DNA from: Candidatus Zambryskiibacteriota bacterium
GTDB lineage: Bacteria; Patescibacteriota; Minisyncoccia; Phycocordibacterales; DATDWN01
Direction: 5' to 3'
NCBI GenBank assembly: GCA_003173855.1
Contig: PPGI01000010.1
Span: 148,696-212,695 of the forward strand
Length of the DNA: 64,000 nucleotides
Position numbers and translations under genes: made by a program. Numbering within the stretch: the stretch's first letter is position 1; each line of letters begins with the position of its first letter. The notes under the pieces are model-generated. The model saw only the letters and a list, made by a program, of their open reading frames with translations, did not search any database and was not told the origin of the DNA. This document shows, one piece after another, positions 1 to 64,000 of this stretch.

Positions 1-28
1 TACACCTAGATTAAAAATAAATTATGAA

Positions 29-484
29 TTAGCTTAAGAGAGAATCAACAACAGATTTAACGGTGTCACCATCAGCTTTGCCTTTAAGTTCTTTCATAAC
101 AGCGCCCATAAGTTGTCCTGATTTTGATTTATCTGTAATACCAAGCTCTTGCATTTTCTTTTTTGCAACAATCTCGACTTCATCTTTTGACATCATTTGT
201 GGCAAATATGTTTCAAGAATAGTTAATTCTGCTTTTTCATGCAGTGCAAGTTCGTCTCTTCCACCTTTAGAAAATTGCTCAATTGAATCCTTTCTTTGTT
301 TTACTTGCCGTCTAATAACATTTAAGGCTTCATCGTCCGTGAGCTCATCAGTTGGCATTCGTTTTAAGGAAACAAGCTCATTTGTAAATGCACTGACAAG
401 TCCGCGAACAACATTTAGCCGGACAGTATCTTTATTTTTCATTGCTTCCTTTATTTGATTTCGAATATCTTGATGAATTGACAT
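29..484 (-). CDS. yqeY: GatB/YqeY domain protein
   Basis: 151 aa; sequence typical of YqeY/GatB C-terminal-like family (helical, KGKADG..VK motif region). Confidence 0.75.
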   Translation of the reverse strand: MSIHQDIRNQIKEAMKNKDTVRLNVVRGLVSAFTNELVSLKRMPTDELTDDEALNVIRRQVKQRKDSIEQFSKGGRDELALHEKAELTILETYLPQMMSKDEVEIVAKKKMQELGITDKSKSGQLMGAVMKELKGKADGDTVKSVVDSLLS

Positions 485-899
485 ATTATTTAATTATTAA
501 AAAAATTCCAAAAAAAATAACGATCATTATAATAGTCCAGAAAATTTTTGGATGCTTTAAATAATGCACCAATAAATAATACATCATTTAGTCGCAAGAG
601 TCATTTTTTAGAACATACAAATTTATTTATTACAAGTAGCTAAAAAATTATTATTATGTAGACTTCAACAAGTAGTGGACTTTTAATTTTTAGCAGAACT
701 ATTTATAGCAGATGCGGACTAATATTGTCCAACTTCTGATTATCTGCGAAATATTTATATTCCACTACTCTTAATAGTTAATTATTCTCATCATTATGAG
801 ACATTTTTTCTTATGGTAGATATTATATATCTCCTTCTCTTTTTTATGATTGTTCGAGAACTAAAAAAATAAACAATTATTATAAATTAATTAAATTAT

Positions 900-1952
900 A
901 TGGAAATTATAATCGGTATATTAGCATTTATTGCTGGTGCATTGTTTTTTTATTTTACTAGGCCAAAAAATATTGATAATCAATCACTAAAACTTATTCT
1001 AGAACAAGTAAATGAAGTAAATCGTAATGTAGATAAAAAATTAGGAGAAGGAACTAATCTTATGTTTAATTCTTTTTCTGAATCACAGAAACTTGCTTCA
1101 GATATACGAGATCTGGTTCACAAACAACTATCAGAAGTTGCAAAGGAACAAGTAAAAACAAATGAAGCCACGACTAGGTTTATGAATATTGCTGAGCAAC
1201 TATCAAATCTTGAGAAAGTTTTAAAACATCAAAAGCAAAGAGGAAATCTAGGCGAAGCTTCTCTTGAGCTTATTTTGTCTAACATTCTTCCTCCTGGTTC
1301 ATATAAAATGCAATATCAATTACAAGGAGGGGGAACACCTGATGCTGTAATTATTACTAAAGAAGGGATTGTACCTATTGATGCAAAATTTTCGTTGGAT
1401 AACTACAATCGTCTATCAAACGAATCAGACGAAGTTAGAAAAGTTGAGTTAGAGAAACAGTTCAAGAATGATTTGAAGCTTAGAATTGATGAAACAGCAA
1501 AATATGTTCGACCAAAAGATGGGACCTTGCCGTTTGCTTTTATGTACATTCCAGCTGAAGCAATATACTATGATTTATTAGTTAATGAGGTTGGTTCAGT
1601 AAAAGTTAATACTAGAAACCTTATCGACTACGCTTATAATGAAAAGAAAGTAATTATAGTTTCTCCAACTACTTTTGCAGCATATTTACAATCTGTATTA
1701 TATGGTCTTAAAGCATTTAAAATAGAGGAAACAGCGAAGGATATAGTAAAAAATGTTGAAGCTCTATCAAGACATATAAAAGCGTACGATGAGTATTATA
1801 GAAAACTTGGTATTTCACTTAATACTGTTGCTAATCACTATAGTGCTGGCTACAAAGAATTAAACAAGATTGATAAAGATGTTTTAAAAATAACAGGAGA
1901 AGGAATGGGGATAGAACCTCTAGTTGTAGAAAAATCCTTAATTGAGAATTAA
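900..1952 (+). CDS. rmuC: DNA recombination protein RmuC
   Basis: N-terminal TM helix, long coiled coil, C-terminal RmuC nuclease-like domain with PIDAKF motif. Confidence 0.7.
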   Translation: MEIIIGILAFIAGALFFYFTRPKNIDNQSLKLILEQVNEVNRNVDKKLGEGTNLMFNSFSESQKLASDIRDLVHKQLSEVAKEQVKTNEATTRFMNIAEQLSNLEKVLKHQKQRGNLGEASLELILSNILPPGSYKMQYQLQGGGTPDAVIITKEGIVPIDAKFSLDNYNRLSNESDEVRKVELEKQFKNDLKLRIDETAKYVRPKDGTLPFAFMYIPAEAIYYDLLVNEVGSVKVNTRNLIDYAYNEKKVIIVSPTTFAAYLQSVLYGLKAFKIEETAKDIVKNVEALSRHIKAYDEYYRKLGISLNTVANHYSAGYKELNKIDKDVLKITGEGMGIEPLVVEKSLIEN

Positions 1953-2016
1953 AGAATACTACAAAAACTTGCAAAATAGGGCTAATTTGTGTAGTATTTG
2001 GCCATAATTAAAAAGT

Positions 2017-2334
2017 ATGGAATTTGCAGTTATAGAAACAGGTGGCAAGCAATACAAGGTCTATCCAGGCCAAAGTCTAAAAATTGAGAAAATCAAAGGT
2101 GATTTTAAGGTGGGTGATAAGCTTGTTTTTGATAAAGTAATGCTTGTTGAAAGCGGCAATGATACTACAATCGGTACTCCTTACATTGCTAAAGCAAAGG
2201 TGGAAGGAACTCTGGAAGAAATGGGACGATATCCGACAGTTGAGGTGGTTAAATACAAGCAAAAATCTCGCTACTATAAAAGAAATGGTCACCGACAGCC
2301 ATACTTTAAAGTAAAGATTGGAGCTATTAAATAA
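2017..2334 (+). CDS. rplU: 50S ribosomal protein L21
   Basis: MEFAVIETGGKQYKV... canonical L21 N-terminus; followed by hairpin terminator. Confidence 0.9.
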   Translation: MEFAVIETGGKQYKVYPGQSLKIEKIKGDFKVGDKLVFDKVMLVESGNDTTIGTPYIAKAKVEGTLEEMGRYPTVEVVKYKQKSRYYKRNGHRQPYFKVKIGAIK

Positions 2335-2338
2335 AAAA

Positions 2339-2364
2339 CAGACGCCAGCGGGGCGTCTGTTTTG
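2339..2364. terminator. Rho-independent terminator (bidirectional) after rplU
   Basis: cagacgcc-agcgg-ggcgtctg stem followed by TTTTG; A-run upstream allows function on both strands. Confidence 0.7.
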
Positions 2365-2390
2365 CTAGGCGCTCTTTTCAGAGCCCTCAA

Positions 2391-2576
2391 TCAGGCATGC
2401 CATTGATTGTGTCCATGATTTTTTTGTGCAAGCCAATCCCACATGAATTGAGCTTGTTGAATCGAAAAGCCTCCACTGGCAATAGCTTGCTGAATAAACC
2501 TTTGCTTTGCTTCTTCAAGTCGTTTTTCTTCTTGAAATTTTTGAAGCTTATCTGCAAATGACATCAAACCCTCCAA
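2391..2576 (-). CDS. hypothetical small protein (61 aa)
   Basis: ORF directly downstream of recR on same strand; no recognisable motif. Confidence 0.35.
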   Translation of the reverse strand: MEGLMSFADKLQKFQEEKRLEEAKQRFIQQAIASGGFSIQQAQFMWDWLAQKNHGHNQWHA

Positions 2577-2591
2577 TTTGATTTTACTATT

Positions 2592-3200
2592 TTACTGTCG
2601 ATTTTTCAATGCATTTTTTATTGTGTCTGGGTCAGAATATTCAAGTTCTGTGCCAAGGGATATTCCACGACCAAGTGTTGAAATTTTAATAGTATATTTG
2701 TCTGTCAGTGGTTTTATGATTTCTGTTAAATATGAAAGAGTATTTTCACCCTCGGGATTATAATTTAGAGCAATAATAATTTCTGAAAGACCATTTTTTA
2801 TTCTTCTCTCCACTATATTTGTTAAATCTTTTTGCCTGATTTTTTTATCTGGATTTTTTTCTAAAATTGGAATTGTTCCACCCAAAATAAAATAATAACC
2901 ATTATAAAATTTAGTTTTTTCAATATTTTCAAAATCAACATCATGCGAAACGATCATTAACGTACTTTTATCACGATCCTGATCCCGGCAAATCGGACAA
3001 GTCTTTTCATCCCCTGGAAAAAAACGAAAACAACTATCACAGAGTCGAACAGTTTTGCGAATATCTAAAATCAGCTTCGACAGCTCGCTTAAATAAGCAG
3101 GATTTCTGTTTAAAAGATAATAAACAAATCGTTTAGCTTGTCTCGGTCCGATTCCTGGAAATTGCTTAAAGAGTTCAATCAGTTTCTCGATACTATCCAT
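2592..3200 (-). CDS. recR: recombination protein RecR
   Basis: HhH N-terminus (FPGIGPRQA), C4 zinc finger (CDSC..CPIC), Toprim domain. Confidence 0.9.
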   Translation of the reverse strand: MDSIEKLIELFKQFPGIGPRQAKRFVYYLLNRNPAYLSELSKLILDIRKTVRLCDSCFRFFPGDEKTCPICRDQDRDKSTLMIVSHDVDFENIEKTKFYNGYYFILGGTIPILEKNPDKKIRQKDLTNIVERRIKNGLSEIIIALNYNPEGENTLSYLTEIIKPLTDKYTIKISTLGRGISLGTELEYSDPDTIKNALKNRQ

Positions 3201-3233
3201 AACAGGAATAATATCACAACCCTGGTTTATTAT

Positions 3234-4628
3234 TTAAAATTCATTAAACTCTTTATTACTGTGTTGTTTATCTATACTTTGAAATGTTGTTTTTTGAGCA
3301 TTAAAAAATAATTCAACTCGTCCAGTTTCGCCATTTCGATGTTTTTCAATTAAAATTTCGGCAATATTAGTTTTTTCTGACTCCTCTTTATATTTATCTT
3401 CGCGATGAATGAACATTACAACATCTGCATCTTGCTCGATTGACCCTGAATCACGAAGATCTGATAGGCGAGGGCGACCGCCACGCTGCTCTACTGCTCG
3501 AGAAAGTTGTGAAAGGGCAAGCACTGGCACCTCAAGCTCTCGAGCAAGATTTTTAAGCGAGTGGGAAATTTCTGTCACTTGCTGAACTACATTGTCACTT
3601 TTTGTATTTGTTGGAACCATTAATTGCAAGTAATCAACAACAATTAATCCTAAACCTTTTTCGCTTTTTAATCGTCGGGCAATTGAGCGCATTTTCAAAA
3701 TGTTGTTTCCTGGCTGATCATCGATGAAAATTGGAGCCTTATTTAGTCTATCCAAGGACTCGCGAAGTGCTTGGAAGTCATTTTGCCGAGATAGTCTGCC
3801 AGTTCGAAGCTTCCAAGCATCAACATTTGATTGAGCAGCAAGCATACGATCAACTAACTGTTGTGAACTCATCTCAAGCGAGAAAATTCCGACATTAACG
3901 TTGTTATCAACTGCTGCTTGTCGGGCAATATCAAGTGCTAGAGAAGTTTTTCCTGTTGATGGGCGACCTGCAAGAATAATAAGATCTGATTTTTGAAGTC
4001 CAGAAAGTTTGTTATCAATATCAACAAACCCTGTCGGTACACCTCGAATGCCAACATTGTCAGAGTGCAGTTTGTCCAATCTGTCCCAAGCTTCAGCAAG
4101 TTCTTCAGCAATAGCCACAAATTTGTGCGTCGTATTTATATTTGTGACTTCAAAAAGTTTTTTCTCTGCACTGTCAAGCATTTCCTCAAGTTCTTTTTGT
4201 TCATCATAGGCTACTTGAGAAATATGATCTGATGCTTCAATCAAACGTCGCATCATATATTTTTTCTGCACTATCAGTGCATAATATTGAGCATTTGAAG
4301 ACGATGGAACAACATTAACGATTTCAGTTAAATAAGTATTACCGCCGATCTGATCAAGCCAACCTTTTTCTTTTAGTCTCGAAGATACTGAAAGCAAATC
4401 AATAGGAGATCTTTTCGAGAAAAGTTCAATCATTGTCTCAAAAATGATCCTATGTTTTTCAGAATAAAATGAGTCTGCGTTAACAATGTCATTAATATCA
4501 AAAAGTGCATCTGGCCGGAGCAGAATTGAGCCAAGGAGCGCCATTTCAGCTTCCAAATTTTGCGGAGGAATACGTAAACGGTTTTGAATTGTCTGCGTTA
4601 TGATTGTCTGCTTCATTTCAATAATCAT
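3234..4628 (-). CDS. dnaB: replicative DNA helicase DnaB
   Basis: N-terminal DnaB domain (PPQNLEAEMALLGS), Walker A GRPSTGKTSLAL, RecA-like C-terminal domain. Confidence 0.95.
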   Translation of the reverse strand: MIIEMKQTIITQTIQNRLRIPPQNLEAEMALLGSILLRPDALFDINDIVNADSFYSEKHRIIFETMIELFSKRSPIDLLSVSSRLKEKGWLDQIGGNTYLTEIVNVVPSSSNAQYYALIVQKKYMMRRLIEASDHISQVAYDEQKELEEMLDSAEKKLFEVTNINTTHKFVAIAEELAEAWDRLDKLHSDNVGIRGVPTGFVDIDNKLSGLQKSDLIILAGRPSTGKTSLALDIARQAAVDNNVNVGIFSLEMSSQQLVDRMLAAQSNVDAWKLRTGRLSRQNDFQALRESLDRLNKAPIFIDDQPGNNILKMRSIARRLKSEKGLGLIVVDYLQLMVPTNTKSDNVVQQVTEISHSLKNLARELEVPVLALSQLSRAVEQRGGRPRLSDLRDSGSIEQDADVVMFIHREDKYKEESEKTNIAEILIEKHRNGETGRVELFFNAQKTTFQSIDKQHSNKEFNEF

Positions 4629-4827
4629 TTTATCATGAGCATAATTTATTTTGTAAATTAAGAAATATAGAACAACCTGTGGATTAAATACGGCATTTCT
4701 GCTATAAATATTTTAGAGGTGATGCATGTTTGAAATTGCTTGGCGAGTTTGCCGCGTCAATCGTGTAAGATTGCTTCTCGTTGCAGTTCTTTTGCCAATG
4801 TTTTTGATTGTTTTTCAATCACTCAAA

Positions 4828-4849
4828 TGACCCGGATTTTTCCGGGTCA
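4828..4849. terminator. Rho-independent terminator (bidirectional) after cysS
   Basis: tgacccgga-tttt-tccgggtca 9-bp stem flanked by T-runs on both strands. Confidence 0.7.
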
Positions 4850-4851
4850 TT

Positions 4852-6216
4852 CTATTTAGGTAAAACTTCTGCTCCTTCTTCTCGATCGTTAACTAAAAAA
4901 CCAAGTTCTTCAATTTGCGCTCGAATCTCATCACTAGTTTTAAAATCTTTATTTTTTCGAGCTTCCTCACGTTTTAAAATCATATCTTTAATATGTTCAG
5001 GAATTTCAAAATCCTCTTTTTTATCAAGCTTTAATCCTAAAATTTTATCAAAATTTAAAATTGTAGATTTTTTGCCTATCGCATGTTCATCACGAAGTAA
5101 TTCAGAAATAAGGGCAATGACTTTTGCCGTATCAAGATCATCATTAACAAAACTTTCAAATTTACTTTTATAGGCTTCGTTTATTTCACTGGAGTCATTA
5201 AGTTCACCAATTTTCATTCTTAAACGTTTCAAGGCATTTTGAGCTCCCTCTAATGCTTCCCAGCTGAATTGAAGTTGGGAAGAGTATCGGGCAGTCAAAA
5301 ATAAATATCTCAAAGCTAGGGGATCAACATTTTTTTCTCGCAGAGTCTCTAATGTTATGTAATTTCCTTCTGACTTTGCCATTTTGGCAGAATTAACATT
5401 TAAAAAGGCATTGTGAAGCCAATAGTTTGCAAGTGGAACACCATAAGCAGATTCGGATTGAGCAATTTCGTTATTGTGATGAACTGGAATGTGATCAATT
5501 CCACCTGTGTGAATATCAAAAGGCTGTCCAAGATATTTTCGTGACATTGCCGAACATTCAATATGCCATCCCGGGAAGCCTTTGCCGAACGGAGCATCGT
5601 ATCCAAGCTCATTGTTAAATTTCCATAGAGCAAAGTCACGAGGATTTTTCTTTTCAGGATTTAGACCAATCCTACTTTTTTCCACATCCGAAAGATTTAT
5701 TTTTCCAAGTTTTCCGTAATCTTTGTACTTCGATATATCGAAGTACAGCCCATCAGAAGTATTATAAGTTATTCCTTTTTCAATAAGTTTTTCAATTATT
5801 TCAATATCTTCTTTTATATGATCACTTGCAAAAGGGAAGTGCTCTGGAGTTTCAATGTTTAAGGCATTCAAATCCTCTTTAAATTTTAAAAAATAAAAAT
5901 CTGCCACTTCTCGCATAGCTTCAAGCGTTATCGGTTTTCCTTCTCGTTTGAGTGCTTTGGTCATTTTATCCTCACCAGAATCCTCATCACTTGAGAGATG
6001 GCCAATATCTGTAATGTTTATTACCTGATCTACTTTATATCCGTTGTATTCAAACATTCTGCGCAAAATATCAGCAAAAACATAGCTGCGAAGATTGCCA
6101 ATATGAGCGTAATCGTAAACAGTCGGTCCACAATTATAAATTCCGATTAAATTTTCATTAATCGATTTAAATTTTTCTTTCTTTCCGGAAAGAGTATTTT
6201 CTAAAAAAATATCCAT
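4852..6216 (-). CDS. cysS: cysteinyl-tRNA synthetase
   Basis: class I HIGH (HIGN) and KMSKS-type (KMAKS) motifs, CysRS-like zinc-binding cysteines. Confidence 0.95.
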
Positions 6217-6217
6217 G

Positions 6218-7051
6218 TTATCTTAATATCGCAATCAAAATACTTATTATAAATAGTACAGCGCCAATTAATGTCCAACGTTTGATAGTCTCATTTTGTT
6301 TAGCAGTAAGAAGGGAATTGTCTGTATCGCGTAGCTCTTTTAGCATATCCATGTTTGATTTAATTGTCGTATTGATCTTCAAATAATCAAGAATAATCGA
6401 ATCCATTTCTTTTGCAAAATCTTCGCCAAAAATTTCATTGCCACGACGTTTCAAAGTTTCCAAAATTTCGTGGTGTAAATCTGTCACTCGTTTGAATTCA
6501 AGTAGAGTTCTTGTAATTTCTGAAATAGAAACAACCATTTGGCGCTCTTTATTTTCAAAAATTTCTTTGGTAATTTTCTCAATATTGTCCTCAATTGCTT
6601 CGAGCTCTTCAAAAACACTGTTATATAACTCGCGAAGCATTCTAACAAAAATTTTATGTGAGCCAGAAGTTTGATTATTTTCCAAGATCTCTTCAACTTC
6701 CAAATCTTTGCCAAGTTTGTGCAAGGCATCAATTGTGTCATATCGTGCAGTAATCAGTGCGTCTTTACCAACAATAAAATCAATTTCTTGGTTTGATTCT
6801 GCAGAATGTGTGTGTTTCCAAGCAGGGAAATGAAGAATTAAATATACATATTCCTCGTGAAATTCGATTCGGGGTTTTGGCGTTGCTGCAGTCAACTCCT
6901 TAGCCACAAACGGATGAATGTTGTATTTGTCCATTAAGGAGTGGATTTCTTCCGGAGTGCCGTGATCAATATCAATCCATGTTTCTCCACCCAATTTGTA
7001 AGTTTTTATCATAACCAAATTATATAGAAAAATTAACTTATTGACCACCAC
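6218..7051 (-). CDS. CorA-like Mg2+ transporter family protein (atypical: single C-terminal TM, no GMN motif)
   Basis: N-terminal CorA cytoplasmic-domain-like sequence (TWIDIDHGTPEEIHSL...FVAKEL); ends with one hydrophobic helix; stop overlaps cysS start. Confidence 0.5.
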   Translation of the reverse strand: MVVNKLIFLYNLVMIKTYKLGGETWIDIDHGTPEEIHSLMDKYNIHPFVAKELTAATPKPRIEFHEEYVYLILHFPAWKHTHSAESNQEIDFIVGKDALITARYDTIDALHKLGKDLEVEEILENNQTSGSHKIFVRMLRELYNSVFEELEAIEDNIEKITKEIFENKERQMVVSISEITRTLLEFKRVTDLHHEILETLKRRGNEIFGEDFAKEMDSIILDYLKINTTIKSNMDMLKELRDTDNSLLTAKQNETIKRWTLIGAVLFIISILIAILR

Positions 7052-7057
7052 ATTTTT

Positions 7058-8305
7058 TTGCGAGATAATGTATTAAATATGGAAGTTTTCAAGTTTCGCG
7101 CTTACATTATTGGTGGTCTCCTAATTCTCGGGGCCGTATTTTTTTCAGGATTCTACATTGGTGATCAATCAGGCAAGCATTCAATTGCCCAATCTATTAT
7201 TTTAAATTCTACGTCGACAGATGAGACTATTGATTTTGCACCATTTTGGAAGGTCTGGAATGCTATAAACGAAAAATATATTCCAACAAACAGTACATCA
7301 ACTAACAGTGTGGTTTCAAACCAAACTCGGGTTTATGGAGCAATTTCTGGAATGGTTGACTCGCTTGGCGATCCTTACACAGTATTTTTCCCACCGGTTG
7401 AAGCGAAACAATTTAGTCAAGAAATTGGCGGCCAAATTGAGGGTGTTGGAATGGAAGTCGACGTTGTTGACGGAGTCTTAACAGTTATTTCTCCTGTAAA
7501 AGGCACTCCGGCATACAATGCTGGCATGAAAACTGGAGATAAGATTTTAAAAATTAATGATACAATTACAACAGGACTAACTACACAACAAGCAATAAAT
7601 ATTATTCGAGGCAAAAAAGGAACATCAGTCACGCTCACAGTTTCCCGCACGGAGATTAAGGATCCATTCCAAGTAACAATGGTTCGTGATGTTATAAATC
7701 TTCCTACAGTTGATACAGATACAAAAGGTGATGTCTTTATCATTAAACTTTACAGTTTTTCAGCAATTTCACCGAATTTGTTTCGTGATGCTCTCAGATC
7801 ATTTGTTCAATCAGGAAAATCTAAATTAATCATTGATTTGCGCGGGAATCCGGGCGGTTATCTTGAAGCGGCTCAAGATATTGCTTCGTGGTTCCTGCCA
7901 ACAGGGGATGTGGTTGTAAAAGAAGAATTCCGTGATCCAAATGATGAGCAAATTTATCGTTCAAAAGGTTACAATATTTTCAATGATCAATTAAAACTTG
8001 TTATTTTAATTGATGGCGGTTCGGCTAGTGCTTCAGAAATTCTTGCCGGTGCATTGCATGACCATGGCATTGCCACTCTTATTGGCGCACAGTCATTTGG
8101 TAAAGGTTCTGTTCAGGAACTTGTGCAGATTACATCTGATACTTCTCTAAAAGTAACCATTGCAAAGTGGCTCACACCAAACGGCATTTCTATTTCACAT
8201 CAAGGTTTGACTCCGGATATTGCTGTTAAGCTCGATGAGGATGCTTTTAAGAAGGGTAACGATACCCAATTAAACAAAGCATTAGAATTCCTAAGCTCAA
8301 AATAA
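7058..8305 (+). CDS. ctpA: carboxyl-terminal processing protease (S41, PDZ domain)
   Basis: N-terminal TM, PDZ (GMKTGDKILKIND), S41 motifs IIDLRGNPGGYL and GGSASASEILAG; start may be the ATG at 7079. Confidence 0.85.
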   Translation: MRDNVLNMEVFKFRAYIIGGLLILGAVFFSGFYIGDQSGKHSIAQSIILNSTSTDETIDFAPFWKVWNAINEKYIPTNSTSTNSVVSNQTRVYGAISGMVDSLGDPYTVFFPPVEAKQFSQEIGGQIEGVGMEVDVVDGVLTVISPVKGTPAYNAGMKTGDKILKINDTITTGLTTQQAINIIRGKKGTSVTLTVSRTEIKDPFQVTMVRDVINLPTVDTDTKGDVFIIKLYSFSAISPNLFRDALRSFVQSGKSKLIIDLRGNPGGYLEAAQDIASWFLPTGDVVVKEEFRDPNDEQIYRSKGYNIFNDQLKLVILIDGGSASASEILAGALHDHGIATLIGAQSFGKGSVQELVQITSDTSLKVTIAKWLTPNGISISHQGLTPDIAVKLDEDAFKKGNDTQLNKALEFLSSK

Positions 8306-8342
8306 TTTTGAAAGAATTGTGCTTTGTGTTAATCTAGTTTGC

Positions 8343-8786
8343 ATGAAAGTTATATTACTGAAAGATGTTGCCAAAGTTGGCAGACGATACGATATCAAAG
8401 ATGTTTCAGATGGCTTTGCTCAAAACATGCTCATTCCTCGAGGCATGGCACAAATTGCTACTCCAAGTGCTATAAAAAATGTCGAGATGATGAAATCTCG
8501 GGACTTAACCAATAAAAAAATTGAAGAAGATTTGCTTTTGAAGAACTTGGATACAATTAAAAATTTAAAAATTTTTTTGAAAGAAAAAGCCAACGACAAA
8601 GGTCACTTGTTTAAAGGCATTACGCGCGAAATGCTTGCTCACGAGATTGAAAAAGAAACAAAATTCAAATTAAATTCTGACTCAATTATTTTAGATAAAC
8701 CATTAAAAGAAGTTGGCGAGCACAAAGTTTCTATCGAAGCATTAGGAAAGAAAGCTGAATTTAGTGTCGAAATTAAAGCAGCTTAG
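8343..8786 (+). CDS. rplI: 50S ribosomal protein L9
   Basis: [13 protein letters not shown]... canonical L9 start; track ORF begins at upstream GTG 8319. Confidence 0.85.
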
Positions 8787-9055
8787 ATTACGTGAACAAC
8801 TTTCTTTGAAATTGTTTTTGAATCAAAACTAGTTTTTCGTCTTATTCCAAATTGAACTGTACCAGCAGTTAGTGCAAATAGTGTGTGGTCTTTTCCAATG
8901 CCAACATTTCTGCCAGGCAAAACATCTGTACCTCGTTGTCGTATGATAACTGAACCAGCAGAAGCTTTATCTCCATGCGTCAATTTAACCCCAAGGTATT
9001 TTGGATTTGAATCGCGCCCGTTTTTTGATGTTCCAGCTGACTTTTTATGTGCCAT
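8783..9055 (-). CDS. rpmA: 50S ribosomal protein L27
   Basis: [24 protein letters not shown]... canonical L27. Confidence 0.95.
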
Positions 9056-9076
9056 GACTTATGTTAAGTTAGTCAC

Positions 9077-9424
9077 ATGAATATACAGGAATTCGTCGAT
9101 AAAATCAAGCCTTTATTCTGGATTCTACTAATTGCTATTTTAGGGCTAATTATATGGGAAGTTTTAAAAATTTCTGATTTAGAATCAAAACAGAGCCCAA
9201 TCCGCATTATTTACGGCAATGCAAGCTCCACATCTCTCATTCCTGCATCATTTGAAACAACAACTGCTGAAGTAATCGGTTCAAAATCTGGTAAAAAATA
9301 TTACTTTCCATGGTGTAGCACTGTCTCGAAAATTAAACCTGAAAATCAAGTCCACTTCGCTTCGATCGAATTAGCAAGATCAGCGGGATTTGTAGCTGGT
9401 GGTAATTGCAAAGGCTTGCAATAA
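9077..9424 (+). CDS. small membrane-anchored protein with C-terminal Cys-containing (YFPWC...GNC) domain
   Basis: N-terminal TM helix; C-terminal KxYHxPxC-type motif; immediately upstream of MacAB-like operon. Confidence 0.45.
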   Translation: MNIQEFVDKIKPLFWILLIAILGLIIWEVLKISDLESKQSPIRIIYGNASSTSLIPASFETTTAEVIGSKSGKKYYFPWCSTVSKIKPENQVHFASIELARSAGFVAGGNCKGLQ

Positions 9425-9465
9425 TCTTAATTGACCTATGTTTAAATTTAAGTTAATGTTTCAAA

Positions 9466-10728
9466 ATGCGTTTTAAACATCTCTTAACATCCCTGAAACT
9501 TGGCTTTTTTCTTGCTATTCGCCAAATCAGACGGTCATCAATTGGAACGACTGCACTTATTATATTTGTGATGACGTTAACGTTTTTAAACCTTGTTGTT
9601 ATTCGTGGTGTGCTGGTCGGTCTCATTGAGTCCTCAACCCAAGTTTATCGAGAAAGATATTCTGGGGATGTTTTTATTTCTGTTCTTCCCAAAAAAGAAT
9701 ACATCGAAAACAGCCCAAACATTATTGAAATTGTTAAAAATTTGCCATGGACTGATACATATTCTGCTCGTTACGTTCAAGGAGGCAAAATTGAGGGAAC
9801 ATATAAGGAGCGAATTGATTTTAAAGACAAAGCGAACGAAGCAGCTGCCCAAATTGCCGGCATTGATCCAATTGCTGAAGATCAAACTACAAACTTGTCT
9901 ACAAAAATAATCGAAGGCAGCTATTTGACTCCGGATGATACCGAATCAATTTTGGTAGGAGCAAATCTTTTGAAAAAATATTTAGCTTTTGAATCTCCGG
10001 CATTTTCAAATCTTTCTGATGTAGCTGTCGGTTCGCAAGTCAGGCTCACAGTAAACGGCAATACTCGCGAAATGACTATTAAAGGCGTAGTCAAAAGCAA
10101 AGTTGATGAACTAGATTTACGTGTTTTTATGCTCGACTCGACTCTGCGAACTTTGATTGGCAGAACTGATTACAATGTTGATGAGATTGCTATCAAAACA
10201 AAACCTGGTGTTGATCCATATATTGTAAAAAATGCCCTGCTAAATAGCGGAGTAGGAAACACGGCTACTGTTCAAGTATCTGAAGAAGCTTTGCCGAAGT
10301 TCTTGAAAGATATTAAAGACACTTTTGCTCTGCTCGGAAATGTTATTGGCTCAATTGGCATTGCTGTGGCTTCGATTACAATTTTTATTGTTATTTATAT
10401 TAACGCTATAACTCGCAGAAAATTTATCGGCATTATGAAAGGCATTGGCATTGATGCTGTGGCTATACAATTTTCTTACATCCTGCAATCCATTTTTTAC
10501 GCTTTCATGGGAGTAGTTTTAGGAATGCTATTTCTCTACGGATTTCTTGTACCATTTGTCGATGCTCATCCGATTAATTTTCCATTCAGCGACGGAATAA
10601 TTGTTGCTGAATATTCTGCAACAACAATACGAGCAATTTTGCTAATAATCACCACTATTATTGCTGGCTACATTCCAGCACGGTTAGTTGTAAAGCAAAA
10701 CACACTTGATGCAATATTAGGACGATAA
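9466..10728 (+). CDS. ABC transporter permease, FtsX/MacB family
   Basis: N-terminal TM, large periplasmic loop, C-terminal 3 TM FtsX-like region; operon with ATPase and adaptor. Confidence 0.75.
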   Translation: MRFKHLLTSLKLGFFLAIRQIRRSSIGTTALIIFVMTLTFLNLVVIRGVLVGLIESSTQVYRERYSGDVFISVLPKKEYIENSPNIIEIVKNLPWTDTYSARYVQGGKIEGTYKERIDFKDKANEAAAQIAGIDPIAEDQTTNLSTKIIEGSYLTPDDTESILVGANLLKKYLAFESPAFSNLSDVAVGSQVRLTVNGNTREMTIKGVVKSKVDELDLRVFMLDSTLRTLIGRTDYNVDEIAIKTKPGVDPYIVKNALLNSGVGNTATVQVSEEALPKFLKDIKDTFALLGNVIGSIGIAVASITIFIVIYINAITRRKFIGIMKGIGIDAVAIQFSYILQSIFYAFMGVVLGMLFLYGFLVPFVDAHPINFPFSDGIIVAEYSATTIRAILLIITTIIAGYIPARLVVKQNTLDAILGR

Positions 10729-10729
10729 T

Positions 10730-11416
10730 ATGAAAATAATCGATGTAAAAAATCTGACCAAATCATACAAAAGCGGGGAATCAGAACTCGTAGTTTTAAA
10801 GAACTTGGATCTGAATGTTCCAAAAGGACAATTTCTTTCGATTATTGGCAGATCAGGTTCCGGGAAATCAACACTTCTTTATCAGTTGGGACTTTTGGAC
10901 AAGCCAAATTCTGGCGAAATAGTAATTACAGATAGACATGTTTCAAAATTAACTGACGACGAACGGACAAAATTTAGATTAAATAAACTCGGATATGTTT
11001 TTCAAGATTATGCGCTTATACCTGAATTGACTACTCTTGAAAATGTCTTGATCCCACTTTTGATGCAGGGTCTTAAACCAGAATCTGCGAGAACTAAGGC
11101 ACTAGACTCTTTGGAAAAATTAAATTTGATGGACAAACTAGATAGCTTGCCAAGCCAACTTTCGGGTGGTCAGCAACAAAGAGTTTCCATTGCTCGGGCT
11201 ATTGCTCATTCTCCTGAAATTATTTTTGCAGACGAGCCCACAGCTAACCTTGATACTGAAACATCTGACCAGGTTCTTGAAGCATTTCTTGATCTTCACA
11301 AAAAGGGCCAAACCATTATAATGGTCACTCACGAGCAGGAATATGCTGATCTAACAGATCGGGTAGTGCTATTATCAGACGGGAAAATCGTAAAGGACGA
11401 GCTTAACAAAAAATAA
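10730..11416 (+). CDS. ABC transporter ATP-binding protein (MacB/LolD-like)
   Basis: Walker A GRSGSGKST, signature LSGGQQQRVSIARA, Walker B IIFADEPT. Confidence 0.9.
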   Translation: MKIIDVKNLTKSYKSGESELVVLKNLDLNVPKGQFLSIIGRSGSGKSTLLYQLGLLDKPNSGEIVITDRHVSKLTDDERTKFRLNKLGYVFQDYALIPELTTLENVLIPLLMQGLKPESARTKALDSLEKLNLMDKLDSLPSQLSGGQQQRVSIARAIAHSPEIIFADEPTANLDTETSDQVLEAFLDLHKKGQTIIMVTHEQEYADLTDRVVLLSDGKIVKDELNKK

Positions 11417-11417
11417 T

Positions 11418-12896
11418 ATGAAAAAAAGAATAAATACTTTTATAAATTGGATAAAATCTCATAAAATAATTTCCGGAGTTGTCGCTCTGATTTTGCTTTT
11501 TATTCTTTATAAAATTGTTTTCCCAGGTGGAACACAACATGAAACTTATATTGTTAAATCTGGCGATGTTGTTCAAAAAGTTATAGTTAATGGAAATACA
11601 AGACCCGTTGATTCCGTTGATCTTTCTTTTGAGACGTCGGGTACAGTGGCCAAAGTTTACGCGCCTTTAGGCACCAGAGTTCAATCTGGCCAAACATTGG
11701 TTGCTCTTGATTCAGGAACAACTTATGCAAATTATTTGAAAGCTAAAGCTAACCTTCAAGGTGAACAAGCTAAACTGGATGATTTAAAAAATGGCACACG
11801 TCCGGAAGAACTTGCTGTTTCTCAAACTGAGGTCGACAACGCTCAAACCGCTGTAAATGATGCCGAAAAAAGTTTACAGGGTAAAGTTGTTGATATTATA
11901 AATAATAATGTTGACCAGCTTTTCTCAAATCCTCACACAAATATTGCGACAATCAATCTTGTTCTCTACGATTCTGACCTAAAAAACAAAATTAATAATG
12001 AACGAGTTGTAATGGAAAATGTTTTAAATACTTGGTCAGCAAATAATGTTGAAACTTATTTTCCGCAAGTTTCTAGTTTTATTGATCATGTGGCACTTGC
12101 TGTAAATACTCAATCTGCATCACCAACCTTGTCACAAACAACCATTGATGGTTATAAATCTGCACTATCATCTGCTCGAGCTTCGCTCGTTTCAGAAAAG
12201 CAATCACTTAATAATGCCCAGGCTTCATTGATGGTCGCAGAAAAAAATCTTGCACTTAAAAAAGCTGGTGCAACTCCAGAAGCAATTGCTGCCGAAGCTG
12301 CTCAAGTTTTAGAGATGCAGGCACAGTTTGAAAGTGCTTCTTCAGAATTATCTAAAATGACTTTACGCTCTCCGCAAAATGGGATTGTTACTCGAGAAGA
12401 TGCTAAAGTTGGCCAGACTGTCACACCCGGAACAGTTGTAGTTTCTATTATTTCCGATAATAATTTAGAGATTGAGGCAAATGTTTCCGAAATAAATATC
12501 GGCAAGGTTGCAATTGGCAATCAAGCTGCTATCACTTTTGATGCATTTCCTGGACAAACTTACGAAGGAAAAGTGACTTACATTGAACCAGGCGAAACTA
12601 TTGTTGATGGAGTGGTAAATTACAAAGTCAAAGTTGCATTTTCAAAACTTTATCCAGAAATAAAAAGCGGATTGACCTGCAAGCTCGAAATTATCACTGG
12701 TACAAAAAACAATGTGCTCGTTGTCCCGCAATATTCTCTTAAAACAAAAGACAACGAGACTTTCGTTTTAAAAAAGGAGGGGAAAAATTATGTTGAAGTT
12801 CCTGTGACTGTTGGATTAAAAGGCCAGGATGGTAGTGTTGAAGTTATATCTGGATTAATATCAGGCGACATAATTGATACAATTTCAGTAAAATAA
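11418..12896 (+). CDS. HlyD/MacA-family periplasmic adaptor (membrane fusion protein)
   Basis: N-terminal TM, biotinyl/lipoyl-like hairpins, long Q/A-rich coiled coil, beta-barrel C-terminus. Confidence 0.7.
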   Translation: MKKRINTFINWIKSHKIISGVVALILLFILYKIVFPGGTQHETYIVKSGDVVQKVIVNGNTRPVDSVDLSFETSGTVAKVYAPLGTRVQSGQTLVALDSGTTYANYLKAKANLQGEQAKLDDLKNGTRPEELAVSQTEVDNAQTAVNDAEKSLQGKVVDIINNNVDQLFSNPHTNIATINLVLYDSDLKNKINNERVVMENVLNTWSANNVETYFPQVSSFIDHVALAVNTQSASPTLSQTTIDGYKSALSSARASLVSEKQSLNNAQASLMVAEKNLALKKAGATPEAIAAEAAQVLEMQAQFESASSELSKMTLRSPQNGIVTREDAKVGQTVTPGTVVVSIISDNNLEIEANVSEINIGKVAIGNQAAITFDAFPGQTYEGKVTYIEPGETIVDGVVNYKVKVAFSKLYPEIKSGLTCKLEIITGTKNNVLVVPQYSLKTKDNETFVLKKEGKNYVEVPVTVGLKGQDGSVEVISGLISGDIIDTISVK

Positions 12897-12920
12897 GGCT
12901 AACTTGAGGGATATTTTAAT

Positions 12921-12949
12921 TTGACGTTTTAATTTTTGAATGCTAATAT
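12921..12949 (+). promoter_or_regulatory. sigma70-like promoter (TTGACG-17-TAATAT)
   Basis: -35 12921-12926, 17-nt spacer, -10 12944-12949; GGAGG SD 12956-12960; ATG 12967. Confidence 0.5.
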
Positions 12950-12966
12950 TTGTACGGAGGACTTTC

Positions 12967-13293
12967 ATGGTTCTGGCACGCATTTGTCGCTACATAGCAA
13001 CACGACCTTATGTAGGAGACGAGGAAACACTCCAAGTAATTGCTTTAGATGAATATGCGACGTACAAATTCATCAATTTTCAGAAATACGATAACGAAAC
13101 ATACTACTTTCCCTTCGAAGGACGTGACGATATTGTAGATGTCACACTTCCTATGCTCGATGCTGCTACAATAAGGAACCGCCTTGCAGAGATGAATGAC
13201 CATCTGGAATCGGAAACATCAGTGGTTATTGTCCGAAAGATTGACCCGTTGCAGGCTCATTTTGGAAAGTTCGGAACACACAACAGACGGTAA
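12967..13293 (+). CDS. hypothetical protein (108 aa), GC-richer than surroundings
   Basis: own promoter, strong SD, own terminator; no recognisable motif; track ORF starts at upstream ATG 12940. Confidence 0.5.
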   Translation: MVLARICRYIATRPYVGDEETLQVIALDEYATYKFINFQKYDNETYYFPFEGRDDIVDVTLPMLDAATIRNRLAEMNDHLESETSVVIVRKIDPLQAHFGKFGTHNRR

Positions 13294-13296
13294 GAT

Positions 13297-13326
13297 AAGG
13301 GCGCACGTCATGTGCGCCTTTCGTTT
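13297..13326 (+). terminator. Rho-independent terminator
   Basis: aagggcgcac-gtcat-gtgcgcctt stem followed by TCGTTTT. Confidence 0.7.
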
Positions 13327-13353
13327 TAGGCGATTTTTTGATAATCTTTTCGT

Positions 13354-14241
13354 GTGAAAGATTACACAATTATTTTGTTTTATAAATATGTCGATATAGA
13401 GAATCCGGAAAAACTCCGTCTGGAGCAACTTGATTTGTGCACAAAACTTGGACTTAAAGGTAGGATAATTGTTGCTAAAGAGGGAATTAATGCCACACTT
13501 GAAGGCACAAATGAGAATATTCGAAAATATCTTGATATTTATTTACAAGATTCAAGATTTAAAGACACACATATTAAAAAAAGTGCGGGAACTGGGAATG
13601 CCTTTCCAAAATTGAAAATAAAAGTCCGACCGGAAATTGTTTCAATGCATTTGAAAAGTGATTTTTCTCCAAATGAGATCACTGGAAAGCGTCTAAATGC
13701 AGATGAACTTAAAAAATGGTTTGAATCTGGAGAAGAATTTGAAATTATCGATATGCGAAACGATTATGAGTTCAAAGTTGGACGATTTAGAAATTCAATA
13801 ATGTCAGATTTAGAAAATTTTAGAGATGTTCCAAAAGTTCTAAATGGTTTGAGATCTTTGAAAGAGAAAAAAGTTCTGACAGTTTGTACAGGTGGCGTTC
13901 GATGTGAAAAAGCATCAGGATTTTTAGTTAAAAATGGTTTTAAAGATGTCTATCAGCTGGATGGCGGAATAGTAAGTTATATTGAAAAATACCCTGGACA
14001 AGAATTTGAGGGGTCACTTTATGTTTTTGATAATCGAATCACAATGACTTTTGATAATGATCTAAATCACAAAGTGGTTGGTAGATGTGAAAAATGTGGA
14101 ATTTTGTCGGAAAGATATGTTAATTGCAAAAATCCGGAATGCAACAAACATTTTCTGTGTTGTGAAAATTGTTCAGAGTCAGATGGAAAATCTTTTTGTG
14201 GAATTTCTTGTTTTGAAAAAATTTCTCTGTTAGAAAAATAA
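13354..14241 (+). CDS. trhO: rhodanese-domain protein, tRNA uridine(34) hydroxylase TrhO/YceA family
   Basis: UPF0176 N-terminus, rhodanese active-site CTGGVRCEKA, Cys-rich C-terminal zinc-ribbon-like tail. Confidence 0.7.
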   Translation: MKDYTIILFYKYVDIENPEKLRLEQLDLCTKLGLKGRIIVAKEGINATLEGTNENIRKYLDIYLQDSRFKDTHIKKSAGTGNAFPKLKIKVRPEIVSMHLKSDFSPNEITGKRLNADELKKWFESGEEFEIIDMRNDYEFKVGRFRNSIMSDLENFRDVPKVLNGLRSLKEKKVLTVCTGGVRCEKASGFLVKNGFKDVYQLDGGIVSYIEKYPGQEFEGSLYVFDNRITMTFDNDLNHKVVGRCEKCGILSERYVNCKNPECNKHFLCCENCSESDGKSFCGISCFEKISLLEK

Positions 14242-14415
14242 TTTTTCTGTGGATAACTAGGCTTGATTTTCATTTACACATCAGAATTTTACGCTACAAT
14301 AAAAATGTGGCAGGATTTTTTGAAAAAAATTTCCGAAATAAAAATTAAAAATAAATTTTCCAAAAAATAAAAGAAAAATGAAAGTTATATAAGTTCAGTT
14401 TTCTTTTTAATGTAA

Positions 14416-14444
14416 TTGACAAGACAACAAAAAATTGGTAATTT
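14416..14444 (+). promoter_or_regulatory. possible promoter (TTGACA-17-TAATTT)
   Basis: perfect -35, weak -10; AGAGGA SD before ATG 14462. Confidence 0.25.
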
Positions 14445-14461
14445 ATAACTAGAGGATAATT

Positions 14462-14800
14462 ATGATTACATTTTGGTTACTAGTACTGGCAACCGGAGCG
14501 CTTGGGACTGTAGCTGATATCGCTCTGAATAAGTGGACAAAGGTGAGCACTACAGCCTGGTGGTCATGGAGTGCGCTGCTTTTCATTGTATTCATGACTT
14601 GTTTTGGCTTGATAATTAAATTGGCTAAAACAAGGGGTTATGGCCTCACTGTCCCTGTTTTGTTTGTTCTGGCGTTTGACATTCTTGGGGTAGCAATCTG
14701 GGATGTTCATGTTGAGAACAGTACATTTACCCCACTACAGTGGACTTCACTTGTTCTCGTAACAATAGCGATTATTGGTTTCGAGATAAAAAGCTTCTAG
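14462..14800 (+). CDS. small 4-TM membrane protein (SMR/DMT-like)
   Basis: 112 aa, four predicted hydrophobic helices. Confidence 0.5.
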   Translation: MITFWLLVLATGALGTVADIALNKWTKVSTTAWWSWSALLFIVFMTCFGLIIKLAKTRGYGLTVPVLFVLAFDILGVAIWDVHVENSTFTPLQWTSLVLVTIAIIGFEIKSF

Positions 14801-15366
14801 ACCTTGGCCAGCGCTTTCTTGGTGCTGGCCTTTCGCTTTTGTGCATTAATATTCAACAGATAATTTGGGATCAAACCTTCTTTTTTGTATTTTTCTACAA
14901 TAATTTTTGGCAGATCTTTAAAACCATGTATACTTCCACGACAAACTTTGTTTCCACACCTGCAAATTATATTTTTTGCTGTGACATCATATTCAAGTGA
15001 GGCATAATCAAAAGTTAGTTCCTCACCTTTAGTTATTTTCTGCCTGGCAACAACTCTGATGTAAGGCCTTTTATGATTTTCGACGATTTTAATAACAGTA
15101 TTTGGGTCGCACGAGTGATTCAAATAATGTCCGAAGTCGGATTGACCATCGTTCCGAACTGGTTCAATATTTCGATCTAAATCAATAGCAAAAGAATATT
15201 TTGTTCGTTTTTTCTGTATTGGACCAGTTACAAGAAACAATAACTCTCCCTTTTTAAAATCTTTTTTGGTTACAACTCCAAGTTGATTTTTAAGAAAATT
15301 ACTGTTTCTAACCACAAGAGTATTAGTTTCTGGCAAAATCGTGCCAGATATCTGTTTTTGATTCAT
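14797..15366 (-). CDS. SET-domain protein lysine methyltransferase
   Basis: hallmark SET motifs NHSCDPN and GEELTFDY, followed by post-SET CRCGNKVCRG; lysine-rich tail. Confidence 0.8.
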   Translation of the reverse strand: MNQKQISGTILPETNTLVVRNSNFLKNQLGVVTKKDFKKGELLFLVTGPIQKKRTKYSFAIDLDRNIEPVRNDGQSDFGHYLNHSCDPNTVIKIVENHKRPYIRVVARQKITKGEELTFDYASLEYDVTAKNIICRCGNKVCRGSIHGFKDLPKIIVEKYKKEGLIPNYLLNINAQKRKASTKKALAKV

Positions 15367-15367
15367 A

Positions 15368-15751
15368 TTAAACTCTCGTTACAACTGAATGTGTCTCGGA
15401 TTTTGCTTTCCAAAACCCCATGCAATATTTTAATGCTACATCAGGATCAAATTCTTTACATGAAAAAAGATTTAAATAGACTGCATTGAGCATAGGAAGT
15501 GGGTGACAAACTACGTTGCTTGTTTCGATAAATTGAAATCCAGAGATTCCTCTCAAATGCGGAATATCAGAAGTGTCCTCCCAAAAAAATGGGTCTCCAT
15601 GTCTTTTCATATCAACTAAATCACATAATTCAACGAAAAATTTTTGAAGTTTTTCTCTGCTTAAATCAGAAAGATCACAACCTTTTAAATCCATAATCAG
15701 CTCAAGTCCATAATTTCCTTTATATCCAAATTTTTGTTCTGAATTTTTCAT
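15368..15751 (-). CDS. pyruvoyl-dependent S-adenosylmethionine decarboxylase-like protein (SpeH / class 1 AdoMetDC family)
   Basis: aligns to SpeH: GLELIMDLKGCD (LLVELWGCD), GISGFQFIETSNVVCHPLP ([20 protein letters not shown]), NLFSCK (DVYTCG); translationally coupled to SET gene. Confidence 0.65.
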   Translation of the reverse strand: MKNSEQKFGYKGNYGLELIMDLKGCDLSDLSREKLQKFFVELCDLVDMKRHGDPFFWEDTSDIPHLRGISGFQFIETSNVVCHPLPMLNAVYLNLFSCKEFDPDVALKYCMGFWKAKSETHSVVTRV

Positions 15752-15819
15752 GCTTGATACTGAATAAGTTAATTATTATAATGAATTATTATACATGATA
15801 ATTTAAAGTTGTCTAAGTT

Positions 15820-16638
15820 ATGAATAAAAAAGTGCATAATCTGTATATCACTCTACTTTGGGTACTTTATGTACTATTTATCGGCTGGTTTTTATGGATC
15901 TATCTAAGCAAAACCTCTGATAATCCAAATAATATTTACACTAATTTTTATGGCGTGATACCCCTTCTTGGAGGATTTTATGGTTTATGGTTATCAAAAT
16001 ATTGGGGAGGATGGAATAGTAAAGTTGGAAAGGCAGTGATACTTCTATCGAGCGGTTTGGTTACATGGGGAATAGGAATGGTCATTTGGCTTTACTATAA
16101 TATTATTCTACATGTTGATATTCCATATCCATCTTTGGCTGACGCTGCATTTATTCTAAGTTGGCCATTATGGGGAGCAGGGGCTGCTTTTCTTTCCATT
16201 GCTACAGGAGCAAAACTAGGTATGAGAGAAGTTAAGGGACGAGTAATGCTTTTCATTATTCCCATAATTGTTATTACCTTCTCATATTTTTTCCTAGTAA
16301 CCATTGCTAGGGGTGGGGTAGTCAGTGATTATCTTGGATTTTCAAAAACTTTTTTCGATGTGGCATATCCCGTTGGAGATGTTGTCATTTTAAGTATTAC
16401 ACTTTTAGTTTTCGGACTTTCATATAAATATTTTGGTGGAATATATAAAAAAGCTATTTACTTTATTTTGTTTGCATTTGTTATGAATTATTTTGCTGAT
16501 TTCACATTCTCATACACCACAACTTTAGGAACTTATTACAACGGAAGTCTTGCTGATGCCTTGTTTGTAACGACAATGACTATTTTAAGTACAGGTATTA
16601 TATTGCTAGATCCTAAAAAACTTGATCATCATAATTAA
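15820..16638 (+). CDS. hypothetical polytopic membrane protein
   Basis: about 7-8 predicted TM helices; no motif recognised. Confidence 0.5.
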   Translation: MNKKVHNLYITLLWVLYVLFIGWFLWIYLSKTSDNPNNIYTNFYGVIPLLGGFYGLWLSKYWGGWNSKVGKAVILLSSGLVTWGIGMVIWLYYNIILHVDIPYPSLADAAFILSWPLWGAGAAFLSIATGAKLGMREVKGRVMLFIIPIIVITFSYFFLVTIARGGVVSDYLGFSKTFFDVAYPVGDVVILSITLLVFGLSYKYFGGIYKKAIYFILFAFVMNYFADFTFSYTTTLGTYYNGSLADALFVTTMTILSTGIILLDPKKLDHHN

Positions 16639-16639
16639 A

Positions 16640-16924
16640 ATGCCTAAATTTGATCAAATCGCAATAAAAATAATTAAGGAACAAGAATTAGTTGTCGGAC
16701 CTTTAGCATGGTCGGAAGCAAAAAAAGTCCAAGGTCTCCAGGTAATTGATGATAAAAATGGGCAGGTTAGCTTCAATGATTCAGATCAAAAAGGAGTAAT
16801 TAACCGGCTAGTTGACCAGTATTCAAAGCTTTTTGGTAAGGCTTCTCGTGAAGTTTGCCGGGAAGCAGCGGCATCATTAATAGCTAATCTTTCGCCACAA
16901 GAAGTACCATCAAGTCTTGAATAA
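16640..16924 (+). CDS. hypothetical protein
   Basis: 94 aa from ATG 16640 (track ORF begins 16622); no motif. Confidence 0.4.
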   Translation: MPKFDQIAIKIIKEQELVVGPLAWSEAKKVQGLQVIDDKNGQVSFNDSDQKGVINRLVDQYSKLFGKASREVCREAAASLIANLSPQEVPSSLE

Positions 16925-16930
16925 TTTCAT

Positions 16931-17755
16931 ATGACTGACCAGGATAACAATCAAATTTCTCCGGAAGAATATAAAAAGATTACTGAATCAATGTATAATC
17001 AGAATCTGGAACTAGCCAGACTCTATAAACAAGTCGATAGTCTTAATCACGATCTTAGTCTTGCCAATCAGAGTCAGGCGAATTTGATGCACTTTATGAA
17101 TCATCAGATCAAAGGTCATTTTGGGAACGCTCGAAATATTTTTGCTGAGCTTCTGACAAATGATTACGGGGAAATACCGGAATTTGCCAAACCTTTTCTC
17201 GAAAAGGGTCTTGAGGAAACCAGAATGGGAGTTGATTATGTGCAGAGTATTTTAAAAGGTGCAAGTGCTGAAAACGGTACGCTCCCTTACGATATGAAGC
17301 AAATGGATTTAAAAAGGGTTGTTGAGGAGGTAGCAAATAAACAAAAGGAATTTGCGGAAAAAAAGGGTCTTAAGTTCAGTCTCGAAATTGGGGACGGTAC
17401 TTACAATATTAATGGTGACGAAGTTCAGTTAGGTGAAGCCATTAAAAATCTATTAGACAATTCTATAAACTACACAATAAATGGTGAAGTAAAAGTTTCG
17501 CTTATAAATTCTAATAATTCAGTACAAATTAAGGTAGAAGATACGGGAATTGGAATTGATCCGGAGGACAAAGACAAACTATTTAAATCTGGCGGACGAG
17601 GAAAAGATTCTCAAAAAATAAATGTAAATTCTACTGGATACGGACTTGTGTTTGTTAAGGGTGTTGTTGAAGCGCACAAGGGACGAGTTTGGGTCGAATC
17701 GGAGGGGGTTAATAAGGGATCGACTTTTTTTGTAGAACTCCCAAAAACTTCTTAA
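16931..17755 (+). CDS. cytoplasmic sensor histidine kinase (HisKA-like + HATPase_c)
   Basis: coiled-coil N-terminus, H-box region (MNHQIKGHFG), N/G boxes (LLDNSINYT, DTGIGIDPED, GYGLVFVKGVVEAHKGRVWVESE). Confidence 0.65.
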   Translation: MTDQDNNQISPEEYKKITESMYNQNLELARLYKQVDSLNHDLSLANQSQANLMHFMNHQIKGHFGNARNIFAELLTNDYGEIPEFAKPFLEKGLEETRMGVDYVQSILKGASAENGTLPYDMKQMDLKRVVEEVANKQKEFAEKKGLKFSLEIGDGTYNINGDEVQLGEAIKNLLDNSINYTINGEVKVSLINSNNSVQIKVEDTGIGIDPEDKDKLFKSGGRGKDSQKINVNSTGYGLVFVKGVVEAHKGRVWVESEGVNKGSTFFVELPKTS

Positions 17756-17773
17756 ATACGGTACAATCCCGGC

Positions 17774-18475
17774 ATGTCGCAAGAGCATGTTTGGGAAAGG
17801 GAATACAGAAAGCCAAAATTGTTGACCAAACAAAACAAACCGCAGAACGATACGGTCAGATTTGTCGAGTTTTTAAAGAAAAAAGCCAAAGTTAAGGCAG
17901 AAGGTTTGCGAGTGCTGGATCTTGGTTCTGGGGCAGGGCGAAACAGCTTTTATTTTGCAAAACTTGGAAATCAGGTCAGCGGGCTTGAAATTTCGAAAAC
18001 TGCAATTGATGTGGCTAGAAGTTTTGCTAGAGATGCCAATTTACGTATTGATTACAAACGACAGACTATCGGAGACATTTTCCCATATGAAAATAATACT
18101 TTCGATATTGTACTTGATGTAGTTTCATCAAACTCGCTAACTGAAATTGAACGAGAGATTTATTTATCTGAAGTAAACCGCGTTCTAAAACCAGGAGGAT
18201 ATTTTTTCGTAAAAGCTTTGTCAAAAACAGGGGATTTGAATACCAAATATTTGCTCAAGCAATTTCCCGGCAAGGAAAAAGATACTTACAAAATGCCAGA
18301 TTTAGGAGTAGTGGAACGCGTCTGGTCCGAGAAAGATTTTATTGAATATTACTCTAAATTTTTTAAAATTTTAAAAATTGGGCGTAAAACAAACTATCCG
18401 CGTATGAATGATAGGTCCTACAAGCGCAACTACTGGATATCCTATATGAAAAAGGAAAGTATTGACATTAAATAA
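17774..18475 (+). CDS. class I SAM-dependent methyltransferase
   Basis: motif I VLDLGSGAGRNS, acidic end of beta2 (GLEIS), motif post I. Confidence 0.75.
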   Translation: MSQEHVWEREYRKPKLLTKQNKPQNDTVRFVEFLKKKAKVKAEGLRVLDLGSGAGRNSFYFAKLGNQVSGLEISKTAIDVARSFARDANLRIDYKRQTIGDIFPYENNTFDIVLDVVSSNSLTEIEREIYLSEVNRVLKPGGYFFVKALSKTGDLNTKYLLKQFPGKEKDTYKMPDLGVVERVWSEKDFIEYYSKFFKILKIGRKTNYPRMNDRSYKRNYWISYMKKESIDIK

Positions 18476-18512
18476 ATTTATGTTATTTTAATGTAAGAAG
18501 GGAGAATGACTA

Positions 18513-19094
18513 ATGACAAAACAAGAAGAGGATATCTTAAGAGACAACAGGCTCTTCTTAGGTGATGACATTGGAAGGAAAAGCTTCTTCTATGTTCGAG
18601 AAGCAATTATGCTAAAGATGTCACAAGGGAACCCGACTCTCACCATTCATCTATCGAGTAATGGTGGAGACGTAGCCCCAGGTCGTGACATATTCGATTT
18701 CCTCAAGTACTACCCCGGAAAGAAAATTGGAGTTGGTCATGCGCTTGTGGCATCGACGGCTGCAATTGTCATGCAGGCGTGTGATTGGAGAGTTGTGACC
18801 CCATATACCAATGTGCTCATCCACAGTGTTTCAGGAACGAGGATCACATTAGAAGTTATCCAGAATTCCGACAAAATGAAAAAATTTGTCGAGGAATTGG
18901 AACGAGTTCAAGGAATATCTACTCAGATTCTTTCATCAAGAACCAAAAAAACCGCCAAGCAGATCATTGAAATTTGTGAACAAGATGCTTCGATGTCGGC
19001 TGAAGAGGCAAAGGAATTTGGTCTTATAGACCAGATCATTGTCACTGAAGCAGACATACGAGCACCTTGGATGGTGAAAGAAGAAAAAAAGTAG
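18513..19094 (+). CDS. clpP: ClpP-family serine protease subunit
   Basis: aligns to ClpP: HLSSNGGDV (INSPGG), VAS*TAA (AAS*MGA), IHSV (IHQP), EFGLID (EYGLVD). Confidence 0.7.
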   Translation: MTKQEEDILRDNRLFLGDDIGRKSFFYVREAIMLKMSQGNPTLTIHLSSNGGDVAPGRDIFDFLKYYPGKKIGVGHALVASTAAIVMQACDWRVVTPYTNVLIHSVSGTRITLEVIQNSDKMKKFVEELERVQGISTQILSSRTKKTAKQIIEICEQDASMSAEEAKEFGLIDQIIVTEADIRAPWMVKEEKK

Positions 19095-19101
19095 CCTCAT
19101 G

Positions 19102-19140
19102 CAGAAAGCTTCGCGCTTCGCGTGGGGCTTTTCTGTTTAT
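19102..19140 (+). terminator. Rho-independent terminator
   Basis: nested GC hairpins (cgcg-ctt-cgcg inside cagaaagc/gcttttctg) followed by TTTAT. Confidence 0.5.
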
Positions 19141-19162
19141 TAAAATTTGATAAACTTACAAT

Positions 19163-20116
19163 ATGACAAAAAAAATTCTACTTTCTGGGGTAAAACCGAC
19201 GGGGCGGCCGCATATTGGAAACTATTTTGGGGCAATGAGGCAGTTTGTGGCTATGCAGAATCTTTATCAATCACTATATATGATTGCCGATTACCATGCG
19301 CTTAATTTCATTCAGGATAAAAAAGAAATGGAAGAAAATATTTTGGGAGTTGCAATGGACTATCTTGCACTTGGCCTTGATCCACAAAAATCAATTATTT
19401 TTAAGCAGTCAGATATTTCTGAACATACGGAATTGACTTGGATTTTTGACACTATTACGACCATGCCATATTTGATGCGTGCACATGCTTATAAAGATGC
19501 GGCTGCAAAGGACAATGAAATAAATGTCGGTACTTTTAATTATCCGATGCTCATGGCAGCAGATATTTTACTCTACGACACAGACGTTGTGCCTGTTGGT
19601 CAGGATCAAAAACAGCATATTGAATATGCTCGTGATACAGCGCAAAAATTTAACAATGTTTTTAAATCCGAAATCTTTAAATTACCTCAAGAAAAGATTC
19701 TTGATGATGTGGCAGTTGTCCCTGGGACTGATGGACGCAAAATGTCTAAAAGCTACGACAACACTATTCCTTTATTTGCCACTGAAGCTGAAATAAAAAA
19801 AGCAGTAATGAGTATTGTGACTGATTCATCTGGAGAAAAGCCTGAAAATGTTTTTGCAATTCATAAATTAGTTAAACCAGAGTCTGAACTTAGTGCATTG
19901 TATGACCAAAATAAAGGCAATTACAAAGCATTAAAAGAAGCCTTAATTTCTGATCTGGAAGATTTTATAAAACCACTTCGAGAGAAAAGGGAACAGTTGG
20001 AACACGACAAAGAATATGTACTTGATGTCCTTCGTGAAGGAGACAAACGGGCAAAAGCAAAAGCCGAGAAAAAAATGGAAGAAGTTCGCGAAGCAATCGG
20101 AGTTAAACTATATTAA
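19163..20116 (+). CDS. trpS: tryptophanyl-tRNA synthetase
   Basis: class I, HIGH-type PHIGNYFG, KMSKS, TrpRS length 317 aa. Confidence 0.9.
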   Translation: MTKKILLSGVKPTGRPHIGNYFGAMRQFVAMQNLYQSLYMIADYHALNFIQDKKEMEENILGVAMDYLALGLDPQKSIIFKQSDISEHTELTWIFDTITTMPYLMRAHAYKDAAAKDNEINVGTFNYPMLMAADILLYDTDVVPVGQDQKQHIEYARDTAQKFNNVFKSEIFKLPQEKILDDVAVVPGTDGRKMSKSYDNTIPLFATEAEIKKAVMSIVTDSSGEKPENVFAIHKLVKPESELSALYDQNKGNYKALKEALISDLEDFIKPLREKREQLEHDKEYVLDVLREGDKRAKAKAEKKMEEVREAIGVKLY

Positions 20117-20119
20117 TCA

Positions 20120-21811
20120 ATGCTGGCGCCATATGCAAGCTCATATTTTCTTGGAAAACTTGTAGATGGAATAATTAATTTTGCAAAAGCGGGCTCACAA
20201 ATATCTAACTACAATCAAATTTGGTTTTTACTATTTCTATATGTTTTTGTTACTTCTTTGCCAAATCTTTTAGGAAATATTCAATACTATTATAGAAGAG
20301 TAATATATTCAGTTTTGGCTATTGAACTAGATGTATCCATTTTAAGAAAAAGAGAGGCGATTGATATCGCAACTTACGAAGACCCTGCTTTCCAAGATTT
20401 AAATCAACGAGCTTTTCGCAATGGTACTGGCCCAATTTATAATGTAACAACGGGACAATTAGAAACTTTGTATTCGATAACCAGTTTAATAGTTGGTACT
20501 GTAATAGCGGTACATTTTAATCTTTTCATATATGCCGTTGTGCTTCTATCAGCTATCCCAAGCTTTTTTGTTGATATGAAATTTGCATCTCGAAGTTGGA
20601 GTATTTGGGCAAAAGATTCACCTGACCAAAGAAGATATGCAGACTTAAGACAACATATTGTTTCTAGAGTACAACTTTTTGAAATAAAATTGTTACAGGC
20701 AGGAAGAAAAGTATTTGATTGGATAGAAAAAATTCTTATAAATTTTTATAAAAATCAGCTTCAATTTGAGAAAACAAAACTTTATCAGTCATCAATAACT
20801 GATGTTCTTTCGGCCATTGGCCTTATGATTGGATTATTTCTATTAGTTAAACAAGTTATTATTGGAACTGTAGCTGTAGGAGGTCTTGTTTATCTAATTG
20901 GTACATTTTTCAATGTTAGATCTGCTATAAGCTCACTTTTAACTACTATTTCAAATCAGTATGAAGATAGTTTAATTACAAATGACATAATTGATGTCAT
21001 GGAGACAGCACCGGTCATTATTGAAGCAAGAAATCCGGTTCCATTAAAACTTAAATCTGCACCAGAAATCGTATTCGAAAATGTTGGTTTTAAATATAGA
21101 AATTCAGATAAGTGGAGTTTGAAAAATTTGAATTTAACATTCAGTGCAGGTGACAACATTGGTCTTGTTGGCAATAATGGGGCAGGTAAAACAACATTAG
21201 TAAAATTAATATCTAGAATTTATGATCCTACAGAAGGCAGAATTCTTATAAATGGCATTGATCTGAAAGATATTTCCATTCAAGAATGGTGGTCATATCT
21301 TGGAATTATGTTTCAAGATTATGCAAATTATGATTTCCTGGTGAAAGATGCAATTTCGATTGGAAATCCAAATAAACCCACAAATCTCACTAAAGTAATC
21401 GAGGCTGCTCATACGAGTCAAGCACATTTATTTATTGAAGAATGGGAAAAGAAATATGATCAGCAGCTTGGTGTAGAATTTAGCGGAAAAGAGCCGTCGA
21501 AAGGTCAAAGACAAAAACTTTCGATTGCAAAAACTTTATATCGTGATGGATTTGTAATGATTTTAGATGAACCGACTGCTTCTGTTGATGCGGAGTCTGA
21601 ATCAAAAATATTCGACTCAATTGAAAATTTGCCAAAAGATAGAACAGCAATTTTAATTTCTCATGATTTTTCAACAATTTCTGCTTGTGACAAGATTTTT
21701 GTTTTAGATGATGGAAGATTAATTGAGGAAGGTGATCACAAGCACTTGATGTCGCTTAAAGGTAAGTATGCTGAGCTTTACAATTTACAAGCTAAAAGAT
21801 TTAAAAAGTAG
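20120..21811 (+). CDS. ABC exporter, fused permease/ATP-binding protein
   Basis: 6 TM N-terminal domain, Walker A GNNGAGKTT, signature SKGQRQKLSIAK, Walker B ILDEPT. Confidence 0.8.
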   Translation: MLAPYASSYFLGKLVDGIINFAKAGSQISNYNQIWFLLFLYVFVTSLPNLLGNIQYYYRRVIYSVLAIELDVSILRKREAIDIATYEDPAFQDLNQRAFRNGTGPIYNVTTGQLETLYSITSLIVGTVIAVHFNLFIYAVVLLSAIPSFFVDMKFASRSWSIWAKDSPDQRRYADLRQHIVSRVQLFEIKLLQAGRKVFDWIEKILINFYKNQLQFEKTKLYQSSITDVLSAIGLMIGLFLLVKQVIIGTVAVGGLVYLIGTFFNVRSAISSLLTTISNQYEDSLITNDIIDVMETAPVIIEARNPVPLKLKSAPEIVFENVGFKYRNSDKWSLKNLNLTFSAGDNIGLVGNNGAGKTTLVKLISRIYDPTEGRILINGIDLKDISIQEWWSYLGIMFQDYANYDFLVKDAISIGNPNKPTNLTKVIEAAHTSQAHLFIEEWEKKYDQQLGVEFSGKEPSKGQRQKLSIAKTLYRDGFVMILDEPTASVDAESESKIFDSIENLPKDRTAILISHDFSTISACDKIFVLDDGRLIEEGDHKHLMSLKGKYAELYNLQAKRFKK

Positions 21812-21834
21812 CCAGTTTATGCTAAATTAGCTAT

Positions 21835-23124
21835 ATGGAAAGAGTTAAAAATAAGGATATTGGTGAATATGTCGGAAAGGAAATAACTATCTATGGTTTT
21901 GCACATACGATACGTGTGCAAAGCAAGATTATATTTATCTTAGTTCGAGATATCACAGGCATTGTCCAGACTGTTGTTGAGGCAAAAAGTGAGGCGTTTG
22001 AAACAGCAAAAAATCTCTCGCATGAATCAGTAATAAAAGTTACAGGTCAAGTTAAAGAAGCAAAGCAAGCACCAGGTGGGTTTGAGCTGAATGTCTCTAA
22101 TATCGAGGTTTTGTCAGTTGCTGATCCGGAACTTCCAATTCCAGTTGTTGTGAAGGGCGGGGAAGAAACAGAAGCACCAATAAGACTTGATTATCGATGG
22201 ATTGATCTTCGTAAACCAGAAAAAGCTAAAATTTTTAAAGTGTGGACTGAATTAGAAAAAGGATTTCGAAAATATTGGAGTGATAATAATTTTATCCAAC
22301 TTTATCCACCAAACTTTCTTAAAACCCAATCTGAATCAGGAGCAGAAGTTTTTACAGTAAACTATTTTGATCGCCAAGCTTATTTACCTCAATCTCCACA
22401 GTTTTACAAACAAATGGGAATTGCTTCTGGTTTTGAAAAAGTTTTTATGGTAGCACCAGTTTTTCGTGCAGAACCATCATTTACCACGAGACACTTAACA
22501 GAATTTACTGGTTGGGATTTTGAACTGGCGTATGTCAAAGATCATCACAGCATAATGGACGAGGAAGAAGGAATGTTGGTCGAAGGTTTTAATCAATTGC
22601 TAGAAACATTTCCTGATCTTGATATTACTGTTCCATCGCGGCCATTTCCGAGACTAACAATGGTTGAAGCAAAGAAGATTTTAAAAGACGAGGGTATTCC
22701 AAGTCCAGAAGAACACGATCTATCTCCAGAGGAAGAGCGAGCAATTGCTGATTATATAAAAAAAGAAAAAAATCACGATTTTGTTTTCATAACTGATTAT
22801 CACAAATCAAAAAGTGCGTTCTACCACATGAGACTGGAAGAAGAACCTGACAGATCTCGCAGAGCAGATCTTTTATATCGTGGACTTGAAGTGACAACGC
22901 TTGCTCAACGTGAACATAGACCAGAAATATTAAAAAAACAAGCAGAAGAAAAAGGGATGTCTCTTGAACCATTAACAGACTACATTAATTTTTTTCGATA
23001 TGGTTGCCCTCCACATGGCGGCGGTGGTATTGGTCCAGGTCGTTTGGTTATGAAAATTCTGGATTTGCCTAACGTTAGGGAAGCAACATATCTCCCTCGA
23101 GATGTTAAAAGATTGAATCCTTAA
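21835..23124 (+). CDS. aspS: aspartyl-tRNA synthetase, archaeal/eukaryotic-type (AspRS2)
   Basis: class IIb: N-terminal OB fold, QSPQ motif (LPQSPQFYKQ), motif 2 FRAE, motif 3 GGGGIGPGRLVM; QSPQ favours AspRS over AsnRS. Confidence 0.75.
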   Translation: MERVKNKDIGEYVGKEITIYGFAHTIRVQSKIIFILVRDITGIVQTVVEAKSEAFETAKNLSHESVIKVTGQVKEAKQAPGGFELNVSNIEVLSVADPELPIPVVVKGGEETEAPIRLDYRWIDLRKPEKAKIFKVWTELEKGFRKYWSDNNFIQLYPPNFLKTQSESGAEVFTVNYFDRQAYLPQSPQFYKQMGIASGFEKVFMVAPVFRAEPSFTTRHLTEFTGWDFELAYVKDHHSIMDEEEGMLVEGFNQLLETFPDLDITVPSRPFPRLTMVEAKKILKDEGIPSPEEHDLSPEEERAIADYIKKEKNHDFVFITDYHKSKSAFYHMRLEEEPDRSRRADLLYRGLEVTTLAQREHRPEILKKQAEEKGMSLEPLTDYINFFRYGCPPHGGGGIGPGRLVMKILDLPNVREATYLPRDVKRLNP

Positions 23125-23247
23125 AATTATCTCATCTGCGTTGTTGAACTTCAAAAAATGCTCGTCACTTTACTATTTGTAAAGCTCCTCACATTTTCCT
23201 CGTCCGCCTAGCATCTAAAGCAATTTTCCTGATTTAAGAAATTCAAA

Positions 23248-23256
23248 TGTTATAAT
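23248..23256 (+). promoter_or_regulatory. extended -10 promoter (TGtTATAAT) predicting a leaderless scpA mRNA
   Basis: TG at 23248-49, TATAAT 23251-56; ATG of scpA at 23263, 7 nt downstream. Confidence 0.45.
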
Positions 23257-23262
23257 CTAATT

Positions 23263-23991
23263 ATGGACTCGGAATTTCAGGTCAAAACTCACATATTTGA
23301 AGGGCCGCTTGATACTCTGCTTTCGCTGATTGAAAAGCGGAAACTTTTCATAAATGATATTTCACTTGCTCAAGTGGCAGATGACTATATTGCTTATGTG
23401 AAATCGCTAGAGAATTTTCCAATTGCAGATTCAGCCCATTTCATTTTGATTGCCTCCACACTTGTACTGATTAAATCAAAATCACTTTTGCCCACACTCG
23501 AGCTTTCAGAAGAAGAGCAGGGAAGTATTGAGGATTTGGAAAATAGATTGAAGGAATATCAAAAGTACAAAGCTTTAGCACGACATTTACGAGACAGGTT
23601 TGGTATTAATGTCGAATATTTGCGATTGCCATCAAAAGATCAGATCATTGTTTTTACTCCAGATAAAAATATTTCAGTAGAAAGGATTCAAGAAACAATT
23701 CGATCCGTTCTTGCCTCCATGCCAAAGCAGGAGCTTGTTCCAAAAGCCATTGTTCAAAAAGTTATTTCACTTGAAGAAATGATAGAGAGTTTAACTAAAC
23801 GAATTCAGACAAATCTAAAAATGAGTTTCAAAGAATTTTCTCAACATGGTAAAACAGAGAAAGTAAATGTCATCGTTTCATTTTTAGCTATGCTAGAATT
23901 AGTAAAGCAGGGAATTATTCAGGTTAGGCAAGATAGGGATTTTCATGATATTGAAATTGAGTCACAGTCAGTTGGAATACCAAGATATTAA
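23263..23991 (+). CDS. scpA: segregation and condensation protein A
   Basis: FEGPLDTLLSLIEKRKL... ScpA N-terminus. Confidence 0.85.
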   Translation: MDSEFQVKTHIFEGPLDTLLSLIEKRKLFINDISLAQVADDYIAYVKSLENFPIADSAHFILIASTLVLIKSKSLLPTLELSEEEQGSIEDLENRLKEYQKYKALARHLRDRFGINVEYLRLPSKDQIIVFTPDKNISVERIQETIRSVLASMPKQELVPKAIVQKVISLEEMIESLTKRIQTNLKMSFKEFSQHGKTEKVNVIVSFLAMLELVKQGIIQVRQDRDFHDIEIESQSVGIPRY

Positions 23992-24111
23992 TTTCTTTCT
24001 CACCATGACTTTTTCATCACCGGAATAATTTTTTGCTAAAAATTTTCCTAGCGCTCGTGATTCACTCACTCCGCGATGCGCTGAAAAAATCATGGTTCGA
24101 CAAAATTAATT

Positions 24112-24666
24112 ATGAAAGAGTCAGAATTAGTAAAACAACTTGAAGCAGTTCTTTTTTATCTTGCTGAACCTGTAAGTATTAATTTTCTTTCAAAAACGTT
24201 GGAAGTTTCTAAAAAAGAGATTGAAAGTGCAATTCGAGAATTAGGTACTGATTTAGAAAAAAGAGGAACTAGATTAGTCGTACATGATGGGGAAGTAACG
24301 CTTGTTACAGCTCCAGAATTTTCAGGTCTCATTGAAAAAATAGTTAAAGAAGAACGCGAACGAGATTTAGGGAGAGCTGGAATTGAGACATTAGCTATCA
24401 TTGCCTACAAAGGACCAGTGACGAAAAAAGAAATTGAATATATTCGTGGAGTTAACTCTCAATATGCCTTGCGAAATCTTCTTTTGCGAGGTTTAGTTCA
24501 AAAAAAAGCTGCAACTGGTGACGAACGTATGGTAATCTATACTATTACAGGTGACACTTTGCGTTATTTAGGCTTGAGTAATATTTCTGAATTGCCTGAA
24601 TACGAAGAAATCCAAAAACAACTTGAAGTAAGTGAAGATTCTGAAATAAAAGAGGATGGAGAATAA
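24112..24666 (+). CDS. scpB: segregation and condensation protein B
   Basis: tandem winged-helix ScpB pattern (LEAVLFYLAEPVS; GIETLAIIAYKGPVTKKEI). Confidence 0.85.
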   Translation: MKESELVKQLEAVLFYLAEPVSINFLSKTLEVSKKEIESAIRELGTDLEKRGTRLVVHDGEVTLVTAPEFSGLIEKIVKEERERDLGRAGIETLAIIAYKGPVTKKEIEYIRGVNSQYALRNLLLRGLVQKKAATGDERMVIYTITGDTLRYLGLSNISELPEYEEIQKQLEVSEDSEIKEDGE

Positions 24667-25612
24667 TAACGATCAAATTCCAGGAATACCAAAATGGATG
24701 CTTGTGATGAATGCTTTCATCATGATCATTTTGCTTTTACTTTTCTTTCTAATTTACGGTGCGACACACAAGCCAATTTCGAGAGTGGTTCGTGAAGAAA
24801 ATTTAGTTAAAAGTGAACTAATACCGTTAGAAAATGTTCCAATTCTTGCAAAAGCAGCTTTTGTTTATGACGTTCGAGAAAACAGAGTAATTTACAAAAA
24901 AAATGAAGTCGCCCAGCTACCTTTAGCCTCTCTAACAAAACTGATGATGGCTCTTACGGCTGTAAAAATTTTCTCGAAAGATTCGCACATTATGATTAAG
25001 AAGGAATTTCTAGAGGAAGAAGGTGATAGTGGGCTCTTGGCCGATGAATCCTGGAAATTAAAAGATTTGCTTGATTTTTCTCTTGTTGTTTCTTCAAATG
25101 ATGGGGCACGGTCAGTTGCTTCGGTAATTGGTGCCTCAAATTTAAAAACAAATAACTATGAAATGGGTCGCAAGGAATTTATTAATAAAATGAATGTTAC
25201 TGCCCAAGATTTGGGACTGAAACAAACTTATTTTGTAAACGAAAGTGGACTTGATATTGGTGATGTTAGCGGCGGCTACGGATCTGCAATGGATATTGAA
25301 AAATTGATGCAATATATTTTAATAAATAACCCTGAACTTCTTGAAGCTACAAAATATGCAAGCCTTTCGATTGATTCGATGCACGGAGTTCACATTGCTA
25401 AAAACACCGATCAAGATATAAAAGTTATTCCTGGATTAATTGCCGGTAAAACTGGTTACACCAGTCTTGCTGGTGGCAATCTGGCTGTAGCTTTTGATGC
25501 TTCAATTGGACGGCCAATTATTGTTGTTGTTCTCGGTTCAACCGAAGCTGGAAGATTTAGTGATGTTGAGACTCTAGTGAAAGCAACACTTGCTTATATA
25601 AACAATTCTTAA
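24656..25612 (+). CDS. dacA: D-alanyl-D-alanine carboxypeptidase (S11, PBP5-like)
   Basis: SxxK (ASLTK), SxN (SSND), KTG (KTGYT) motifs; N-terminal TM. Confidence 0.85.
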   Translation: MENNNDQIPGIPKWMLVMNAFIMIILLLLFFLIYGATHKPISRVVREENLVKSELIPLENVPILAKAAFVYDVRENRVIYKKNEVAQLPLASLTKLMMALTAVKIFSKDSHIMIKKEFLEEEGDSGLLADESWKLKDLLDFSLVVSSNDGARSVASVIGASNLKTNNYEMGRKEFINKMNVTAQDLGLKQTYFVNESGLDIGDVSGGYGSAMDIEKLMQYILINNPELLEATKYASLSIDSMHGVHIAKNTDQDIKVIPGLIAGKTGYTSLAGGNLAVAFDASIGRPIIVVVLGSTEAGRFSDVETLVKATLAYINNS

Positions 25613-25678
25613 TGAGGTAAGACAGCCAAAAAAGCCTTATTTTTGGACAAATTTCGGCTTTTTTAGTAGAATCGGGTA

Positions 25679-27511
25679 ATGTGCGGAATTGCTGGAATTC
25701 TTGGTGATAATATTCGTGATAAGGAGATTGTCATAGGCAAAATGACTTCGCTTTTAGAGCATCGAGGGCCTGATGATCAGGGTTATTATATTGATAAATA
25801 TGTCGGTCTTGGAATGCGTCGGCTTGCAATTATTGATCTAGAGCATGGCCGCCAGCCGATTACATCTGAAGATGAGAAGCTTGTAATTTTTTTTAATGGA
25901 GAAATTTATAATTACAAAGAGCTTCGTGAAGAACTGTCTGATTACAAATTTAAAACTGATTCTGACACAGAAGTAATTTTACATATGTTTGAAAAACATG
26001 GCCATGCAATGCTGCCTCGTTTGCGTGGCATGTTTACATTTTGCATTTACAATAACGAAACAAAAAAAGTTTTCATTGCGCGAGATTTTTTTGGAATTAA
26101 ACCGCTTTATTATCTATCCGAAGGTGAAAAAATAGTTGCTTTTTCATCTGAAATAAAAAGTTTTCTCGAATACCCAGAATTTAAAAGAGAGGTAAATGAT
26201 GCAGCTGTTTATAATTATCTTTCATTTCAATATAATCCATTAACTGAAACATTTTTTAAAAATGTTTATAAACTTCCTCCTGGTCATTTTCTTTCAATTG
26301 ATTTAAATAAAAACGAAACAGTTATCGAAAAATACTGGTCATTTTCATTTGATCAAAAAAATAATCTCGAAGAAAAATATGTGACTCAAAAAATTAAAGA
26401 AACTATCAAGGATTCGGTCTCGCATCACATGATCGCAGACGTTCCTGTCGGAGCGTTTCTCTCAGGTGGAATTGACTCAAGTATTATTGCAACAAGCATG
26501 CAGGAAATCAGGGGAGAAAAAAAGATAAAAACTTTTACTGTCGGCTTCACTTCACTTTCAGAAGGCAAAGAATCAAAACAAACATCTGATTTTCTTGAAA
26601 CGGATCATACAGAAATCACTATTACTGCAGAAGAATATTTTAAAGCATTATCTGATGCCGTTTATCATTTTGATGAGCCTGTAGCCGATCCAAGCGCAAT
26701 CGGGCTTTATTTTCTAGCAAAAGAGGCTAGAAAGTCAGTCAAAGTTGTACTCTCTGGAGAAGGTTCTGATGAATTGTTCGGCGGTTACAATATTTATTTA
26801 GCCCCTATGGCGTCAGAAAAATTCAAATGGCTGCCAAACTGGATATTAAATTTATTTATTAGTTTGCCATTTGAATATTTTGGAAAAAATTACCTAAGGC
26901 GAGTAAAAATGAAACTCGAAGATTGGTATTTTGGACAAAAATATTTTAATGAATCAATTTTTCAGAGAAACGAAATTGAAAAAATTTGGCTTGAGCCTCA
27001 ACAAAAATTTTTAAATCTGAATTCTTTGTACCGTGAGTCTCAAGGCTTAAGCGAATCGACCCAGATGCAATATATTGATATATATACCTGGCTAGTAGGC
27101 GATATTTTAGCCAAAGCCGACAAAATGACTATGGCCCATTCACTTGAGCTGCGAGTGCCATTTCTTGATATTCCAGTCTCAAATCTAGCAAAAACATTGC
27201 CAGATAAATTTAAATGGCGAAATGGAATAACCAAGTATCTTTTACGTGAAGCATTTAAAAAAATAGTTCCAGAAAAAACTCGAATGAGAAAAAAACTAGG
27301 TTTTCCAACTCCAGTAGGGAAGTGGTTTACCAAAGACAAAATTGATTTATATCTTACAATTTTAAAAAACAAATATATTGAAACACATTTAAACACTAAA
27401 GAAATTAAAAAAATAATTGACGATCATTTAAATAAAAAAAGAGATAATTCGAGAAAAATTTACCTGCTTCTTATGCTTGCATTGTGGTACAATGAATTTA
27501 TAGCAAAATAA
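25679..27511 (+). CDS. asnB: asparagine synthetase (glutamine-hydrolysing)
   Basis: N-terminal MCGIAGIL nucleophile, PP-loop SGGIDSS. Confidence 0.9.
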   Translation: MCGIAGILGDNIRDKEIVIGKMTSLLEHRGPDDQGYYIDKYVGLGMRRLAIIDLEHGRQPITSEDEKLVIFFNGEIYNYKELREELSDYKFKTDSDTEVILHMFEKHGHAMLPRLRGMFTFCIYNNETKKVFIARDFFGIKPLYYLSEGEKIVAFSSEIKSFLEYPEFKREVNDAAVYNYLSFQYNPLTETFFKNVYKLPPGHFLSIDLNKNETVIEKYWSFSFDQKNNLEEKYVTQKIKETIKDSVSHHMIADVPVGAFLSGGIDSSIIATSMQEIRGEKKIKTFTVGFTSLSEGKESKQTSDFLETDHTEITITAEEYFKALSDAVYHFDEPVADPSAIGLYFLAKEARKSVKVVLSGEGSDELFGGYNIYLAPMASEKFKWLPNWILNLFISLPFEYFGKNYLRRVKMKLEDWYFGQKYFNESIFQRNEIEKIWLEPQQKFLNLNSLYRESQGLSESTQMQYIDIYTWLVGDILAKADKMTMAHSLELRVPFLDIPVSNLAKTLPDKFKWRNGITKYLLREAFKKIVPEKTRMRKKLGFPTPVGKWFTKDKIDLYLTILKNKYIETHLNTKEIKKIIDDHLNKKRDNSRKIYLLLMLALWYNEFIAK

Positions 27512-27512
27512 G

Positions 27513-28565
27513 ATGATCAATGTTTTAAAAGTTGTCGTTCCTTCTGTTCTAGCTTTCTTTTTTGGAATAATTATTACCCCTTTTTTTACAGATATTTTCT
27601 ACAAATACAAAATGTGGAAAAAATCTCCGCGTACAGAATCAAACATTACTACTGGCGATTTTGCCAAAGTTCATAACACCCATGCAGAGCTCTCAACTCC
27701 TAGACTCGGTGGAATGATTATTTGGGTTTCAGTAATTCTCACAGTCCTTGCAATCTATTTATTTTCGATAGTTTTCCCCTCAGATTTAACCATAAAATTA
27801 AATTTCTTAAGTAGAAATCAAACAATAATCCCGCTGGTTGCACTTATTTTGGCAAGTCTTATCGGATTGGTTGATGATCTGCTTCAGATTTTTGGCAAAG
27901 GAACATACGCAAAAGACCCTTTATTTTATCGAAAAATTAAAATTGCTTGTATTTTACTCATTGGTCTAGCAATAAGCTTTTGGTTTTATGACAAACTTGA
28001 AGCAACTGCCATTCATATTCCGTTTGATGGAGAACTTGAGCTTGGACTGTGGTTTATTCCATTTTTTATTTTGGTAATGCTCGGAGTTTTCTCAACAAGT
28101 GTTATAGACGGCATGGACGGTCTAGCAGGCGGAGTTCTCGCTATTATATTTACAGCTTATGCTGTTATTGCCTTTGTTCACAATCAAATCGACATTTCAG
28201 CTTTTTGCTCAGTTATAGCAGGTGGAATACTTGCTTTTCTTTGGTTTAACATTCCTCCCGCGAGATTTTATATGGGAGAAACAGGAATTCTTGGTTTAAC
28301 AGTGACACTTTCTGTGATTGCATTTCTTACAAATTCTGCCTTACTGCTTTTAGTTATTGGTTTTCCTTTAGTTATTACTTCCTTGTCAGTTATTATTCAA
28401 ATTATTTCTTATAAATATTTTGGCAAACGACGAGTTTTTAGATTAGCGCCGCTTCACCATCATTTCGAAGTAATTGGCTGGTCACGAGAAAAAATTGTAA
28501 TGCGTTATTGGATTATTAGTGTAGTTTTTGCAATTATTGGTGTGATTATTGCACTCATTAGTTAA
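27513..28565 (+). CDS. mraY: phospho-N-acetylmuramoyl-pentapeptide transferase
   Basis: 10-TM GT4-family, DDxxQ (GLVDDLLQI) and DGMDGLAGG motifs; position upstream of ftsW-murG. Confidence 0.8.
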   Translation: MINVLKVVVPSVLAFFFGIIITPFFTDIFYKYKMWKKSPRTESNITTGDFAKVHNTHAELSTPRLGGMIIWVSVILTVLAIYLFSIVFPSDLTIKLNFLSRNQTIIPLVALILASLIGLVDDLLQIFGKGTYAKDPLFYRKIKIACILLIGLAISFWFYDKLEATAIHIPFDGELELGLWFIPFFILVMLGVFSTSVIDGMDGLAGGVLAIIFTAYAVIAFVHNQIDISAFCSVIAGGILAFLWFNIPPARFYMGETGILGLTVTLSVIAFLTNSALLLLVIGFPLVITSLSVIIQIISYKYFGKRRVFRLAPLHHHFEVIGWSREKIVMRYWIISVVFAIIGVIIALIS

Positions 28566-28571
28566 TAAAAA

Positions 28572-28597
28572 GGCGACACCGAAGTGCCGCCTCGTTG
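28572..28597 (+). terminator. putative terminator hairpin after mraY
   Basis: ggcgacac-cgaa-gtgccgcc (one mismatch) followed by TCGTTG. Confidence 0.35.
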
Positions 28598-28643
28598 TCG
28601 GAACTAAATTGATACCTGTTCCGACTCCCTTCGACTTCCTTGT
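28597..28643 (+). repeat. conserved hairpin + CT-rich motif, copy R2
   Basis: gtcggaac...gttccgac hairpin then TCCCTTCGACTTCCTTG; near-identical to copy at 40418-40466. Confidence 0.5.
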
Positions 28644-28873
28644 CTGTGCTTTCGGATTTCTCCGCGCCATAAGCCGTAGATGCCAACCACAGTTGACACA
28701 ACGACACTGACGATAAATAGAGGATTTCTCAAAAAATTGGCGAGAGCCTGATTGATCATGATCTCTCCCTCATATTGAATCTGAAATCATAATGACATGT
28801 TGTCATTTATTTAGCAATATATAATCCACAGATATAAAAGGCCTTAAAATGTTATACTTTTAGAGAATTTACC

Positions 28874-29977
28874 ATGAAAAAACTGAAGTTTGATATACCT
28901 TTTTTTATTTCCGTCCTGATTCTTGTTATTGTCGGGTACCTTATCTTTTTTTCCGCATCAATGGGCTTGCTTTCAAGTCAGGCAGCAAAATATAAGGGAG
29001 TAGCCTTCAACCAGACAGTTTTTGGTCTCATTTTAGGTTCCATTGCTTGTTTTATTACAGCAAATATTGATTATAGAATTTATCGAAAATTTTCATTTTA
29101 TATTTTTGTTGGATCAATAATTGCAACATTGCTTGTCTTTGTTCCACATCTTGGTGTTGGTCATGGTGGGGCAAATCGCTGGATTTACATCGGATCTTTC
29201 TCGCTTCAAACATCAGAATTTTTGAAAATTGGCTTTATAATGTTTTTCTCTGCTTGGGTTGCAAAAGCAAAAGACAAAACAGGAACTTTAAAAGGCGGTC
29301 TTATTCCATTTGTAATTTTAATAGGAATTGTTGGTGCGATTCTTTTAAAACAACCAGATACTGATACTTTTTTGATTATTGCTTTTGCTGGATTAGCAAT
29401 ATTTTTAGCAGGAGGTGGAAAGTGGAATCATATACTTTTAATGGGACTTTGTGGTCTATTGGCATTAACGATACTTGCCTTTGCGAGACCATACGTTATG
29501 AGTCGTATTAACACTTTTCTAAATCCAAAAGATAACGCACTTGGTAGCGGTTACCAAATACAACAATCACTGATTGCAATTGGAAATGGCGGAATTTTTG
29601 GTCGCGGTTTTGGCCAATCAGTTCAGAAGTTTAACGTTTTGCCAGAACCAATAGGGGATTCGATCTTTGCAGTTTTTGGAGAAGAGTTTGGATTTTTAGG
29701 AACAGTTTCGTTAATTTTATTGTTCGTATTTTTTGCATTTCGCGGTCTTAAAATTGCCGGTCAAATTCCGGATGCCTTTGGTAGACTTATGATTGTCGGT
29801 ATTGTTATACTGATTGTGTCTCAAGCTTTTGTAAATATTGGAGCAATGGTTGGTGTACTGCCTCTTTCTGGCATTACGCTCCCATTTGTCAGTCATGGTG
29901 GGACGGCATTGTTTATGACATTGGCTGAAGTCGGAATTATCCTAAATATATCAAAATCGCGAAAAATAGTTAAATAA
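28874..29977 (+). CDS. ftsW: SEDS-family peptidoglycan glycosyltransferase FtsW/RodA
   Basis: 10 TM, SEDS pattern; between mraY and murG. Confidence 0.85.
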   Translation: MKKLKFDIPFFISVLILVIVGYLIFFSASMGLLSSQAAKYKGVAFNQTVFGLILGSIACFITANIDYRIYRKFSFYIFVGSIIATLLVFVPHLGVGHGGANRWIYIGSFSLQTSEFLKIGFIMFFSAWVAKAKDKTGTLKGGLIPFVILIGIVGAILLKQPDTDTFLIIAFAGLAIFLAGGGKWNHILLMGLCGLLALTILAFARPYVMSRINTFLNPKDNALGSGYQIQQSLIAIGNGGIFGRGFGQSVQKFNVLPEPIGDSIFAVFGEEFGFLGTVSLILLFVFFAFRGLKIAGQIPDAFGRLMIVGIVILIVSQAFVNIGAMVGVLPLSGITLPFVSHGGTALFMTLAEVGIILNISKSRKIVK

Positions 29978-29982
29978 TTGAT

Positions 29983-31122
29983 ATGAAAATACTTCTTACA
30001 GGTGGCGGAACTGGCGGGCATTTTTATCCAGTCATTGCGGTTGCACAGCAAATTAATGAGATAGCTAAGGAAAATCGACTAGTTCGTCCAGAAATTTATT
30101 TCATGTCTACAGATCCGTACAATGAAGGATTACTTTTTGAAAATAATATTCAATTTGAACAGGTAATTTCTGGAAAAATTCGCCGAAAAAAATCTTTAGC
30201 CAATCAATTTTTAAATTTTTTTGATCTTTGGAAGATTTTCTTCGGATCAATCGAGGCTATTTGGAGAATGTTTGTTATTTATCCAGATGTAGTTTTTTCT
30301 AAAGGTGGTTACGCTAGTTTTCCGGCACTATTAGCTGCAAGAATTTTGCGAATTCCAGTGGTTATTCACGAGTCAGACTCTGAACCTGGCAAAGTAAGTC
30401 GTTGGTCATCTAAATTTGCTCAGAAAATTGCCATTTCATATCCTGAAGCTATTACATTTTTTCCAAAAGACAAAACTGCATATACCGGAAATCCACTAAG
30501 AAAAGATATTGAAGAAGCTCTACCTTCGGGAGGTCACGCTTTTTTTAATTTTGATCAAAATATTCCTACAATATTAGTGCTTGGCGGTTCGCAAGGTGCA
30601 CGATTTATAAATACAATAATAATGGATTTGCTGCCAGAATTGATCGAAAAATATCAAATTATCCATCAAACCGGAAAAAATAATTACAAAATTATTTTAG
30701 AAACCCGGGATGTGGTTCTTGCAAAAAATCCACACATTGATCGCTATAAGCCATATGACTATTTAAATACTATTAATCTGCGAGCAGCAGCTGGAGCAGC
30801 AGATCTAATTATCTCTAGAGCTGGGTCAACTATTTTTGAAATCGCTTCTTGGGCGAAACCTTCGATTATCATTCCAATTCCAGAAGAAACTTCTCACGAT
30901 CAAAGATTAAATGCTTATTCATACGCTCGGACTGGCGCGGCAGAAGTTATTGAAGAAAAAAATTTTTCACAAGGTGTTTTACTTTCGGAAATTGAAAGAA
31001 TTATTTCTGATAAAAATTTAAGAGAAAAAATGTCAACTGCTGCTAAAAATTTCGCGAGGCGCGATGCAGCACGGTTAATTGGTCAGGAAATTATGTCTAT
31101 CGCTATTGAACATGAAAAATAA
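29983..31122 (+). CDS. murG: UDP-N-acetylglucosamine--N-acetylmuramyl-(pentapeptide) pyrophosphoryl-undecaprenol N-acetylglucosamine transferase
   Basis: MKILLTGGGTGGHFYP N-terminus, GT28 C-terminal domain. Confidence 0.9.
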   Translation: MKILLTGGGTGGHFYPVIAVAQQINEIAKENRLVRPEIYFMSTDPYNEGLLFENNIQFEQVISGKIRRKKSLANQFLNFFDLWKIFFGSIEAIWRMFVIYPDVVFSKGGYASFPALLAARILRIPVVIHESDSEPGKVSRWSSKFAQKIAISYPEAITFFPKDKTAYTGNPLRKDIEEALPSGGHAFFNFDQNIPTILVLGGSQGARFINTIIMDLLPELIEKYQIIHQTGKNNYKIILETRDVVLAKNPHIDRYKPYDYLNTINLRAAAGAADLIISRAGSTIFEIASWAKPSIIIPIPEETSHDQRLNAYSYARTGAAEVIEEKNFSQGVLLSEIERIISDKNLREKMSTAAKNFARRDAARLIGQEIMSIAIEHEK

Positions 31123-32428
31123 CGAAATAGTTGTAAGAATACCTCCTTCACCGACTGGCTATTTTCACGTAGGAAGAGCAAGGACAGCGTTGTTTAACTA
31201 TTTGTTTGCCAAGAAAAATGGAGGCAAAATTGTTTTTCGTATTGAAGACACTGATAAAGAACGTTCAAAAAGAGAATTTGAAGAAGACATTGTTGAAAGT
31301 TTAAAATGGCTCGGAATAACTTACGATGAAGGCCCGTTTCGGCAGTCAGAAAGAAATGATATCTATCGAGAGTCCATTCAAAAAATGATAAAGAATGGTT
31401 CAGCTTACATTTCCGAAGAATCTGAAGGATCGAATAAGGAGGTGGTTCGCTTTAAAAATCCTGGAGGAAAAATAAAATTTGAAGATATTATTCGTGGTGA
31501 AGTTGAAATGGAAATTGATGATTTAAAAGATTTTATTATTGCAAAAAATATAGACGAGCCTCTGTATCATTTAACTGTTGTTGTCGATGATTTTTTAATG
31601 GGAGTTACACATATTATTCGAGGAGATGATGGTATTTCAAATACTCCTAGACAAATTTTACTTCAGGAGGCTATTGGTGCCCCTAGGCCAAAGTATGCAC
31701 ACGTACCCCTAATCCTCGCGCCAGATAAAAGTAAGATGTCAGCAAGACATGGTGCAGTTTCACTTCGAGATTTTAGGGAGGCAGGTTATCTTCCAGAAGC
31801 AATAGTCAATTTTCTAGGGCTATTAGGCTTTAATCCTGGTGGAGAAAGGGAAATTTATAAAATGTCTGAACTGATTGAGGTTTTTGATTTAAGCCGTGTA
31901 CAAAAGGGTGGTGCTGTCTTTAATACGGAAAAATTGGATTGGATAAATAAAGAGCACATAAAGCTTCTGTCTGAAAAGGAAAGGAATGAAACCATCAAAA
32001 AATATTTAGAAAAAAACGGATTCAAAAATCCAAACCCTAAAATATTTCCAATTATTTTTGAACATATTTCAAAATGGGGTGATATAGACAAAATGACTAG
32101 GGAAGGGGAGTTGGATTTTTATTTTAAAACACCTGAATACGAAACTCACCTACTCTTCTGGAAAGGGAAGGAAGATAAAGAAACAACTAAAAAACATTTA
32201 AATTGGATTCTAGAAAAAATTTCAACTGTTGACTTTGAATCAGTAGAATCTGCAAAAAATTTGATATTTGATTATGCAACAGAACAAGGACGCGGTGAAG
32301 TTCTTTGGCCTCTTCGCGTTGCCCTTTCTGGTAAGGAAAAGTCTCCTGATCCGTTTACTTTACTATATGTTTTGGGGTCTGTGGAGAGCAAAAAAAGGAT
32401 AGAAAATGCTATAAATAAACTGTCGTGA
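31112..32428 (+). CDS. gltX: glutamyl-tRNA synthetase
   Basis: class I HIGH-type PSPTGYFHVGRAR, KMSARHG; start at ATG 31112 (track begins at upstream alt start 31079 overlapping murG). Confidence 0.9.
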   Translation: MKNNEIVVRIPPSPTGYFHVGRARTALFNYLFAKKNGGKIVFRIEDTDKERSKREFEEDIVESLKWLGITYDEGPFRQSERNDIYRESIQKMIKNGSAYISEESEGSNKEVVRFKNPGGKIKFEDIIRGEVEMEIDDLKDFIIAKNIDEPLYHLTVVVDDFLMGVTHIIRGDDGISNTPRQILLQEAIGAPRPKYAHVPLILAPDKSKMSARHGAVSLRDFREAGYLPEAIVNFLGLLGFNPGGEREIYKMSELIEVFDLSRVQKGGAVFNTEKLDWINKEHIKLLSEKERNETIKKYLEKNGFKNPNPKIFPIIFEHISKWGDIDKMTREGELDFYFKTPEYETHLLFWKGKEDKETTKKHLNWILEKISTVDFESVESAKNLIFDYATEQGRGEVLWPLRVALSGKEKSPDPFTLLYVLGSVESKKRIENAINKLS

Positions 32429-33684
32429 AATGGAAGTTAGTTTGGTTAATTATAATTTTTTCACTTGGAATTAAGGTGTATGCAGATACACAGGAAGATT
32501 TGCAATCAAAAATTGATGAGCGAAATCAGCAAATAAAACAACTTGAACAAGAAATTAGCCAATATAATTCTGAGGTAACCAATGCTTCAAATCAGGCAAG
32601 AACTCTTCAAAATACTCTAAAAACCCTCAATTTAACTCAAAGAAAAATAGGCGCAGATATTAGCTTAACTCAAAATAAGATCACGAAAGCCAATCTTACC
32701 ATCGATCAGCTTAGCGGCCAGATCGAAGACACAAAAGCTCATATCGATCTTAATAAGAAAGCAATTGCTAGTGCTATCAAGTATGATCAATCCATCGAGG
32801 ATATTGGTATTGTTGGAATAATTTTATCAAAATCAAATATTGGTGATATTTGGAATGACCTTGATTCAACACATGAGATACAATCGACAATTCGTAATAA
32901 ATCTAAAGAACTTTCTCTCCTTCAATCCAATATAGAAAACCAGCAAAGTGCTGTTACTGATCAAAAAAATAATCTAGTTCGACTGCAAAAAGATCTAGGT
33001 GGTAAACGCGAAGCTATTCAGGAAACTGTTAAGGAGCAAAACAGCTTGCTAGTTCAAACAAAAAATAAGGAACAAACATTCAAAGATTTAGTCCAACAAA
33101 AGGAGATTCAAAAAGCTCAGTTTGAAAAAGACGTCTTTAATTTCGAATCGCAGCTTCACTTACAAATTGATAAAACAAGCTATCCCGCTCCACAACACGG
33201 AATTCTCTCATGGCCATTGGATAATGTTTTTATAACTCAAGGATTTGGTAAAACCGTTGGTGCAGAAAAATTATATGTTTCCGGCTCGCATAATGGTGTT
33301 GATTTTAGAGCTTCAATCGGAACAGCTGTAAAAAATGTCCTGGCTGGCACAATTGTTGGCACTGGAAACACTGATGCTTACCCAGGCTGCTATTCATTCG
33401 GTAAATGGGTTATGGTCAAGCATGACAACGGCCTTTCAACTATTTATGGACATCTTTCAGCAATAAGTGTATCTAATGGAGACCATATTCAAACCGGTGA
33501 TTTAATTGGATACACTGGCAATACTGGCTATACAACTGGCCCGCATCTCCACATTAGTGTTTATGCTACTCAAGGTGTTCGAATCGAAAAATTTGTAAAT
33601 AGTAGGGGCTGTAAAGAAGCAATTTTGCCTTTAGCAGATACTGCTGCCTACCTTGACCCTCTAGCCTATTTTCCAAGCTTATAA
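32425..33684 (+). CDS. M23 family metalloendopeptidase with N-terminal coiled coil (EnvC-like)
   Basis: signal/TM, long Q/L-rich coiled coil, M23 motifs HNGVDF and GPHLHISV. Confidence 0.85.
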   Translation: MKWKLVWLIIIFSLGIKVYADTQEDLQSKIDERNQQIKQLEQEISQYNSEVTNASNQARTLQNTLKTLNLTQRKIGADISLTQNKITKANLTIDQLSGQIEDTKAHIDLNKKAIASAIKYDQSIEDIGIVGIILSKSNIGDIWNDLDSTHEIQSTIRNKSKELSLLQSNIENQQSAVTDQKNNLVRLQKDLGGKREAIQETVKEQNSLLVQTKNKEQTFKDLVQQKEIQKAQFEKDVFNFESQLHLQIDKTSYPAPQHGILSWPLDNVFITQGFGKTVGAEKLYVSGSHNGVDFRASIGTAVKNVLAGTIVGTGNTDAYPGCYSFGKWVMVKHDNGLSTIYGHLSAISVSNGDHIQTGDLIGYTGNTGYTTGPHLHISVYATQGVRIEKFVNSRGCKEAILPLADTAAYLDPLAYFPSL

Positions 33685-33759
33685 AAGGGGATAATCCTCT
33701 TACAACATCAAATATTAATGGTATAATTTTTTTAGTTATTAGCACATTAATTATTTGTT

Positions 33760-34359
33760 ATGTTTAAAAAAAATAAGCAAGAAATTTATGTCGGTGTCGG
33801 AATTCTAATAGTTCTTGTGATTATTATTGCTTATTGGTTGCAAGACAACACAAGTTATACAGTTGTTCCTGTAAACCAATATTCGCAATCTGGGCAGCAA
33901 GGATCAAAAAATGTTGTTTCAAGTAAAAATGTTCTTCCAATTTATACAATAATCGTAGGCGGAAGCACAAATACTTTTGAATTGCACGCACATGATATTG
34001 CTGGACTACATACCGGCCCAACAGGAGTTGCCCAGCAAGGACTCCCTCTTTATGAAAGCAAGATTCCTGGTTCAAGTTTTGCAATGTCATCAAATCAAGA
34101 GACTTTAATTCTAGATTCTAAGAATCCATATACAGTCGATATTTATGGAAAATCGCCATCATTTATAAATATTACTGTTATGGTGTCAAAAGCAGGGGAT
34201 AGCAAACCAACTATTTATGTCTCCCCTAATAATTTCCAAACTGTTTATGGTTCAAAAACAACTATAAATCTGCCACTAGGGAATGGCGTTCCAGTTCTTC
34301 AAATTGATACTAACAGTGACGGTGTAGTTGATTCACAAGTTACAATGAAACTTCAATGA
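33760..34359 (+). CDS. hypothetical membrane-anchored secreted protein
   Basis: N-terminal TM; no motif recognised. Confidence 0.45.
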   Translation: MFKKNKQEIYVGVGILIVLVIIIAYWLQDNTSYTVVPVNQYSQSGQQGSKNVVSSKNVLPIYTIIVGGSTNTFELHAHDIAGLHTGPTGVAQQGLPLYESKIPGSSFAMSSNQETLILDSKNPYTVDIYGKSPSFINITVMVSKAGDSKPTIYVSPNNFQTVYGSKTTINLPLGNGVPVLQIDTNSDGVVDSQVTMKLQ

Positions 34360-34534
34360 TAATTAAAGTCATCAGTATAGTCATGGTACCAAAGATATAT
34401 TGTGCGACATACTCTAATTCTACTTCCCTCAGAAAATAAACAAGAAAAAAGGAGAAACCAAAAAATAAGACTTCTCTTCCCTAAAGATTTAGACCGATAA
34501 AAAGTAAATAATATAAGACAAGACAAAAACAAAA

Positions 34535-34562
34535 GCTCCCTATTTCGGGAGCCTTTGTTTTT
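34535..34562. terminator. Rho-independent terminator (bidirectional)
   Basis: gctccc-tatttc-gggagc stem with A-run upstream and T-run downstream. Confidence 0.6.
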
Positions 34563-34566
34563 AAGT

Positions 34567-35043
34567 TTATTTAGAGTTTATTGCTAACTGACTTGATTCA
34601 AGTTTCGCTGCATCTGTTTTACCCCAACAAGCTTTTGAAGACTTCCAAGGAGCTGTTCCTTTATCCTCGTAAAGCTCACGGGCATATGCAGTGTTACCAG
34701 AAATTGTGTAGATATCGTAGTTCTCCGAAGTCGCTCTATCCAAGTGATAATGTTCGTTGATTTGCATCACACCAACATCTTCTGGATTAACTAAACCTCT
34801 ATGAACATCACCATCAGAGTCTAATTGTCGGAAGTGTGATTCACATCGAGCAATTTCGATCATAACAGGAATGTCTTTGAAGTACTGTCTTACATATTGT
34901 TCTGTAGACATGAGATTCTCTACATCCTTGTTGTCAATCTGCCTAACAAGTGTACTTTCAGTAACACTGTTTTCTATCTTCGGAGTTGTTGTCGGCATTA
35001 GTGTACTGACCCCACCCGTAATAGAATTCAAAACCATAAACAA
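34567..35043 (-). CDS. secreted lysozyme-like / transglycosylase-like domain protein
   Basis: signal peptide; IARCESHFRQ ... GVMQINEHYH pattern reminiscent of transglycosylase-like (CES..Q-I) folds. Confidence 0.45.
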   Translation of the reverse strand: MFMVLNSITGGVSTLMPTTTPKIENSVTESTLVRQIDNKDVENLMSTEQYVRQYFKDIPVMIEIARCESHFRQLDSDGDVHRGLVNPEDVGVMQINEHYHLDRATSENYDIYTISGNTAYARELYEDKGTAPWKSSKACWGKTDAAKLESSQLAINSK

Positions 35044-35308
35044 ACTGATAGCTGTGAAATTAAGAATACTCTTTGCTTAAGTAATAATTCTGTAAGACTG
35101 CTTTAACGGAAAAACTCAGATTTCCTGAGTTGGATATAGTATAACATATTCATGAATAATGTCAATGTTTAGGACACGAAAGTACGTTTTGTAAAGTCCT
35201 AAAATATGGCTCTAACTAGCTGTCAAATTGGCAAATTCATAAGACATTATTTCTAAAAATTAATCAAACTTTACAGATTAGTTACGTTATTTTACACCAA
35301 ATTTGAGC

Positions 35309-35812
35309 TTAAACGAGCATCAAAAGGGCTACTGGCACTAAATTCCACCAAATTAATCGATTTTGAGTGAATAATGAATCAAATTGCTCTGAATAATTGT
35401 GAAGGACGTCATAATTAATAGTTGTATAAGAAAAAACGATTATTAACAACACAAAAGCTAATGATAGAAATGAAAGTCTTAAAATTGATGTATTTCCATC
35501 TGCCTTAATAAATCTATCAATAATTATTGTAATTAAAACTAAAATAATTGAGAAAACTAACAACTCATTTATGACCTGTGCAAAATCACCTTTTAGGACA
35601 ATTAATTTATCTATATAAGGAAAAGTCTTATATATAAGAGTAGTTGGATAGAAAGCAAGAATAATGGAAACGAGTCTTCCCCTGCCGAAATAAAGTGAAA
35701 ATGCGAGAATCAGAATAAAAAGACTGCCTATAAATAAAGTATCACTTGAGAAATAACGAAAATAGCCAAAAATCTTTAAACCAGAACCCAGAATATTGTG
35801 CATACTGGCCAT
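35309..35812 (-). CDS. hypothetical membrane protein
   Basis: 4-5 predicted TM helices. Confidence 0.45.
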   Translation of the reverse strand: MASMHNILGSGLKIFGYFRYFSSDTLFIGSLFILILAFSLYFGRGRLVSIILAFYPTTLIYKTFPYIDKLIVLKGDFAQVINELLVFSIILVLITIIIDRFIKADGNTSILRLSFLSLAFVLLIIVFSYTTINYDVLHNYSEQFDSLFTQNRLIWWNLVPVALLMLV

Positions 35813-35819
35813 ACACTAA

Positions 35820-36893
35820 TTATATCCCTTCTTTTTTCAGACTTTCAACTGCCTTTCTAGCATCTTTTGATAATCTTCTTGGAATTAAGATGTGAACTTT
35901 TATCAAAATATCTCCGCGATTGCCTCTATCAGATGGAACACCTTTGCCTTTGATGCGCAAAATATCTCCGTGAGCTACTCCTTCGGGAATTTTTAGCTTA
36001 ATATCACCATCAAGAGTTTTGATTAGCTGTTCACCTCCCAAAAGTGCATCTGAAAGTTTTACATTTAAGTCCATGATCAAACTATTTCCTTCTTTTCGGA
36101 AAACTTGATGTTTTTTAACATAAATTTTGATATAGAAATCTCCTGACTGACCACCTTTAACAGCTTCGCCGGCTCCGGAAAGTCGAATCATTTCGCCGTT
36201 ATCAATTCCTTTTGGAATTTTTACTTTAATTTCTGTTTCCTTTTTGTAAACACCCTCTCCATGACAAACATGACATTTAACTCGGGGGATTTTCCCTGTT
36301 CCATGGCAAGTTGAACAAGTAGCAGTTGATTCAAATTGGCCAAAAAAGGTTCTTTTTACTTCCCTAACAGTGCCCTTTCCGTTACAAATTGTACAAGTTA
36401 TGAGTTCAGAGCCCTTTTCTGCACCTGAACCGTTACAATTTTCACAAGCCGAAGTCTTATTTAAGAGAATTGTCCTCTCAACACCAAAAACCGCCTCTTC
36501 AAATGAGAGTTCAACATCAAGCGAAATATCTCTGCCTCGTTTTGGTTCCCGTCTTCGTGATGAACCACCAAAGACATCGTTGAAAATATCTCCAAAATCG
36601 AATTCAAAACCATTTCCACCTTGTGTAAATTGAGAAAAATCGAAACCTCCAAAACCAGATCCGCCAGAACTTGCGCCAGCTGAACTGAATGTTCTGCCAT
36701 AAGCATCATACTCTGCTCTCTTTCGATCATCAGAGAGTACAGAATAAGCTTCATTTATTTCTTTGAATTTTTCTGCGTCTCCTGTTTTTTTGTCGGGATG
36801 ATATTTGTGAGCTAGATTACGAAAGGCTTTTTTTATTTCTTCCTTGTTTGCTTTTTTGTCGATGCCAAGAATTTGGTAATAGTCTTTTGCCAT
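35820..36893 (-). CDS. dnaJ: chaperone DnaJ
   Basis: J domain with HPD (YHPDKK), G/F-rich linker, four CxxCxGxG zinc-finger repeats. Confidence 0.95.
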   Translation of the reverse strand: MAKDYYQILGIDKKANKEEIKKAFRNLAHKYHPDKKTGDAEKFKEINEAYSVLSDDRKRAEYDAYGRTFSSAGASSGGSGFGGFDFSQFTQGGNGFEFDFGDIFNDVFGGSSRRREPKRGRDISLDVELSFEEAVFGVERTILLNKTSACENCNGSGAEKGSELITCTICNGKGTVREVKRTFFGQFESTATCSTCHGTGKIPRVKCHVCHGEGVYKKETEIKVKIPKGIDNGEMIRLSGAGEAVKGGQSGDFYIKIYVKKHQVFRKEGNSLIMDLNVKLSDALLGGEQLIKTLDGDIKLKIPEGVAHGDILRIKGKGVPSDRGNRGDILIKVHILIPRRLSKDARKAVESLKKEGI

Positions 36894-36987
36894 ATTATTT
36901 TTACATTATATTCTTTTTGAATTTTCTGTGAACTTGACTCTAGGTTAGTTTTATTCTGTCACCCAATTTTAATGTAGTTTCCTTGAC

Positions 36988-38880
36988 TTATTTGTTATCT
37001 TCTGGTTTCTTTTCTTCAAAGTCAGCATCGCGGACTTTTTCCTCTTCCTTTGGTGACGTCTGACTCTGTTCTTGGGCGGCTTTATTTAGAATTTCTCCAA
37101 TTTTTTGAAGTTCAGTTGATAGAGTTTGAGTCGAGGATTTTATTTGGTCAATGTTTTCCCCATCTTTAGCTTTTTTTAGATCGGCAACTTTTGTTTCAAT
37201 TGAGTTTTTAAGGTCAGCCGGAACCTTATCACCTGCATCCCGAAGAGACTTCTCTACTGTATAGATTAGCTGTTCTGCAATATTTTTAGCCTCAACAAGA
37301 TCTTTTTTCTTTGCGTCCTCACTTGCATGAGCTTCGGCATCTTTTTGCATTTTATCAATGTCCTCTTTTGAAAGACTTGAACGTGCTTCGATTCGAATTG
37401 ATTGCTCCTTGTTTGTTGCCTTGTCCTTTGCTTTGACAGAAAGGATACCGTTTGCATCAACATCAAATGTCACTTCAATTTGTGGCATGCCTCGCTGAGC
37501 TGGTGGGATTCCATCTAGAATAAATCGTCCAAGAGATTTGTTGTCAGATGCCATTGCTCGCTCTCCTTGCACAATATGTATTTCAACTTGAGTCTGATTA
37601 TCTGCAGCTGTAGAGAATATTTGTGATCGAGAAGCAGGAATTGTGGTATTTTTATCAATCAATTTAGTTGCCACTCCTCCCATAGTCTCGATTCCAAGTG
37701 AAAGTGGAATAACGTCGAGCAAAAGCACGTCTTTAACATCACCAGAAAGAATTCCTCCCTGAATTGCTGCTCCAAGAGCTACAACTTCATCAGGATTAAT
37801 TGATTTGTTTGGTTCTTTGCCAAAATAAGCTTTCACTCTTTCTTGAATTTTTGGCATTCGAGTCTGACCTCCTACCAAAATAACCTCATTAATCTGGCTA
37901 GTTGTGAACCCTGATGATTCAAGTGCTCGTTTTGTAATCTGCATTGCGCGCTCAACCAAATCGCTAGCCAATTCTTCTAGTTTTGCTCGACTAATTTTAA
38001 TAAGAAGGTGTCGTGGGCCAGAAGCGTCTGAAGTTATAAATGGAATGTTTACTTCAGTTTCGACTGCCGTTGAAAGTTCAATTTTAGCTTTTTCTGCTGC
38101 TTCATCTAGTCTCTGCAAAGCCAAAGTATCTCCTCTTAAATCAATCCCAGAATCTTTTTTAAATTCGTCAGCCAAAAAGTTAATGATTTTCTGATCGATA
38201 TCTTTTCCTCCTAGATGTGAGTCCCCATCTGTTGATTTAACTTCAATTACTGCATCCCCTACCTCAAGAATGGAGATATCAAATGTACCGCCACCGAAGT
38301 CAAAAACAGCTATTTTCTCCTCTTTTTGACCTTTATCGAAGCCGTAAGCCAGAGCTGCGGCTGTTGGTTCGTTTATAATGCGAAGGACGTTAAGACCGGC
38401 AATTTGACCTGCGTCTTTTGTCGCTTGTCGCTGTGAATCGTTAAAGTAAGCTGGCACAGTAATAATGGCATCTGTTACCTTTTGACCAAGCTTTGCTTCA
38501 GCATCGGCTTTTAATTTTCCCAGAATCATTGCTGAAATTTCTTCTGGAGAGTAATCTTTATCTCCCATGTGGACTTGTACACCGCCTGTAGCAGATTTTT
38601 TCACTTCAAAAGGCACTATTGCTTTATCTTTTCGAACGGCTTCATCATCGAAGTTGTGTCCGATAAATCTTTTAATTCCGAAAACTGTATTTTTTGGGTT
38701 TGTTACCGCTTGCCTTTTAGCAAGAAGTCCAACTAGTCGCTCACCAGTTTTTGATGTAGCTACTATCGAAGGAGTTGTTCTTGCTCCCTCTGAATTTTCT
38801 AATATTTTCGGCTGTCCAGCTTCCATGACTGCGACAGCACTAAATGTTGTTCCTAAATCTATTCCTATTGTTTTACTCAT
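36988..38880 (-). CDS. dnaK: chaperone DnaK (Hsp70)
   Basis: [33 protein letters not shown] signatures. Confidence 0.97.
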
Positions 38881-38927
38881 ATTTGAAATATTAATTATTT
38901 AATGTTAATTTCTAATTGGAGGTTTTC

Positions 38928-39149
38928 ATGAGAGCTATTTGGAATGGTTATCCAGACTACAAGCTTGTTTTAGTTGTTGAGACCGCCAGTGATCTTGAAG
39001 TTGTAACAAGATTCTGTGAGGATATGATCAGGCATAATCTCCAGTTCTCTATTGGTAATGCATTATCTATGCCTAGAGATCATAACGGTAATCCACACGG
39101 ATATATTCAGTTTGAGGGTCGACCTCAAACTGAATCCACCCCGCATTAA
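38928..39149 (+). CDS. hypothetical small protein (73 aa)
   Basis: GGAGG SD 7 nt upstream of ATG; stop lies in loop of terminator hairpin; may overlap dnaK promoter region. Confidence 0.35.
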   Translation: MRAIWNGYPDYKLVLVVETASDLEVVTRFCEDMIRHNLQFSIGNALSMPRDHNGNPHGYIQFEGRPQTESTPH

Positions 39150-39170
39150 TGCGGGGTTCGTTTTATATAA
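39138..39170 (+). terminator. Rho-independent terminator
   Basis: ccccgcat-ta-atgcgggg stem followed by TTCGTTTTAT. Confidence 0.65.
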
Positions 39171-39456
39171 AAGTTGGTGCACGAGGTTTAGAACCTAAAG
39201 AATAAATTCCAACTAAAACTATATAAGGATTATTTAGACTAAATTTAACTTCATTTTCTAAAAAATTAATATAGTCTTTTTCTACATCTCGTAAAAGAAT
39301 TACTCTGTTTGGATCGTCTAAATATTCAAAATCCACCAGCTTTGCTTTTAATCTTCCTGAATTTTCGTATATCCAAAATCTTGCACGAACCAAATTCCCG
39401 TTCTTGTCTTTAAGAACTTTTTCAATATATTGTGAATTTGATTTAACTATTTGCAT
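39163..39456 (-). CDS. hypothetical protein (97 aa) between grpE and dnaK
   Basis: contiguous with grpE stop; no motif. Confidence 0.4.
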   Translation of the reverse strand: MQIVKSNSQYIEKVLKDKNGNLVRARFWIYENSGRLKAKLVDFEYLDDPNRVILLRDVEKDYINFLENEVKFSLNNPYIVLVGIYSLGSKPRAPTFI

Positions 39457-40059
39457 TTAATTTTCTTTATATTCACCAACTTTAACTTTCGGTGGACGTA
39501 TCTCCTTTCCATTTAGTTCATAACCAAGCTTTAAAACCTCCAGTATTTTACCATCGTCTGATGGCTCGTCAACTTTAACGGTTTCTACAGCGTCATCTCT
39601 CCTTGAATCATACATTTCTCCTATCGGATTTATTACTTTGAGCCCGTGAGAGGTCAAAATATTGTTAAGTTGAGAATGAATGTATTCGACGCCAACTCGC
39701 CAATTTTTATCGACTTTTTCCCAAGCCACTTTGTTTTTAAAAGCACTTTCAAAAGAATCAAGTACAGGCAAAAGTTCCGAAATAACATCTGCTTTGGCGA
39801 ATTTAAGAAATTCCCGCTTGTCTTCTTCATCCTTTCTCCGAACATTTATAAATTCTGCCTTATCTCTCTGCCATTTATCCAATAATTCAGTATTTTTCTT
39901 CTCTAAATCCTTAATTCGTGCCTTAAGTTTTTCGATTTTTTGGGTGTAATCTGGAGCTGTTACTTCTGCATTATCTTCAAAGACCATATCGTCTCCTGGA
40001 TCAGTGTCCAATTCATCAGAGCTATCGTATTCTTTGGAATTTTTTTCTTCATCTTTCAT
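39457..40059 (-). CDS. grpE: nucleotide exchange factor GrpE
   Basis: coiled-coil tail and GrpE C-terminal beta domain pattern. Confidence 0.9.
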   Translation of the reverse strand: MKDEEKNSKEYDSSDELDTDPGDDMVFEDNAEVTAPDYTQKIEKLKARIKDLEKKNTELLDKWQRDKAEFINVRRKDEEDKREFLKFAKADVISELLPVLDSFESAFKNKVAWEKVDKNWRVGVEYIHSQLNNILTSHGLKVINPIGEMYDSRRDDAVETVKVDEPSDDGKILEVLKLGYELNGKEIRPPKVKVGEYKEN

Positions 40060-40149
40060 AATGTGGAGTTATTTTAACATTAAATTTATGATGGTCAAAT
40101 TAAGTTGACAAGTAGATTAAAAATGTTACCCTATGTGAGGAGGTGTGTA

Positions 40150-40359
40150 ATGAATTTAAAAGAAGTTGTCATTTTTGTTCTAAGAAAAGGAGTTCCAGTA
40201 GATATTGTATCTGATGGAGATAGAGAAGCACTGGAGTTTGTCTCAAGTATTGAACCATCAAGTGCTTGGGTAAATGCAACACTTATCGATTCTGAAGATG
40301 AAAGTCGAGAGGGTGTACTCAGACTTAAATGGGAGGACATAAAATGTAACCGCTACTAG
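40150..40359 (+). CDS. hypothetical small protein (69 aa)
   Basis: GAGGAGG SD 5 nt upstream of ATG 40150. Confidence 0.4.
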   Translation: MNLKEVVIFVLRKGVPVDIVSDGDREALEFVSSIEPSSAWVNATLIDSEDESREGVLRLKWEDIKCNRY

Positions 40360-40417
40360 ATTTTGAAAAATCGCAAGTGGCGGTTTTTCATTTATCTCTT
40401 GCTCCAATTAGGAGTAC

Positions 40418-40466
40418 TCGGAAACCGACGGTTTTCCGACGTTCCCTTCGCTCACTGCCTTCCTGC
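40418..40466 (+). repeat. conserved hairpin + CT-rich motif, copy R1
   Basis: tcggaaa-ccgacggt-tttccga hairpin then CGTTCCCTTCGCTCACTGCCTTCCTG; homologous to 28597-28643. Confidence 0.5.
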
Positions 40467-40507
40467 ACAGGAGAGAGCCTTCTCTCCCGACCCCACACTC
40501 ACCTAAG

Positions 40508-40540
40508 TGGTCAAAAACAAAAACTCCCTTTCGGGAGTAT
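40508..40540 (-). terminator. Rho-independent terminator after rpsI
   Basis: actccc-tttc-gggagt stem, T-run on minus strand. Confidence 0.7.
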
Positions 40541-40544
40541 TTTG

Positions 40545-40958
40545 TTATCTTTTTGACCACTTAGGTGCCTTTCTAGCCTTCTTCAAACCGAATTTGCGTC
40601 GTTCTTTTGCTCGTGGGTCTCGTTTTAGATACCCGGCTCGCTTTAGAGTCTTTCTTAACTCCCCTTTGTGTTCTACCAAAGCTCGGGCAATTCCATGTCG
40701 TAGTGCTTCTGATTGTGAGTGAATTCCTCCACCGTAAATTTTTGCAGTGACTTTGAATTTAGAGTCCATGTCATTTAGAGGTTGTATTGCAGTATTTCTC
40801 ATGTCATCAGTTGGAAAATATTTTTCTAGATCTTTTTCGTTAATAACAATATGATTTTTGGTGCTAGGTGAAATTCGAACACGAGCAACTGAAGTTTTCC
40901 TTCGGCCAACGGCTTCAAAATATTTTTCACTATGATGTTTTGTTGCTTCTCTTTCCAT
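40545..40958 (-). CDS. rpsI: 30S ribosomal protein S9
   Basis: YFEAVGRRKTSVARV ... GGGxxxQxxAxRHGIARAL ... KRDPRAKERRKxGLKKARKAPQFSKR. Confidence 0.95.
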   Translation of the reverse strand: MEREATKHHSEKYFEAVGRRKTSVARVRISPSTKNHIVINEKDLEKYFPTDDMRNTAIQPLNDMDSKFKVTAKIYGGGIHSQSEALRHGIARALVEHKGELRKTLKRAGYLKRDPRAKERRKFGLKKARKAPKWSKR

Positions 40959-40960
40959 AA

Positions 40961-41305
40961 TTATTCGGTAACTTTTAAATTATTCATCATTTTTGCTCGT
41001 AATTTGTTTTTGGGAAGCATTCCCCAAACTGCCTCTCGAAATAGTTCGCTGTAACCCTTTTTAGAAATAACTTCAGACATAGTTGGTTTTCTTAGACCTC
41101 CTGGATAGCCTGAATACCGAGCGTAAGTCTTTTGAGACTTTTTGTTCTCAGTTACCAATGCTTTGCTTGAATTTACAATCTCAACTTGAATATTTGGGAT
41201 TTTATTTCGTGCAAAACTAGTTAAATTCTTGCCCATTAAAAGCACGGCGGCTTCAGTTGCCACTCGCCCAATCTTTTTATTTTGTGCGTCAATTGTGTGC
41301 TTCAT
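40961..41305 (-). CDS. rplM: 50S ribosomal protein L13
   Basis: L13 pattern; operon position before rpsI. Confidence 0.85.
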   Translation of the reverse strand: MKHTIDAQNKKIGRVATEAAVLLMGKNLTSFARNKIPNIQVEIVNSSKALVTENKKSQKTYARYSGYPGGLRKPTMSEVISKKGYSELFREAVWGMLPKNKLRAKMMNNLKVTE

Positions 41306-41307
41306 AT

Positions 41308-41655
41308 CTATACAAATTCAATTACGGCCATAGGTGCCCCATCAGAAAGTCTCTGTGGGAGTTTTGTAATTCTTGTATATCCACCAAGGCGATCTGCATA
41401 CTTTGGAGAAAGATCTTTAAGAATTTTTGTAGCTCCATCTGTACCAATTTTTGAAGATAGCATTCGTCGTGATGCTACTCCGGGATTTCTTCCAAGACTC
41501 ACAAGCTTCTCAACATAAGGTCTGATTTCCTTTGCCTTTGCTTCTGTAGTCATTATTTTTCCATTTTTAACAAGAGATAACGCCAAAGACTTGATGAGAC
41601 CTCGTCTAACCTTTCGAACTCGTCCAAATTTTCTGTTGGCGTTGTGATGTTTCAT
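41308..41655 (-). CDS. rplQ: 50S ribosomal protein L17
   Basis: MKHHNANRKFGR... canonical L17 start. Confidence 0.9.
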   Translation of the reverse strand: MKHHNANRKFGRVRKVRRGLIKSLALSLVKNGKIMTTEAKAKEIRPYVEKLVSLGRNPGVASRRMLSSKIGTDGATKILKDLSPKYADRLGGYTRITKLPQRLSDGAPMAVIEFV

Positions 41656-42602
41656 TATTTTAATGTAATTCCAAATGTTCCTAAAACTTCTTTAATTTCA
41701 TTTAGTCCTTTTGCACCAAGACCTTCAATTTCCAAAATATCCTTTTCTTTCTTTCGAGCAAGGCCGCCGACAGTTCGAATGTTTGCATTTGAAAGTGCGT
41801 TTTGTGTTCTCGCAGAAAGATTAAGTGTTTCGATTCGAGTTTTCAGTGCATCATCATCCATCGGAGTCTTTTGTGACTCTACTGAAGGTGAAGGCATAAT
41901 AATTTCCTCTTCTTTAAATCCAACGATAGCCTTAAGTTGGTTGATCATTGTTTCGATTGATTTCTCAAGGGCTTGTTTTGGGGTAATCGTTCCGTCTGTT
42001 TCAATAAATATTTTTAACCGATTAAAATCTGTTCTGTCTCCAACTCGCATGTTTTCTACTTCATAACTTACGCGTCGAATCGGCGTAAAAATTGCATCAA
42101 GTGTAATTTGGCCAATATCAACTCGATTTTTTTGAATTTCTTCTTTTGGAACAAAACCTAATCCTTTTTGAGAAGTGATCTCCAAATCAAGTTCAGCATT
42201 TTTATCGGTTAAGGTTGCAATAACTAGTTCAGGATTGAGGATTTCAACTCCGCCTGGCAGTTTAATATCTCCTGCAGTTACTTCTTTTGCGCCTTTTGTC
42301 TTAAGTGTAAGAATTTGAGGTTCATCACTAACAATATTTAATCTAATCTTTTTTAGATTTAGTAAAATAGTAATGGCGTCTTCTTTGACGCCAGAAATAA
42401 CAGAAAATTCATGTGGAATGCCGTTAATTTTGACTGCGATCACTGCTGATCCAGGCAAAGACGACAAAATTATTCTTCGAAGTGAGTTTCCAAGTGTATG
42501 GCCATAACCAGGGTACAAGCCATCAATTTCGTACTGTCCGGTAAAGTCAGCTTCCGAGACAATTTTTGGCTTTGAAGGTAATACGATTGTGTAGTCCGAC
42601 AT
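41655..42602 (-). CDS. rpoA: DNA-directed RNA polymerase subunit alpha
   Basis: alpha NTD pattern (GxTLGNxLRR), alpha CTD HhH (EIEGLGAKGLNEI). Confidence 0.95.
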   Translation of the reverse strand: MSDYTIVLPSKPKIVSEADFTGQYEIDGLYPGYGHTLGNSLRRIILSSLPGSAVIAVKINGIPHEFSVISGVKEDAITILLNLKKIRLNIVSDEPQILTLKTKGAKEVTAGDIKLPGGVEILNPELVIATLTDKNAELDLEITSQKGLGFVPKEEIQKNRVDIGQITLDAIFTPIRRVSYEVENMRVGDRTDFNRLKIFIETDGTITPKQALEKSIETMINQLKAIVGFKEEEIIMPSPSVESQKTPMDDDALKTRIETLNLSARTQNALSNANIRTVGGLARKKEKDILEIEGLGAKGLNEIKEVLGTFGITLK

Positions 42603-42674
42603 GTTGCTTTTTAAGTTAATATTTAAAATTAGGCTTGTAAATTCTACATTATTTGGCCATTTTCTGCAAGTGAC

Positions 42675-43280
42675 TTATCTACTGTAAAACTCCACCACTG
42701 TATTTAAATCAAATAAATTCTCAGTTTTAGCTAACTGTGGCGGGCCAACAACTTCTGCTACCTTTTTAGCACTATCAAACTTGACCCAAGCAGGAACTGT
42801 AATGTCCTTTAGACGATCGTCGATATTTGTAAATATTGGTTTCGCTTGGGATCGACCATTTATTGCAATTTTATCCCCCACCTTAAGGTGATGTGCCGGA
42901 GTTGTTACTCGTCGGCCATTAACTGCAATATGACCATGAGAAACCATTTGTCTTGCAGCACCACGAGTTGGAGCGAGGCCAATTCGATAAATTATATTAT
43001 CTAAACGAGATTCTAAAGCCTCATAAATATTTTGAGCAGGACTTCCTGATTTTTTAGCCATTCCAGCTTTTACATAGTTTGCAAATTGCTTTTCCCCAAG
43101 ACCATAAACATATCGAGCTTTTTGTTTTTCATTCATTTGCAAGCCGAATTCTGATTTTGGCTTCATAAAAGTTCGCTTACCCTTTCGCTCCAAATGAAGC
43201 GCATACTTTTGAGTTTGAGTTTTCTCAAAAACTGGAGCTCCAAGTCGTTTTGCGATTTTATATTTTGGTCCTGTTATCAT
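42675..43280 (-). CDS. rpsD: 30S ribosomal protein S4
   Basis: start at internal Met MITGPKYKIAKRLG (S4 N-terminus); S4 RNA-binding domain; track ORF extends 21 codons upstream. Confidence 0.9.
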   Translation of the reverse strand: MITGPKYKIAKRLGAPVFEKTQTQKYALHLERKGKRTFMKPKSEFGLQMNEKQKARYVYGLGEKQFANYVKAGMAKKSGSPAQNIYEALESRLDNIIYRIGLAPTRGAARQMVSHGHIAVNGRRVTTPAHHLKVGDKIAINGRSQAKPIFTNIDDRLKDITVPAWVKFDSAKKVAEVVGPPQLAKTENLFDLNTVVEFYSR

Positions 43281-43287
43281 AAATTTA

Positions 43288-43716
43288 TTATACTCGTCGT
43301 GGTTTCTTTGGTTTTGGTCCGTTGTGAGGTACAGGAGTAACATCTTTAATTGAAGAGATGTTAATTCCCTTTGAGATAAAGCCTCGAATTCCTGACTCTC
43401 GGCCAGAACCTACGCCTTTCACCACAACATAAGCCTCTTTCATGCCCATTGTACTTGCTTTTGAGCCAATGATTTCACCCACCTTAGCAGCAGCAAAAGG
43501 TGTGCCCTTTTTTGCTCCTTTAAAGCCGATAGAACCGCTTGAAGATGTGGCCAAAACATTGCCTTTTGGGTCAGTTAGGACAAGTTTTGTATTGTTGTAT
43601 GTTGATTCAATATAAAGGCCACCTGTATCAACTTTCTTTTTGGAAACAGAAGCAGTCGTCACGACTTTCTTTTCGGACTCTCCACTTGATTCTGTTACAA
43701 TTCTTTTCTTTCCCAT
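43288..43716 (-). CDS. rpsK: 30S ribosomal protein S11
   Basis: S11 pattern (GxAxIxSTxNNTxxTLTD; FKGAKKGTPFAA). Confidence 0.9.
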   Translation of the reverse strand: MGKKRIVTESSGESEKKVVTTASVSKKKVDTGGLYIESTYNNTKLVLTDPKGNVLATSSSGSIGFKGAKKGTPFAAAKVGEIIGSKASTMGMKEAYVVVKGVGSGRESGIRGFISKGINISSIKDVTPVPHNGPKPKKPRRV

Positions 43717-43721
43717 ATTAA

Positions 43722-44099
43722 TTATTTCTTTTCGGCTATCTTGCGGCCCGTACCCATAGTTTTCTTAGCACCACGTCTAGTTCGAGCATTTGTTTTTGTT
43801 CTCTGTCCTCGTGATGGAAGGCCACGCTGATGTCGCATTCCTCGATAAGTTTTAATATCTTTTAGTCGCTTAATATTTCCAGCAACTTCACGTTTTAAAT
43901 CTCCCTCAATTTTGAAAGTCTCGATTGCTTTTCTGATTGCATTCTCCTGATCAACAGTAAGCTCTCGAGGCTTTACTCCATAAGAAACTTTGGCCATATC
44001 CAAAATTTTATGAGCTCGTGGTCGACCAACTCCGTAAAGGATGGTCAAGCCAATTTCAATTCTTTTTTCTTCTGGGATTGTAATTCCTGCTACTCGCAT
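43722..44099 (-). CDS. rpsM: 30S ribosomal protein S13
   Basis: MRVAGITIPEEKRIEIGLTxIYGVG. Confidence 0.95.
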   Translation of the reverse strand: MRVAGITIPEEKRIEIGLTILYGVGRPRAHKILDMAKVSYGVKPRELTVDQENAIRKAIETFKIEGDLKREVAGNIKRLKDIKTYRGMRHQRGLPSRGQRTKTNARTRRGAKKTMGTGRKIAEKK

Positions 44100-44111
44100 A
44101 TTAAATATAAT

Positions 44112-44228
44112 TTATCCTTGGCGTTGTTTGTGGCGTGCATTAGCTTTGCATACAACATAAACATAGCCCTTCCTTCGAACGACCTGACAATAGGAACACA
44201 TCTTTTTTACTGAAGATTTTACTTTCAT
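44112..44228 (-). CDS. rpmJ: 50S ribosomal protein L36
   Basis: manual translation of minus strand: [38 protein letters not shown] (38 aa); below the ORF-track length cutoff. Confidence 0.85.
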
Positions 44229-44236
44229 ATATTCAG

Positions 44237-44458
44237 CTAAACTCGTTTTACGATGCGGCCCTTTCCACCGTATGGATCGACCTCAACCACAACTTTGTCT
44301 CCTATCAAAACTCGTATCTTATGCAATCTCATTTTTCCTGACAAATAAGTGAGCATTTCCTCTCCATTATCATCCCTTTTTACTTTAAAGAAAGTGTTGG
44401 GTAAAGTTTCAATAACTTGTGCTTCGATTGTAGATAGTTTTTTATTCTGATCTTGCAT
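44237..44458 (-). CDS. infA: translation initiation factor IF-1
   Basis: S1-like OB fold, 73 aa, canonical IF-1 sequence. Confidence 0.9.
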
Positions 44459-44534
44459 TAAATTAACACTTACCCAAAAGGGCGTGTAATAAAGGCATAT
44501 TACAAAATATGGCTATATAAGTCAACACATTTTC

Positions 44535-45905
44535 CTAACTAGGGATAGTATTAACAATTGTCACCTTTTTAGGATCATTTGGGATAGTTTGATTCCAGAA
44601 TGGTCGAGTGACAACCCAGGCTTCTTGAATACTTGGGTAGCTGCCGATAACTACTTTGGCATTTTGCTTAGATAGACCTAAAAGATCAGTTTTAAGCTTA
44701 TTTTGATCATAAATCCAGACTATATTTGGCTGACCAGAAAGGTTAAATGTAACTTGAGATGTATTGTTTGAAATACTCGTTGAAGCTGTCTGGTAGCTGA
44801 ATTTAAGATTATCAAGATTAGTAATCTTAACCATACTTGCATCTGTTTGAGGTAAAATTTGAGCGAGTATTGCTTTAGTTAAAAGCGCTCTGTCAAAAAT
44901 AACTGCAGTGGCAACGCCTGATTTTTTAAGGACAGGCCCGGTTTGCGTATTGGCTTCGGTCACGGGATCAAGGTCATAAACAAGACTTTCTTTGTAAAGA
45001 ACAAAGTTTGCGGGAATTTGGGCAGTGATATCACGAGAAAGCGAATCTTTAAGTGAAGCGCTCATTTGTGATTCTGATTGACTCATTACGTCTTTTGAGA
45101 AAACTTTTTGAGTACCGGAAAAACCACCAGTCATTTCTGTTTTTGATCTCGCATAAATTTTTGTATATTTTGGATCGCCCTTTAGCCCTGGAAGAGTGAA
45201 ATCTTTGAGTCCAATGTTGTATTCTTGACCAGCCTTATCAGCAATAACAGAGGCCTCAACTGACCCTGCAACAGTAGTCCCATTTTTAGTTTCCATTCCT
45301 GGAATAATAATTGGATTTATAGCTCGAAAAATCAATCCTTCTGGGGTTTGGAATCTCGTCGTGGCTACCAATTTTTGCGGTTCAGTTGAATAATTATTGT
45401 AAATAACAATTTTTCCGGTAGCTTTTTGGTTTACTATTTGCTCGGAAGTAGCCAAAGTCGGATCGAGATCTTTTTCTACATCTTTGTTCACTGTAACAAC
45501 TTGGAATCCCAAATTTGCTGCAACATCATTTTTTGCAGTAAATATGCTGTTTAAATTTTTCACATCTTGTTTTGGTGTAATAGTAACTTCTGCACTTTTA
45601 AATAATGTAGAAATTCCAAATGCAACAATCATAACTAGAAGGGTACCTGCGATATAAAGCCATTTTTTTGATTTCTTTTTTGGTTCATCGTATTCATATT
45701 TGTACGATGGAATTTCCACTCTAGGTTTAGGTACCTGCACTTGTGGCACTTCTACCTCTTCTTTTTCCTTAATTACTTCCTTTTTTATAGTGATTTTTGT
45801 CCTCTTAGGAGGTTCATCGACGACAGTACGCTTTTTAGACGCAATTTCTATATTTCTTATAGACTTTTTTGGAGGAATAATGTCCTGAACTGGCTCTTTT
45901 TTCAT
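44535..45905 (-). CDS. hypothetical membrane-anchored protein with Lys-rich cytoplasmic N-terminus
   Basis: K/E/P-rich low-complexity N-terminus, single TM, ~350 aa extracytoplasmic domain. Confidence 0.5.
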   Translation of the reverse strand: MKKEPVQDIIPPKKSIRNIEIASKKRTVVDEPPKRTKITIKKEVIKEKEEVEVPQVQVPKPRVEIPSYKYEYDEPKKKSKKWLYIAGTLLVMIVAFGISTLFKSAEVTITPKQDVKNLNSIFTAKNDVAANLGFQVVTVNKDVEKDLDPTLATSEQIVNQKATGKIVIYNNYSTEPQKLVATTRFQTPEGLIFRAINPIIIPGMETKNGTTVAGSVEASVIADKAGQEYNIGLKDFTLPGLKGDPKYTKIYARSKTEMTGGFSGTQKVFSKDVMSQSESQMSASLKDSLSRDITAQIPANFVLYKESLVYDLDPVTEANTQTGPVLKKSGVATAVIFDRALLTKAILAQILPQTDASMVKITNLDNLKFSYQTASTSISNNTSQVTFNLSGQPNIVWIYDQNKLKTDLLGLSKQNAKVVIGSYPSIQEAWVVTRPFWNQTIPNDPKKVTIVNTIPS

Positions 45906-45961
45906 ACTTTTTCCATTTTAACTCACTGTTTGCTCTTTGCCAAGAATTTATTGTTGAGAAA

Positions 45962-47161
45962 CTAGTTGCGCATCATTTTGCTATAAAAAATTGCTAAAAT
46001 TGCGATAAATGAATCAACTACATTTGAAGATGCATTTTTATAAAAAGGTGAAAGCAATTTATTATTTATATTTACAATATCCACATTTTTCCTAAAGTTT
46101 TGAGTCTGGTCATTTTTTGTAAGTTTTAAAAACTTACAGTATAGATCAAGAATATCCTCATCAGCTGTTAAATAAATTCTCCCTGGGAGAAAATAATTGG
46201 GATCAAGTTCACTTAACGCCTGTTCAAGATAAATACTCCATTCTTTTTCTATATCAGAAATAATACTTTGCATTTTTTCAATATGTTCGGGATCAAGTTT
46301 TTCTAGTATGTATAAATGAAGTGTTGATTCAGCCAGCTCATATGTTGTATTTAGCGATTTTGCAATATGTCTCATTGCAAAATTTCTGCCGGAGGGGATT
46401 GTCACAGTTTGCATTATTACTTCATCCCGAACAAGAGTTATATCAGTAACTTCACTAGAAATATCCATGATTAAAAAATCACTGTAATTAATAAATATAT
46501 CGCGAAAAGCAGCAAACTCAATAAACGGAAAGGTATGCATTATGATTTTTTCTTTAGGAATATGCGTGTGTTTTAAAACAACTTGAGAAATAATATCGAG
46601 TGTTCTTTTTTCCAATACTGACATGAATAAATAAGCGTCTAACTGGGTAGCTTTTTTACCAATACTATTTTTTAACGGGTAACCGTTAATTTTTGTATTA
46701 ATGATGCTTGATTCAATAATTTCAAAATCCTCATCCTCATCTAGATTTTTTCTAAGCTCGTTTTCAAATGATGTACTTTCTTTATTGATAATATCTTCTA
46801 AAAAATTCTCGCTAATTACAAAAGGAACCTCTTGAGAAAGATTTAAACACATAGTTTTTGAATAAAACCATGGAGAGGAAAAGGAAAAGACAACGTGGGC
46901 AATTCTCTTTTCTTTATTTTTTAAAAAAGCGCTATTTAATCCTTCTTCAACCAATTTTTTAAAAGTTGAATCAAGATTCTCTAGAAGAATTTTTAAAAGT
47001 TCCTTGACTTGAGATTTTGGAAGAATTGGAAAAACGGATTTTGCCACATAAACAAATGTCGGTAATTCTGATTTAGAAAATACAACAATACTTCCTGTAA
47101 TACTTCCATTTCCAATATCAATAAGAATTGATATTTCTTCTTTTTCCTTCCCAAATAACAT
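45962..47161 (-). CDS. actin-fold ATPase, FtsA/PilM-like (divergent)
   Basis: phosphate-1 like ILIDIGNGSITGS and DISSEVTDITLV...IPSGRNF resembling FtsA/PilM ATPase motifs. Confidence 0.4.
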   Translation of the reverse strand: MLFGKEKEEISILIDIGNGSITGSIVVFSKSELPTFVYVAKSVFPILPKSQVKELLKILLENLDSTFKKLVEEGLNSAFLKNKEKRIAHVVFSFSSPWFYSKTMCLNLSQEVPFVISENFLEDIINKESTSFENELRKNLDEDEDFEIIESSIINTKINGYPLKNSIGKKATQLDAYLFMSVLEKRTLDIISQVVLKHTHIPKEKIIMHTFPFIEFAAFRDIFINYSDFLIMDISSEVTDITLVRDEVIMQTVTIPSGRNFAMRHIAKSLNTTYELAESTLHLYILEKLDPEHIEKMQSIISDIEKEWSIYLEQALSELDPNYFLPGRIYLTADEDILDLYCKFLKLTKNDQTQNFRKNVDIVNINNKLLSPFYKNASSNVVDSFIAILAIFYSKMMRN

Positions 47162-47165
47162 TTCT

Positions 47166-48479
47166 CTATTCTAACACAGCCTTGAATTTCTTTTCTCCGC
47201 CTTTTCTAGAGAGTTCTTGATGTTTTTTTAATTCATTAAAAAAGCCTTCCTCATCTATAGTACAATTATTTTCAAGTGCCAACTCTTTTATAAGTTCAAA
47301 TGGATAACCGTAGGTTGAGTACAACAAAAATGCCTTTTCTGCTGAAATAGAGCCGCCTTTTCTTAGATTTTGTTCAAGTATTTTTTTACCGGATTGAAGG
47401 GTTTTTAGAAATTTAATTTCTTCTTGATTTATAGTCTCACTTATTTCTGATGCTTTTTTATCTAATTCATAATCTGTTCCTGTGTAAACAGGAATAACAT
47501 AATCAATTAATTCAGACAATTTACTAGTAGAACCAAGTGAATTATAGTAATAAATCGCACGTCTTAATAATCTTCTCAAAATATAGCCTCTACCAGTGTT
47601 CGCCGGTTTAACAGAATCTGCAATCATAAAAGTTGAGGTGCGAATATGATCTGCAACGATCCGCATCCCTTTAATATCTTTTGATTTTGAATTTTCTTTT
47701 ATTTTTTGCATTACTGGATAGAATAAGTCAGTATCAAAAATATTATCTTTACCTTGAATAACCATAACTAATCGTTCTAAACCTGAACCCGTGTCAACAT
47801 TTTTTTGTTCAAGTGTGCCAGTAACTTTTCCATCTTTTTTCAGATACTGCATAAAAACATCATTCCATATTTCAACCACTTTTTGTTCATCATCGGCTTT
47901 TATATATTCCTCTTTTGTTAAATCCCCTAATCCATCCTTTGTAATGTCATAAAACATTTCTGTGTCAGGTCCACAAGGACCATTGTCGCCTACACTCCAC
48001 CAATTCGATTTAGCTCCCATAAAATAAATTCGATTTTCCGGTACAAATTTTTTCCATATCTCAAAGGCTTCAGTATCTTTTAGAGCATTTTCATCACCCT
48101 CAAAAACAGTTACATATAAGCGTTTAGGATCGAGACCAAATCCTTCAGTTTTAGATGTTAGAAGCTCATAACTCCATTTAATAGCTTCTTCTTTAAAATA
48201 ATCTCCGAGAGACCAGTTACCAAGCATTTCAAAAAAAGTATCATGAGTGTTGTCTCCAACTTCCAAAATATCTTGAGTCCGGACACATTTTTGAGAATTA
48301 ACCAATTTCCTCCCATCTGGATGGTTTTTCCCAAGAAGATAAGGGATTAATGGTTGCATTCCGGCAGTCGTAAATAAAACAGAATCTGTTTCGGGTATTA
48401 AAGAAGCTGATGGAATAATCACGTGCCCACGTTTTTTGAAAAATTCTAAAAATTTCTGTCGAACCTCGTTTGAATTCAT
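47166..48479 (-). CDS. alaS: alanyl-tRNA synthetase, catalytic fragment only (437 aa; no editing or C-Ala domain)
   Basis: AlaRS N-terminus FLEFFKKRGH...FTTAGMQP...CVRTQD...FFEMLGNWSLGDYFK; ends after tRNA-recognition region. Confidence 0.8.
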   Translation of the reverse strand: MNSNEVRQKFLEFFKKRGHVIIPSASLIPETDSVLFTTAGMQPLIPYLLGKNHPDGRKLVNSQKCVRTQDILEVGDNTHDTFFEMLGNWSLGDYFKEEAIKWSYELLTSKTEGFGLDPKRLYVTVFEGDENALKDTEAFEIWKKFVPENRIYFMGAKSNWWSVGDNGPCGPDTEMFYDITKDGLGDLTKEEYIKADDEQKVVEIWNDVFMQYLKKDGKVTGTLEQKNVDTGSGLERLVMVIQGKDNIFDTDLFYPVMQKIKENSKSKDIKGMRIVADHIRTSTFMIADSVKPANTGRGYILRRLLRRAIYYYNSLGSTSKLSELIDYVIPVYTGTDYELDKKASEISETINQEEIKFLKTLQSGKKILEQNLRKGGSISAEKAFLLYSTYGYPFELIKELALENNCTIDEEGFFNELKKHQELSRKGGEKKFKAVLE

Positions 48480-49084
48480 TTATATTTTTTTAGAATTTGA
48501 AAATCTTCCATTAACGTTTCTCGATTTGAACTGTTGTAAAGCGCTACAGCTGGATGATAAAACGGGATAATAGTAACTTTGCCATACTTTGTATCAGCTA
48601 CAAACTCTTTGCCGTGAATTTGAGTTATAGATCTAATCATATCCTTAAGGCCAAAATGTTCAAGTATATAGGCCATTGAAAACCGACCAAGTGTTGCAAT
48701 AACTTTCGGTTCAATAATTTCAATTTGGCGATCAAGAAATGGTGAGTAGAGCTTAATTTCTTCTTCTGCTGGATCGCGATTTTCTGGCGGGCGATCCTTA
48801 ACTACATTTGTAATGTATACATTACTGCGATTTAGATTAATTGACGCGAGCATTTCATCCAAAAGTTTTCCTGATCTGCCGCAGAATGGCCGTGCTGTTT
48901 CCGCTTCCGATTTTCCCGGAGCTTCCCCGATAAACATTATTTTTGCAGCGTGACTTCCCTCTCCAACAACAGGAAAATACTTATTTTTTCGTCTATATTC
49001 GTAAAGCGGTGACTCTTTAAAATTGACTAATTCGTCACGAATTTGCTTCATTTGATTGAATTTATGATCCGGAGCAAAAGACAT
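48476..49084 (-). CDS. uracil-DNA glycosylase, family 4
   Basis: GEAPG..E...ARPFCGRSG motif (family 4 GEGPG/ PFVG-like), HPAVALY; start taken at internal Met to avoid overlap. Confidence 0.8.
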   Translation of the reverse strand: MSFAPDHKFNQMKQIRDELVNFKESPLYEYRRKNKYFPVVGEGSHAAKIMFIGEAPGKSEAETARPFCGRSGKLLDEMLASINLNRSNVYITNVVKDRPPENRDPAEEEIKLYSPFLDRQIEIIEPKVIATLGRFSMAYILEHFGLKDMIRSITQIHGKEFVADTKYGKVTIIPFYHPAVALYNSSNRETLMEDFQILKKYK

Positions 49085-49089
49085 GCGAG

Positions 49090-49695
49090 TTATTTTATGT
49101 ATTTTTTCTTCCAAACAACAGAATTTTTTGGAAACCACCAATTATTTGAATCAATATCAGTTATTGCACGGGCAAGATCTTTGCCTTGCGGTGTTTTTAA
49201 TCGCTCAACTGCTCTCTGCATCCATTCAAAAGCTCTGGTATTGCCTGTATCTACTTCTTCCTTAAGAGAAAGAATCCACTCTAAATTATCGGCATCCTTA
49301 ACCAAAAGAGCTTCTTTTGATTCTCTTTTTTCATATTCTTCCAAAGTATTGAACATGTCTTTGCCAAACGGCACAGAATCAGAAATATCTTTGACAGCAC
49401 TATGCTCGCGTCGTTCAACATATTTTTGATGAATATGATTTAAATCAGAAATTCTAGTTTCTGAAATATCGTGAAAAAGGCACATTTTTAAAACCTTAAG
49501 TACATCAACTGTGCCATCCATTTGGGCTAGAGCATACCCAATAAAGGCCACGCGATTTACATGCTCTGCTACTGACTGTTTTCCTGTGCCTAGAAAATGA
49601 AATCCGCTTCGTGGAGTTTTTGCAAGCATGCCAACTTCAAACAGAAAATTTACAATGTCTCTATTTGCATTTCGATCTAATTTCCCTTTTTTCAT
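49090..49695 (-). CDS. HD-domain phosphohydrolase, YfbR-like 5'-deoxynucleotidase
   Basis: H..R motif (AEHVNRVAFIG) and HD motif (LFHDISE). Confidence 0.75.
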   Translation of the reverse strand: MKKGKLDRNANRDIVNFLFEVGMLAKTPRSGFHFLGTGKQSVAEHVNRVAFIGYALAQMDGTVDVLKVLKMCLFHDISETRISDLNHIHQKYVERREHSAVKDISDSVPFGKDMFNTLEEYEKRESKEALLVKDADNLEWILSLKEEVDTGNTRAFEWMQRAVERLKTPQGKDLARAITDIDSNNWWFPKNSVVWKKKYIK

Positions 49696-50540
49696 TATAG
49701 TGAATCGATTTCATCCATTACCTTTGTAATTTTCTCCTGATTTAATCCAATTTCTCGTAATAAATCGGGTTTTGACTGGATCGTTTTGCATAATATCACA
49801 CCTTGATCAAGTAGAGCTTTTTTCTCGTGGCCATTTAAACTTACGAGACAAGTTAGCGGATGAAGTTTAGATTCCAAAATCATATCGTGCAAATTACCTT
49901 TTGGGGGATAATTCCAGCCGATCATCACTAGCCCACCCTGGCACGAGCCGTATTCAATTGCCGAAGATGTAAACTTAGTGTTTGTTATTAACCAACCTTC
50001 ATCAAGTTTCCTTTTTTGGCCAGGCTCGGCACCATAGTCAAATGTCATTTCGCGTAAATCATCAAATCGAGCCTTAACATAAAGTGCCACTTTTAGATCA
50101 GATTTTATTCCAAGCTCATTATGGAATTTTGCTTCAACCATAAGCAACTTTTCCTTGTTCCAGGCGATGACATCAATTTCGTGCTCAACACAAAATCCGC
50201 GTACAATTTTTCCAGTTTCAGTTGTAAAACCGCGCTCTTTAAAAATCTCTGCAACAAAATCTTCAAATGGAAAACCTGATGGTCCAAGCTCTTGAATAGC
50301 TCGTTTTAGTGAGTACCGAAGTGCAATTGGCTTCTCATTTTTATGTAAAAGCTCAAAAGCATGTTTATAAATCTCATGGGTTGTTGTGTTTTGCTCTAGA
50401 TGAGCCTTGAGGTGAGCAATAATATCAAAAACTATTTTTGATGAGGCTCCAGCACGTTTCAGAGAGTATTCCAATTTTTCAGGATCAAATAATTCGCGTG
50501 TTCCATCAGCTTTGAGAACATATATCTGTTCAGAATTCAT
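49695..50540 (-). CDS. ATP-cone domain fused to PD-(D/E)xK (Mrr-like) restriction-endonuclease-fold domain
   Basis: N-terminal ATP-cone pattern IYVLKADGTRELFDPEKLEYSLKRAG; C-terminal EIDVIAW...MVEAKF nuclease core. Confidence 0.6.
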   Translation of the reverse strand: MNSEQIYVLKADGTRELFDPEKLEYSLKRAGASSKIVFDIIAHLKAHLEQNTTTHEIYKHAFELLHKNEKPIALRYSLKRAIQELGPSGFPFEDFVAEIFKERGFTTETGKIVRGFCVEHEIDVIAWNKEKLLMVEAKFHNELGIKSDLKVALYVKARFDDLREMTFDYGAEPGQKRKLDEGWLITNTKFTSSAIEYGSCQGGLVMIGWNYPPKGNLHDMILESKLHPLTCLVSLNGHEKKALLDQGVILCKTIQSKPDLLREIGLNQEKITKVMDEIDSL

Positions 50541-50559
50541 ATGAGGATTATCTCACAAA

Positions 50560-50603
50560 ATTTTATTAAAACGAAAACCCAGCACTAGATTACAAGTGCT
50601 GGG
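50560..50603 (-). terminator. Rho-independent terminator
   Basis: cccagcact-(8 nt)-agtgctggg 9-bp stem followed on minus strand by UUUUCGUUUU. Confidence 0.7.
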
Positions 50604-50620
50604 CACTAATCAATCGTACA

Positions 50621-50851
50621 TCATATGGAACATTGTTCATGTTGAAGTATCTCCTGTCGAAGTCCTTCATCAGGAAGAAAGTCTTCGAGTTTTTTCCCTT
50701 CTTTGCTTACAAGATATATTGCTCTGGCAGCTTTCGCACAAACTTTAACAGTCCCACAACCTGGTTCTTGATTCACGAGTTCAAGCCATTCTCCGATTGC
50801 TCCTGATGCCGTCCTTGGCAAACTCATAAGAAACTTCCAATCTTTTATCAC
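50621..50851 (-). CDS. hypothetical small protein (76 aa)
   Basis: downstream of mnmA on same strand, followed by terminator. Confidence 0.4.
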   Translation of the reverse strand: MIKDWKFLMSLPRTASGAIGEWLELVNQEPGCGTVKVCAKAARAIYLVSKEGKKLEDFLPDEGLRQEILQHEQCSI

Positions 50852-50882
50852 CTTAACATTTTATTTGCCTGAACCCAAATTA

Positions 50883-52031
50883 TCACACTTCCTCTATTAT
50901 TCCTCCGCAAAGACAAACTTCGCCATCATAAAGTACTGTTGATTGGCCAACTGCCACTCCGTTTTGAGGATTGTCAAAAATAATATGGTAGCCATCTGAT
51001 TTTTTTTCGAGTGAGCAATTTTGTTTTTCCTGACGATATCTGATTCGAACAGAAGTTCTAACAGGCAGTTGAGGTTCTTTGCCTGAAATAAAATGTAGAT
51101 CTTTAACAACAATTTCTTTTGCAGAATATACTTTATCAGATTCTGTTTCCTTGTCTGCAACTGTAATGGTATTTTTCTCTAAATCTTTTGCTATAACAAA
51201 GTATCGCGGGTCATTTGGTGATTTTTTTGTAATTCTAAAGCCATGTCTCTCACCTATCGTATAAAGTATTGCTCCATCATGTTCACCAATAACCTCGCCT
51301 TGAGTGTTTAAAACTTTACCAGGCAAAGTTTTAATGTAATGCAATAAAAACTCTTTCATATCAACTTTTCCAATAAAACAAAGTCCTTGGCTATCCTTTT
51401 TCTCTGCTGTTGGTAATCCAAACTTTTTTGCAAGCATTCTAACTTCTGGTTTTGTCATTCCCCCAACAGGAAAAAGTGCACGACTTAATTGATCTTGATT
51501 TAAGGTGTAGAGAAAATATGATTGATCTTTATTTTTATCAACTGATTCTAAAAGTTGGTATTCTAACTCCGTTGAGTCAGAACTTTTTATAGGGGTTAGG
51601 GGTAGGGTCTGGCCTATCAAAAGTTCTGACGAATAAGGAGTTCGAACTTGTGCATAATGTCCAGTAGCAATAAAATCAGCTCCCATTTCCATTGCTTTTT
51701 TCAAAAACACTCCAAATTTTACATATTTATTGCAAAAAACGTCTGGATTAGGCACTCGACCAGCAGAATATTCGCGAATCATATAATCAACAACTTCTTG
51801 TTTGTATTCGATTTGGCAATCTAGAGTTATGAATGGTACATCTAATGTTGCACAAACTCGCATTGCACTTCGTCTCTCTTCTCGCCAATCGCAAAGTATG
51901 AAATCTGGATGCCAAACTTTTAAAAAAACTCCTGTAACATCAAAACCTTGTTCTTTAAGCAACGCCAAAGAAACAGAGCTATCTACTCCGCCAGAAACTC
52001 CAACAAAAACTTTTTTTCTTTTATTTTCCAT
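50883..52031 (-). CDS. mnmA: tRNA-specific 2-thiouridylase
   Basis: PP-loop VFVGVSGGVDSSVS, catalytic Cys region. Confidence 0.9.
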   Translation of the reverse strand: MENKRKKVFVGVSGGVDSSVSLALLKEQGFDVTGVFLKVWHPDFILCDWREERRSAMRVCATLDVPFITLDCQIEYKQEVVDYMIREYSAGRVPNPDVFCNKYVKFGVFLKKAMEMGADFIATGHYAQVRTPYSSELLIGQTLPLTPIKSSDSTELEYQLLESVDKNKDQSYFLYTLNQDQLSRALFPVGGMTKPEVRMLAKKFGLPTAEKKDSQGLCFIGKVDMKEFLLHYIKTLPGKVLNTQGEVIGEHDGAILYTIGERHGFRITKKSPNDPRYFVIAKDLEKNTITVADKETESDKVYSAKEIVVKDLHFISGKEPQLPVRTSVRIRYRQEKQNCSLEKKSDGYHIIFDNPQNGVAVGQSTVLYDGEVCLCGGIIEEV

Positions 52032-52069
52032 AATAACAGTTCAGGGGTCATGCTTGTGCGTGACCCCTG

Positions 52070-52363
52070 TTAAGTAAGGAGGGAAATGATCTTTGTAAAC
52101 AAGGTGTCTTTAAGAAAATCTTTTTGATTCCCGTTCTGACTGACCTTGTAATACACTGAACAAATCCCAGTATTGTACTCTCCTTTCGCCACCATATTTT
52201 CAAAAAGGCATCCTTCACCGTGCGGAGAATAACAAAAAACTGAACCATCTCTCGCAATTGTGATCAATTGCTTCTCCTTGAAGAGTGTATGACAGTGATC
52301 ACAAGCTGTCACGTTTCCATAATAGACACCATTTAAAGTTTTATCACCATTTGGCACATGCAT
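52070..52363 (-). CDS. hypothetical Cys/His-rich small protein
   Basis: CDHCH...CYSPHGEGC...C pattern suggests metal binding; no family assigned. Confidence 0.4.
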   Translation of the reverse strand: MHVPNGDKTLNGVYYGNVTACDHCHTLFKEKQLITIARDGSVFCYSPHGEGCLFENMVAKGEYNTGICSVYYKVSQNGNQKDFLKDTLFTKIISLLT

Positions 52364-52390
52364 GCCTCCGAACAGAACTATACCATAAAT

Positions 52391-53353
52391 TTAATTAAGG
52401 TACAGCTCAGCGTTCCGCTTATGTTGCTCAAAAGTTTGGGCATAATGAATTGTCCCATCACGGCTAGAAAGATAATAAAGATATTTTGTTGTAATCGGGT
52501 TAACTGCTGCAAAAAGCGCATCTACTCCTGGATTATCGATAGGCCCAGGCGGGAGACCTTTATATAAGTAAGTATTATAGGGAGAATTTATTTTTAAATC
52601 GTCAGCAGTCAATTGATAAGTATTTTTACCGTTTATGTAAAGAAATGTTGCATCGACTTGAAGTGGCATACCAAGTTGCAAGCGTTTCCATAAAATTCCA
52701 GCAATAATTCTCCTAGACTCTGTTGTTCGGGCTTCATTTTCTAAAATTGAGGCCATTGTGATTATGTCGCCGAGAGATTTTGTTGTTGTAGCAATTCCTG
52801 GAACACTTTTTATTTTTTCGTTAAATGTTTTCTCCATTTTATCAATCAGAACCTCTGGCTTAATTGTCGGAGAGACAAAATATGTATCAGGAAAAAGATA
52901 GCCTTCCTCTTTTTTTGCAATATTTAAAAAGCGTACTTGATTAAAATTAACCAAGTTTTTTTTAAGATAATCTGCAATTTGAGTGCTGTCCCATCCTTCA
53001 GGTATTGTAATTCTTGCTGTTGTTAAGTGAAAGCGGGCATGAACCAATCGATATGCAATATTTATTGGTCCGGCTTTTTCATCGAGCAAATAATCTCCAG
53101 CAATTACTCCCCTCTCGCCTCCTTGTAGAATAACTGCAGTTCGAAACCAAAAAGGCGATCGAATGATATGTAAACTTTCTAAATCGCTTGTTATCTTATC
53201 CAGTGACTCTCCGGAGTAAATTGTAACTACTTGACCCAAAGGAAATTCTTTTGGAACTTCAAAATAATATGAAAGTGCAGCGAATAAAATAAAAAGACCG
53301 GCAGATAGGAAAAGGATTTTTTTATTAGCTTCAAAAAATTTCTTGAATTCCAT
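52391..53353 (-). CDS. mltG: endolytic murein transglycosylase MltG (YceG-like)
   Basis: N-terminal TM, YceG domain with catalytic ILENEAR region. Confidence 0.85.
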   Translation of the reverse strand: MEFKKFFEANKKILFLSAGLFILFAALSYYFEVPKEFPLGQVVTIYSGESLDKITSDLESLHIIRSPFWFRTAVILQGGERGVIAGDYLLDEKAGPINIAYRLVHARFHLTTARITIPEGWDSTQIADYLKKNLVNFNQVRFLNIAKKEEGYLFPDTYFVSPTIKPEVLIDKMEKTFNEKIKSVPGIATTTKSLGDIITMASILENEARTTESRRIIAGILWKRLQLGMPLQVDATFLYINGKNTYQLTADDLKINSPYNTYLYKGLPPGPIDNPGVDALFAAVNPITTKYLYYLSSRDGTIHYAQTFEQHKRNAELYLN

Positions 53354-54597
53354 TATATTGGAATGTTGAATGGAGCCTCTGCTTTGCGAGATTCAATTCT
53401 AGCAAATGTTGGTGTAGTCGAAACTCCACCAGGGAAATGATACATGGTTGCCAGCTCTTCGGTGTTCAAAACGAAATATTTTTTATTATATGGTTTGTAA
53501 AAATAAGCTCGACGTTTGTAAGCATCAAGCAAATATTGCCTTGCTTTATTTTTTTTCTGATCGGAATACGCCATCCAAGGGAACCACTTGTAATTGTTTG
53601 GAATTCCACGTGCTGGCTTAAAACCATTTAGCGGTGAATTAAAATGCATTATCCCGCCAATTAAGCTCCCTATTCTAGAAGGATCAAAACTTTCTTTTGG
53701 TGAGATATACATCAGTCTAATGCCTGTATCAAAGCCGTTTTTGGAAACACTTCGAGCTAATGAAGTAATTTTTTCCTTATCAACATCATGAAGTGGGGCA
53801 CCTGTCCCAGGAATTACTTTGCCATCTGGGCCCTTCTCACCTTTCGCCGCATCTTGAATTTTTTTAATTTCTTCTTCAGCCCCTTTTTTCCATTTAAGAT
53901 CGGCGGCTTCACCTGTTTTTGGATCCTTATCTTCTTTTACGTGTGCCCGAATAATGATCTGAAGCCAAGCTTGCTCGCCGCGGCGAATTGCACCAAGTGC
54001 TTCAATCAATGGTGTTAATGGATCAATTTTAACTTCTTCTTTGGGATCTTTATCCATTCCATAATCAATATAGGTTTTTATCGGGAAATAATCTTTTTGA
54101 GTTAAATCAAATTCTGTAGCAAAAATATTATTTACTTCTGGATCAAAAACAACAGGCAATGTGTAATCTGGCACTTCGTATATTTCAATGCCGGGATATT
54201 GCGAGTAAAGATTAGCCTCAATTTGGCTCTTTGCTCCCTTTCTTGCCCAAATATAAAAGTGAACCGCTCCATCAATCGAAACAATTTCCAATGAAAACCA
54301 TGAACGAACTGATCCTTTCCAAAATTTTTCATACCAATTGCCTTCTCCAAGTGTAGAGTACAATCCAGAAATAAAAAATTCTGCAGCTTGTGGAGATTTG
54401 AAGATATCTTTTGGTAATTTTACTTCAAGCAATATATAAGTTTGAGCAGCAAAAAAAAGTGCTCGACGATATTGGACCCACAAATCCCAAAGAATTACTG
54501 CAGCGGCTGCCGGAACAAAAACATAAGCCGCATAATAGAGAATTTTGAAAGTAAGCAGCATTTGCGGGCTGCTAAATAGTTTAAAAATAGCGTTCAT
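53353..54597 (-). CDS. hypothetical membrane-anchored protein (414 aa)
   Basis: N-terminal TM; no motif recognised. Confidence 0.5.
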   Translation of the reverse strand: MNAIFKLFSSPQMLLTFKILYYAAYVFVPAAAAVILWDLWVQYRRALFFAAQTYILLEVKLPKDIFKSPQAAEFFISGLYSTLGEGNWYEKFWKGSVRSWFSLEIVSIDGAVHFYIWARKGAKSQIEANLYSQYPGIEIYEVPDYTLPVVFDPEVNNIFATEFDLTQKDYFPIKTYIDYGMDKDPKEEVKIDPLTPLIEALGAIRRGEQAWLQIIIRAHVKEDKDPKTGEAADLKWKKGAEEEIKKIQDAAKGEKGPDGKVIPGTGAPLHDVDKEKITSLARSVSKNGFDTGIRLMYISPKESFDPSRIGSLIGGIMHFNSPLNGFKPARGIPNNYKWFPWMAYSDQKKNKARQYLLDAYKRRAYFYKPYNKKYFVLNTEELATMYHFPGGVSTTPTFARIESRKAEAPFNIPI

Positions 54598-54651
54598 TTC
54601 TATATTATATCGCAGCCAACAAAAAACCCAAGCTTTTGCTCGGGCTTCTTG

Positions 54652-55692
54652 TTAGACAGTTACCATATACTTGCCATCTTTCTGCTTTTTGAAATATTTC
54701 GGATTTTGGAGATTGACCATGATTGTATTTTCTTTCACATATCTTTCCTTTAGAACTTTCTTTACGATCTCATCTTTTGTCATCGGTCCATTTTTTTCAA
54801 TAATTTTTTTGATGACATCTTTTACAACTCCAGACATGTAACCCCATTCTGAAAGTGCATAAAGTCCTCGTCCAACCAAAACAAATCGCGGATCTTTGAT
54901 AAGTTCGTTGTGAGTTGTAGCAACGTGAGCTTTCTTATGAAAAAGTTCAGTGATAAGTTTTGCCACTTCCCGGAAATGAATTGGTGAGCCATGTCGGCGG
55001 ATAACCAAATATGCATAATCTCGCATGCCTTTTGCATTAATATTTGGAGATTGTGTTTTGCCCCATTCACCCAGCTGATTTTGATCAATTAGTTTTGAAA
55101 GAGTCAGCCATCGTTTTGCAATTTCCTGATTTTTGTATTTTTCAGAAACATCTTTTAGGTGTTCTAAAAACTTCTCAACCATGTCTGATTCAAGCAAGAT
55201 TTCATCATCAGAAAGTGTTGCGTAAAGATTTCGTAGCGATGAATGGATCTTCTTTGATAATTCCTTATCAATTGTCCATCGATGCTTGAACTCATTATCT
55301 TCTTTTTCCTTTGTAAAATCCTCTCCAACAACTAATAAAAAGTGTAGCTGATTTTGTGTAGCCTTATCTTTTGCCAAATGCTTCAGCAAACCTTCTTCAG
55401 TGACAACTGAACCAAGGTTAGAAATAACTTCGCGAAGTTCATCAAAAGCTGCTTTCTCTTTTGTGTATTCTTTTGATTTGCGGATATTTATAATTGAGTA
55501 GTTTTCGATTTGTCGAACTCGTTCTCGAGTGATTTTGTATTTCTTGCCAATAGCTTCAAGTGTCATTCTTTTTGAGTCTTGGCCAAGCCCAAAACGTGAA
55601 GTGATGACATCTCGTGAACGATCTCCAAGTACAGACAAAAGCCTCTTTGTGACCTGTTTTGGCTTGAATGTGATTTGTGTTTTATCCGCCAT
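54652..55692 (-). CDS. sigma-70 region 4 (HTH) domain protein of unknown function
   Basis: N-terminal RFGLGQDSKRMTLEAIGKKYKITRERVRQIE matches sigma70 region 4.2; ~270 aa C-terminal extension unassigned. Confidence 0.55.
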   Translation of the reverse strand: MADKTQITFKPKQVTKRLLSVLGDRSRDVITSRFGLGQDSKRMTLEAIGKKYKITRERVRQIENYSIINIRKSKEYTKEKAAFDELREVISNLGSVVTEEGLLKHLAKDKATQNQLHFLLVVGEDFTKEKEDNEFKHRWTIDKELSKKIHSSLRNLYATLSDDEILLESDMVEKFLEHLKDVSEKYKNQEIAKRWLTLSKLIDQNQLGEWGKTQSPNINAKGMRDYAYLVIRRHGSPIHFREVAKLITELFHKKAHVATTHNELIKDPRFVLVGRGLYALSEWGYMSGVVKDVIKKIIEKNGPMTKDEIVKKVLKERYVKENTIMVNLQNPKYFKKQKDGKYMVTV

Positions 55693-55796
55693 AAGTTGTT
55701 TATTTAACCCAATAATTAAAGGGTTCCAAACGAATGTTCGTTATTTTTATCATTAGACCACAATTTAGTCAAGTCCTCTTGACTAACGTTAAATAA

Positions 55797-58394
55797 TTAC
55801 GCGACTACAAGATTTAAAAGCTTATCTTTGATGTAGATAATTTTTTTTATCTCTCTGTTCATTATCCATTTTTCAACATCAGGAAGTCCTCGAGCAATTG
55901 AAACAATTTCGTCTTGTGATAATCCTTTTACAATATGAGCTTCTGATCTTACTTTTCCGTTTATCTGCACAGCAATAGTTACCTCTTCTTCAAGCATTTT
56001 ATTTTTATCTGCTCTTGGCCAAGACTCTTGAACAAGCAAAGATTTGTGACCAAGATTACTCCATAATTCCTCTGTCATGTGCGGTGCAAAAGGGGAGAGA
56101 ATTTTCAAAAATAATTCAAAATCTGATTTAGAAATTTTATCAAGTTTATCCATTTCATTAACTAAAATCATCATTGCAGAGACTGCAGTATTAAATGCAA
56201 AGCTTTCAATATCTTCTGATACTTTTCGTATCGTTTTGTGCAGTGTTGCAGTAAATTTCTTATCTTGTTTTGCTTTTCGATTAACTCGCTCACTTAATCT
56301 CCAGACACGCTCAATAAACCGTCTCGATCCTATAATATTGTCTGTGCTCCATGGCATCGAACCTTCAAACGGTCCCATAAACATTTCATAGACTCGCAAA
56401 GTATCTGCTCCGTAATTTCGAACTACATCTCTCGGGTCAATGGTGTTTCCCCAACGTTTCGACATTTTTCGATTGTCCGTACCTAAAATAAGTCCTTGAT
56501 TTTTAAGTGTTTGAAACGGCTCGTCAGTTACCACTAAATCAAGATCTTTTAAAAACATATGCCAAAACCGTGAATATAATAGGTGTCCGGTTGCATGTTC
56601 TGCTCCACCAACATACATATCAACATTTCTCCAATAATTAATTGCTTTTCGATCTGCAAATGCTTTCTTATTATGAGCATCCATGTAGCGCAAGAAGTAC
56701 CAGCTTGATCCAGCCCAACCTGGCATTGTGTTTGTCTCAAGACCTTGTTTTACCCACGATTTAACAGCGGCCAAAGGAGATTCTCCAGTTCCTGTCGGTT
56801 GATACGATTTAACTTCTGGAAGTTTGAGTGGTAGTTCCCGATCACGAAGAGGAGTTATGGTTCCATCTTTATTGTGTCGAAGCGGAATCGGCTCTCCCCA
56901 ATATCTCTGCCTTGCAAAAACAGCATCCCTCATTTTGTATTTTGTCACAATTTTTCCACCAACAAATTCTGTAATTTTTTTCTTTGCTTTGTCAGTTGGC
57001 ATTCCTGTAAATTCACCTGAATGAATTAAATATCCATCACCTTCATAATGATCATACTCAAGAATAAGTTCTTGTGGAGCCATTGATCTTTTTCCATAAG
57101 GAATTGTTCTCAATCCTTTTTCATCATTAAAATTTATTTCAATAACTTTTTTAATCGGCAAATTGTATTTTTTTGCAAATTCAAAATCGCGTTCGTCATG
57201 CGCTGGTACAGCCATGATTGCTCCTGTTCCATAGTGAGCTAGAACATAATCAGCAACAAACAATGGAATTTTCTCTCCATTTGCGGGATTTATTGCTTTT
57301 ACACCTTTTAATTCAACCCCAGTTTTCTCCTTTTTATCATCAGTTCTTTCAGCTTCTGTTTTATTTTTGACCACTGCGATATATCGAAGTACTTCTTCTC
57401 TGTTATCTAAAACACCAATATGGTTATTATCAACTGCTAAAGTTACCCAAGGATGTTCAGGTGCTAAAACCATATAAGTTGCACCAAATAAAGTATCTGG
57501 TCTTGTAGTAAAAACTGGAATTCGACCAGGTTTTTGGCCATGATCAAAAACAATTTGAAATTCAATTTCAGATCCATCTGACTTTCCTATCCAATTTCTC
57601 TGGATTTCTTTTAAATGTTCTGACCAATTTAGTTTGTCTAAACCTGTAAGCAAACGATCTGCATATTCTGTTGTACGCAAAAACCACTGTCTCATTTGTT
57701 TTTTAACAACTGGATAACCACCACGTTCCGAAACTGGGCCTTTTGGTGTATCAACAATTTCATCATTTGCCAACACTGTTCCCAAAATTGGAGACCAATT
57801 AACTTCACTGTAGCCTTCATAAGCTATGCGATACTTCATCAACTCATCTTGTTTTTCTTTTTCACTTTTCATTTTCCAAGTTGAATCTTCCTTTTCGAAT
57901 TTCTTAACTAAAGTCTCAATCGGTTCAGCTTTATCTGTTTTTTTGTTGTACCAGGAACCGTACATTTTTAAAAACATCCACTGTGTCCATTTATAAAAAG
58001 CTGGGTCAGTTGTATTTACTTTGCGAGACCAGTCATACGAAAGTCCGATAATCATCAACTGACTTTCAAATGTTTTTATATTTTCCTCCACTGCTTTTCG
58101 CGGATGAATGTGATGCTCAAGTGCGTATTGTTCTGCTGGCAAACCAAAGGCATCATAACCCATCGGATGAAGAACATTAAATCCCTGCATTCGCTTCATT
58201 CGAGCATAAACATCAGAACCAATGTAACCCTTTGGATGACCGACATGAAGTCCAGTTCCTGACGGATACGGAAACATATCGAGCACATAATGCTTTTTCT
58301 TTTTTGAACTATTTGGAGTGAAATAGGCTTTTTTCTTTACCCAAGTAGATTGCCACTTTTTTTCGATTTCTAAATGATCGTATTCACGCATCAA
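55797..58394 (-). CDS. leuS: leucyl-tRNA synthetase
   Basis: class I HIGH-type (HVGHPKGY), KMSKS (KMSKRWGN), CP1 editing domain, 865 aa. Confidence 0.95.
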   Translation of the reverse strand: MMREYDHLEIEKKWQSTWVKKKAYFTPNSSKKKKHYVLDMFPYPSGTGLHVGHPKGYIGSDVYARMKRMQGFNVLHPMGYDAFGLPAEQYALEHHIHPRKAVEENIKTFESQLMIIGLSYDWSRKVNTTDPAFYKWTQWMFLKMYGSWYNKKTDKAEPIETLVKKFEKEDSTWKMKSEKEKQDELMKYRIAYEGYSEVNWSPILGTVLANDEIVDTPKGPVSERGGYPVVKKQMRQWFLRTTEYADRLLTGLDKLNWSEHLKEIQRNWIGKSDGSEIEFQIVFDHGQKPGRIPVFTTRPDTLFGATYMVLAPEHPWVTLAVDNNHIGVLDNREEVLRYIAVVKNKTEAERTDDKKEKTGVELKGVKAINPANGEKIPLFVADYVLAHYGTGAIMAVPAHDERDFEFAKKYNLPIKKVIEINFNDEKGLRTIPYGKRSMAPQELILEYDHYEGDGYLIHSGEFTGMPTDKAKKKITEFVGGKIVTKYKMRDAVFARQRYWGEPIPLRHNKDGTITPLRDRELPLKLPEVKSYQPTGTGESPLAAVKSWVKQGLETNTMPGWAGSSWYFLRYMDAHNKKAFADRKAINYWRNVDMYVGGAEHATGHLLYSRFWHMFLKDLDLVVTDEPFQTLKNQGLILGTDNRKMSKRWGNTIDPRDVVRNYGADTLRVYEMFMGPFEGSMPWSTDNIIGSRRFIERVWRLSERVNRKAKQDKKFTATLHKTIRKVSEDIESFAFNTAVSAMMILVNEMDKLDKISKSDFELFLKILSPFAPHMTEELWSNLGHKSLLVQESWPRADKNKMLEEEVTIAVQINGKVRSEAHIVKGLSQDEIVSIARGLPDVEKWIMNREIKKIIYIKDKLLNLVVA

Positions 58395-58549
58395 TCTATC
58401 CTATCAAAAATTCTAGCCTTATCAATTCTTATAATCAGTTAAATTGCCTCAGATGCTAGGCCGAGAAGATTTTTCGAGTGAGCCTTACAAGTAGTAAGGT
58501 GAACGAGAAAAATTGAACGAGAACAAAGCAGATGAGGTAATTTTACTGA

Positions 58550-59479
58550 TTATAATGGTTTTGGTGCAGGATACATATTAACTGGAATAGATTCCGAGAA
58601 ACAATAATGTCCAGCAGGATGATTCCAAGATTGATATCCGACAGGCCTCATATAAATATTAGGTTGTGATGCTTCTGGACTTTGAGAATTGAAATTTGCA
58701 CAAAGCTCGTAAGCTTTAGAACTTTGACCAATTAATTTGTACTCGTATGGATTACCTGTTTGCGGATCGTTAGGAATGCTTTGATATCCAGTTCCAGCAG
58801 CCAATTCACTTAGATTTTGTGGTAATGAACCTTTCATTGAGTAATAACTTTGAACATAACTATTTATATTTTGAAGGTCATTTACTTTCTGTTCATCGTA
58901 CCGAAGCAACTGCTGTGTTCGAGGAGAACCGATTACAGAAAAACCCCAAGTAATTCCGCCCACTACAATAACAAGTGCAACAATCGTCCAAACTTTTCTT
59001 GATGCAGAATTTAATTTTTCGCGAATATCTTGAATGTAATAGAAGAAAACAAGTAGAGTTAGAACAAAGAGACTAAAAACTTTCATCAGAAATCCTGTTG
59101 TCAATTCTTGTCCATCAATAAAGTAGTAAATAACTGTAACCAAATCTATTGCCATTGTTAATCCTGCTATAAAAAGTGTGATGTATGTTAGCCAGCGTCG
59201 GATTGGTAAATTTCTTTTTTGTGGATCTTTTACGTAGTCTCGCTCAAGTAACCACATTAACAAAATGTAAACTGGGAAAAATATGATCAGTGTTGCAACA
59301 GGCCAAGAAATTGTTCCAGAATAGGATCCATAATAGTAGCCACTGTTAACCTGTGGCCATGCACGGTTAATAACAGTAAACAAAAGATTAACAAGTGTGA
59401 TAACTACTGTATATAAAGCGACAATCGCTCCCAAATTTAAGAAAAAATCTTTTGCACTCGTTTTTTGATTTGGTTCCAT
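58550..59479 (-). CDS. hypothetical polytopic membrane protein with C-terminal extracytoplasmic domain
   Basis: 5-6 TM then ~110 aa soluble tail. Confidence 0.5.
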   Translation of the reverse strand: MEPNQKTSAKDFFLNLGAIVALYTVVITLVNLLFTVINRAWPQVNSGYYYGSYSGTISWPVATLIIFFPVYILLMWLLERDYVKDPQKRNLPIRRWLTYITLFIAGLTMAIDLVTVIYYFIDGQELTTGFLMKVFSLFVLTLLVFFYYIQDIREKLNSASRKVWTIVALVIVVGGITWGFSVIGSPRTQQLLRYDEQKVNDLQNINSYVQSYYSMKGSLPQNLSELAAGTGYQSIPNDPQTGNPYEYKLIGQSSKAYELCANFNSQSPEASQPNIYMRPVGYQSWNHPAGHYCFSESIPVNMYPAPKPL

Positions 59480-59548
59480 AATTTTTTATTAATTTTCTTC
59501 ATTTTAGCATAATTTAACCCTGCAAGCACTCAGCCTGCAGGGTCAAAA

Positions 59549-59743
59549 CTACTTCTCTCTCTTTGAGACTCGAAACTTCACGAGACCCATGTTTTTCCTA
59601 GCGAGATCACCAACTGCTTCCATCTCGCATCGCCCCATACCTACAGATTCTCGTGCTCGCGGATCCTCTGTCCTTGCATGGCAAATGCCATTCCGCGTAT
59701 CAAATCTAACTTCCGGATCACACTCGTACTCATAGTTATCCAT
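59549..59743 (-). CDS. hypothetical small protein (64 aa) in GC-richer patch
   Basis: ORF only; local GC elevated. Confidence 0.25.
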   Translation of the reverse strand: MDNYEYECDPEVRFDTRNGICHARTEDPRARESVGMGRCEMEAVGDLARKNMGLVKFRVSKREK

Positions 59744-59804
59744 ACAATCTCCTAGAGAGTTCTAGCTAAACTTTATCTTGATGAAGCTTAAATTTAGATG
59801 AAGA

Positions 59805-60809
59805 TTATATTTTAAACTCGATCACATCGCCGTCTTGAACTATGTAATCCTTGCCCTCTGTTCGTACGAGACCTTTTTCGCGTGCAGCAGCGTACGATCC
59901 AGCAGAAATTAAATCATTGTAATTTATGACTTCTGCACGAATAAATTTGTCTTTAAAATCGGTATGAATTGCGGTCCCAGCCATTGGTGCATTCCAACCC
60001 TTGGTAATTGTCCAAGCTCGAGTTTCATCAGCTCCAGTTGTAAAGTATGTGATCAAATTTAGAGTTTCGTAACTTTTTTTAATCAAATCATCAAAACCAG
60101 TTTGGAAAACCGGATCAACTATTACATTTGGTTTTGGCATATCTTTCGATATATCAAAAGATATGGATTCAGATGCTTCAGATGTATTTAGTGCATACAA
60201 AATTGGCTTTTCTGTTAGCAAATGCATTCCTTTCAATACGATTTTCTCTTCTGGAGTAAGTTCCACACTGTTTGCAAGCTTGCTATCTTCAAGCGCTAAC
60301 AAAACTTTTTTTAAAACTTGTTCCTCAAAAATTGCATCTTTTTTCCCAGCTTTAACATCCTTTCCTAAATTAGCTAATCTTTTTTTTACAGTTTCGGTAT
60401 CAGCTAAAATAAGTTCAAGATTTATAACCTCAATATCAGATAGTGGATCAACTTTTCCGTGAACATGAATTATGTCATCGTCTTTGAAAACTCGAACCAT
60501 TTCTAATATTGCATCCACTTCACGAATGTTTGAAAGAAATTTATTTCCAAGTCCTTCGCCTTCGCTTGCGCCTTTAACAAGCCCAGCAATGTCTACGAAC
60601 TCTACAACTGCTGGAATTGTTTTTGCTGATCGAGACAAGTCAGAAAGTTTTTGCAATCGATCATCCGGAACAGGAACAATGCCAACCGAAGGATCAATAG
60701 TACAAAATGGATAATTCTCCGCAGGCACAGACTTTTTTGTTAGTGCATTAAATAACGTGGACTTCCCCACGTTTGGCAGCCCCACAATTCCCATAGATAT
60801 ATTGGCCAT
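59805..60809 (-). CDS. ychF: ribosome-binding ATPase YchF (Obg-like ATPase)
   Basis: G1 GLPNVGKST, NxxE-type specificity region, TGS domain C-terminus (YIVQDGDVIEFK). Confidence 0.95.
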   Translation of the reverse strand: MANISMGIVGLPNVGKSTLFNALTKKSVPAENYPFCTIDPSVGIVPVPDDRLQKLSDLSRSAKTIPAVVEFVDIAGLVKGASEGEGLGNKFLSNIREVDAILEMVRVFKDDDIIHVHGKVDPLSDIEVINLELILADTETVKKRLANLGKDVKAGKKDAIFEEQVLKKVLLALEDSKLANSVELTPEEKIVLKGMHLLTEKPILYALNTSEASESISFDISKDMPKPNVIVDPVFQTGFDDLIKKSYETLNLITYFTTGADETRAWTITKGWNAPMAGTAIHTDFKDKFIRAEVINYNDLISAGSYAAAREKGLVRTEGKDYIVQDGDVIEFKI

Positions 60810-60849
60810 TCCTAAAATATGCCTTATTTTAAGCTCATTTTCAAGCTAT

Positions 60850-60878
60850 TTGACAATACTATTTTATCATGATAGTAT
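60850..60878 (+). promoter_or_regulatory. consensus sigma70 promoter (TTGACA-17-TAGTAT) driving GC-rich island
   Basis: -35 60850-60855, -10 60873-60878; AGGAGG 60885-60890; ATG 60897. Confidence 0.55.
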
Positions 60879-60954
60879 TTCTTTAGGAGGTGCCTCATGG
60901 TACTGAACGATCTGACACTGGGAGAAATGCTGGTACCCCACCCTTCTTCCCGAC

Positions 60955-61164
60955 ATGGTGCAGAAGTATGGAGACGGACCATTCAAAGTGGTCGGTCTCA
61001 ATCTCTGGACCAAACAGAACCCGAAGCTGTCAGTCGCTCCCTACAGAGTTACCCTCGAGCTTCCCAATGGAACTCGAGTGGAACTTGCCGGCGAGTGGGT
61101 CAGCCGCACCACACAAGACGACTGCGATATCTATGGCGGACCCTGTATCGGTGCAGACGCGTAA
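60955..61164 (+). CDS. island ORF A, hypothetical (69 aa); frame uncertain
   Basis: best GC3 and composition of three overlapping frames; but SD-ATG at 60897 is in a different frame (60897..61196). Confidence 0.35.
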   Translation: MVQKYGDGPFKVVGLNLWTKQNPKLSVAPYRVTLELPNGTRVELAGEWVSRTTQDDCDIYGGPCIGADA

Positions 61165-61182
61165 CAGTGGGAGTGTTCTTTC

Positions 61183-61268
61183 GGGTGAGTTGTTAACTCG
61201 CCCTCCTACCAAAGTTTTCAAATTAAGATTTATGAATTGAAAGTTTTGGTGGGACGAAATAGTTTCGT
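61183..61268 (+). repeat. structured intercistronic element, copy E1
   Basis: GC hairpin 61183-61203, 17-bp stem 61205-21/61237-53 pairing only with 3 G·U on plus strand, hairpin 61254-68. Confidence 0.7.
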
Positions 61269-61282
61269 CTTGCGGCTTCCCG

Positions 61283-61570
61283 GTGAAAGGTCGAAACGAT
61301 ATCATCGTGACTCCGCTCAGTTTCTTGGAAGAAAATCAAGGCATCAAAGAAGAGCATGTGAAGTACGAGCTTTCGAAACTTCACGGCTGCTCACCGTGCG
61401 ACATCACGATCTCGTTCTCACATGGAGTTCGAGCTCGTCGAGACGGAATTCCCAACAGTCGGGAGTACTACTTCGCTTCAAAGGCTGAAGAAAGAAGGTA
61501 CAAAGCCAGTCGTCGGTACTCACATGGTCTTGATCCGGACATGCCACCGCCGGGATGGATTCCCGATTAG
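61283..61570 (+). CDS. island ORF B, hypothetical (95 aa, GTG start)
   Basis: high GC3; stop 6 nt before E2. Confidence 0.4.
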   Translation: MKGRNDIIVTPLSFLEENQGIKEEHVKYELSKLHGCSPCDITISFSHGVRARRDGIPNSREYYFASKAEERRYKASRRYSHGLDPDMPPPGWIPD

Positions 61571-61576
61571 TTCTTC

Positions 61577-61650
61577 GGGCGAACCTTGTGTTCGCCCTCC
61601 CATCAAAGTTTTCAAAAGGTTGAAAGTTTTGGTGGGACGAATAGTTCGTC
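61577..61650 (+). repeat. structured intercistronic element, copy E2
   Basis: GC hairpin 61577-97 (different sequence, same structure), 17-bp stem 61599-615/61620-36, hairpin 61637-49. Confidence 0.7.
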
Positions 61651-61752
61651 TTGTTCTTTGTGAGGTGAAAAATGTTGTAGCGTTTCAATCCCTTTTTGAA
61701 TCTGACTTCTTTTGACTAAAACCAACAACATCCGAATTAAGAGGAGTGTACA

Positions 61753-62217
61753 ATGCAGAATCTCAAAGACCAACTCCTCCGCAGCGGACTTGTTTCAAAA
61801 GAACAGGTTCAAAAAGCGGAGGACGAACGTCGACAACAGGAAGCGCTGGCCAAGTTCGAGAAGACGTGTGAGCTACGTGACTTCGTCACAGCTTATCCAA
61901 AATTCAAGGACGGGCTTCGTGGACTTCCTCCTGACACGCCAATAACCATTGATCCAGAGCTCGAACAAAAGATGATCTGGGCCAGATGGCCACAGCGTGG
62001 CAGGAAGCTCGAGACAGGATACGGTTCACCGTATCTCGGTACGACTCTCGTTGTACGAATTGACCGACACACTGGCTTGGCACATCGATTCCCGATCGAG
62101 CCAGATCAGACTGGACGTCCAGTCTGGGAAATTGGCAGTAACCAATTTGCTCATTGCGATGTCGCTGTCGTCGAACAGGGCGAGAGAGATGTCGAGATCT
62201 TCGTCAAACTCGTCTGA
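61753..62217 (+). CDS. island ORF C, DUF2058/YaiL-like protein
   Basis: AAGAGGAG SD; N-terminus MQNLKDQLLRSGLVSKEQ resembles YaiL-family start; 154 aa. Confidence 0.5.
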   Translation: MQNLKDQLLRSGLVSKEQVQKAEDERRQQEALAKFEKTCELRDFVTAYPKFKDGLRGLPPDTPITIDPELEQKMIWARWPQRGRKLETGYGSPYLGTTLVVRIDRHTGLAHRFPIEPDQTGRPVWEIGSNQFAHCDVAVVEQGERDVEIFVKLV

Positions 62218-62230
62218 CCCACCTCAACAC

Positions 62231-62290
62231 GGGGAACAACGCGTTCCCCGTCCCATCAAAGTTTTTAATTAGATTGAAAATTTTGGTGGG
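62231..62290 (+). repeat. structured intercistronic element, copy E3
   Basis: GC hairpin 62231-49, 17-bp stem 62252-68/62274-90 with structure-preserving substitutions. Confidence 0.65.
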
Positions 62291-62315
62291 ACAATTAAGT
62301 TCATTGAGGTGACTC

Positions 62316-62561
62316 ATGCGTTTGCAAATGATTTACATTACTGAGTCTATGGGTTCGAATAAGAGTATTGAATTTCGTGACATAGATGACATCAGGAAAG
62401 TGCAGATGGAAATGCATTCGGGCTCACTCAAGTTTTCTGACCCAAGGATTCTTGCAATCGTTCCTGAAAAGTTAGCATTTGAAATTGCACTAGTATTCCA
62501 AAAGGAGTTGAAAATAACAATTTCATGGTCAGCATCGAGCGAGCATGACTTCCAAAAATAG
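62316..62561 (+). CDS. island ORF D, hypothetical (81 aa)
   Basis: GAGGTGA SD 4 nt upstream; followed by strong terminator. Confidence 0.5.
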   Translation: MRLQMIYITESMGSNKSIEFRDIDDIRKVQMEMHSGSLKFSDPRILAIVPEKLAFEIALVFQKELKITISWSASSEHDFQK

Positions 62562-62569
62562 AACCTGAG

Positions 62570-62599
62570 CCCCACGAATCGTTCGTGGGGTTTTTGTTT
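62570..62599 (+). terminator. Rho-independent terminator ending island operon
   Basis: ccccacgaa-tcg-ttcgtgggg 9-bp stem followed by TTTTTGTTT. Confidence 0.8.
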
Positions 62600-62633
62600 A
62601 TAAATTTTACATAAATGAGAAAGGCACCTTTTT

Positions 62634-62894
62634 TCACGGTGCCCTTCGAAGTTGTACACGAGAATGAACAAGTCGTAGTGGCTTTATGACAGATTTCATT
62701 TCGCTGCCAGAGCAAATGTATTCGTGGCTGATTTTTCTTATTGTCTGATCAAGAAATTCAACCGTAATGTACTCAATCTCGAAAAGAGGATCCTCAAGAT
62801 TGATGATCTTGCCTGTCTGCCACTTCTGTTTTCCCTCATCAGTGAAAACATCAACGCTTGCGCCCAGATCAAACTGAACCTGGTAATTTTCCAT
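62634..62894 (-). CDS. hypothetical protein (86 aa)
   Basis: ORF convergent with island; no motif. Confidence 0.35.
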   Translation of the reverse strand: MENYQVQFDLGASVDVFTDEGKQKWQTGKIINLEDPLFEIEYITVEFLDQTIRKISHEYICSGSEMKSVIKPLRLVHSRVQLRRAP

Positions 62895-63044
62895 CCAAGA
62901 ATTCTGGACGCTAACACTTACAATTTTGAAAGCTTACGTAGCTTCTATATAGTGCGTCTTTACAGTCCAAATAATATCGCCTGGTCCAATGTCCATCGCT
63001 CACCTCTTTTCGAATTATTAAAAATTTAGAAATCTTTGTCAAAA

Positions 63045-63422
63045 TTATTCTCCAGTTTTTCCAATGATTGATTCGACAGCATTAGTTATTGTTTTTAGTG
63101 ATTCATCAGATTTTACAATGTAACCGCGAACACCATGTTCAATACCAGCATTGACTTTATCAGACCCAGAAAAATTGGAGGTAATTAAAACAGGAATTTT
63201 ATTGTTTTCTCTATCTTTTTGCAAAATATTTAAAAAATCAATCCCACCAAGTTTTGGCATCATTAAATCAAGAATAATTAAATTTGGCTGTTCTTTTTCT
63301 GTCATCACCAATCCTTCTTGGCCATCTGATGCCGATATAACTTCGTAACCAGCGTTTTTTAGAGCTCCTGACGTTGTTTCTTGAAATGTCGGATCATCAT
63401 CAATTATCAATATTTTTTTCAT
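63045..63422 (-). CDS. single-domain response regulator (CheY-like receiver)
   Basis: DD pair (IIDDD), phospho-acceptor D (ILDLMMP), T (LITS), K (GYIVKS). Confidence 0.9.
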   Translation of the reverse strand: MKKILIIDDDPTFQETTSGALKNAGYEVISASDGQEGLVMTEKEQPNLIILDLMMPKLGGIDFLNILQKDRENNKIPVLITSNFSGSDKVNAGIEHGVRGYIVKSDESLKTITNAVESIIGKTGE

Positions 63423-63431
63423 AATAATATT

Positions 63432-64000
63432 TTAACTTAACGGGAGCACGAAGTAAAAGTTCGAGCCTACGCCTAATTCCGACCAAACACCAATCGAACC
63501 CCCATGACCTTCAACAATTCCCTTGGCAATTGCAAGTCCCAGTCCTGAGCCTTTCTGCCCAGTTTTTGGTTTGTTACCAAGCTGTTTAAATTTTGTAAAT
63601 AATTCTTTAGTTGCACTCTCAGAAATTCCCGCGCTGGTATCCGAGACTCCAACAACAATTGAATCAGCGAGGTTAACAAATTTATCTTCTGGCAATTTTA
63701 CAGTCAGTTTATCCGGCAATCGTGCTAATTCATCTGTAATTTTTGAACCAGCTTTGTGATGAAGTGCAAAAATATCGATCGTTCCGCCTGTGAGAGAAAA
63801 TTTAATGGCATTCGATATTAAATTGTTCAGCACTTGCTTGATGCTTGATTCATCAATCGGAACTTGTGGCGGCAATTCAGGATCATACAAAGCGATAATT
63901 TTTAATTTTGCATCATCTGCACTGGGTTTAAAGAATTCAAGGCGATTGGCAATTGCCTGTTTTATGTCTTTTGGTTCTTTTTTTACTTCAAACTTTCCAG
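63432..64000 (-). CDS. sensor histidine kinase, C-terminal part (N-terminus beyond window end)
   Basis: N box VLNNLISNAIKF, G1/G2 boxes (GSGLGLAIAKGIVEGHGGSIGVWSE); reading frame remains open to position 64000. Confidence 0.8.
   Translation of the reverse strand, partial: GKFEVKKEPKDIKQAIANRLEFFKPSADDAKLKIIALYDPELPPQVPIDESSIKQVLNNLISNAIKFSLTGGTIDIFALHHKAGSKITDELARLPDKLTVKLPEDKFVNLADSIVVGVSDTSAGISESATKELFTKFKQLGNKPKTGQKGSGLGLAIAKGIVEGHGGSIGVWSELGVGSNFYFVLPLS

Follow-up and report, generated by a model that had tools for sequence, protein, structure and literature searches.

A conserved gene pair of a SpeDC-like decarboxylase and a SET-domain protein in Patescibacteria, with a possible role in diamine methylation

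Genes and features at the locus

Two adjacent minus-strand genes in the window (the whole 64-kb stretch of DNA that was analysed) encode a pyruvoyl-type decarboxylase and a SET-domain protein, and a divergent plus-strand operon starts on the other side of a short intergenic region (Table 1). The preliminary description of this DNA had a SpeH-family protein ending 1-2 nt before the SET gene; the stop codon of the former and the start codon of the latter proved to be 1 nt apart (TAA-T-ATG).

Table 1. Features of the decarboxylase-SET locus, in window positions
Feature	Position	Strand	Basis
Small four-helix membrane protein, 112 aa, convergent with the SET gene and overlapping its stop codon by 4 nt	14462..14800	+	
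SET-domain SAM-dependent methyltransferase, 189 aa, post-SET Zn-Cys cluster	14797..15366	-	PF00856
Pyruvoyl-type decarboxylase proenzyme, 127 aa, AdoMetDC fold, SpeDC-like clade	15368..15751	-	Pfam + alignment
Divergent intergenic region, 68 bp, back-to-back sigma-70-like promoter candidates, one per operon	15752..15819	.	consensus matches only
Conserved membrane protein (mem272), 272 aa, 8 TM helices, 7TM-receptor-like fold	15820..16638	+	
Conserved ~95-100-aa soluble protein (p95)	16622..16924	+	phmmer homologues
Cytoplasmic histidine kinase, 274 aa, HisKA-like region + HATPase_c, without a TM segment of its own	16931..17755	+	NCBIfam

The 189-aa protein matched PF00856 with an E value of 3.7e-16 (59.9 bits against a Pfam cut-off of 22.4). 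The motifs pointed out earlier, NHSCDPN (residues 83-89), ELTFDY (116-121) and the post-SET cysteine cluster (CRCGNKVC, 135-142), were all present, and their core residues were invariant in 25 SET homologues, as were the four cysteines formed by NHSC and CxCx4C (C86, C135, C137 and C142; n=25). The protein belongs to a tight clade of ~65 sequences and carries a clade-specific C-terminal helical tail (HGFKDLP...Y..EG.IP.YLL). The best PDB fold matches of its AF2 model (pLDDT 86.5) were the SET domains of MLL3/MLL1 (TM 0.57/0.68), and the bacterial SET enzyme BurB also matched (TM 0.56/0.65). In the sequence comparison with PDB entries, KMT2D gave an E value of 2.7e-11 vs. 3.3e-6 for BurB, and the lysine methyltransferases MLL/KMT2, NSD and ASH1L were the top matches in both sequence and fold. 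The nearest relatives of the clade are fused to an NRPS module, a cyclodipeptide synthase (CDPS), ATP-grasp ligases, cyanophycin synthetase and LD-carboxypeptidase. One SET sub-branch (P0168, L099) occurs without the decarboxylase, and no bur-like neighbours were found around the SET gene in the loci examined.

The 127-aa protein matched the AdoMet_dc family PF02675 in Pfam (E 2.7e-13; 50.6 bits vs. a cut-off of 25) but failed the NCBIfam equivalog model of S-adenosylmethionine decarboxylase (AdoMetDC), TIGR03330, with 23.4 bits vs. a cut-off of 75.65. In the alignment, S63, H68 and C83 of the T. maritima enzyme correspond to S78, H83 and C98, and self-cleavage is predicted between Thr77 and Ser78, with His83 and Cys98 taking part. 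Residues T77, S78, H83, C98, Q73 and Y92 were invariant across 26 homologues; Trp57 and Trp114 were likewise invariant in the homologue alignment. The cleavage site reads Thr-Ser, whereas that of AdoMetDC is Glu-Ser, and after this serine the protein has H-P-L-P-M vs. H-T-W-P-E in AdoMetDC, with Met replacing Glu. The Pro at His+3 is kept, and this position varies within the clade (HALT, HALN, HPIS).

SpeDC enzymes decarboxylate L-ornithine with a pyruvoyl cofactor and evolved from AdoMetDC/SpeD through neofunctionalisation (Li, Liang, Phillips & Michael, JBC 2023; PMC10407285). All members characterised so far are devoid of AdoMetDC activity and act on ornithine (PMC10407285); lysine and arginine are not among their substrates. 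SpeDC-type homologues showed 36-39% identity to the window decarboxylase (E 2e-17 to 5e-28), the best of them (39%, E 5e-28) being a SpeE/SpeH-linked homologue, whereas canonical SpeH reached only 3e-7. Three of the four diagnostic residues of SpeDC (Gln, Thr, Phe and Tyr) were found in the window protein as Gln73, Thr77 and Tyr92, all of them invariant. The fourth, the Phe that follows the catalytic His, is Pro or Ala in the window clade (H-[P/A]-L-P vs. H-F), and because of this replacement the enzyme may not use ornithine. By its sequence, the window decarboxylase is nearest to the neofunctionalised ornithine decarboxylases that make up the SpeDC clade.

The polyamine genes hss, speD/speE and casdh/casdc were absent from the loci of the window clade, and no SpeE adjoined a window-clade decarboxylase in any locus examined; SpeE adjoins only the distant 'GHF' SpeDC-type homologues (L080-L089). 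In agreement with the earlier remark that no spermidine synthase is nearby, the 64-kb window held no homologue of SpeE, nor of a second SpeH, L/ODC, GSP synthetase or NNMT. The search of the window against Rfam returned no RNA family. A phage origin was also considered and set aside, the two weak phage matches (26% identity) being uninformative.

Each side of the intergenic region carries a promoter candidate that agrees with the consensus at 11/12 positions, both being consensus matches only: TAGACA-16-TATAAT on the minus strand (15815 to 15788) and TTGATA-17-TATAAT on the plus strand (15754 to 15782). The 272-aa protein matched no Pfam or NCBIfam family, and we infer that it is a membrane sensor or ligand-binding partner of the histidine kinase. 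The ~95-aa protein, which had no Pfam match, has phmmer matches in most of the related loci, where its gene always follows the 8-TM gene; the two are fused in L013 and in homologues of 364-391 aa. The 274-aa protein matched histidine-kinase models of NCBIfam (best E 9.5e-35), and in related loci a kinase gene is again found next to those of the 8-TM protein and the small protein. The decarboxylase is linked to these three genes at least as tightly as to SET. The preliminary description did not include this link.

In some loci, LPG_synthase_C takes the place of the 8-TM gene. These loci make a connection with lipid head groups or aminoacyl-PG conceivable, but no chemistry ties it to a decarboxylase. 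On the other flank, the window copy of the 112-aa protein had no significant Pfam match. Its homologues occupy the equivalent position in L004/5, L018, L021 and L092-L095, and in Pfam the same slot contains a weak EamA match in L001 (EamA/DMT-like) and a full EamA protein of 305 aa in L007. This protein is a possible exporter, and we tentatively assign it to the module.

Conservation, displacement and fusion in other genomes

The order decarboxylase-SET, with a junction of -1 to +4 nt, recurs on independent contigs. In 7 of 14 species-representative loci of Patescibacteria, SET is the gene immediately after the decarboxylase, and in a search begun from SET, the decarboxylase lay directly upstream in 11/12 evaluable metagenome loci of close SET homologues. 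Because order and junction recur in independent loci, the adjacency of the two genes is not due to chance. These results answer the earlier question of whether the pair is kept in other genomes: the two-gene operon is conserved in Patescibacteria/CPR-type bacteria. The system is new as a variant, while its component families are already known; no prior description was found in the literature on SET and CPR, SET and ATP-grasp or gene neighbourhoods, DUF3326, or methylated bacterial diamines. The literature searched likewise contained no account of these bacteria producing N-methylated diamines.

No residue of the decarboxylase separates the loci with SET from those without it, and the identity between the two groups (65.6%) equals that within the SET-containing group (65.4%). 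Since approximately half of the loci lack SET and the decarboxylase is unchanged in them, SET seems to be an optional tailoring step. The deltaproteobacterial members of the decarboxylase clade possess neither SET, nor any other methyltransferase, nor the membrane and kinase genes; their neighbourhoods, which were examined for functional hints, shared no conserved gene partners.

The slot divergent from mem272, p95 and the kinase is not always held by the pyruvoyl-type gene. In L106 and L174/175, it holds a fusion of a PLP-dependent Orn/DAP/Arg decarboxylase to SET, and in L176 the two are separate adjacent genes, with the PLP gene just upstream of SET. Further fusions of this kind were found in L107 and P0360. 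The fusion is old and real, because the L106 and L107 proteins are 47% identical over their full length. The fused PLP domain is closest to the lysine/ornithine decarboxylase of V. vulnificus (2PLJ, E 1.7e-61), and the NCBI name of the fusion proteins is 'protein-lysine N-methyltransferase'. The decarboxylase precedes SET in fused and unfused versions alike. The second member of the pair is also exchanged: in a few loci, SET is replaced by a methyltransferase of the NNMT/PNMT/TEMT family, which is annotated as comprising small-molecule amine N-methyltransferases. In L027, such a gene (PF01234, E 2.3e-42) follows the decarboxylase after 10 nt; it adjoins the decarboxylase in L013 and is found nearby in L039.

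A proposed pathway and competing explanations

Our preferred reading, for which we consider the balance of probability to be even, is that the pair converts a basic amino acid to a diamine and this in turn to its N-methylated form; the substrate of SET would be a small molecule, and the two enzymes would not form a SAM/dcSAM pair. To judge by its homologues and by the displacement of its gene, the proenzyme of 127 aa would first cleave itself at Thr77|Ser78 to form the pyruvoyl cofactor. The mature enzyme would then decarboxylate L-ornithine (most likely) or L-lysine (possibly), yielding putrescine or cadaverine; ornithine is assigned because the nearest characterised relatives, the SpeDCs, decarboxylate it. 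In the second step, as fusions, displacement and gene context suggest, SET, translationally coupled to the decarboxylase, would use SAM to N-methylate the terminal amine of the diamine, which resembles a lysine side chain. With Phe at the Phe/Tyr-switch position of ELTFDY, SET may add more than one methyl group. The decarboxylase probably acts first, because none of its residues tracks the presence of SET and the group identities agree. The replacement by an NNMT-family enzyme, the NRPS, CDPS and ATP-grasp fusions of the relatives and the precedent of BurB all point to a small-molecule substrate for SET. The 7TM-like protein, the ~95-aa protein, the kinase and the DMT-like membrane protein would belong to the same module, their most likely role being in the sensing, regulation or export of the amine. 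Several observations stand against the proposed pathway. All the hallmarks of a protein lysine methyltransferase are present in SET, and its sequence permits a protein substrate. The displacing PLP enzyme type uses lysine as well as ornithine, whereas the characterised SpeDCs do not use lysine. Further points against it are the replaced fourth diagnostic residue of SpeDC, the SET sub-branch without the decarboxylase, the deltaproteobacterial loci that have neither SET nor the membrane and kinase genes, and the lack of literature reports on N-methylated diamines in these bacteria.

The first of these observations is the starting point of the strongest competing explanation, which we regard as unlikely: SET would be a true protein lysine methyltransferase, the decarboxylase would make an ordinary diamine, and the two would merely be co-regulated. 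Its target could be any protein of the cell, of the envelope or of a host, or else a member of the module itself, for example the decarboxylase, the kinase or the ~95-aa protein. The canonical and invariant NHSCxPN, ELxFDY and post-SET motifs agree with this explanation, as do the best PDB matches in sequence and fold (MLL/KMT2, NSD and ASH1L) and the name given to the fusion proteins by NCBI. However, fusion or obligate adjacency with basic-amino-acid decarboxylases of two unrelated kinds is hard to explain in this way. In addition, an NNMT-family small-molecule enzyme replaces SET in L027 and L013, relatives of this SET domain occur as fusions with NRPS, CDPS and ATP-grasp proteins of small-molecule or peptide metabolism, and SET is dispensable while all of its candidate targets in the module stay.

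The small-molecule pathway can be extended to the six genes as a whole. It is quite unlikely, in our view, but conceivable that the module is a self-contained amine signalling system in CPR bacteria and that a large prokaryotic SET clade methylates the amines of small molecules or peptides. Under this extension, the decarboxylase and SET would make an N-methylated, possibly quaternary, diamine, which the DMT-like protein would export and which the 7TM-receptor-like protein, the ~95-aa protein as adaptor and the cytoplasmic histidine kinase would sense. Such a 'biogenic amine plus 7TM receptor' system might carry a signal between cells or between symbiont and host.

The order of the two steps could also be reversed, with SET N-methylating the side chain of free ornithine or lysine and the decarboxylase being specialised for the methylated amino acid. 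Among small molecules, the side chain of free Lys or Orn comes closest to the canonical substrate of SET enzymes, and the decarboxylase pocket differs from that of SpeDC (H-[P/A]-L-P and the invariant Trp57 and Trp114, two tryptophans that could fit a methylammonium group). Nevertheless, we consider this order improbable: the decarboxylase is no less conserved where SET is absent, and none of its residues co-varies with SET, about half of the loci and all of the deltaproteobacterial members have no methyltransferase at all, and the decarboxylase comes first in the gene order, whether fused or not.

The preliminary description had assumed that both enzymes act on SAM. It proposed that SET might use decarboxylated SAM (dcSAM), for example as an aminopropyl donor, with the 127-aa protein as the SAM decarboxylase, or that the pair might balance SAM flux between methylation and polyamine synthesis. 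Membership of the AdoMet_dc family, the retained catalytic triad and the Pro at His+3, a conserved residue of true AdoMetDCs, are compatible with a SAM decarboxylase. Against it stand the far too low equivalog score, the replacement of Glu-Ser by Thr-Ser and of the Glu in HTWPE by Met, and the lack of AdoMetDC activity in the tested members of the nearest clade. Furthermore, the PLP Lys/Orn decarboxylases that displace the enzyme cannot make dcSAM, SET retains all of its methyl-transfer motifs, and no aminopropyltransferase is encoded in the 64-kb window. These PLP enzymes do not use SAM, and the rationale of a SAM pair is not supported; we found nothing in favour of aminopropyl transfer by SET or of the regulation of SAM flux, and consider both highly improbable. 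A third suggestion, that another decarboxylase merely borrows the fold, came closest in view of the affinity to SpeDC and the PLP displacement.

A sulfonium pathway, in which SET would be a BurB-like methionine S-methyltransferase and the AdoMetDC-fold enzyme would convert S-methylmethionine to DMSP-amine, appeals to the ~172-aa bacterial SET enzyme BurB that methylates free Met (PMC12542666), to its match with the window SET in sequence and fold, and to the presumed likeness of S-methylmethionine to SAM, but is extremely unlikely given that the window SET is nearer to lysine methyltransferases, that the fused or displacing decarboxylases are of the Lys/Orn type, that ornithine decarboxylases are closest to the window decarboxylase, and that half of the decarboxylase loci lack SET.

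SET-domain proteins of bacteria are usually discussed as effectors that act on host histones or as modifiers of nucleoid proteins. The clade of the window SET is instead tied to diamine-forming decarboxylases of two unrelated folds through operon structure, fusion and displacement. If the N-methylated diamine pathway is correct, SET enzymes would be able to act on free amines, going beyond the precedent of BurB, and a new methylated metabolite of the polyamine type would exist in Patescibacteria, organisms with very little biosynthetic capacity. It would also hint at an ancestral role of the SET domain before chromatin, and flag an uncharacterised, highly conserved branch of neofunctionalised AdoMetDCs with a substrate prediction, together with its conserved 7TM-like/kinase partner.

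Comparison with known systems

The window decarboxylase resembles SpeDC in its class 1b AdoMetDC fold, its length of ~120-130 aa, its Ser/His/Cys triad and its Thr-Ser cleavage site, as well as in the diagnostic Gln, Thr and Tyr, and SpeDC is its best-scoring characterised relative. SpeDC, too, is known from CPR bacteria, where it occurs without SpeE. Unlike SpeDC, the window decarboxylase has the motif CH[PA]LP, forms a separate clade with 65-80% internal identity, and has SET, 7TM-like and kinase genes as its neighbours, never hss, speE or casdh/casdc. PLP lysine/ornithine decarboxylases of the type known from V. vulnificus (2PLJ) and Selenomonas ruminantium (5GJM) are presumably functional analogues of the window enzyme, because they share its gene slot. 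Their fold is unrelated, an alanine-racemase-type barrel with PLP in contrast to a pyruvoyl cofactor.

On the side of the methyltransferase, BurB from Burkholderia thailandensis is a SET-domain methionine S-methyltransferase of ~170 aa that methylates a free amino acid (PMC12542666; PDB 9l4t/9l4v). Both it and the window SET are small stand-alone bacterial proteins of similar size and fold. However, BurB is distant in sequence and S-methylates Met in the bur/DMSP pathway, while the window SET has a post-SET Cys cluster and is nearer to lysine N-methyltransferases. BurB offers no residue signature for comparison, because it binds Met through main-chain atoms (PMC12542666). The SET domains of eukaryotic SET1/MLL (KMT2) H3K4 methyltransferases have the NHSCxPN, ELxFDY and post-SET motifs in common with the window SET. 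In contrast to them, the window SET stands alone with its 189 aa, without chromatin-reader domains or WRAD partners, and is encoded in a metabolic operon of an organism without histones.

To our knowledge, methylation of a diamine has not been described for any SET enzyme. In animals, aromatic amino-acid decarboxylase and PNMT/INMT together form methylated biogenic amines. In plants, ODC and putrescine N-methyltransferase likewise lead to a methylated amine (PMC3725402). The logic proposed for the window, from amino acid to amine to N-methyl amine, is the same as in these routes, and both of its enzyme families differ from those used there. Vibrio offers a parallel for the gene arrangement, since the signal synthase CqsA and the sensor kinase CqsS are encoded adjacently. 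Polyamines are known bacterial signals and are sensed by NspS/MbaA (PMC5646818). The window proteins have no homology to either system, and gene arrangement alone suggests a signalling role; the likeness lies in a small-molecule-forming enzyme that stands beside a membrane sensor and a kinase.

Conservation of the gene pair and its neighbourhood

The decarboxylase gene (DC) and the SET-domain gene (SET) lie in tandem, and the junction between them (TAA-T-ATG) leaves a gap of 1 nt. The SET protein carries the motifs NHSCDPN and ELTFDY and the post-SET cluster CRCGNKVC. The preliminary description of this pair was correct in every observed detail (ORFs, junction, protein families and SET motifs). 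The G+C content of the window is approximately 36%, the top homologues of both proteins bear Patescibacteria/CPR names (Nomurabacteria, Zambryskibacteria, Staskawiczbacteria, Paceibacterota), and housekeeping genes surround the pair (tRNA synthetases, ribosomal protein L9, a MacAB-like ABC efflux system, ClpP and ScpA). The cumulative GC skew of the window peaks at ~32-34 kb (~32000-34600), and nearly all genes are on the plus strand from 7 to 34 kb and on the minus strand from 34.5 to 60 kb, a pattern that would fit a replication terminus or some other strand-switch point within the window.

Features of the gene pair and its surroundings in the window
Feature	Position	Strand	Remarks
DC, 127 aa	15368..15751	-	ORF list and sequence; AdoMet_dc PF02675, E 2.7e-13 (Pfam)
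SET, 189 aa	14797..15366	-	ORF list and sequence; SET PF00856, E 3.7e-16 (Pfam)
Small four-helix membrane protein	14462-14800	+	EamA-like counterparts usually follow the pair in other loci
Hairpin with T-tract	14806-14830	+	Strong; 10-bp stem, 7 G-C pairs
~270-aa membrane protein (8-TM)	15820-16638	divergent from DC	Adjoins DC in most Patescibacteria loci
~95-aa protein	16622-16924	divergent from DC	Recurs with 8-TM gene and kinase
Histidine kinase	16931-17755	divergent from DC	Recurs with 8-TM and ~95-aa genes
Class I SAM methyltransferase	17774-18475	+	Methyltransf_11/25/31, TehB/TPMT-like

A search from DC returned at least 225 homologues, the nearest being 65-80% identical. SET lay immediately downstream of DC in three of the four contigs examined, with differing neighbourhoods and junctions of -1 to +4 nt, and the fourth contig had no SET. 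When the scan was limited to a single genome for each species (80 loci, with ORFs called and searched with the window proteins), SET directly followed DC in 7 (L012, L014, L016, L017, L020, L022 and L026) of the 14 Patescibacteria-type loci that had a DC at least 59% identical to that of the window, and it was absent from all 10 loci from outside the Patescibacteria whose DC belongs to this clade. The search from SET revealed approximately 65 close homologues (48-64% identical) forming a tight clade, beyond which the score fell sharply. Among the 12 evaluable close homologues on metagenome contigs, 11 had DC immediately upstream; the exception comes from a sub-branch (L099, P0168) whose SET lacks DC beside it. 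These counts indicate that SET depends on DC far more than DC on SET. The adjacency therefore recurs beyond the window, a point that the preliminary description had left to be checked, and this confirms a genuine, conserved gene pair.

In most Patescibacteria loci, DC is divergently adjacent to the 8-TM protein, the ~95-aa protein and the histidine kinase. Between the divergent genes, a 68-bp stretch has two back-to-back sites that resemble promoters, each by a match to the consensus at 11 of 12 positions. An EamA-like membrane protein, either small and four-helix or full-length, usually follows the DC/SET pair. In a minority of loci, the 8-TM gene is replaced by that of an LPG_synthase_C protein (PF09924, aminoacyl-tRNA-dependent transferase); in L016, L019, L020 and L007/L008, this gene and a full-length EamA transporter flank DC, replacing both the 8-TM and the ~95-aa genes. 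The hairpin in the table is located just past the stop codon of the gene for the small membrane protein. Because SET runs convergently, the hairpin also falls within the 3' end of SET, in the part coding for a non-conserved C-terminal tail (KASTKKALAKV). The class I methyltransferase gene starts 19 nt past the kinase stop; a homologue (E 6e-14) occurs near the module in L007/L008 and a different class I methyltransferase in L004-L006, so that, with its presence inconsistent across loci, it is only a possible member of the module.

The type of decarboxylase

Ser78, His83 and Cys98 of DC align with Ser63, His68 and Cys83 of Thermotoga maritima SpeH (1TLU), of which the first forms the pyruvoyl group and the other two are catalytic. 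Because these residues are conserved, and invariant in 26 DC homologues, DC is expected to be an active self-processing enzyme. Its score against the AdoMetDC equivalog TIGR03330 was 23.4 bits, below the cut-off of 75.65; the residue preceding the pyruvoyl-forming serine is Thr, in contrast to Glu in typical AdoMetDC; HTWPE is changed to HPLPM; and canonical SpeH matched at only E 3e-7, whereas SpeDC-type homologues (SpeDC being pyruvoyl ornithine decarboxylases derived from AdoMetDC), 36-39% identical to DC, matched at E 2e-17 to 5e-28. DC is thus very probably not an AdoMetDC.

Li et al. (PMC10407285) showed that SpeDC proteins have no AdoMetDC activity and accept only L-ornithine for decarboxylation, and they named Gln, Thr, Phe and Tyr as the diagnostic residues. 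An alignment of two proven ODC domains from Fig. S5 of PMC10407285 with the SpeE/SpeH-linked loci L080-L089 gave three sister groups of SpeD-like decarboxylases: (a) true SpeDC, with the motif Q.IETS..GHF, adjoining SpeH and SpeE; (b) a group with the motif QFILTSSIVIHTLD, adjoining DUF3326; and (c) the group of the window DC, with the motif QFIETSNVVCH[PA]LP, in which Gln, Thr and Tyr are present and Phe is absent. Group (c) is an uncharacterised, strongly conserved branch, and its substrate is most likely, not assuredly, ornithine. A window-wide search found no homologue of SpeE, SpeH, L/ODC, GSP synthetase or NNMT in the 64 kb, in agreement with the earlier remark that no spermidine synthase is nearby.

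Group (b) (loci L041-L079 and L086, e.g., L059:6386-7753) is 37-49% identical to the window DC. In 37 species-representative loci, its decarboxylase is directly followed by a ~455-aa DUF3326 protein, the hosts being marine Rhodospirillales, Marinimicrobia, Planctomycetota and others, and a GSP_synth (glutathionylspermidine-synthase-like) gene and two small genes often precede the two; this grouping is a conserved, uncharacterised polyamine-type cluster. A distant SET homologue (L056:5992-6579, minus strand, E 2.5e-14) lies ~3.5 kb from one such decarboxylase, separated from it by HNH-endonuclease and ~459-aa genes; an HNH protein and a ~420-aa protein recur beside the DUF3326-type decarboxylase in 8-9 loci and may represent a mobile or defence-like insertion. 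In Nanoarchaeota-type MAGs, ~255-aa fusion proteins carry a putative Zn/Fe-chelating domain, CxxCxxCC (PF03692), N-terminal to the decarboxylase (L035:5357-6130, L037:5584-6345).

Replacement of DC by PLP decarboxylases

Proteins of ~550 aa combining Orn_Arg_deC_N, Orn_DAP_Arg_deC and SET domains were found in L106 and L107 as distant SET matches (36-40% identical). Because the two are 47% identical across both domains, the fusion is old rather than an artefact of assembly. Its PLP domain is nearest to lysine/ornithine decarboxylases (V. vulnificus, E 1.7e-61; Selenomonas, E 7.3e-47), and the L106 gene is divergent from homologues of the 8-TM protein, the ~95-aa protein and the kinase. Further fusions (P0327, P0360 and P0356) came to light when 1.84 billion representative proteins were searched with a profile, and P0327 (MDQ3099658.1) is divergent from the same trio (8-TM, p90 and kinase), which matches the window proteins at E 1e-74 and 4e-21. 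Locus L176, found from the 8-TM homologue P0290, has separate PLP decarboxylase and SET genes in the same slot and order; the former matches the L106 domain at E 5e-91 and the latter the SET of the window at E 1e-44. Since L106, P0327 and L176 place a PLP enzyme and SET in the slot of DC, decarboxylases of two unrelated folds can take each other's place in a single conserved module, and SET goes with whichever of them occurs.

The partnership concerns the decarboxylation of a basic amino acid, not SAM, and SET is very probably coupled functionally to this step. The sub-cut-off AdoMetDC score, the motif changes and the interchange with PLP lysine/ornithine decarboxylases contradict most of the preliminary interpretation, in which both enzymes act on SAM; its fallback option, a different decarboxylase borrowing the AdoMetDC fold, is the one borne out.

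Reaction order and the substrate of SET

No position of DC separated the loci with SET from those without, and the mean DC identity between these sets (65.6%) equalled that within the SET-containing set (65.4%). The DC substrate is therefore probably independent of SET, a sequence comparison that favours decarboxylation first, with methylation as an optional tailoring step. In the best-supported full mechanism, to which we give an even chance, DC would convert a basic amino acid to a diamine and SET would convert the diamine to an N-methyl diamine, both steps being embedded in a module with the 7TM-like protein, a small adaptor protein, the kinase and a putative exporter. Every component of the module belongs to a known family; no description of the DC/SET coupling, the predicted small-molecule role of the SET clade or the sensor-like genes was found in the searchable literature.

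Among the nearest relatives of the SET clade, the fusion partners are an NRPS C-A-T-TE module, a cyclodipeptide synthase, ATP-grasp ligases, a cyanophycin synthetase and an LD-carboxypeptidase. Partner enzymes fused or adjacent to SET relatives (P0330, P0389, P0411/P0392/P0398, L122:2460-5435, L123:377-1630, L105:630-2235) all handle amino acids or non-ribosomal peptides; the NRPS fusion is 1981 aa long, and the ATP-grasp fusions are D-Ala-D-Ala-ligase-like with two SET copies. The top SET-profile matches in the representative library are very long proteins with 5-8 tandem SET matches (P0318, 1479 aa; P0319, 1449 aa; P0320; P0334). The Phe/Tyr-switch residue of SET enzymes bears on the number of methyl groups added, and because Phe is invariant at this position of ELxFDY in the SET clade, SET may be able to add more than one.

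By sequence and fold, SET is a canonical SET/post-SET enzyme nearest to the MLL-family lysine methyltransferases. BurB, the small-molecule Met S-methyltransferase of B. thailandensis, matches its fold nearly as well (TM 0.56/0.65), so that the structural comparison alone does not decide between a protein lysine and a small molecule. An NNMT/PNMT/TEMT-family methyltransferase (E 2.3e-42) occupies exactly the position of SET, 10 nt downstream of DC, in L027, and members of this family adjoin DC in L013 and lie nearby in L039. A small amine is favoured by this replacement, by the fusion or adjacency of SET to decarboxylases and by the fusions of its relatives; a diamine, or a free ornithine or lysine side chain, would mimic the usual acceptor of SET enzymes, a lysine side chain. 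The same reading is favoured by BurB, already an example of a SET enzyme whose substrate is a free amino acid.

Follow-up and report, generated by a model that had tools for sequence, protein, structure and literature searches.

Organization of the locus

The window analysed here, the whole 64-kb stretch of DNA from a Candidatus Zambryskiibacteriota bacterium, contains five tightly packed genes on the minus strand. The first (49695..50540) encodes a 281-aa protein with an ATP-cone, a PD-(D/E)xK nuclease core and an (HhH)2-like domain, here called the ATP-cone nuclease. It is followed by a 201-aa HD_3-family phosphohydrolase, a probable 5'-nucleotidase (HD; 49090..49695), a 202-aa family-4 uracil-DNA glycosylase (UDG4; 48476..49084), the 437-aa catalytic part of AlaRS (47166..48479; tRNA-synt_2c, E 3e-135) and an FtsA-like gene (45962..47161). 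The last of these lies 4 nt after AlaRS, has a weak Pfam match to FtsA and is syntenic in relatives. The nuclease stop and the HD start have one base in common (TAATG), 5 nt separate the HD stop from the UDG ATG at 49084, and the UDG stop and AlaRS start overlap by 4 nt (ATGA).

An earlier sequence-only reading had described the first three genes as an operon with a stop/start overlap or a 5-nt gap at the junctions. All three ORFs were found where it placed them, with the junctions as described, and profile searches agreed with each of its domain calls (ATP-cone plus Mrr-like nuclease, HD and family-4 UDG). The extent of the operon had to be revised. As the tight packing runs on into AlaRS and the FtsA-like gene, the three-gene set forms only part of a unit of five genes (50540 to 45962), which is headed by the nuclease gene and begins after a putative terminator. 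This terminator is a minus-strand hairpin (50577..50604) with a 10-bp stem, six G-C pairs and the tail TTTCGTTTTA; the nuclease ATG follows it at a distance of 37 nt, and it is the strongest terminator-like site within 44000-53500.

An extended -10-like element, TGaGATAAT (50547..50555, minus strand), ends 6 nt before the nuclease ATG and is recognized by its resemblance to the consensus only; the two-hexamer promoter scan did not report it. Tentatively, a leaderless start of the nuclease mRNA at this element is possible. The 342-nt gap upstream of the nuclease also contains a 76-aa ORF (50621-50851), which is probably non-coding, since it matched neither Pfam nor, by tblastn, any of 115 related loci. 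Rfam gave no match in the whole window at gathering thresholds or in 50500-50920 at E <= 1, and ARAGORN reported no tRNA or tmRNA genes in the window.

Domains and fold of the ATP-cone nuclease

The ATP-cone (PF03477) occupies aa 6-83 (50292..50525, minus strand) and scores 29.9 bits, a modest margin over the Pfam cut-off of 25.8. In a fold comparison this domain superposes on known ATP-cones, sharing their four-helix/beta-hairpin fold. The Mrr/AF1548-type PD-(D/E)xK core spans aa 89-207 (49920..50276, minus strand), and the C-terminal helical domain, aa 208-281 (49698..49919, minus strand), has a (HhH)2/SAM-like fold. In Pfam, Mrr_cat reaches 27.4 bits (cut-off 21) and AF1548-like_C covers aa 241-278, while aa 94-277 match AF1548 of Archaeoglobus fulgidus (PDB 1Y88) at E 1.9e-27. 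Both the profile hits and the homology to a protein of solved structure place it in the Mrr_cat/AF1548 type of PD-(D/E)xK nucleases. AF1548 combines Mrr_cat with AF1548-like_C but has no ATP-cone, and the match begins only at query residue 94. To our knowledge, AF1548 has no known function. The two motifs quoted in the earlier reading, VLKADGTRELFDPEKL in the ATP-cone and EIDVIAW...VEAKF in the core, are present in the protein.

Among 124 diverse family members, the catalytic residues E93, D123, E136 and K138 are invariant and form a complete E-D-ExK set, and the ATP-cone residues K10, G13, F18, K22, S26, T54 and Y76 reach a conservation of at least 90%. A junction motif, G86-P-x-G89-x-x-F92-E93, is also invariant. 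In ribonucleotide reductases and in the repressor NrdR, the ATP-cone is known as the ATP/dATP switch. The protein might be a DNA-binding regulator of the NrdR kind whose nuclease fold serves to bind DNA only, which we consider extremely improbable. Invariance of the four catalytic residues is unexpected for a non-catalytic scaffold, and none of the loci examined has a ribonucleotide reductase gene next to the nuclease. NrdR consists of a Zn-ribbon followed by an ATP-cone in about 150 aa, whereas the protein studied here has no Zn-ribbon; the NrdR model TIGR00244 gives 16.5 bits (cut-off 124.65) and aligns with the ATP-cone part alone. In NrdR and the reductases the output is a Zn-ribbon or a reductase; here it is a predicted nuclease. 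The architecture is most reasonably read as that of a nucleotide-sensing nuclease.

The nuclease family

The family comprises at least 433 clusters at 50% identity (E <= 1e-30), nearly all of about 280 aa and aligning end to end, and more than 6,600 clusters at 90% identity. Its architecture is fixed: an N-terminal ATP-cone, an Mrr/AF1548-type nuclease and a C-terminal (HhH)2/SAM-like domain. Thousands of genomes, representing at least three phyla, carry a member, a breadth judged from the source names and titles of sequence records, and free-living Bacteroidota are among the carriers. A literature search found no paper on a fusion of ATP-cone and nuclease; the only relevant item, from 2007, predicts AF1548 to be a nuclease of the restriction type.

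Some members carry the NCBI name 'restriction endonuclease'. Structural neighbours of the protein include Can2, Card1, NucC and Cap4, in which a sensor domain is likewise joined to a PD-(D/E)xK nuclease, and DndB, methylase or Upx-like genes lie 4-6 kb off in three loci. These observations would suit a nucleotide-sensing anti-phage nuclease (abortive-infection or restriction) triggered by a phage-induced ATP/dATP shift, much like the defence nuclease that the earlier reading had offered as its alternative. We regard this role as very improbable. Can2, Card1, Cap4 and NucC are ligand-activated effectors with CARF or SAVED sensors, whereas the ATP-cone nuclease has no methyltransferase, cyclase or CRISPR partner and is housekeeping-like, with conserved synteny. 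The best PADLOC match was only noise (E 0.0065, 13.6 bits). Relatives were absent from IMG/VR and from 50,697 phage records, and only two were found among 72,556 plasmids. Together with a fixed housekeeping position beside MnmA and a divergence like that of aminoacyl-tRNA synthetases, this makes a defence role unlikely. Nor does the protein resemble the type IV restriction enzymes Mrr, MspJI and AspBHI: in place of an N-terminal winged helix or SRA domain preceding Mrr_cat it has an ATP-cone, it lacks a modified-DNA reader, and its distribution is neither patchy nor linked to mobile elements.

The HD and UDG genes

The HD protein scores 95.7 bits (E 3.6e-27) against HD_3 and 44.4 bits against YfbR-like (cut-off 25.9) in Pfam, but falls below the cut-off of the NCBIfam YfbR equivalog model NF003009 (40.7 versus 122 bits). 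Because it passes both Pfam models and fails the equivalog model, it is assigned to the HD_3 family but not to the orthologues of YfbR. It is nearer to P. furiosus 1XX7 and human HDDC2, which it matches in the PDB together with AF1432 at E 1e-15 to 1e-13, than to YfbR (9e-5). The metal ligands of the H...HD...D pattern are present (H45, H75-D76 and D134), and E79 stands at the YfbR-like catalytic position. Both the above-cut-off Pfam matches and the H...HD...E...D residues are shared with the YfbR/HDDC2/YGK1 HD-domain 5'-nucleotidases.

The UDG gene scores 194.3 bits against the family-4 model TIGR00758 (cut-off 125.3), and its product, which carries the motifs GEAPG and HPA, best matches the Sulfolobus tokodaii UDG (PDB 4ZBX; E 1.6e-49). 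The S. tokodaii enzyme holds a 4Fe-4S cluster on four cysteines, whereas all four are replaced in the window protein (CKKC/VVKC/ACSP of 4ZBX read FKES/VVKD/LYSP). A longer ORF (48476-49141) opens at a TTG at 49141, a mere mechanical ORF start; alignments of homologues begin at about residue 16-31 of this longer ORF.

Gene neighbourhood in Paceibacteria

Gene order was examined in this window and in about 130 loci. In Paceibacteria the nuclease gene is part of a housekeeping block of at least 13 syntenic genes, with the order LeuRS, a sigma-like gene, DUF8128, YceG, MnmA, nuclease, a variable slot, AlaRS, an FtsA-like gene and, further on, infA and rpsM. In 57 of 71 loci, no more than 400 nt separate the nuclease from an upstream MnmA; this adjacency was rejected as a functional link, as it belongs to the same block synteny. 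In the 26 loci that carry all three genes, mean identity is 57.9% for the nuclease, 56.7% for MnmA and 53.9% for AlaRS. The nuclease is a chromosomal core-type gene in Paceibacteria that diverges as slowly as MnmA and AlaRS.

Downstream of the nuclease the gene content is less constant. HD follows it in only 10 of 87 Paceibacteria-type loci, every one at least 65% identical to the window protein, and UDG4 is found downstream in 45 of the 87. UDG4 directly adjoins the nuclease in 12 of 69 loci spanning 49-72% identity, and is an older yet loose neighbour. The slot between nuclease and AlaRS also houses a Cas4-like PDDEXK_1 protein with CxxC...CxxC (32 of 87 loci, in 21 of which it is the first downstream gene), for which no sequence match was found in the PDB, and an MGMT-type C-domain with PCHR (13 of 87). 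As MgtC (17), peptidase M3 (13), EamA and PCMT genes occur there too, the slot behaves partly as a variable insertion site.

The recurrence of UDG4, Cas4-like and MGMT-type genes beside the nuclease raises the possibility of a structure- or lesion-specific incision nuclease for DNA repair, working with these proteins and licensed by its ATP-cone to incise only when dNTPs (dATP) allow resynthesis. NucS and Hjc are also among the structural neighbours of the protein, and its C-terminal domain is similar to HhH modules found in RAD51 paralogues, Pol X, AlkA and FAAP24. Even so, this role seems unlikely, though well worth weighing: the adjacency of UDG4 is explicable by block synteny, the slot is shared with the other genes listed above, and in 13 contexts studied beyond the Paceibacteria block, repair genes are never adjacent. 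The repair-gene neighbourhood as a whole is confounded by block synteny.

Neither HD nor UDG was present in any of those 13 contexts. The order nuclease-HD-UDG is not kept beyond general synteny and close relatives, and the view of the three genes as a functional unit is correspondingly weak.

Gene neighbourhood outside the Paceibacteria block

In 8 of the 13 other contexts, a beta-CASP RNase gene lies directly downstream of the nuclease. At four of these loci (L028, L116, L117 and L118), the nuclease stop codon abuts or overlaps the beta-CASP start, and a 4-nt overlap of the two genes is also present in Criblamydia. The beta-CASP protein is a TTHA0252-type RNase (E 8e-68) with the RNA-type motif RMMBL. 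Three contexts, from three classes and two phyla, extend the order to nuclease, beta-CASP, archaeal-type AMP/thymidine phosphorylase and PRPP synthetase; their hosts are Arenibacter (Flavobacteriia, chromosome), Pontibacter (Cytophagia, plasmid) and Criblamydia (Chlamydiota, plasmid). The phosphorylase scores 602 bits against TIGR02645 (cut-off 435) and 493-507 against AMP_phos (cut-off 535), and the PRPP synthetase 397-401 bits against PRK07199 (cut-off 322). The pair is found in only three of the eight beta-CASP contexts. On the flanks of the module, Arenibacter and Criblamydia also carry phosphoketolase and acetate kinase genes. Searches of the 64-kb window by tblastn with beta-CASP, Usp, phosphorylase, PRPP synthetase, Cas4-like, MGMT and MgtC queries gave no match.

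The wider surroundings of the beta-CASP operons include Usp genes (7 contexts), HSP20, the hibernation factor S30AE, 2-hydroxyacid dehydrogenase, phosphoketolase and acetate kinase. With the RNA-type partner, they bring to mind an energy-stress factor that would cut RNA (e.g. rRNA or mRNA) together with the beta-CASP RNase at low ATP, within a dormancy or anoxia response. Can2 and Card1 cleave ssRNA besides DNA. We hold this role to be improbable, since an (HhH)2-like domain and an Mrr-type core are typical of DNA enzymes, and the Paceibacteria loci have neither the beta-CASP partner nor such stress genes.

The pointers to the substrate conflict: the beta-CASP partner is RNA-metabolising, whereas the HhH-like domain of the nuclease points to DNA.

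Proposed role of the nuclease

Across phyla, the neighbours of the ATP-cone nuclease include further nucleases and enzymes of nucleotide processing, suggesting that nucleic acids are broken down in step with the nucleotide pool. Our preferred reading, to which we give slightly less than even credence, is an adenine-nucleotide-gated, metal-dependent endonuclease that would make the initial cut in controlled nucleic-acid turnover and then hand over to partner enzymes. Its ATP-cone would bind adenine (deoxy)nucleotides, and these would control how active the protein is or how it oligomerises, as happens in ribonucleotide reductases and NrdR; NrdR ATP-cones work by nucleotide-dependent oligomerisation (PMC12176259). 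Can2, Card1, NucC and Cap4 offer a further mechanistic precedent, as structural neighbours that pair a sensor with a PD-(D/E)xK nuclease. We infer from the protein and its neighbours the nuclease activity, the gating and its direction, the substrate, for which the HhH-like domain would favour DNA, and the hand-over. Fragments would pass to a 5'-3' exonuclease, which may be the beta-CASP protein in Bacteroidota and Chlamydiota or the Cas4-like protein in many Paceibacteria. The resulting mononucleotides would be taken up by the archaeal-type AMP/thymidine phosphorylase and PRPP synthetase in Bacteroidota and Chlamydiota, and by the HD_3 nucleotidase in the sub-clade of this genome.

The earlier reading had linked the locus to nucleotide salvage in an organism that may lack de novo synthesis. 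The salvage idea is supported in part, with independent evidence from the phosphorylase/PRPP synthetase modules of distant relatives in Arenibacter, Pontibacter and Criblamydia. Patescibacteria are unable to make nucleotides de novo (PMC10633639), but this fails as a general reason, because free-living Bacteroidota carry the same nuclease family. According to Tn-seq data from a saccharibacterium, nucleotide supply seems not to depend on DNA uptake (PMC10633639), which counts against the turnover reading. The recurring neighbours in Paceibacteria, being repair enzymes (UDG4, MGMT-type and Cas4-like) and not nucleotide-catabolic ones, also run counter to turnover.

A bolder form of the turnover reading, which we find rather doubtful, would make the nuclease the pool-gated entry to a cross-phylum pathway from nucleic acid to nucleotides, pentose and ATP, and the missing regulated salvage nuclease of Paceibacteria. 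Such a pathway would run from the endonuclease through a 5'-3' exonuclease and an NMP phosphorylase or nucleotidase to PRPP and pentose metabolism, and then to phosphoketolase and acetate kinase. The plasmid modules of Pontibacter and Criblamydia and the chromosomal module of Arenibacter offer cultivable organisms for testing.

On the bolder reading, ATP-cone control would be shown for the first time in an enzyme that lies outside ribonucleotide-reductase metabolism. The union of an ATP-cone with a catalytically intact nuclease would extend ATP-cone allostery from the making of DNA precursors to the cutting of nucleic acids. For Patescibacteria, a core nuclease that responds to the nucleotide pool would be a testable candidate for matching turnover or repair to an unreliable precursor supply.

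Domain architecture of the nuclease

The ORF at 49695-50540 on the minus strand encodes a 281-aa protein that scores above the Pfam cut-offs for both an ATP-cone (aa 6-83) and Mrr_cat, and that also contains an AF1548-like C-terminal Pfam match. The fusion of these domains had been called in the sequence-only reading, and the call is borne out. Residues 94-277 match the structural-genomics protein AF1548 (PDB 1Y88) with an E-value of 1.9e-27. The catalytic triad of AF1548 was predicted in 2007 (PMC1821046), and its counterparts in the nuclease are D123, E136 and K138. These three residues and E93 are invariant in an alignment of 124 diverse family members, as is the junction motif G86-P-x-G89-x-x-F92-E93; nowhere is the family more conserved than at this joint between the ATP-cone and the nuclease core. 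The ATP-cone signature (K10, G13, F18, K22, S26, T54 and Y76) is kept in at least 90% of members. Judging from this residue conservation, the sensor and the catalytic site alike are under strong constraint, and it is highly improbable that the protein is a non-catalytic regulator.

The C-terminal part, aa 208-281, was modelled separately (pLDDT 85). Its fold is similar to that of RAD51-paralogue N-terminal domains, of HhH modules in Pol X, NusA, RNAP alpha-CTD and AlkA, and of SAM domains. The C-terminal domain is predicted from this model to have a (HhH)2/SAM-like fold, which usually serves in sequence-nonspecific DNA binding or in oligomerisation.

Every sequence and fold test applied places the nuclease in the ATP-cone and Mrr_cat/AF1548 families. 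Lacking a modified-DNA reader domain, it is not a Type IV restriction enzyme; lacking a Zn-ribbon, it is not NrdR either.

Size and distribution of the family

When 1.84 billion representatives were searched exhaustively with HMMER, at least 433 clusters were obtained (50% identity, E <= 1e-30), nearly all of about 280 aa and aligning end to end; at 90% identity, word-indexed searches gave over 6,600 clusters. The sources are named as Parcubacteria, Wolfebacteria, Zambryskibacteria and Paceibacteria, and also include the free-living Bacteroidota Arenibacter, Cyclobacteriaceae, Saprospiraceae and Bacteroidia. The gene is also found on two plasmids, one in Pontibacter and one in Criblamydia (Chlamydiota). 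Members are named in their sources only as 'ATP cone domain-containing protein' or 'restriction endonuclease', NCBIfam contains no model for the family, and a literature search found no paper on the ATP-cone/nuclease fusion. The gene is catalogued by domain annotation, yet uncharacterised.

Neither the IMG/VR viral contigs nor a set of 50,697 phage records yielded a relative. The nuclease resembles the sensor-plus-nuclease effectors Can2, Card1, Cap4 and NucC in layout only, and a role as a defence nuclease, which the sequence-only reading had offered as an alternative, is distinctly improbable. The protein is not a catalogued defence protein.

Gene organization in the window

The window (GC ~36%) has the appearance of a housekeeping stretch of a Parcubacteria/Paceibacteria-type chromosome. 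It encodes DnaB, several aminoacyl-tRNA synthetases, MurG, FtsW and DnaK, and the nearest homologues are all encoded in metagenome-assembled genomes of Parcubacteria/Patescibacteria. Searches of the whole 64 kb found neither a tRNA nor a tmRNA, nor any Rfam family at the gathering score.

The nuclease gene is followed by two further head-to-tail ORFs on the minus strand, as originally proposed; its stop codon shares one base with the start of the HD gene (49090-49695), the stop of which lies 5 nt from the ATG (49084) of the uracil-DNA glycosylase (UDG) gene (48476-49084). The tight packing extends further, since the UDG stop overlaps the alanyl-tRNA synthetase (AlaRS) start (ATGA) and an FtsA-like gene begins 4 nt after AlaRS. 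Upstream of the nuclease are a terminator-like hairpin and an extended -10-like element, TGaGATAAT. The transcription unit is therefore likely to comprise five genes with the nuclease first, rather than three.

Both upstream elements lie on the minus strand in the gap between MnmA and the nuclease (50541-50882), which is 342 nt long, against 6-100 nt in most relatives. The hairpin (50604-50577), the strongest terminator-like one of the region, lies towards the end of the gap. It is preceded by a 76-aa ORF (50621-50851) that has no Pfam match and no homologue in 115 loci, and Rfam gives no match across the gap, which may hold a small RNA peculiar to this lineage, or a remnant. The TGaGATAAT element (50547-50555) ends 6 nt ahead of the nuclease ATG with no Shine-Dalgarno sequence between, which suggests that the nuclease transcript may be leaderless.

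The HD ORF encodes an HD_3/YfbR-like HD phosphohydrolase that falls below the NCBIfam YfbR equivalog cut-off; its nearest solved structures are P. furiosus 1XX7, human HDDC2 and AF1432. The third ORF encodes a family-4 UDG that is closest to the S. tokodaii enzyme 4ZBX. All four 4Fe-4S cysteines of 4ZBX-type enzymes are replaced in it (FKES for CKKC, VVKD for VVKC and LYSP for ACSP) and both catalytic motifs, GEAPG and HPA, remain, so that it looks like a cluster-free family-4 UDG. Apart from these missing cysteines, the HD and UDG genes are ordinary for their families, and the sequence-only reading had assigned the domains of both correctly.

The AlaRS gene (47166-48479, minus strand) encodes only 437 aa, covering the catalytic and tRNA-recognition part, and ends 4 nt ahead of the next gene. 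Of 43 related loci, 38 have an AlaRS ORF of 573-628 aa that takes in the tRNA_SAD region; a separate copy of this region was not found within the 64-kb window. The FtsA-like gene (45962-47161, minus strand) diverges far faster than any other gene of the syntenic block, its median identity to relatives being 28% versus 52-68% for its neighbours, and matches Pfam FtsA only weakly (19 bits).

Neighbourhood in Paceibacteria

When the neighbours in the window were mapped onto 101 Paceibacteria-type loci, the region proved to be one syntenic block: LeuRS (p865), sigma-like/HARE-HTH, DUF8128, YceG, MnmA, nuclease, variable slot, AlaRS, FtsA-like, p456, infA and rpsM. MnmA lies at most 400 nt upstream of the nuclease in 57 of 71 loci, and AlaRS lies downstream in 43 of 52. 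Over the 26 loci with all of these genes, mean identity is 57.9% for the nuclease, 56.7% for MnmA and 53.9% for AlaRS; the nuclease does not diverge faster than its housekeeping neighbours.

All ORFs in the variable slot between nuclease and AlaRS were clustered and representatives were scanned against Pfam. An HD gene follows the nuclease within 2.5 kb in 7 of 69 loci and occurs anywhere in the slot in 10 of 87, in all of which nuclease identity is at least 65%. The family-4 UDG gene is present in 45 of 87 slots and directly adjoins the nuclease in 12 of 69 loci, spanning 49-72% identity. The neighbourhood is thus conserved in some related genomes, but HD is conserved only shallowly, the conservation of UDG is inseparable from the synteny of the block, and the three-gene salvage operon first proposed does not hold as a conserved unit.

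The slot also contains a Cas4-like PDDEXK_1 nuclease (~277 aa, CxxC...CxxC; 32/87 loci, and the first downstream gene in 21), MgtC (17/87), an MGMT C-domain protein of ~85 aa with a PCHR active site (13/87), peptidase M3 (13/87), DUF7282 (6/87) and PCMT (4/87). In many Paceibacteria the Cas4-like and MGMT C-domain-only genes lie between nuclease and UDG in a compact string with a DNA-repair flavour (for example L046, 6836-8535; L110, 1204-2034; L074, 8170-8418).

The main rival explanation, rather unlikely, is a nuclease that would make repair incisions only when dNTPs are available; it draws on the UDG, MGMT and Cas4-like neighbours in Paceibacteria together with a C-terminal domain of repair type.

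Gene modules beyond the Paceibacteria block

Thirteen distinct contexts outside the Paceibacteria block were compared, with neighbours annotated by Pfam or RefSeq. No HD_3 or UDG gene was found near the nuclease in any of the 13. In eight, the next gene encodes a beta-CASP metallo-beta-lactamase nuclease of 452-471 aa, the start of which touches or overlaps the nuclease stop codon in four (L028, L116, L117 and L118); in Criblamydia the two genes overlap by 4 nt. This partner belongs with the TTHA0252-type ribonucleases (E 8e-68). The pairs are usually surrounded by genes for Usp, HSP20, MlaEFD, TauE, 2-hydroxyacid dehydrogenase and P-type ATPase, and once by a hibernation-factor gene. In five Bacteroidota-type contigs (L028, L030, L116, L117 and L118; ~6001-8260 each) genes for Usp, HSP20, MlaEFD, TauE, 2-hydroxyacid dehydrogenase and K+ channels abound around the pair, forming what look like stress or dormancy islands.

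A four-gene order of nuclease, beta-CASP, a ~500-aa 'thymidine phosphorylase family protein' and ribose-phosphate pyrophosphokinase (PRPP synthetase) recurs in three lineages from three classes and two phyla, namely on an Arenibacter chromosome, a Pontibacter plasmid and a Criblamydia plasmid (L022, 6001-11141; L119, 1972-6597; L120, 5995-10602). In Arenibacter and Criblamydia the module is flanked by phosphoketolase and acetate kinase. On the archaeal-type model TIGR02645 the phosphorylase scores 602 bits, above the cut-off of 435, and it falls slightly under the AMP-phosphorylase equivalog (493-507 vs 535); the PRPP synthetase passes PRK07199. That this order persists across two phyla, and on plasmids, argues for a functional link much more strongly than does the synteny seen in Paceibacteria.

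Proposed function

Recurring across lineages are the ATP-cone nuclease, a second nuclease (beta-CASP or Cas4-like) and, in some, a mononucleotide enzyme, which is either the AMP/thymidine-type phosphorylase with PRPP synthetase or, in the sub-clade of the window, the HD_3 nucleotidase. Beta-CASP and Cas4-like nucleases are classes known for 5'-3' exonuclease activity. The simplest reading, held tentatively and as somewhat short of probable, is controlled nucleic-acid breakdown. The nuclease would cut endonucleolytically under the control of the adenine-nucleotide pool, exonucleases would trim the products, and the mononucleotides would then be processed for salvage, or for energy where phosphoketolase and acetate kinase occur. 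The initial idea of a nucleotide-linked nuclease is retained in this proposal. ATP-cones in NrdR and reductases work via nucleotide-dependent oligomerisation (PMC12176259), and by analogy we infer that the same may apply to this nuclease.

The HhH-like domain and Mrr-type core favour DNA as the substrate; the RNA-type beta-CASP partner favours RNA. RNA decay under energy stress is an improbable role for the nuclease.

If the ATP-cone does control the nuclease, the family would join ATP-cone allostery with ligand-gated restriction-fold nucleases. The family is very large, highly conserved and structurally well-defined, its pairing of sensor and effector is unusual, and, through the module shared across phyla, its function can be tested in bacteria that grow in culture.

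Follow-up and report, generated by a model that had tools for sequence, protein, structure and literature searches.

Among described systems, the closest to the locus reported here are the BoxA sites of rrn and nut and the cassette arrays of integrons. BoxA has the consensus GYTCTTTAANA (PMC5725501); NusB-NusE reads eight BoxA nucleotides, and an adjacent dsRNA site has been proposed (PMC3177189). Transcripts of CRISPR arrays, which are untranslated, are shielded from Rho by BoxA (PMC7665894). Patescibacteria (the candidate phyla radiation) are ultra-small, uncultured bacteria with tiny genomes that depend on host cells, and little is known of the ways in which they acquire accessory genes and express them.

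Here we describe a GC-rich island in a 64-kb stretch of Patescibacteria DNA (the window, meaning the whole stretch analysed), which lies between ychF on one side and orf86/REC/HK on the other. A preliminary description had taken it for a single self-contained acquired operon, a view that we abandon: the segment is a composite of separately exchangeable cassettes, two of them decayed. We describe its anatomy and cassette boundaries, the structural conservation and taxonomic distribution of a repeated element, and the variable order of the cassettes. We propose, with a probability of about one half, that the island forms an array of exchangeable cassettes running from a promoter to a terminator, of a type dispersed among Patescibacteria, in which a sense-strand RNA module also marks the swap points.

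Methods

Elements were counted in the set defined by nhmmer; a loosened P2 regular expression over-called, returning 74 'elements'. Because about one row in four of the MAFFT alignment had the 5' half of P1 displaced, P1 was assessed by a hairpin-versus-shuffle statistic instead of a covariance model. A test for co-orientation of element and upstream ORF was not discriminating, since GC-rich DNA is open on both strands (open frames of at least 50 codons in 27 versus 23 of 29). The output of an NCBIfam scan of the window ORFs via alignment was swamped by ABC-transporter families and was uninformative.

Composition and anatomy of the island

In 300-nt windows the GC content of 60850-62349 is 0.43-0.53, as compared to 0.32-0.38 in the flanks and 0.360 for the 64-kb window overall, and GC3 of ORFs A, B and C (0.60, 0.52 and 0.50) exceeds that of ychF, DUF5671, LeuRS and REC (0.20-0.26). 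Sliding GC and GC3 thus bear out the GC-rich island next to ychF. Its reported extent, 60850-62605, holds as far as about 62350: ORF D has a GC content of only 0.38 (GC3 0.43), hence the strongly GC-rich part stops there and not at 62605. SDs of 5-6 nt precede ORFs C and D, the mini-ORF and the frame that opens at ATG 60897, whereas a match of at least 5 nt was found for 0 of 63 core ORFs when the first start codon is taken as the true start, so the reported contrast with core genes stands. The segment is indeed unlike its host in GC, GC3 and SD use.

The reported sigma70 promoter, the terminator and the four ORFs on the plus strand were all found, as were strong SDs (Table 1). All four ORFs exist, but ORF A lacks an SD in its own frame and ORF B is 5'-truncated. 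The promoter scan by itself performs at chance level (4 found versus 3.7 expected); a TTGACA-17-TATAAT promoter is present at the equivalent relative position in the syntenic locus L043, after a common ccttattttaagc flank. The -10 hexamer lies just 6 nt from the SD, which makes the true start site uncertain, and a promoter-proximal TTCTTT, being placed between -10 and SD, is probably outside the transcript.

Table 1. Features of the island, in coordinates of the window
Feature	Position	Strand	Details
Array promoter	60850..60878	+	-35 TTGACA 60850-55; 17-nt spacer; TG extension; -10 TAGTAT 60873-78
Cassette 1	60885..61196	+	SD AGGAGGTG 60885-92 for ATG 60897
ORF A	60955-61164	+	69 aa, protein-like; other frame than ATG 60897; without SD
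5' box of element 1	61175..61181	+	GTTCTTT, directly before P1
Element 1	61183..61271	+	P1 61183-61203, P2 61205-61253, P3 61251-61271; nhmmer E 4e-15
Cassette 2, ORF B remnant	61272..61570	+	Listed ORF 61283-61570, 95 aa
Element 2, complete	61570..61659	+	P1 61577-97, P2 61599-61636, P3 61634-52; nhmmer E 5e-17
Boxes of element 2		+	5' box GTTCTTC 61570-76; BoxA-like GTTCTTT 61653-59
Cassette 3	61653..62217	+	BoxA-like box, SD GAGGTG 61662-67, mini-ORF, leader, SD, ORF C
Mini-ORF	61672-80	+	ATG TTG TAG; conserved in L043
ORF C	61753-62217	+	154 aa; homologues known
Element 3	62230..62311	+	P1 62230-50, P2 62252-90, no clear P3; nhmmer E 9e-17
Box variant and SD of element 3	62299-62305; 62306-11	+	GTTCATT; SD GAGGTG
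ORF D, last cassette	62316..62561	+	81 aa; no element behind it
Intrinsic terminator closing the array	62567..62593	+	12-bp stem

An element of about 85 nt follows each of ORFs A, B and C; outside the island, no copy was found in the approximately 60 intergenic regions of the 64-kb window. It consists of three hairpins in the order P1, P2 and P3: P1 is variable in sequence with its pairing always kept, P2 is a conserved hairpin of 17-20 bp, and P3 leads, 3-4 nt further on, into the box UGUUCUUU and then the SD of the next gene. The box falls within the promoter-terminator unit and would lie in its predicted transcript. Element 1 has no 3' box, and homology to ORF B begins directly behind it, at 61272. 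The G of the 5' box of element 2 is the final base of the ORF B stop codon TAG. This repeated structured element, the central feature of the island, had been overlooked in the preliminary description.

The ATG at 60897 opens a 99-codon frame rich in R and S. As the strong SD serves this frame and ORF A, in another frame, has none, a frameshift is suggested, and ORF A is probably frameshifted; neither frame was present in the protein collection searched. ORF B is without about 40 N-terminal residues and the leader of its 135-aa homologues (blastn: window 61272-61667 to L044 1250-1633, 71%). For the third cassette, blastn aligns window 61653-62296 with L043 2222-2858 at 75%, and the first aligned base is the G of the box. 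In a set of 1.84 billion representatives, only four clusters match the ORF C family significantly (E<=1e-5), and the sole homologue for which a contig was examined, P0002, has the syntenic ychF context (L042/L043). ORF D is a singleton cluster whose sole Pfam match is sub-threshold. The products match no known family. ORF C was modelled with AlphaFold on an alignment of 3 sequences; with a mean pLDDT of 61.6 the model was too weak for a fold search. ORFs A-D showed no homology to the ORFs of the first 21 loci, and neither a cupin remnant nor the ychF-adjacent ORFs of relatives were found in the window by tblastn.

Distribution and structural conservation of the element

Copies of the element occur in the genomes of 12 Patescibacteria species and also in contigs of groundwater metagenomes, many of them from the Hainich wells, for which metatranscriptomes exist (bioRxiv 10.1101/2025.05.30.656956), 18 of 20 metagenome matches counting towards the Patescibacteria distribution, and among 185,579 species no convincing copy from other phyla was seen. 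It occurs singly or in arrays of up to five copies, arrays of 3-5 having been recorded. No Rfam family matched at gathering score in the window or at the elements of 35 related loci, and permissive E-values gave chance-level matches only; a search of the literature on Patescibacteria cassette arrays, integrons and intergenic repeats retrieved no description of it. The design of three hairpins plus box was found only in Patescibacteria and falls outside the Rfam and integron definitions tested.

Elements fold at -35 to -41 kcal/mol on the sense strand (z -5.7 to -6.9) and at -28 to -29 kcal/mol on the antisense strand, and the top strand is the better folder both as RNA and as DNA. P2 has many U.G pairs, which on the opposite strand become A.C mismatches, and bottom-strand P2 contains a 2x2 A.C/C.A internal loop; in a few copies A.C mismatches occur within the sense strand itself (CCUACC/GGCGGG). 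Compensatory changes in P2 (CCUGUC/GACGGG, CCCUUC/GGAGGG) come from copies found independently of the search pattern. All 30 distinct flanks contain a P1 hairpin, and in 26 of them its stem reaches at least 8 bp, as compared to just 2.6-6.3% of the controls. Between orthologous cassettes P1 shows compensatory changes, GGGGAAC/GTTCCCC versus GGGGAGAC/GTCTCCCC and GGGCGAAC/GTTCGCCC versus GGGCGACG/CGTCGCCC. Since P1 varies and yet is always paired, long-term selection on structure, rather than recent copying, is indicated.

Exact GTTCTTT is present in 20 of 36 distinct elements versus 1.7% by chance, most commonly 18 nt after P2, and the box is absent from 14 of the 36. Its consensus is WUGUUCUUUNAR, followed by an SD and a start codon within 10-35 nt; of the 19 aligned exact boxes, 14 are preceded by U and 14 have an A at position 10, with position 9 variable. 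UGUUCUUU corresponds to BoxA positions 1-8 (UGYUCUUU), including G2, C5, U6 and U8. Agreement, as in the window copy at 61653-59, is confined to these eight U-rich nucleotides, positions 9-11 being loose, and is with the published BoxA consensus, no Patescibacteria rRNA leader having turned up among the loci compared. The box also occurs in promoter-proximal leaders that lack the hairpins (L043, L011). Neither NusB nor Rho was seen in the 64-kb window, a piece too small to be informative on this point.

Exchange of cassettes and alternative explanations

Homology between related arrays breaks off at the element, which means that an ORF with its element behaves as an exchangeable cassette; the module is the sole sequence common to the cassettes and would thus also be the site of swapping. 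ORF C is third in the window array, and first and beside ychF in a relative. Homologues of ORFs B and C reside in different arrays with different neighbours, and at one site even close relatives have their cassettes in another order. The island lies 5' of ychF at a point where synteny breaks; in relatives this place is taken by other uncharacterised genes, many of them GC-rich, or by none. Synteny in relatives, which the preliminary description had proposed as a check, gives a divided picture: an orthologue of ORF C does lie beside ychF in L042/L043, but as the first cassette and with another partner. A chimeric assembly was ruled out, as the ORF C cassette adjoins ychF in two independent JGI samples too. 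Proteins carried by the arrays are ORFans, many with zinc-ribbon-like or receiver-like hints.

The element could instead be a DNA recombination site, a functional analogue of attC, its folded P1-P2-P3 single strand being recognised by a putative recombinase acting in trans (an Xer-type tyrosine, serine or HUH enzyme) that crosses over at the GTTCTTT core, so that cassettes are excised and captured behind the resident promoter. The layout is integron-like, with a promoter, co-oriented orphan ORFs each with a structured repeat, variable order and anomalous composition; nevertheless we regard this explanation as rather unlikely. No integrase, resolvase or transposase was detected by Pfam among the 60 window ORFs, tblastn with Xer and serine-recombinase queries was negative in the window, and among the best 25 families near arrays at 22 loci no recombinase recurs. 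The exact box-to-box boundary of the ORF C cassette with L043 is more readily accounted for by site-specific crossing-over at a 7-nt core than by recombination of the RecA type, and ORF B is cut exactly at the P3/box junction. The L043 promoter junction has a box without hairpins, in the manner of attI, and some elements are flanked on both sides by direct GTTCTTT copies. The P2 terminal loop, ranging from 3 to about 60 nt, resembles the variable terminal structure of attC. However, the boxes are direct and not inverted repeats, RYYYAAC and GTTRRRY are absent from either strand of 60800-62700, the more stable fold is that of the sense strand and not, as in attC, of the bottom strand, though either might be the one used in DNA, and BoxA explains the box independently. 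In a wider form of this idea, likewise doubtful, the array would be an integrase-independent platform for cassette capture, the counterpart of an integron, with a top-strand three-hairpin equivalent of attC, crossover at GTTCTTT by a putative enzyme and a BoxA for every cassette; each cassette's own BoxA would then permit expression behind any resident promoter.

It is less probable still that the arrays are no capture platform but integrated or decaying remnants of a mobile element peculiar to Patescibacteria (a plasmid, a prophage or an integrative element), with the modules as its intergenic regulatory signals. Although the cassettes of L003/L041 adjoin a large serine recombinase beside a tRNA, arrays occur at several housekeeping sites without recombinase, replication or structural genes. 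Foreign composition and SD use in several hosts, decay of two of the four window cassettes and near-identity of P2 and P3 across contigs assigned to different classes would suit such an origin. Against it, three patterns retrieved no true copy from the 2.9 million contigs of IMG/VR, PHROG matches of the cargo were uninformative (2 of 31 to one family without assigned function), and close relatives differ in cassette order at a single site.

Improbably, the element could also be a small selfish repeat, similar to REP/BIME, Correia or MITE sequences, that spreads into intergenic DNA and whose place between ORFs is incidental. In its favour are the imperfect palindrome in 3' untranslated positions inside operons, direct GTTCTTT around some copies as possible target duplications and near-identical copies inside one contig family. 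Yet all three copies of the 64-kb window are in the island, those in other loci cluster in GC-rich arrays, P1 varies between copies with pairing kept, and no Y1/RAYT-type gene was seen among the best 25 families near arrays. A single acquisition of one operon from a proteobacterium, with no further organisation, would fit the foreign composition, the own promoter and terminator and the weak DUF2058 match of ORF C, but can practically be set aside: homologues of ORFs B and C have other neighbours in other arrays, the Pfam match behind the suggested proteobacterial source is sub-threshold and covers 31 residues of the N-terminal helix only, searches of protein clusters gave no proteobacterial homologue, and the repeated element would be left unexplained.

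We therefore return to the array of exchangeable cassettes with an RNA module. A cassette comprises a short leader starting with the box, a strong SD, one small orphan ORF and a 3' P1-P2-P3 module, which would act on the sense strand, most likely as RNA. P1 and P2 may cap the 3' end of the upstream cistron, serving in insulation, stabilisation or processing; the near-identical sequence of P2 implies a specific binding partner, which the model does not name. P3 and the box would form a boxB-boxA-type site that loads NusB/NusE (S10), and RNA polymerase loaded in this way could read through the next GC-rich, foreign and poorly host-adapted cistron without being stopped by Rho. Swapping may proceed via homologous recombination after DNA uptake or via a putative site-specific enzyme. 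RNA-level action, the Nus/BoxA function and the route of recombination are all inferred.

P2 and the box provide a sequence-defined marker for an accessory gene pool in Patescibacteria genomes and metagenomes, and the arrays hold a large set of orphan small proteins, likely relevant to a symbiotic lifestyle. Two mechanisms are raised, Nus-factor antitermination for each foreign protein-coding cistron and cassette exchange without an integron integrase; if either is true, the BoxA or the integron paradigm would extend into a major uncultured lineage.

Comparison with known systems

As in integron arrays and CALINs (attC clusters without integrase), a single upstream promoter precedes small orphan ORFs that point in one direction and mostly have no promoter of their own, and behind each of them stands a structured repeat, an imperfect palindrome with a terminal loop of variable length. 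Composition unlike that of the host and a cassette order that varies among relatives, found here too, are further likenesses. Three adjoining hairpins stand here in place of the one bulged hairpin of attC, the short conserved motif recurs in direct orientation, folding is better on the sense (top) strand, and the element is found only in Patescibacteria. Membership of the integrons was rejected, as the window has no IntI and no R''/R' core motifs (RYYYAAC...GTTRRRY).

Like the enterobacterial REP/BIME and Neisseria Correia repeats, the elements are intergenic palindromes of operons; those repeats are transcribed and can stabilise upstream mRNA or take an RNase III cut. They are, however, spread genome-wide in hundreds of copies, unlike the three copies of the 64-kb window, and the element, confined to foreign cassette arrays, has further hairpins besides a BoxA-like tail and marks off units that can be exchanged. 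In phage T7, RNase III processing of the hairpins between genes leaves the upstream message with a 3' hairpin that protects it. Both systems have conserved hairpins between the cistrons of one transcript, here a predicted one, and by analogy the elements might be cleaved; a T7 site, however, is one hairpin containing an internal loop and has no conserved block such as P2 or the box.

P1 and P2 have no counterpart in rrn or nut. The resemblance to the boxB-boxA sites of rrn and lambdoid nut lies in UGUUCUUU placed 3-4 nt behind a hairpin, in the order of the rrn leader. The box is located in a predicted 5' leader, within 10-35 nt of a start codon, a leader position comparable to that of the BoxA sites of rrn and nut and of those upstream of CRISPR arrays and suhB. 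It also recurs along a single long predicted transcription unit, as BoxA does in the leader and spacer of rrn. What sets the predicted sites apart, besides their loose positions 9-11, is that here they stand before every cistron of a protein-coding array.

Composition, signals and coding content

The island between ychF and the two-component genes had been described as compositionally anomalous, and the anomaly is real: GC lies between 0.43 and 0.53 in 300-nt windows from 60850 to ~62350, against 0.32-0.38 in the flanks and an average of 0.360 for the whole window. The contrast with the host is greatest at third codon positions, since GC3 is 0.60, 0.52 and 0.50 in ORFs A, B and C versus 0.20-0.26 in ychF, DUF5671, LeuRS and the response regulator, with intermediate values for ORF D (0.43) and minus-strand orf86 (0.41). 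The latter (62634-62894), downstream of the response regulator, yielded neither a Pfam match nor close relatives; the foreign-looking DNA may reach as far as 62894.

The promoter, SD and terminator of the preliminary description were all recovered (see table), as was the contrast in SD strength: taking the first start codon as the true start and examining positions -18 to -4, an SD match of at least 5 nt was found in none of 63 core ORFs of the whole window, whereas 5-6-nt SDs precede the ATG 60897 frame, a mini-ORF, ORF C and ORF D. Translation initiation in this lineage seems to proceed largely without SD, which makes those of the array stand out.

All four small ORFs reported are present, but ORFs A and B are not intact. 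The frame of ATG 60897, fed by the strong SD, looks non-coding; the protein-like frame, ORF A, is a different one that begins at 60955 and has no SD. A single-base indel near the C-run at ~60936 would fuse both frames into a protein of ~88 aa. Either ORF A is a pseudogene or the assembly contains an error. In ORF B, ~40 N-terminal residues present in its 135-aa homologues are missing. The mini-ORF (ATG TTG TAG, three codons, own SD GAGGTG; 61662-61680) is part of the cassette C leader, is identical in the orthologous cassette (75% identity) of the related locus L043 (2233-2250), and may be a start-stop regulatory ORF.

At the significance threshold of E ≤ 1e-5, the ORF C family numbers four clusters out of 1.84 billion representatives. 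Of the 31 cassette ORFs of all arrays, one contains a Pfam domain that is solidly supported (MOSC), the others giving only weak hints of zinc-ribbon, receiver or RNA-polymerase alpha-CTD. PHROGs adds just one family, of unknown function, matched by two of the 31.

Sequence features of the island (window positions)
Feature	Position	Strand	Remark
Promoter-like site	60850-78	+	sequence signal
SD of first cassette	60885-92	+	feeds ATG 60897
Element copy 1	61183-61271	+	after ORF A
Element copy 2	61577-61659	+	after ORF B; complete
Element copy 3	62230-62305	+	after ORF C; no clear P3
Terminator	62567-93	+	sequence signal

A repeated three-hairpin element

What the preliminary description missed is a repeated structured element of ~85 nt. 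A profile search of the 64 kb found exactly three copies of it, each in plus orientation; its conserved arm occurs three times against 0.13 expected by chance. Each of them forms hairpins that adjoin one another. No two share the sequence of P1, which is GC-rich; P2, of 17-20 bp, has a conserved sequence (CCCAYCAAAGUUUUYAA, loop, UUGAAARUUUUGGUGGG); and P3 begins with the final GGG of P2. In copy 2, the box GTTCTTT lies a few nucleotides beyond P3 and precedes the next SD.

Folding energies are -35 to -41 kcal/mol for the sense strand (z -5.7 to -6.9) and -28 to -29 kcal/mol for the antisense strand, and DNA folding parameters give the same ranking. P2 was recovered by RNAalifold as 18 bp, many of them U.G pairs that would be mismatches on the opposite strand; a few copies have an A.C mismatch on the sense strand, so this argument is strong, not absolute. 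A hairpin ends at most 5 nt from the P2 foot in 30 of 30 distinct copies, and its stem has at least 8 bp in 26 of the 30, against 2.6% when flanks are shuffled and 6.3% for random 45-mers. Compensatory changes in P1 were found in the ORF C cassette (GGGGAAC/GTTCCCC in the window, GGGGAGAC/GTCTCCCC in L043) and in the ORF B cassette (GGGCGAAC/GTTCGCCC in the window, GGGCGACG/CGTCGCCC in L044, a locus with an ORF B homologue). The invariance of P2 is partly imposed by the search pattern, hence copies found independently, by profile or protein homology, weigh more; these show double compensatory changes (CCUGUC/GACGGG, CCCUUC/GGAGGG, CAGAG/CUCUG) and terminal loops of 3 to ~60 nt. One L009 element (1380-1504, minus strand) has an additional perfect 12-bp palindrome, CACTTTGATACA/TGTATCAAAGTG, within the P2 terminal loop, which thus tolerates large insertions.

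Distribution and cassette exchange

An exact-pattern scan of one genome per species (185,579 species) gave 20 loci. Full architecture was found in 12, all Patescibacteria (Saccharibacteria, Zambryskibacteria, Kaiserbacteria, Sungbacteria and one unclassified); P1 and the CCCAC foot are missing from the remaining eight, several of which lie inside coding sequence. In the metagenome scan 18 of 20 matches were true copies, mostly from small-cell fractions of groundwater. Three patterns run against IMG/VR gave no true copy, and Rfam holds no family matching the element. Elsewhere the element is single or forms arrays with at most five copies, 0.3-2.2 kb from one to the next, usually in patches of higher GC than their own contig.

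L042 and L043 share DUF5671 and ychF with the window on the other side, so the chromosomal site is the same but its content differs. Positions 61653-62296 match L043 at 75%, beginning exactly at the G of the box; the L043 box (GTTCCTT) directly follows the promoter, so the ORF C cassette is first there and third in the window. Positions 61272-61667 match L044, where ORF B is full-length and opens the array behind another promoter, with two other cassettes after it. On groundwater contigs a single cassette was found after different upstream cassettes. Homology begins at the element 5' edge between L009 and L040, stops at its 3' edge between L009 and L036, and begins within P1 between L040 and L031; P1 thus moves with the upstream ORF, and spacer, box and leader with the downstream ORF. 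A segment of 150-270 nt, 75-89% conserved, recurs within different cassettes of L008 (two copies), L009 and L040; its open frame, antisense to the array, reads 'MKKS[FL]LTSSRKRRSG...'. The segment may represent a second repeat, an antisense gene or a small RNA.

The most frequent neighbour of arrays (144 ORFs at 22 loci, top 25 families listed) is a TrmB-family regulator (seven loci). This gene (~250 aa) stands at the array start in L002, L008, L009/L036, L012, L020 and L032, from different Patescibacteria classes, and could be a platform component or merely mark a conserved hotspot; no homologue was found in the window.

The chromosomal site

Seven loci were reached via four ychF relatives (80-82% protein identity). 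Their downstream side is conserved (cupin, DUF5671, LeuRS, sigma factor); the ychF 5' side is not, being occupied by a co-directional membrane gene or various divergent ORFs of unknown identity (GC-rich in two cases). The element is absent from all seven. The ychF 5' site is a hotspot where synteny breaks. The position of YceG confirms a rearrangement, one of whose breakpoints is the ychF 5' side: the gene is upstream of ychF in relatives L045-L048, but in the window (52394-53353) it is on the opposite side, beyond LeuRS and the sigma-like gene. Between DUF5671 and ychF, a GC-rich 64-aa ORF (59549-59743, minus strand; a singleton protein) with its own SD and downstream hairpin occupies the position of a 132-aa cupin gene in L042/L043, L045-L048 and L050. 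No cupin remnant was found in the window, and the ORF looks like a second small replacement at this locus.

Proposed function of the inter-cassette module

We read the island as an array of four cassettes, partly decayed, whose type is spread across Patescibacteria; its inter-cassette module most likely works as RNA of the sense strand. The upstream cistron would be closed off by P1 and P2, P3 and the box would reload antitermination for the next, and the module, the only sequence that cassettes share, would be where they are exchanged. The main rival sees in the module a single-strand recombination site of attC type whose crossover is at the box. It is favoured by the base-exact cassette boundary there and by ORF B being cut off at the P3/box junction; against this, the recombinase is missing, the boxes are in direct orientation and folding favours the sense strand. 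These two readings are not mutually exclusive. An integron proper is rejected: the 60 window ORFs include no integrase, resolvase or transposase, no recombinase recurs among the top 25 neighbouring families listed, and neither RYYYAAC nor GTTRRRY is present in the island. At L003/L041 (JBBTQD010000010) a 492-aa large serine recombinase adjoins a tRNA gene and lies ~1 kb from a GC-rich element-bearing cassette; some cassettes thus reside on an integrative element.

Comparison with BoxA systems

Exact GTTCTTT occurs in 20 of 36 distinct elements against a chance rate of 1.7%, most often 18 nt after P2; the consensus is WUGUUCUUUNAR, with SD and start codon 10-35 nt further on. Hairpin-less boxes in the promoter-proximal leaders of L043 and L011 fit a leader signal; the window's own promoter-proximal TTCTTT, between -10 and SD, is probably not transcribed. 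The order of hairpin and then boxA in rRNA leaders is that of P3 and box in the element. The Mollicutes 16S-23S spacer region with GTTCTTTGAAAAC is the boxA of their rRNA operons. The box corresponds to positions 1-8 of the published BoxA consensus GYTCTTTAANA (PMC5725501), which may not be that of Patescibacteria, and GTTCTTTGAAAAC is a conserved primer site in the Mollicutes spacer (PMC4312986). NusB-NusE reads eight BoxA nucleotides, of which G2, C5 and U6 are critical and C6 is tolerated, and a double-stranded RNA site adjacent to BoxA has been proposed (PMC3177189). BoxA is known to shield CRISPR arrays, whose transcripts are untranslated, from Rho (PMC7665894).
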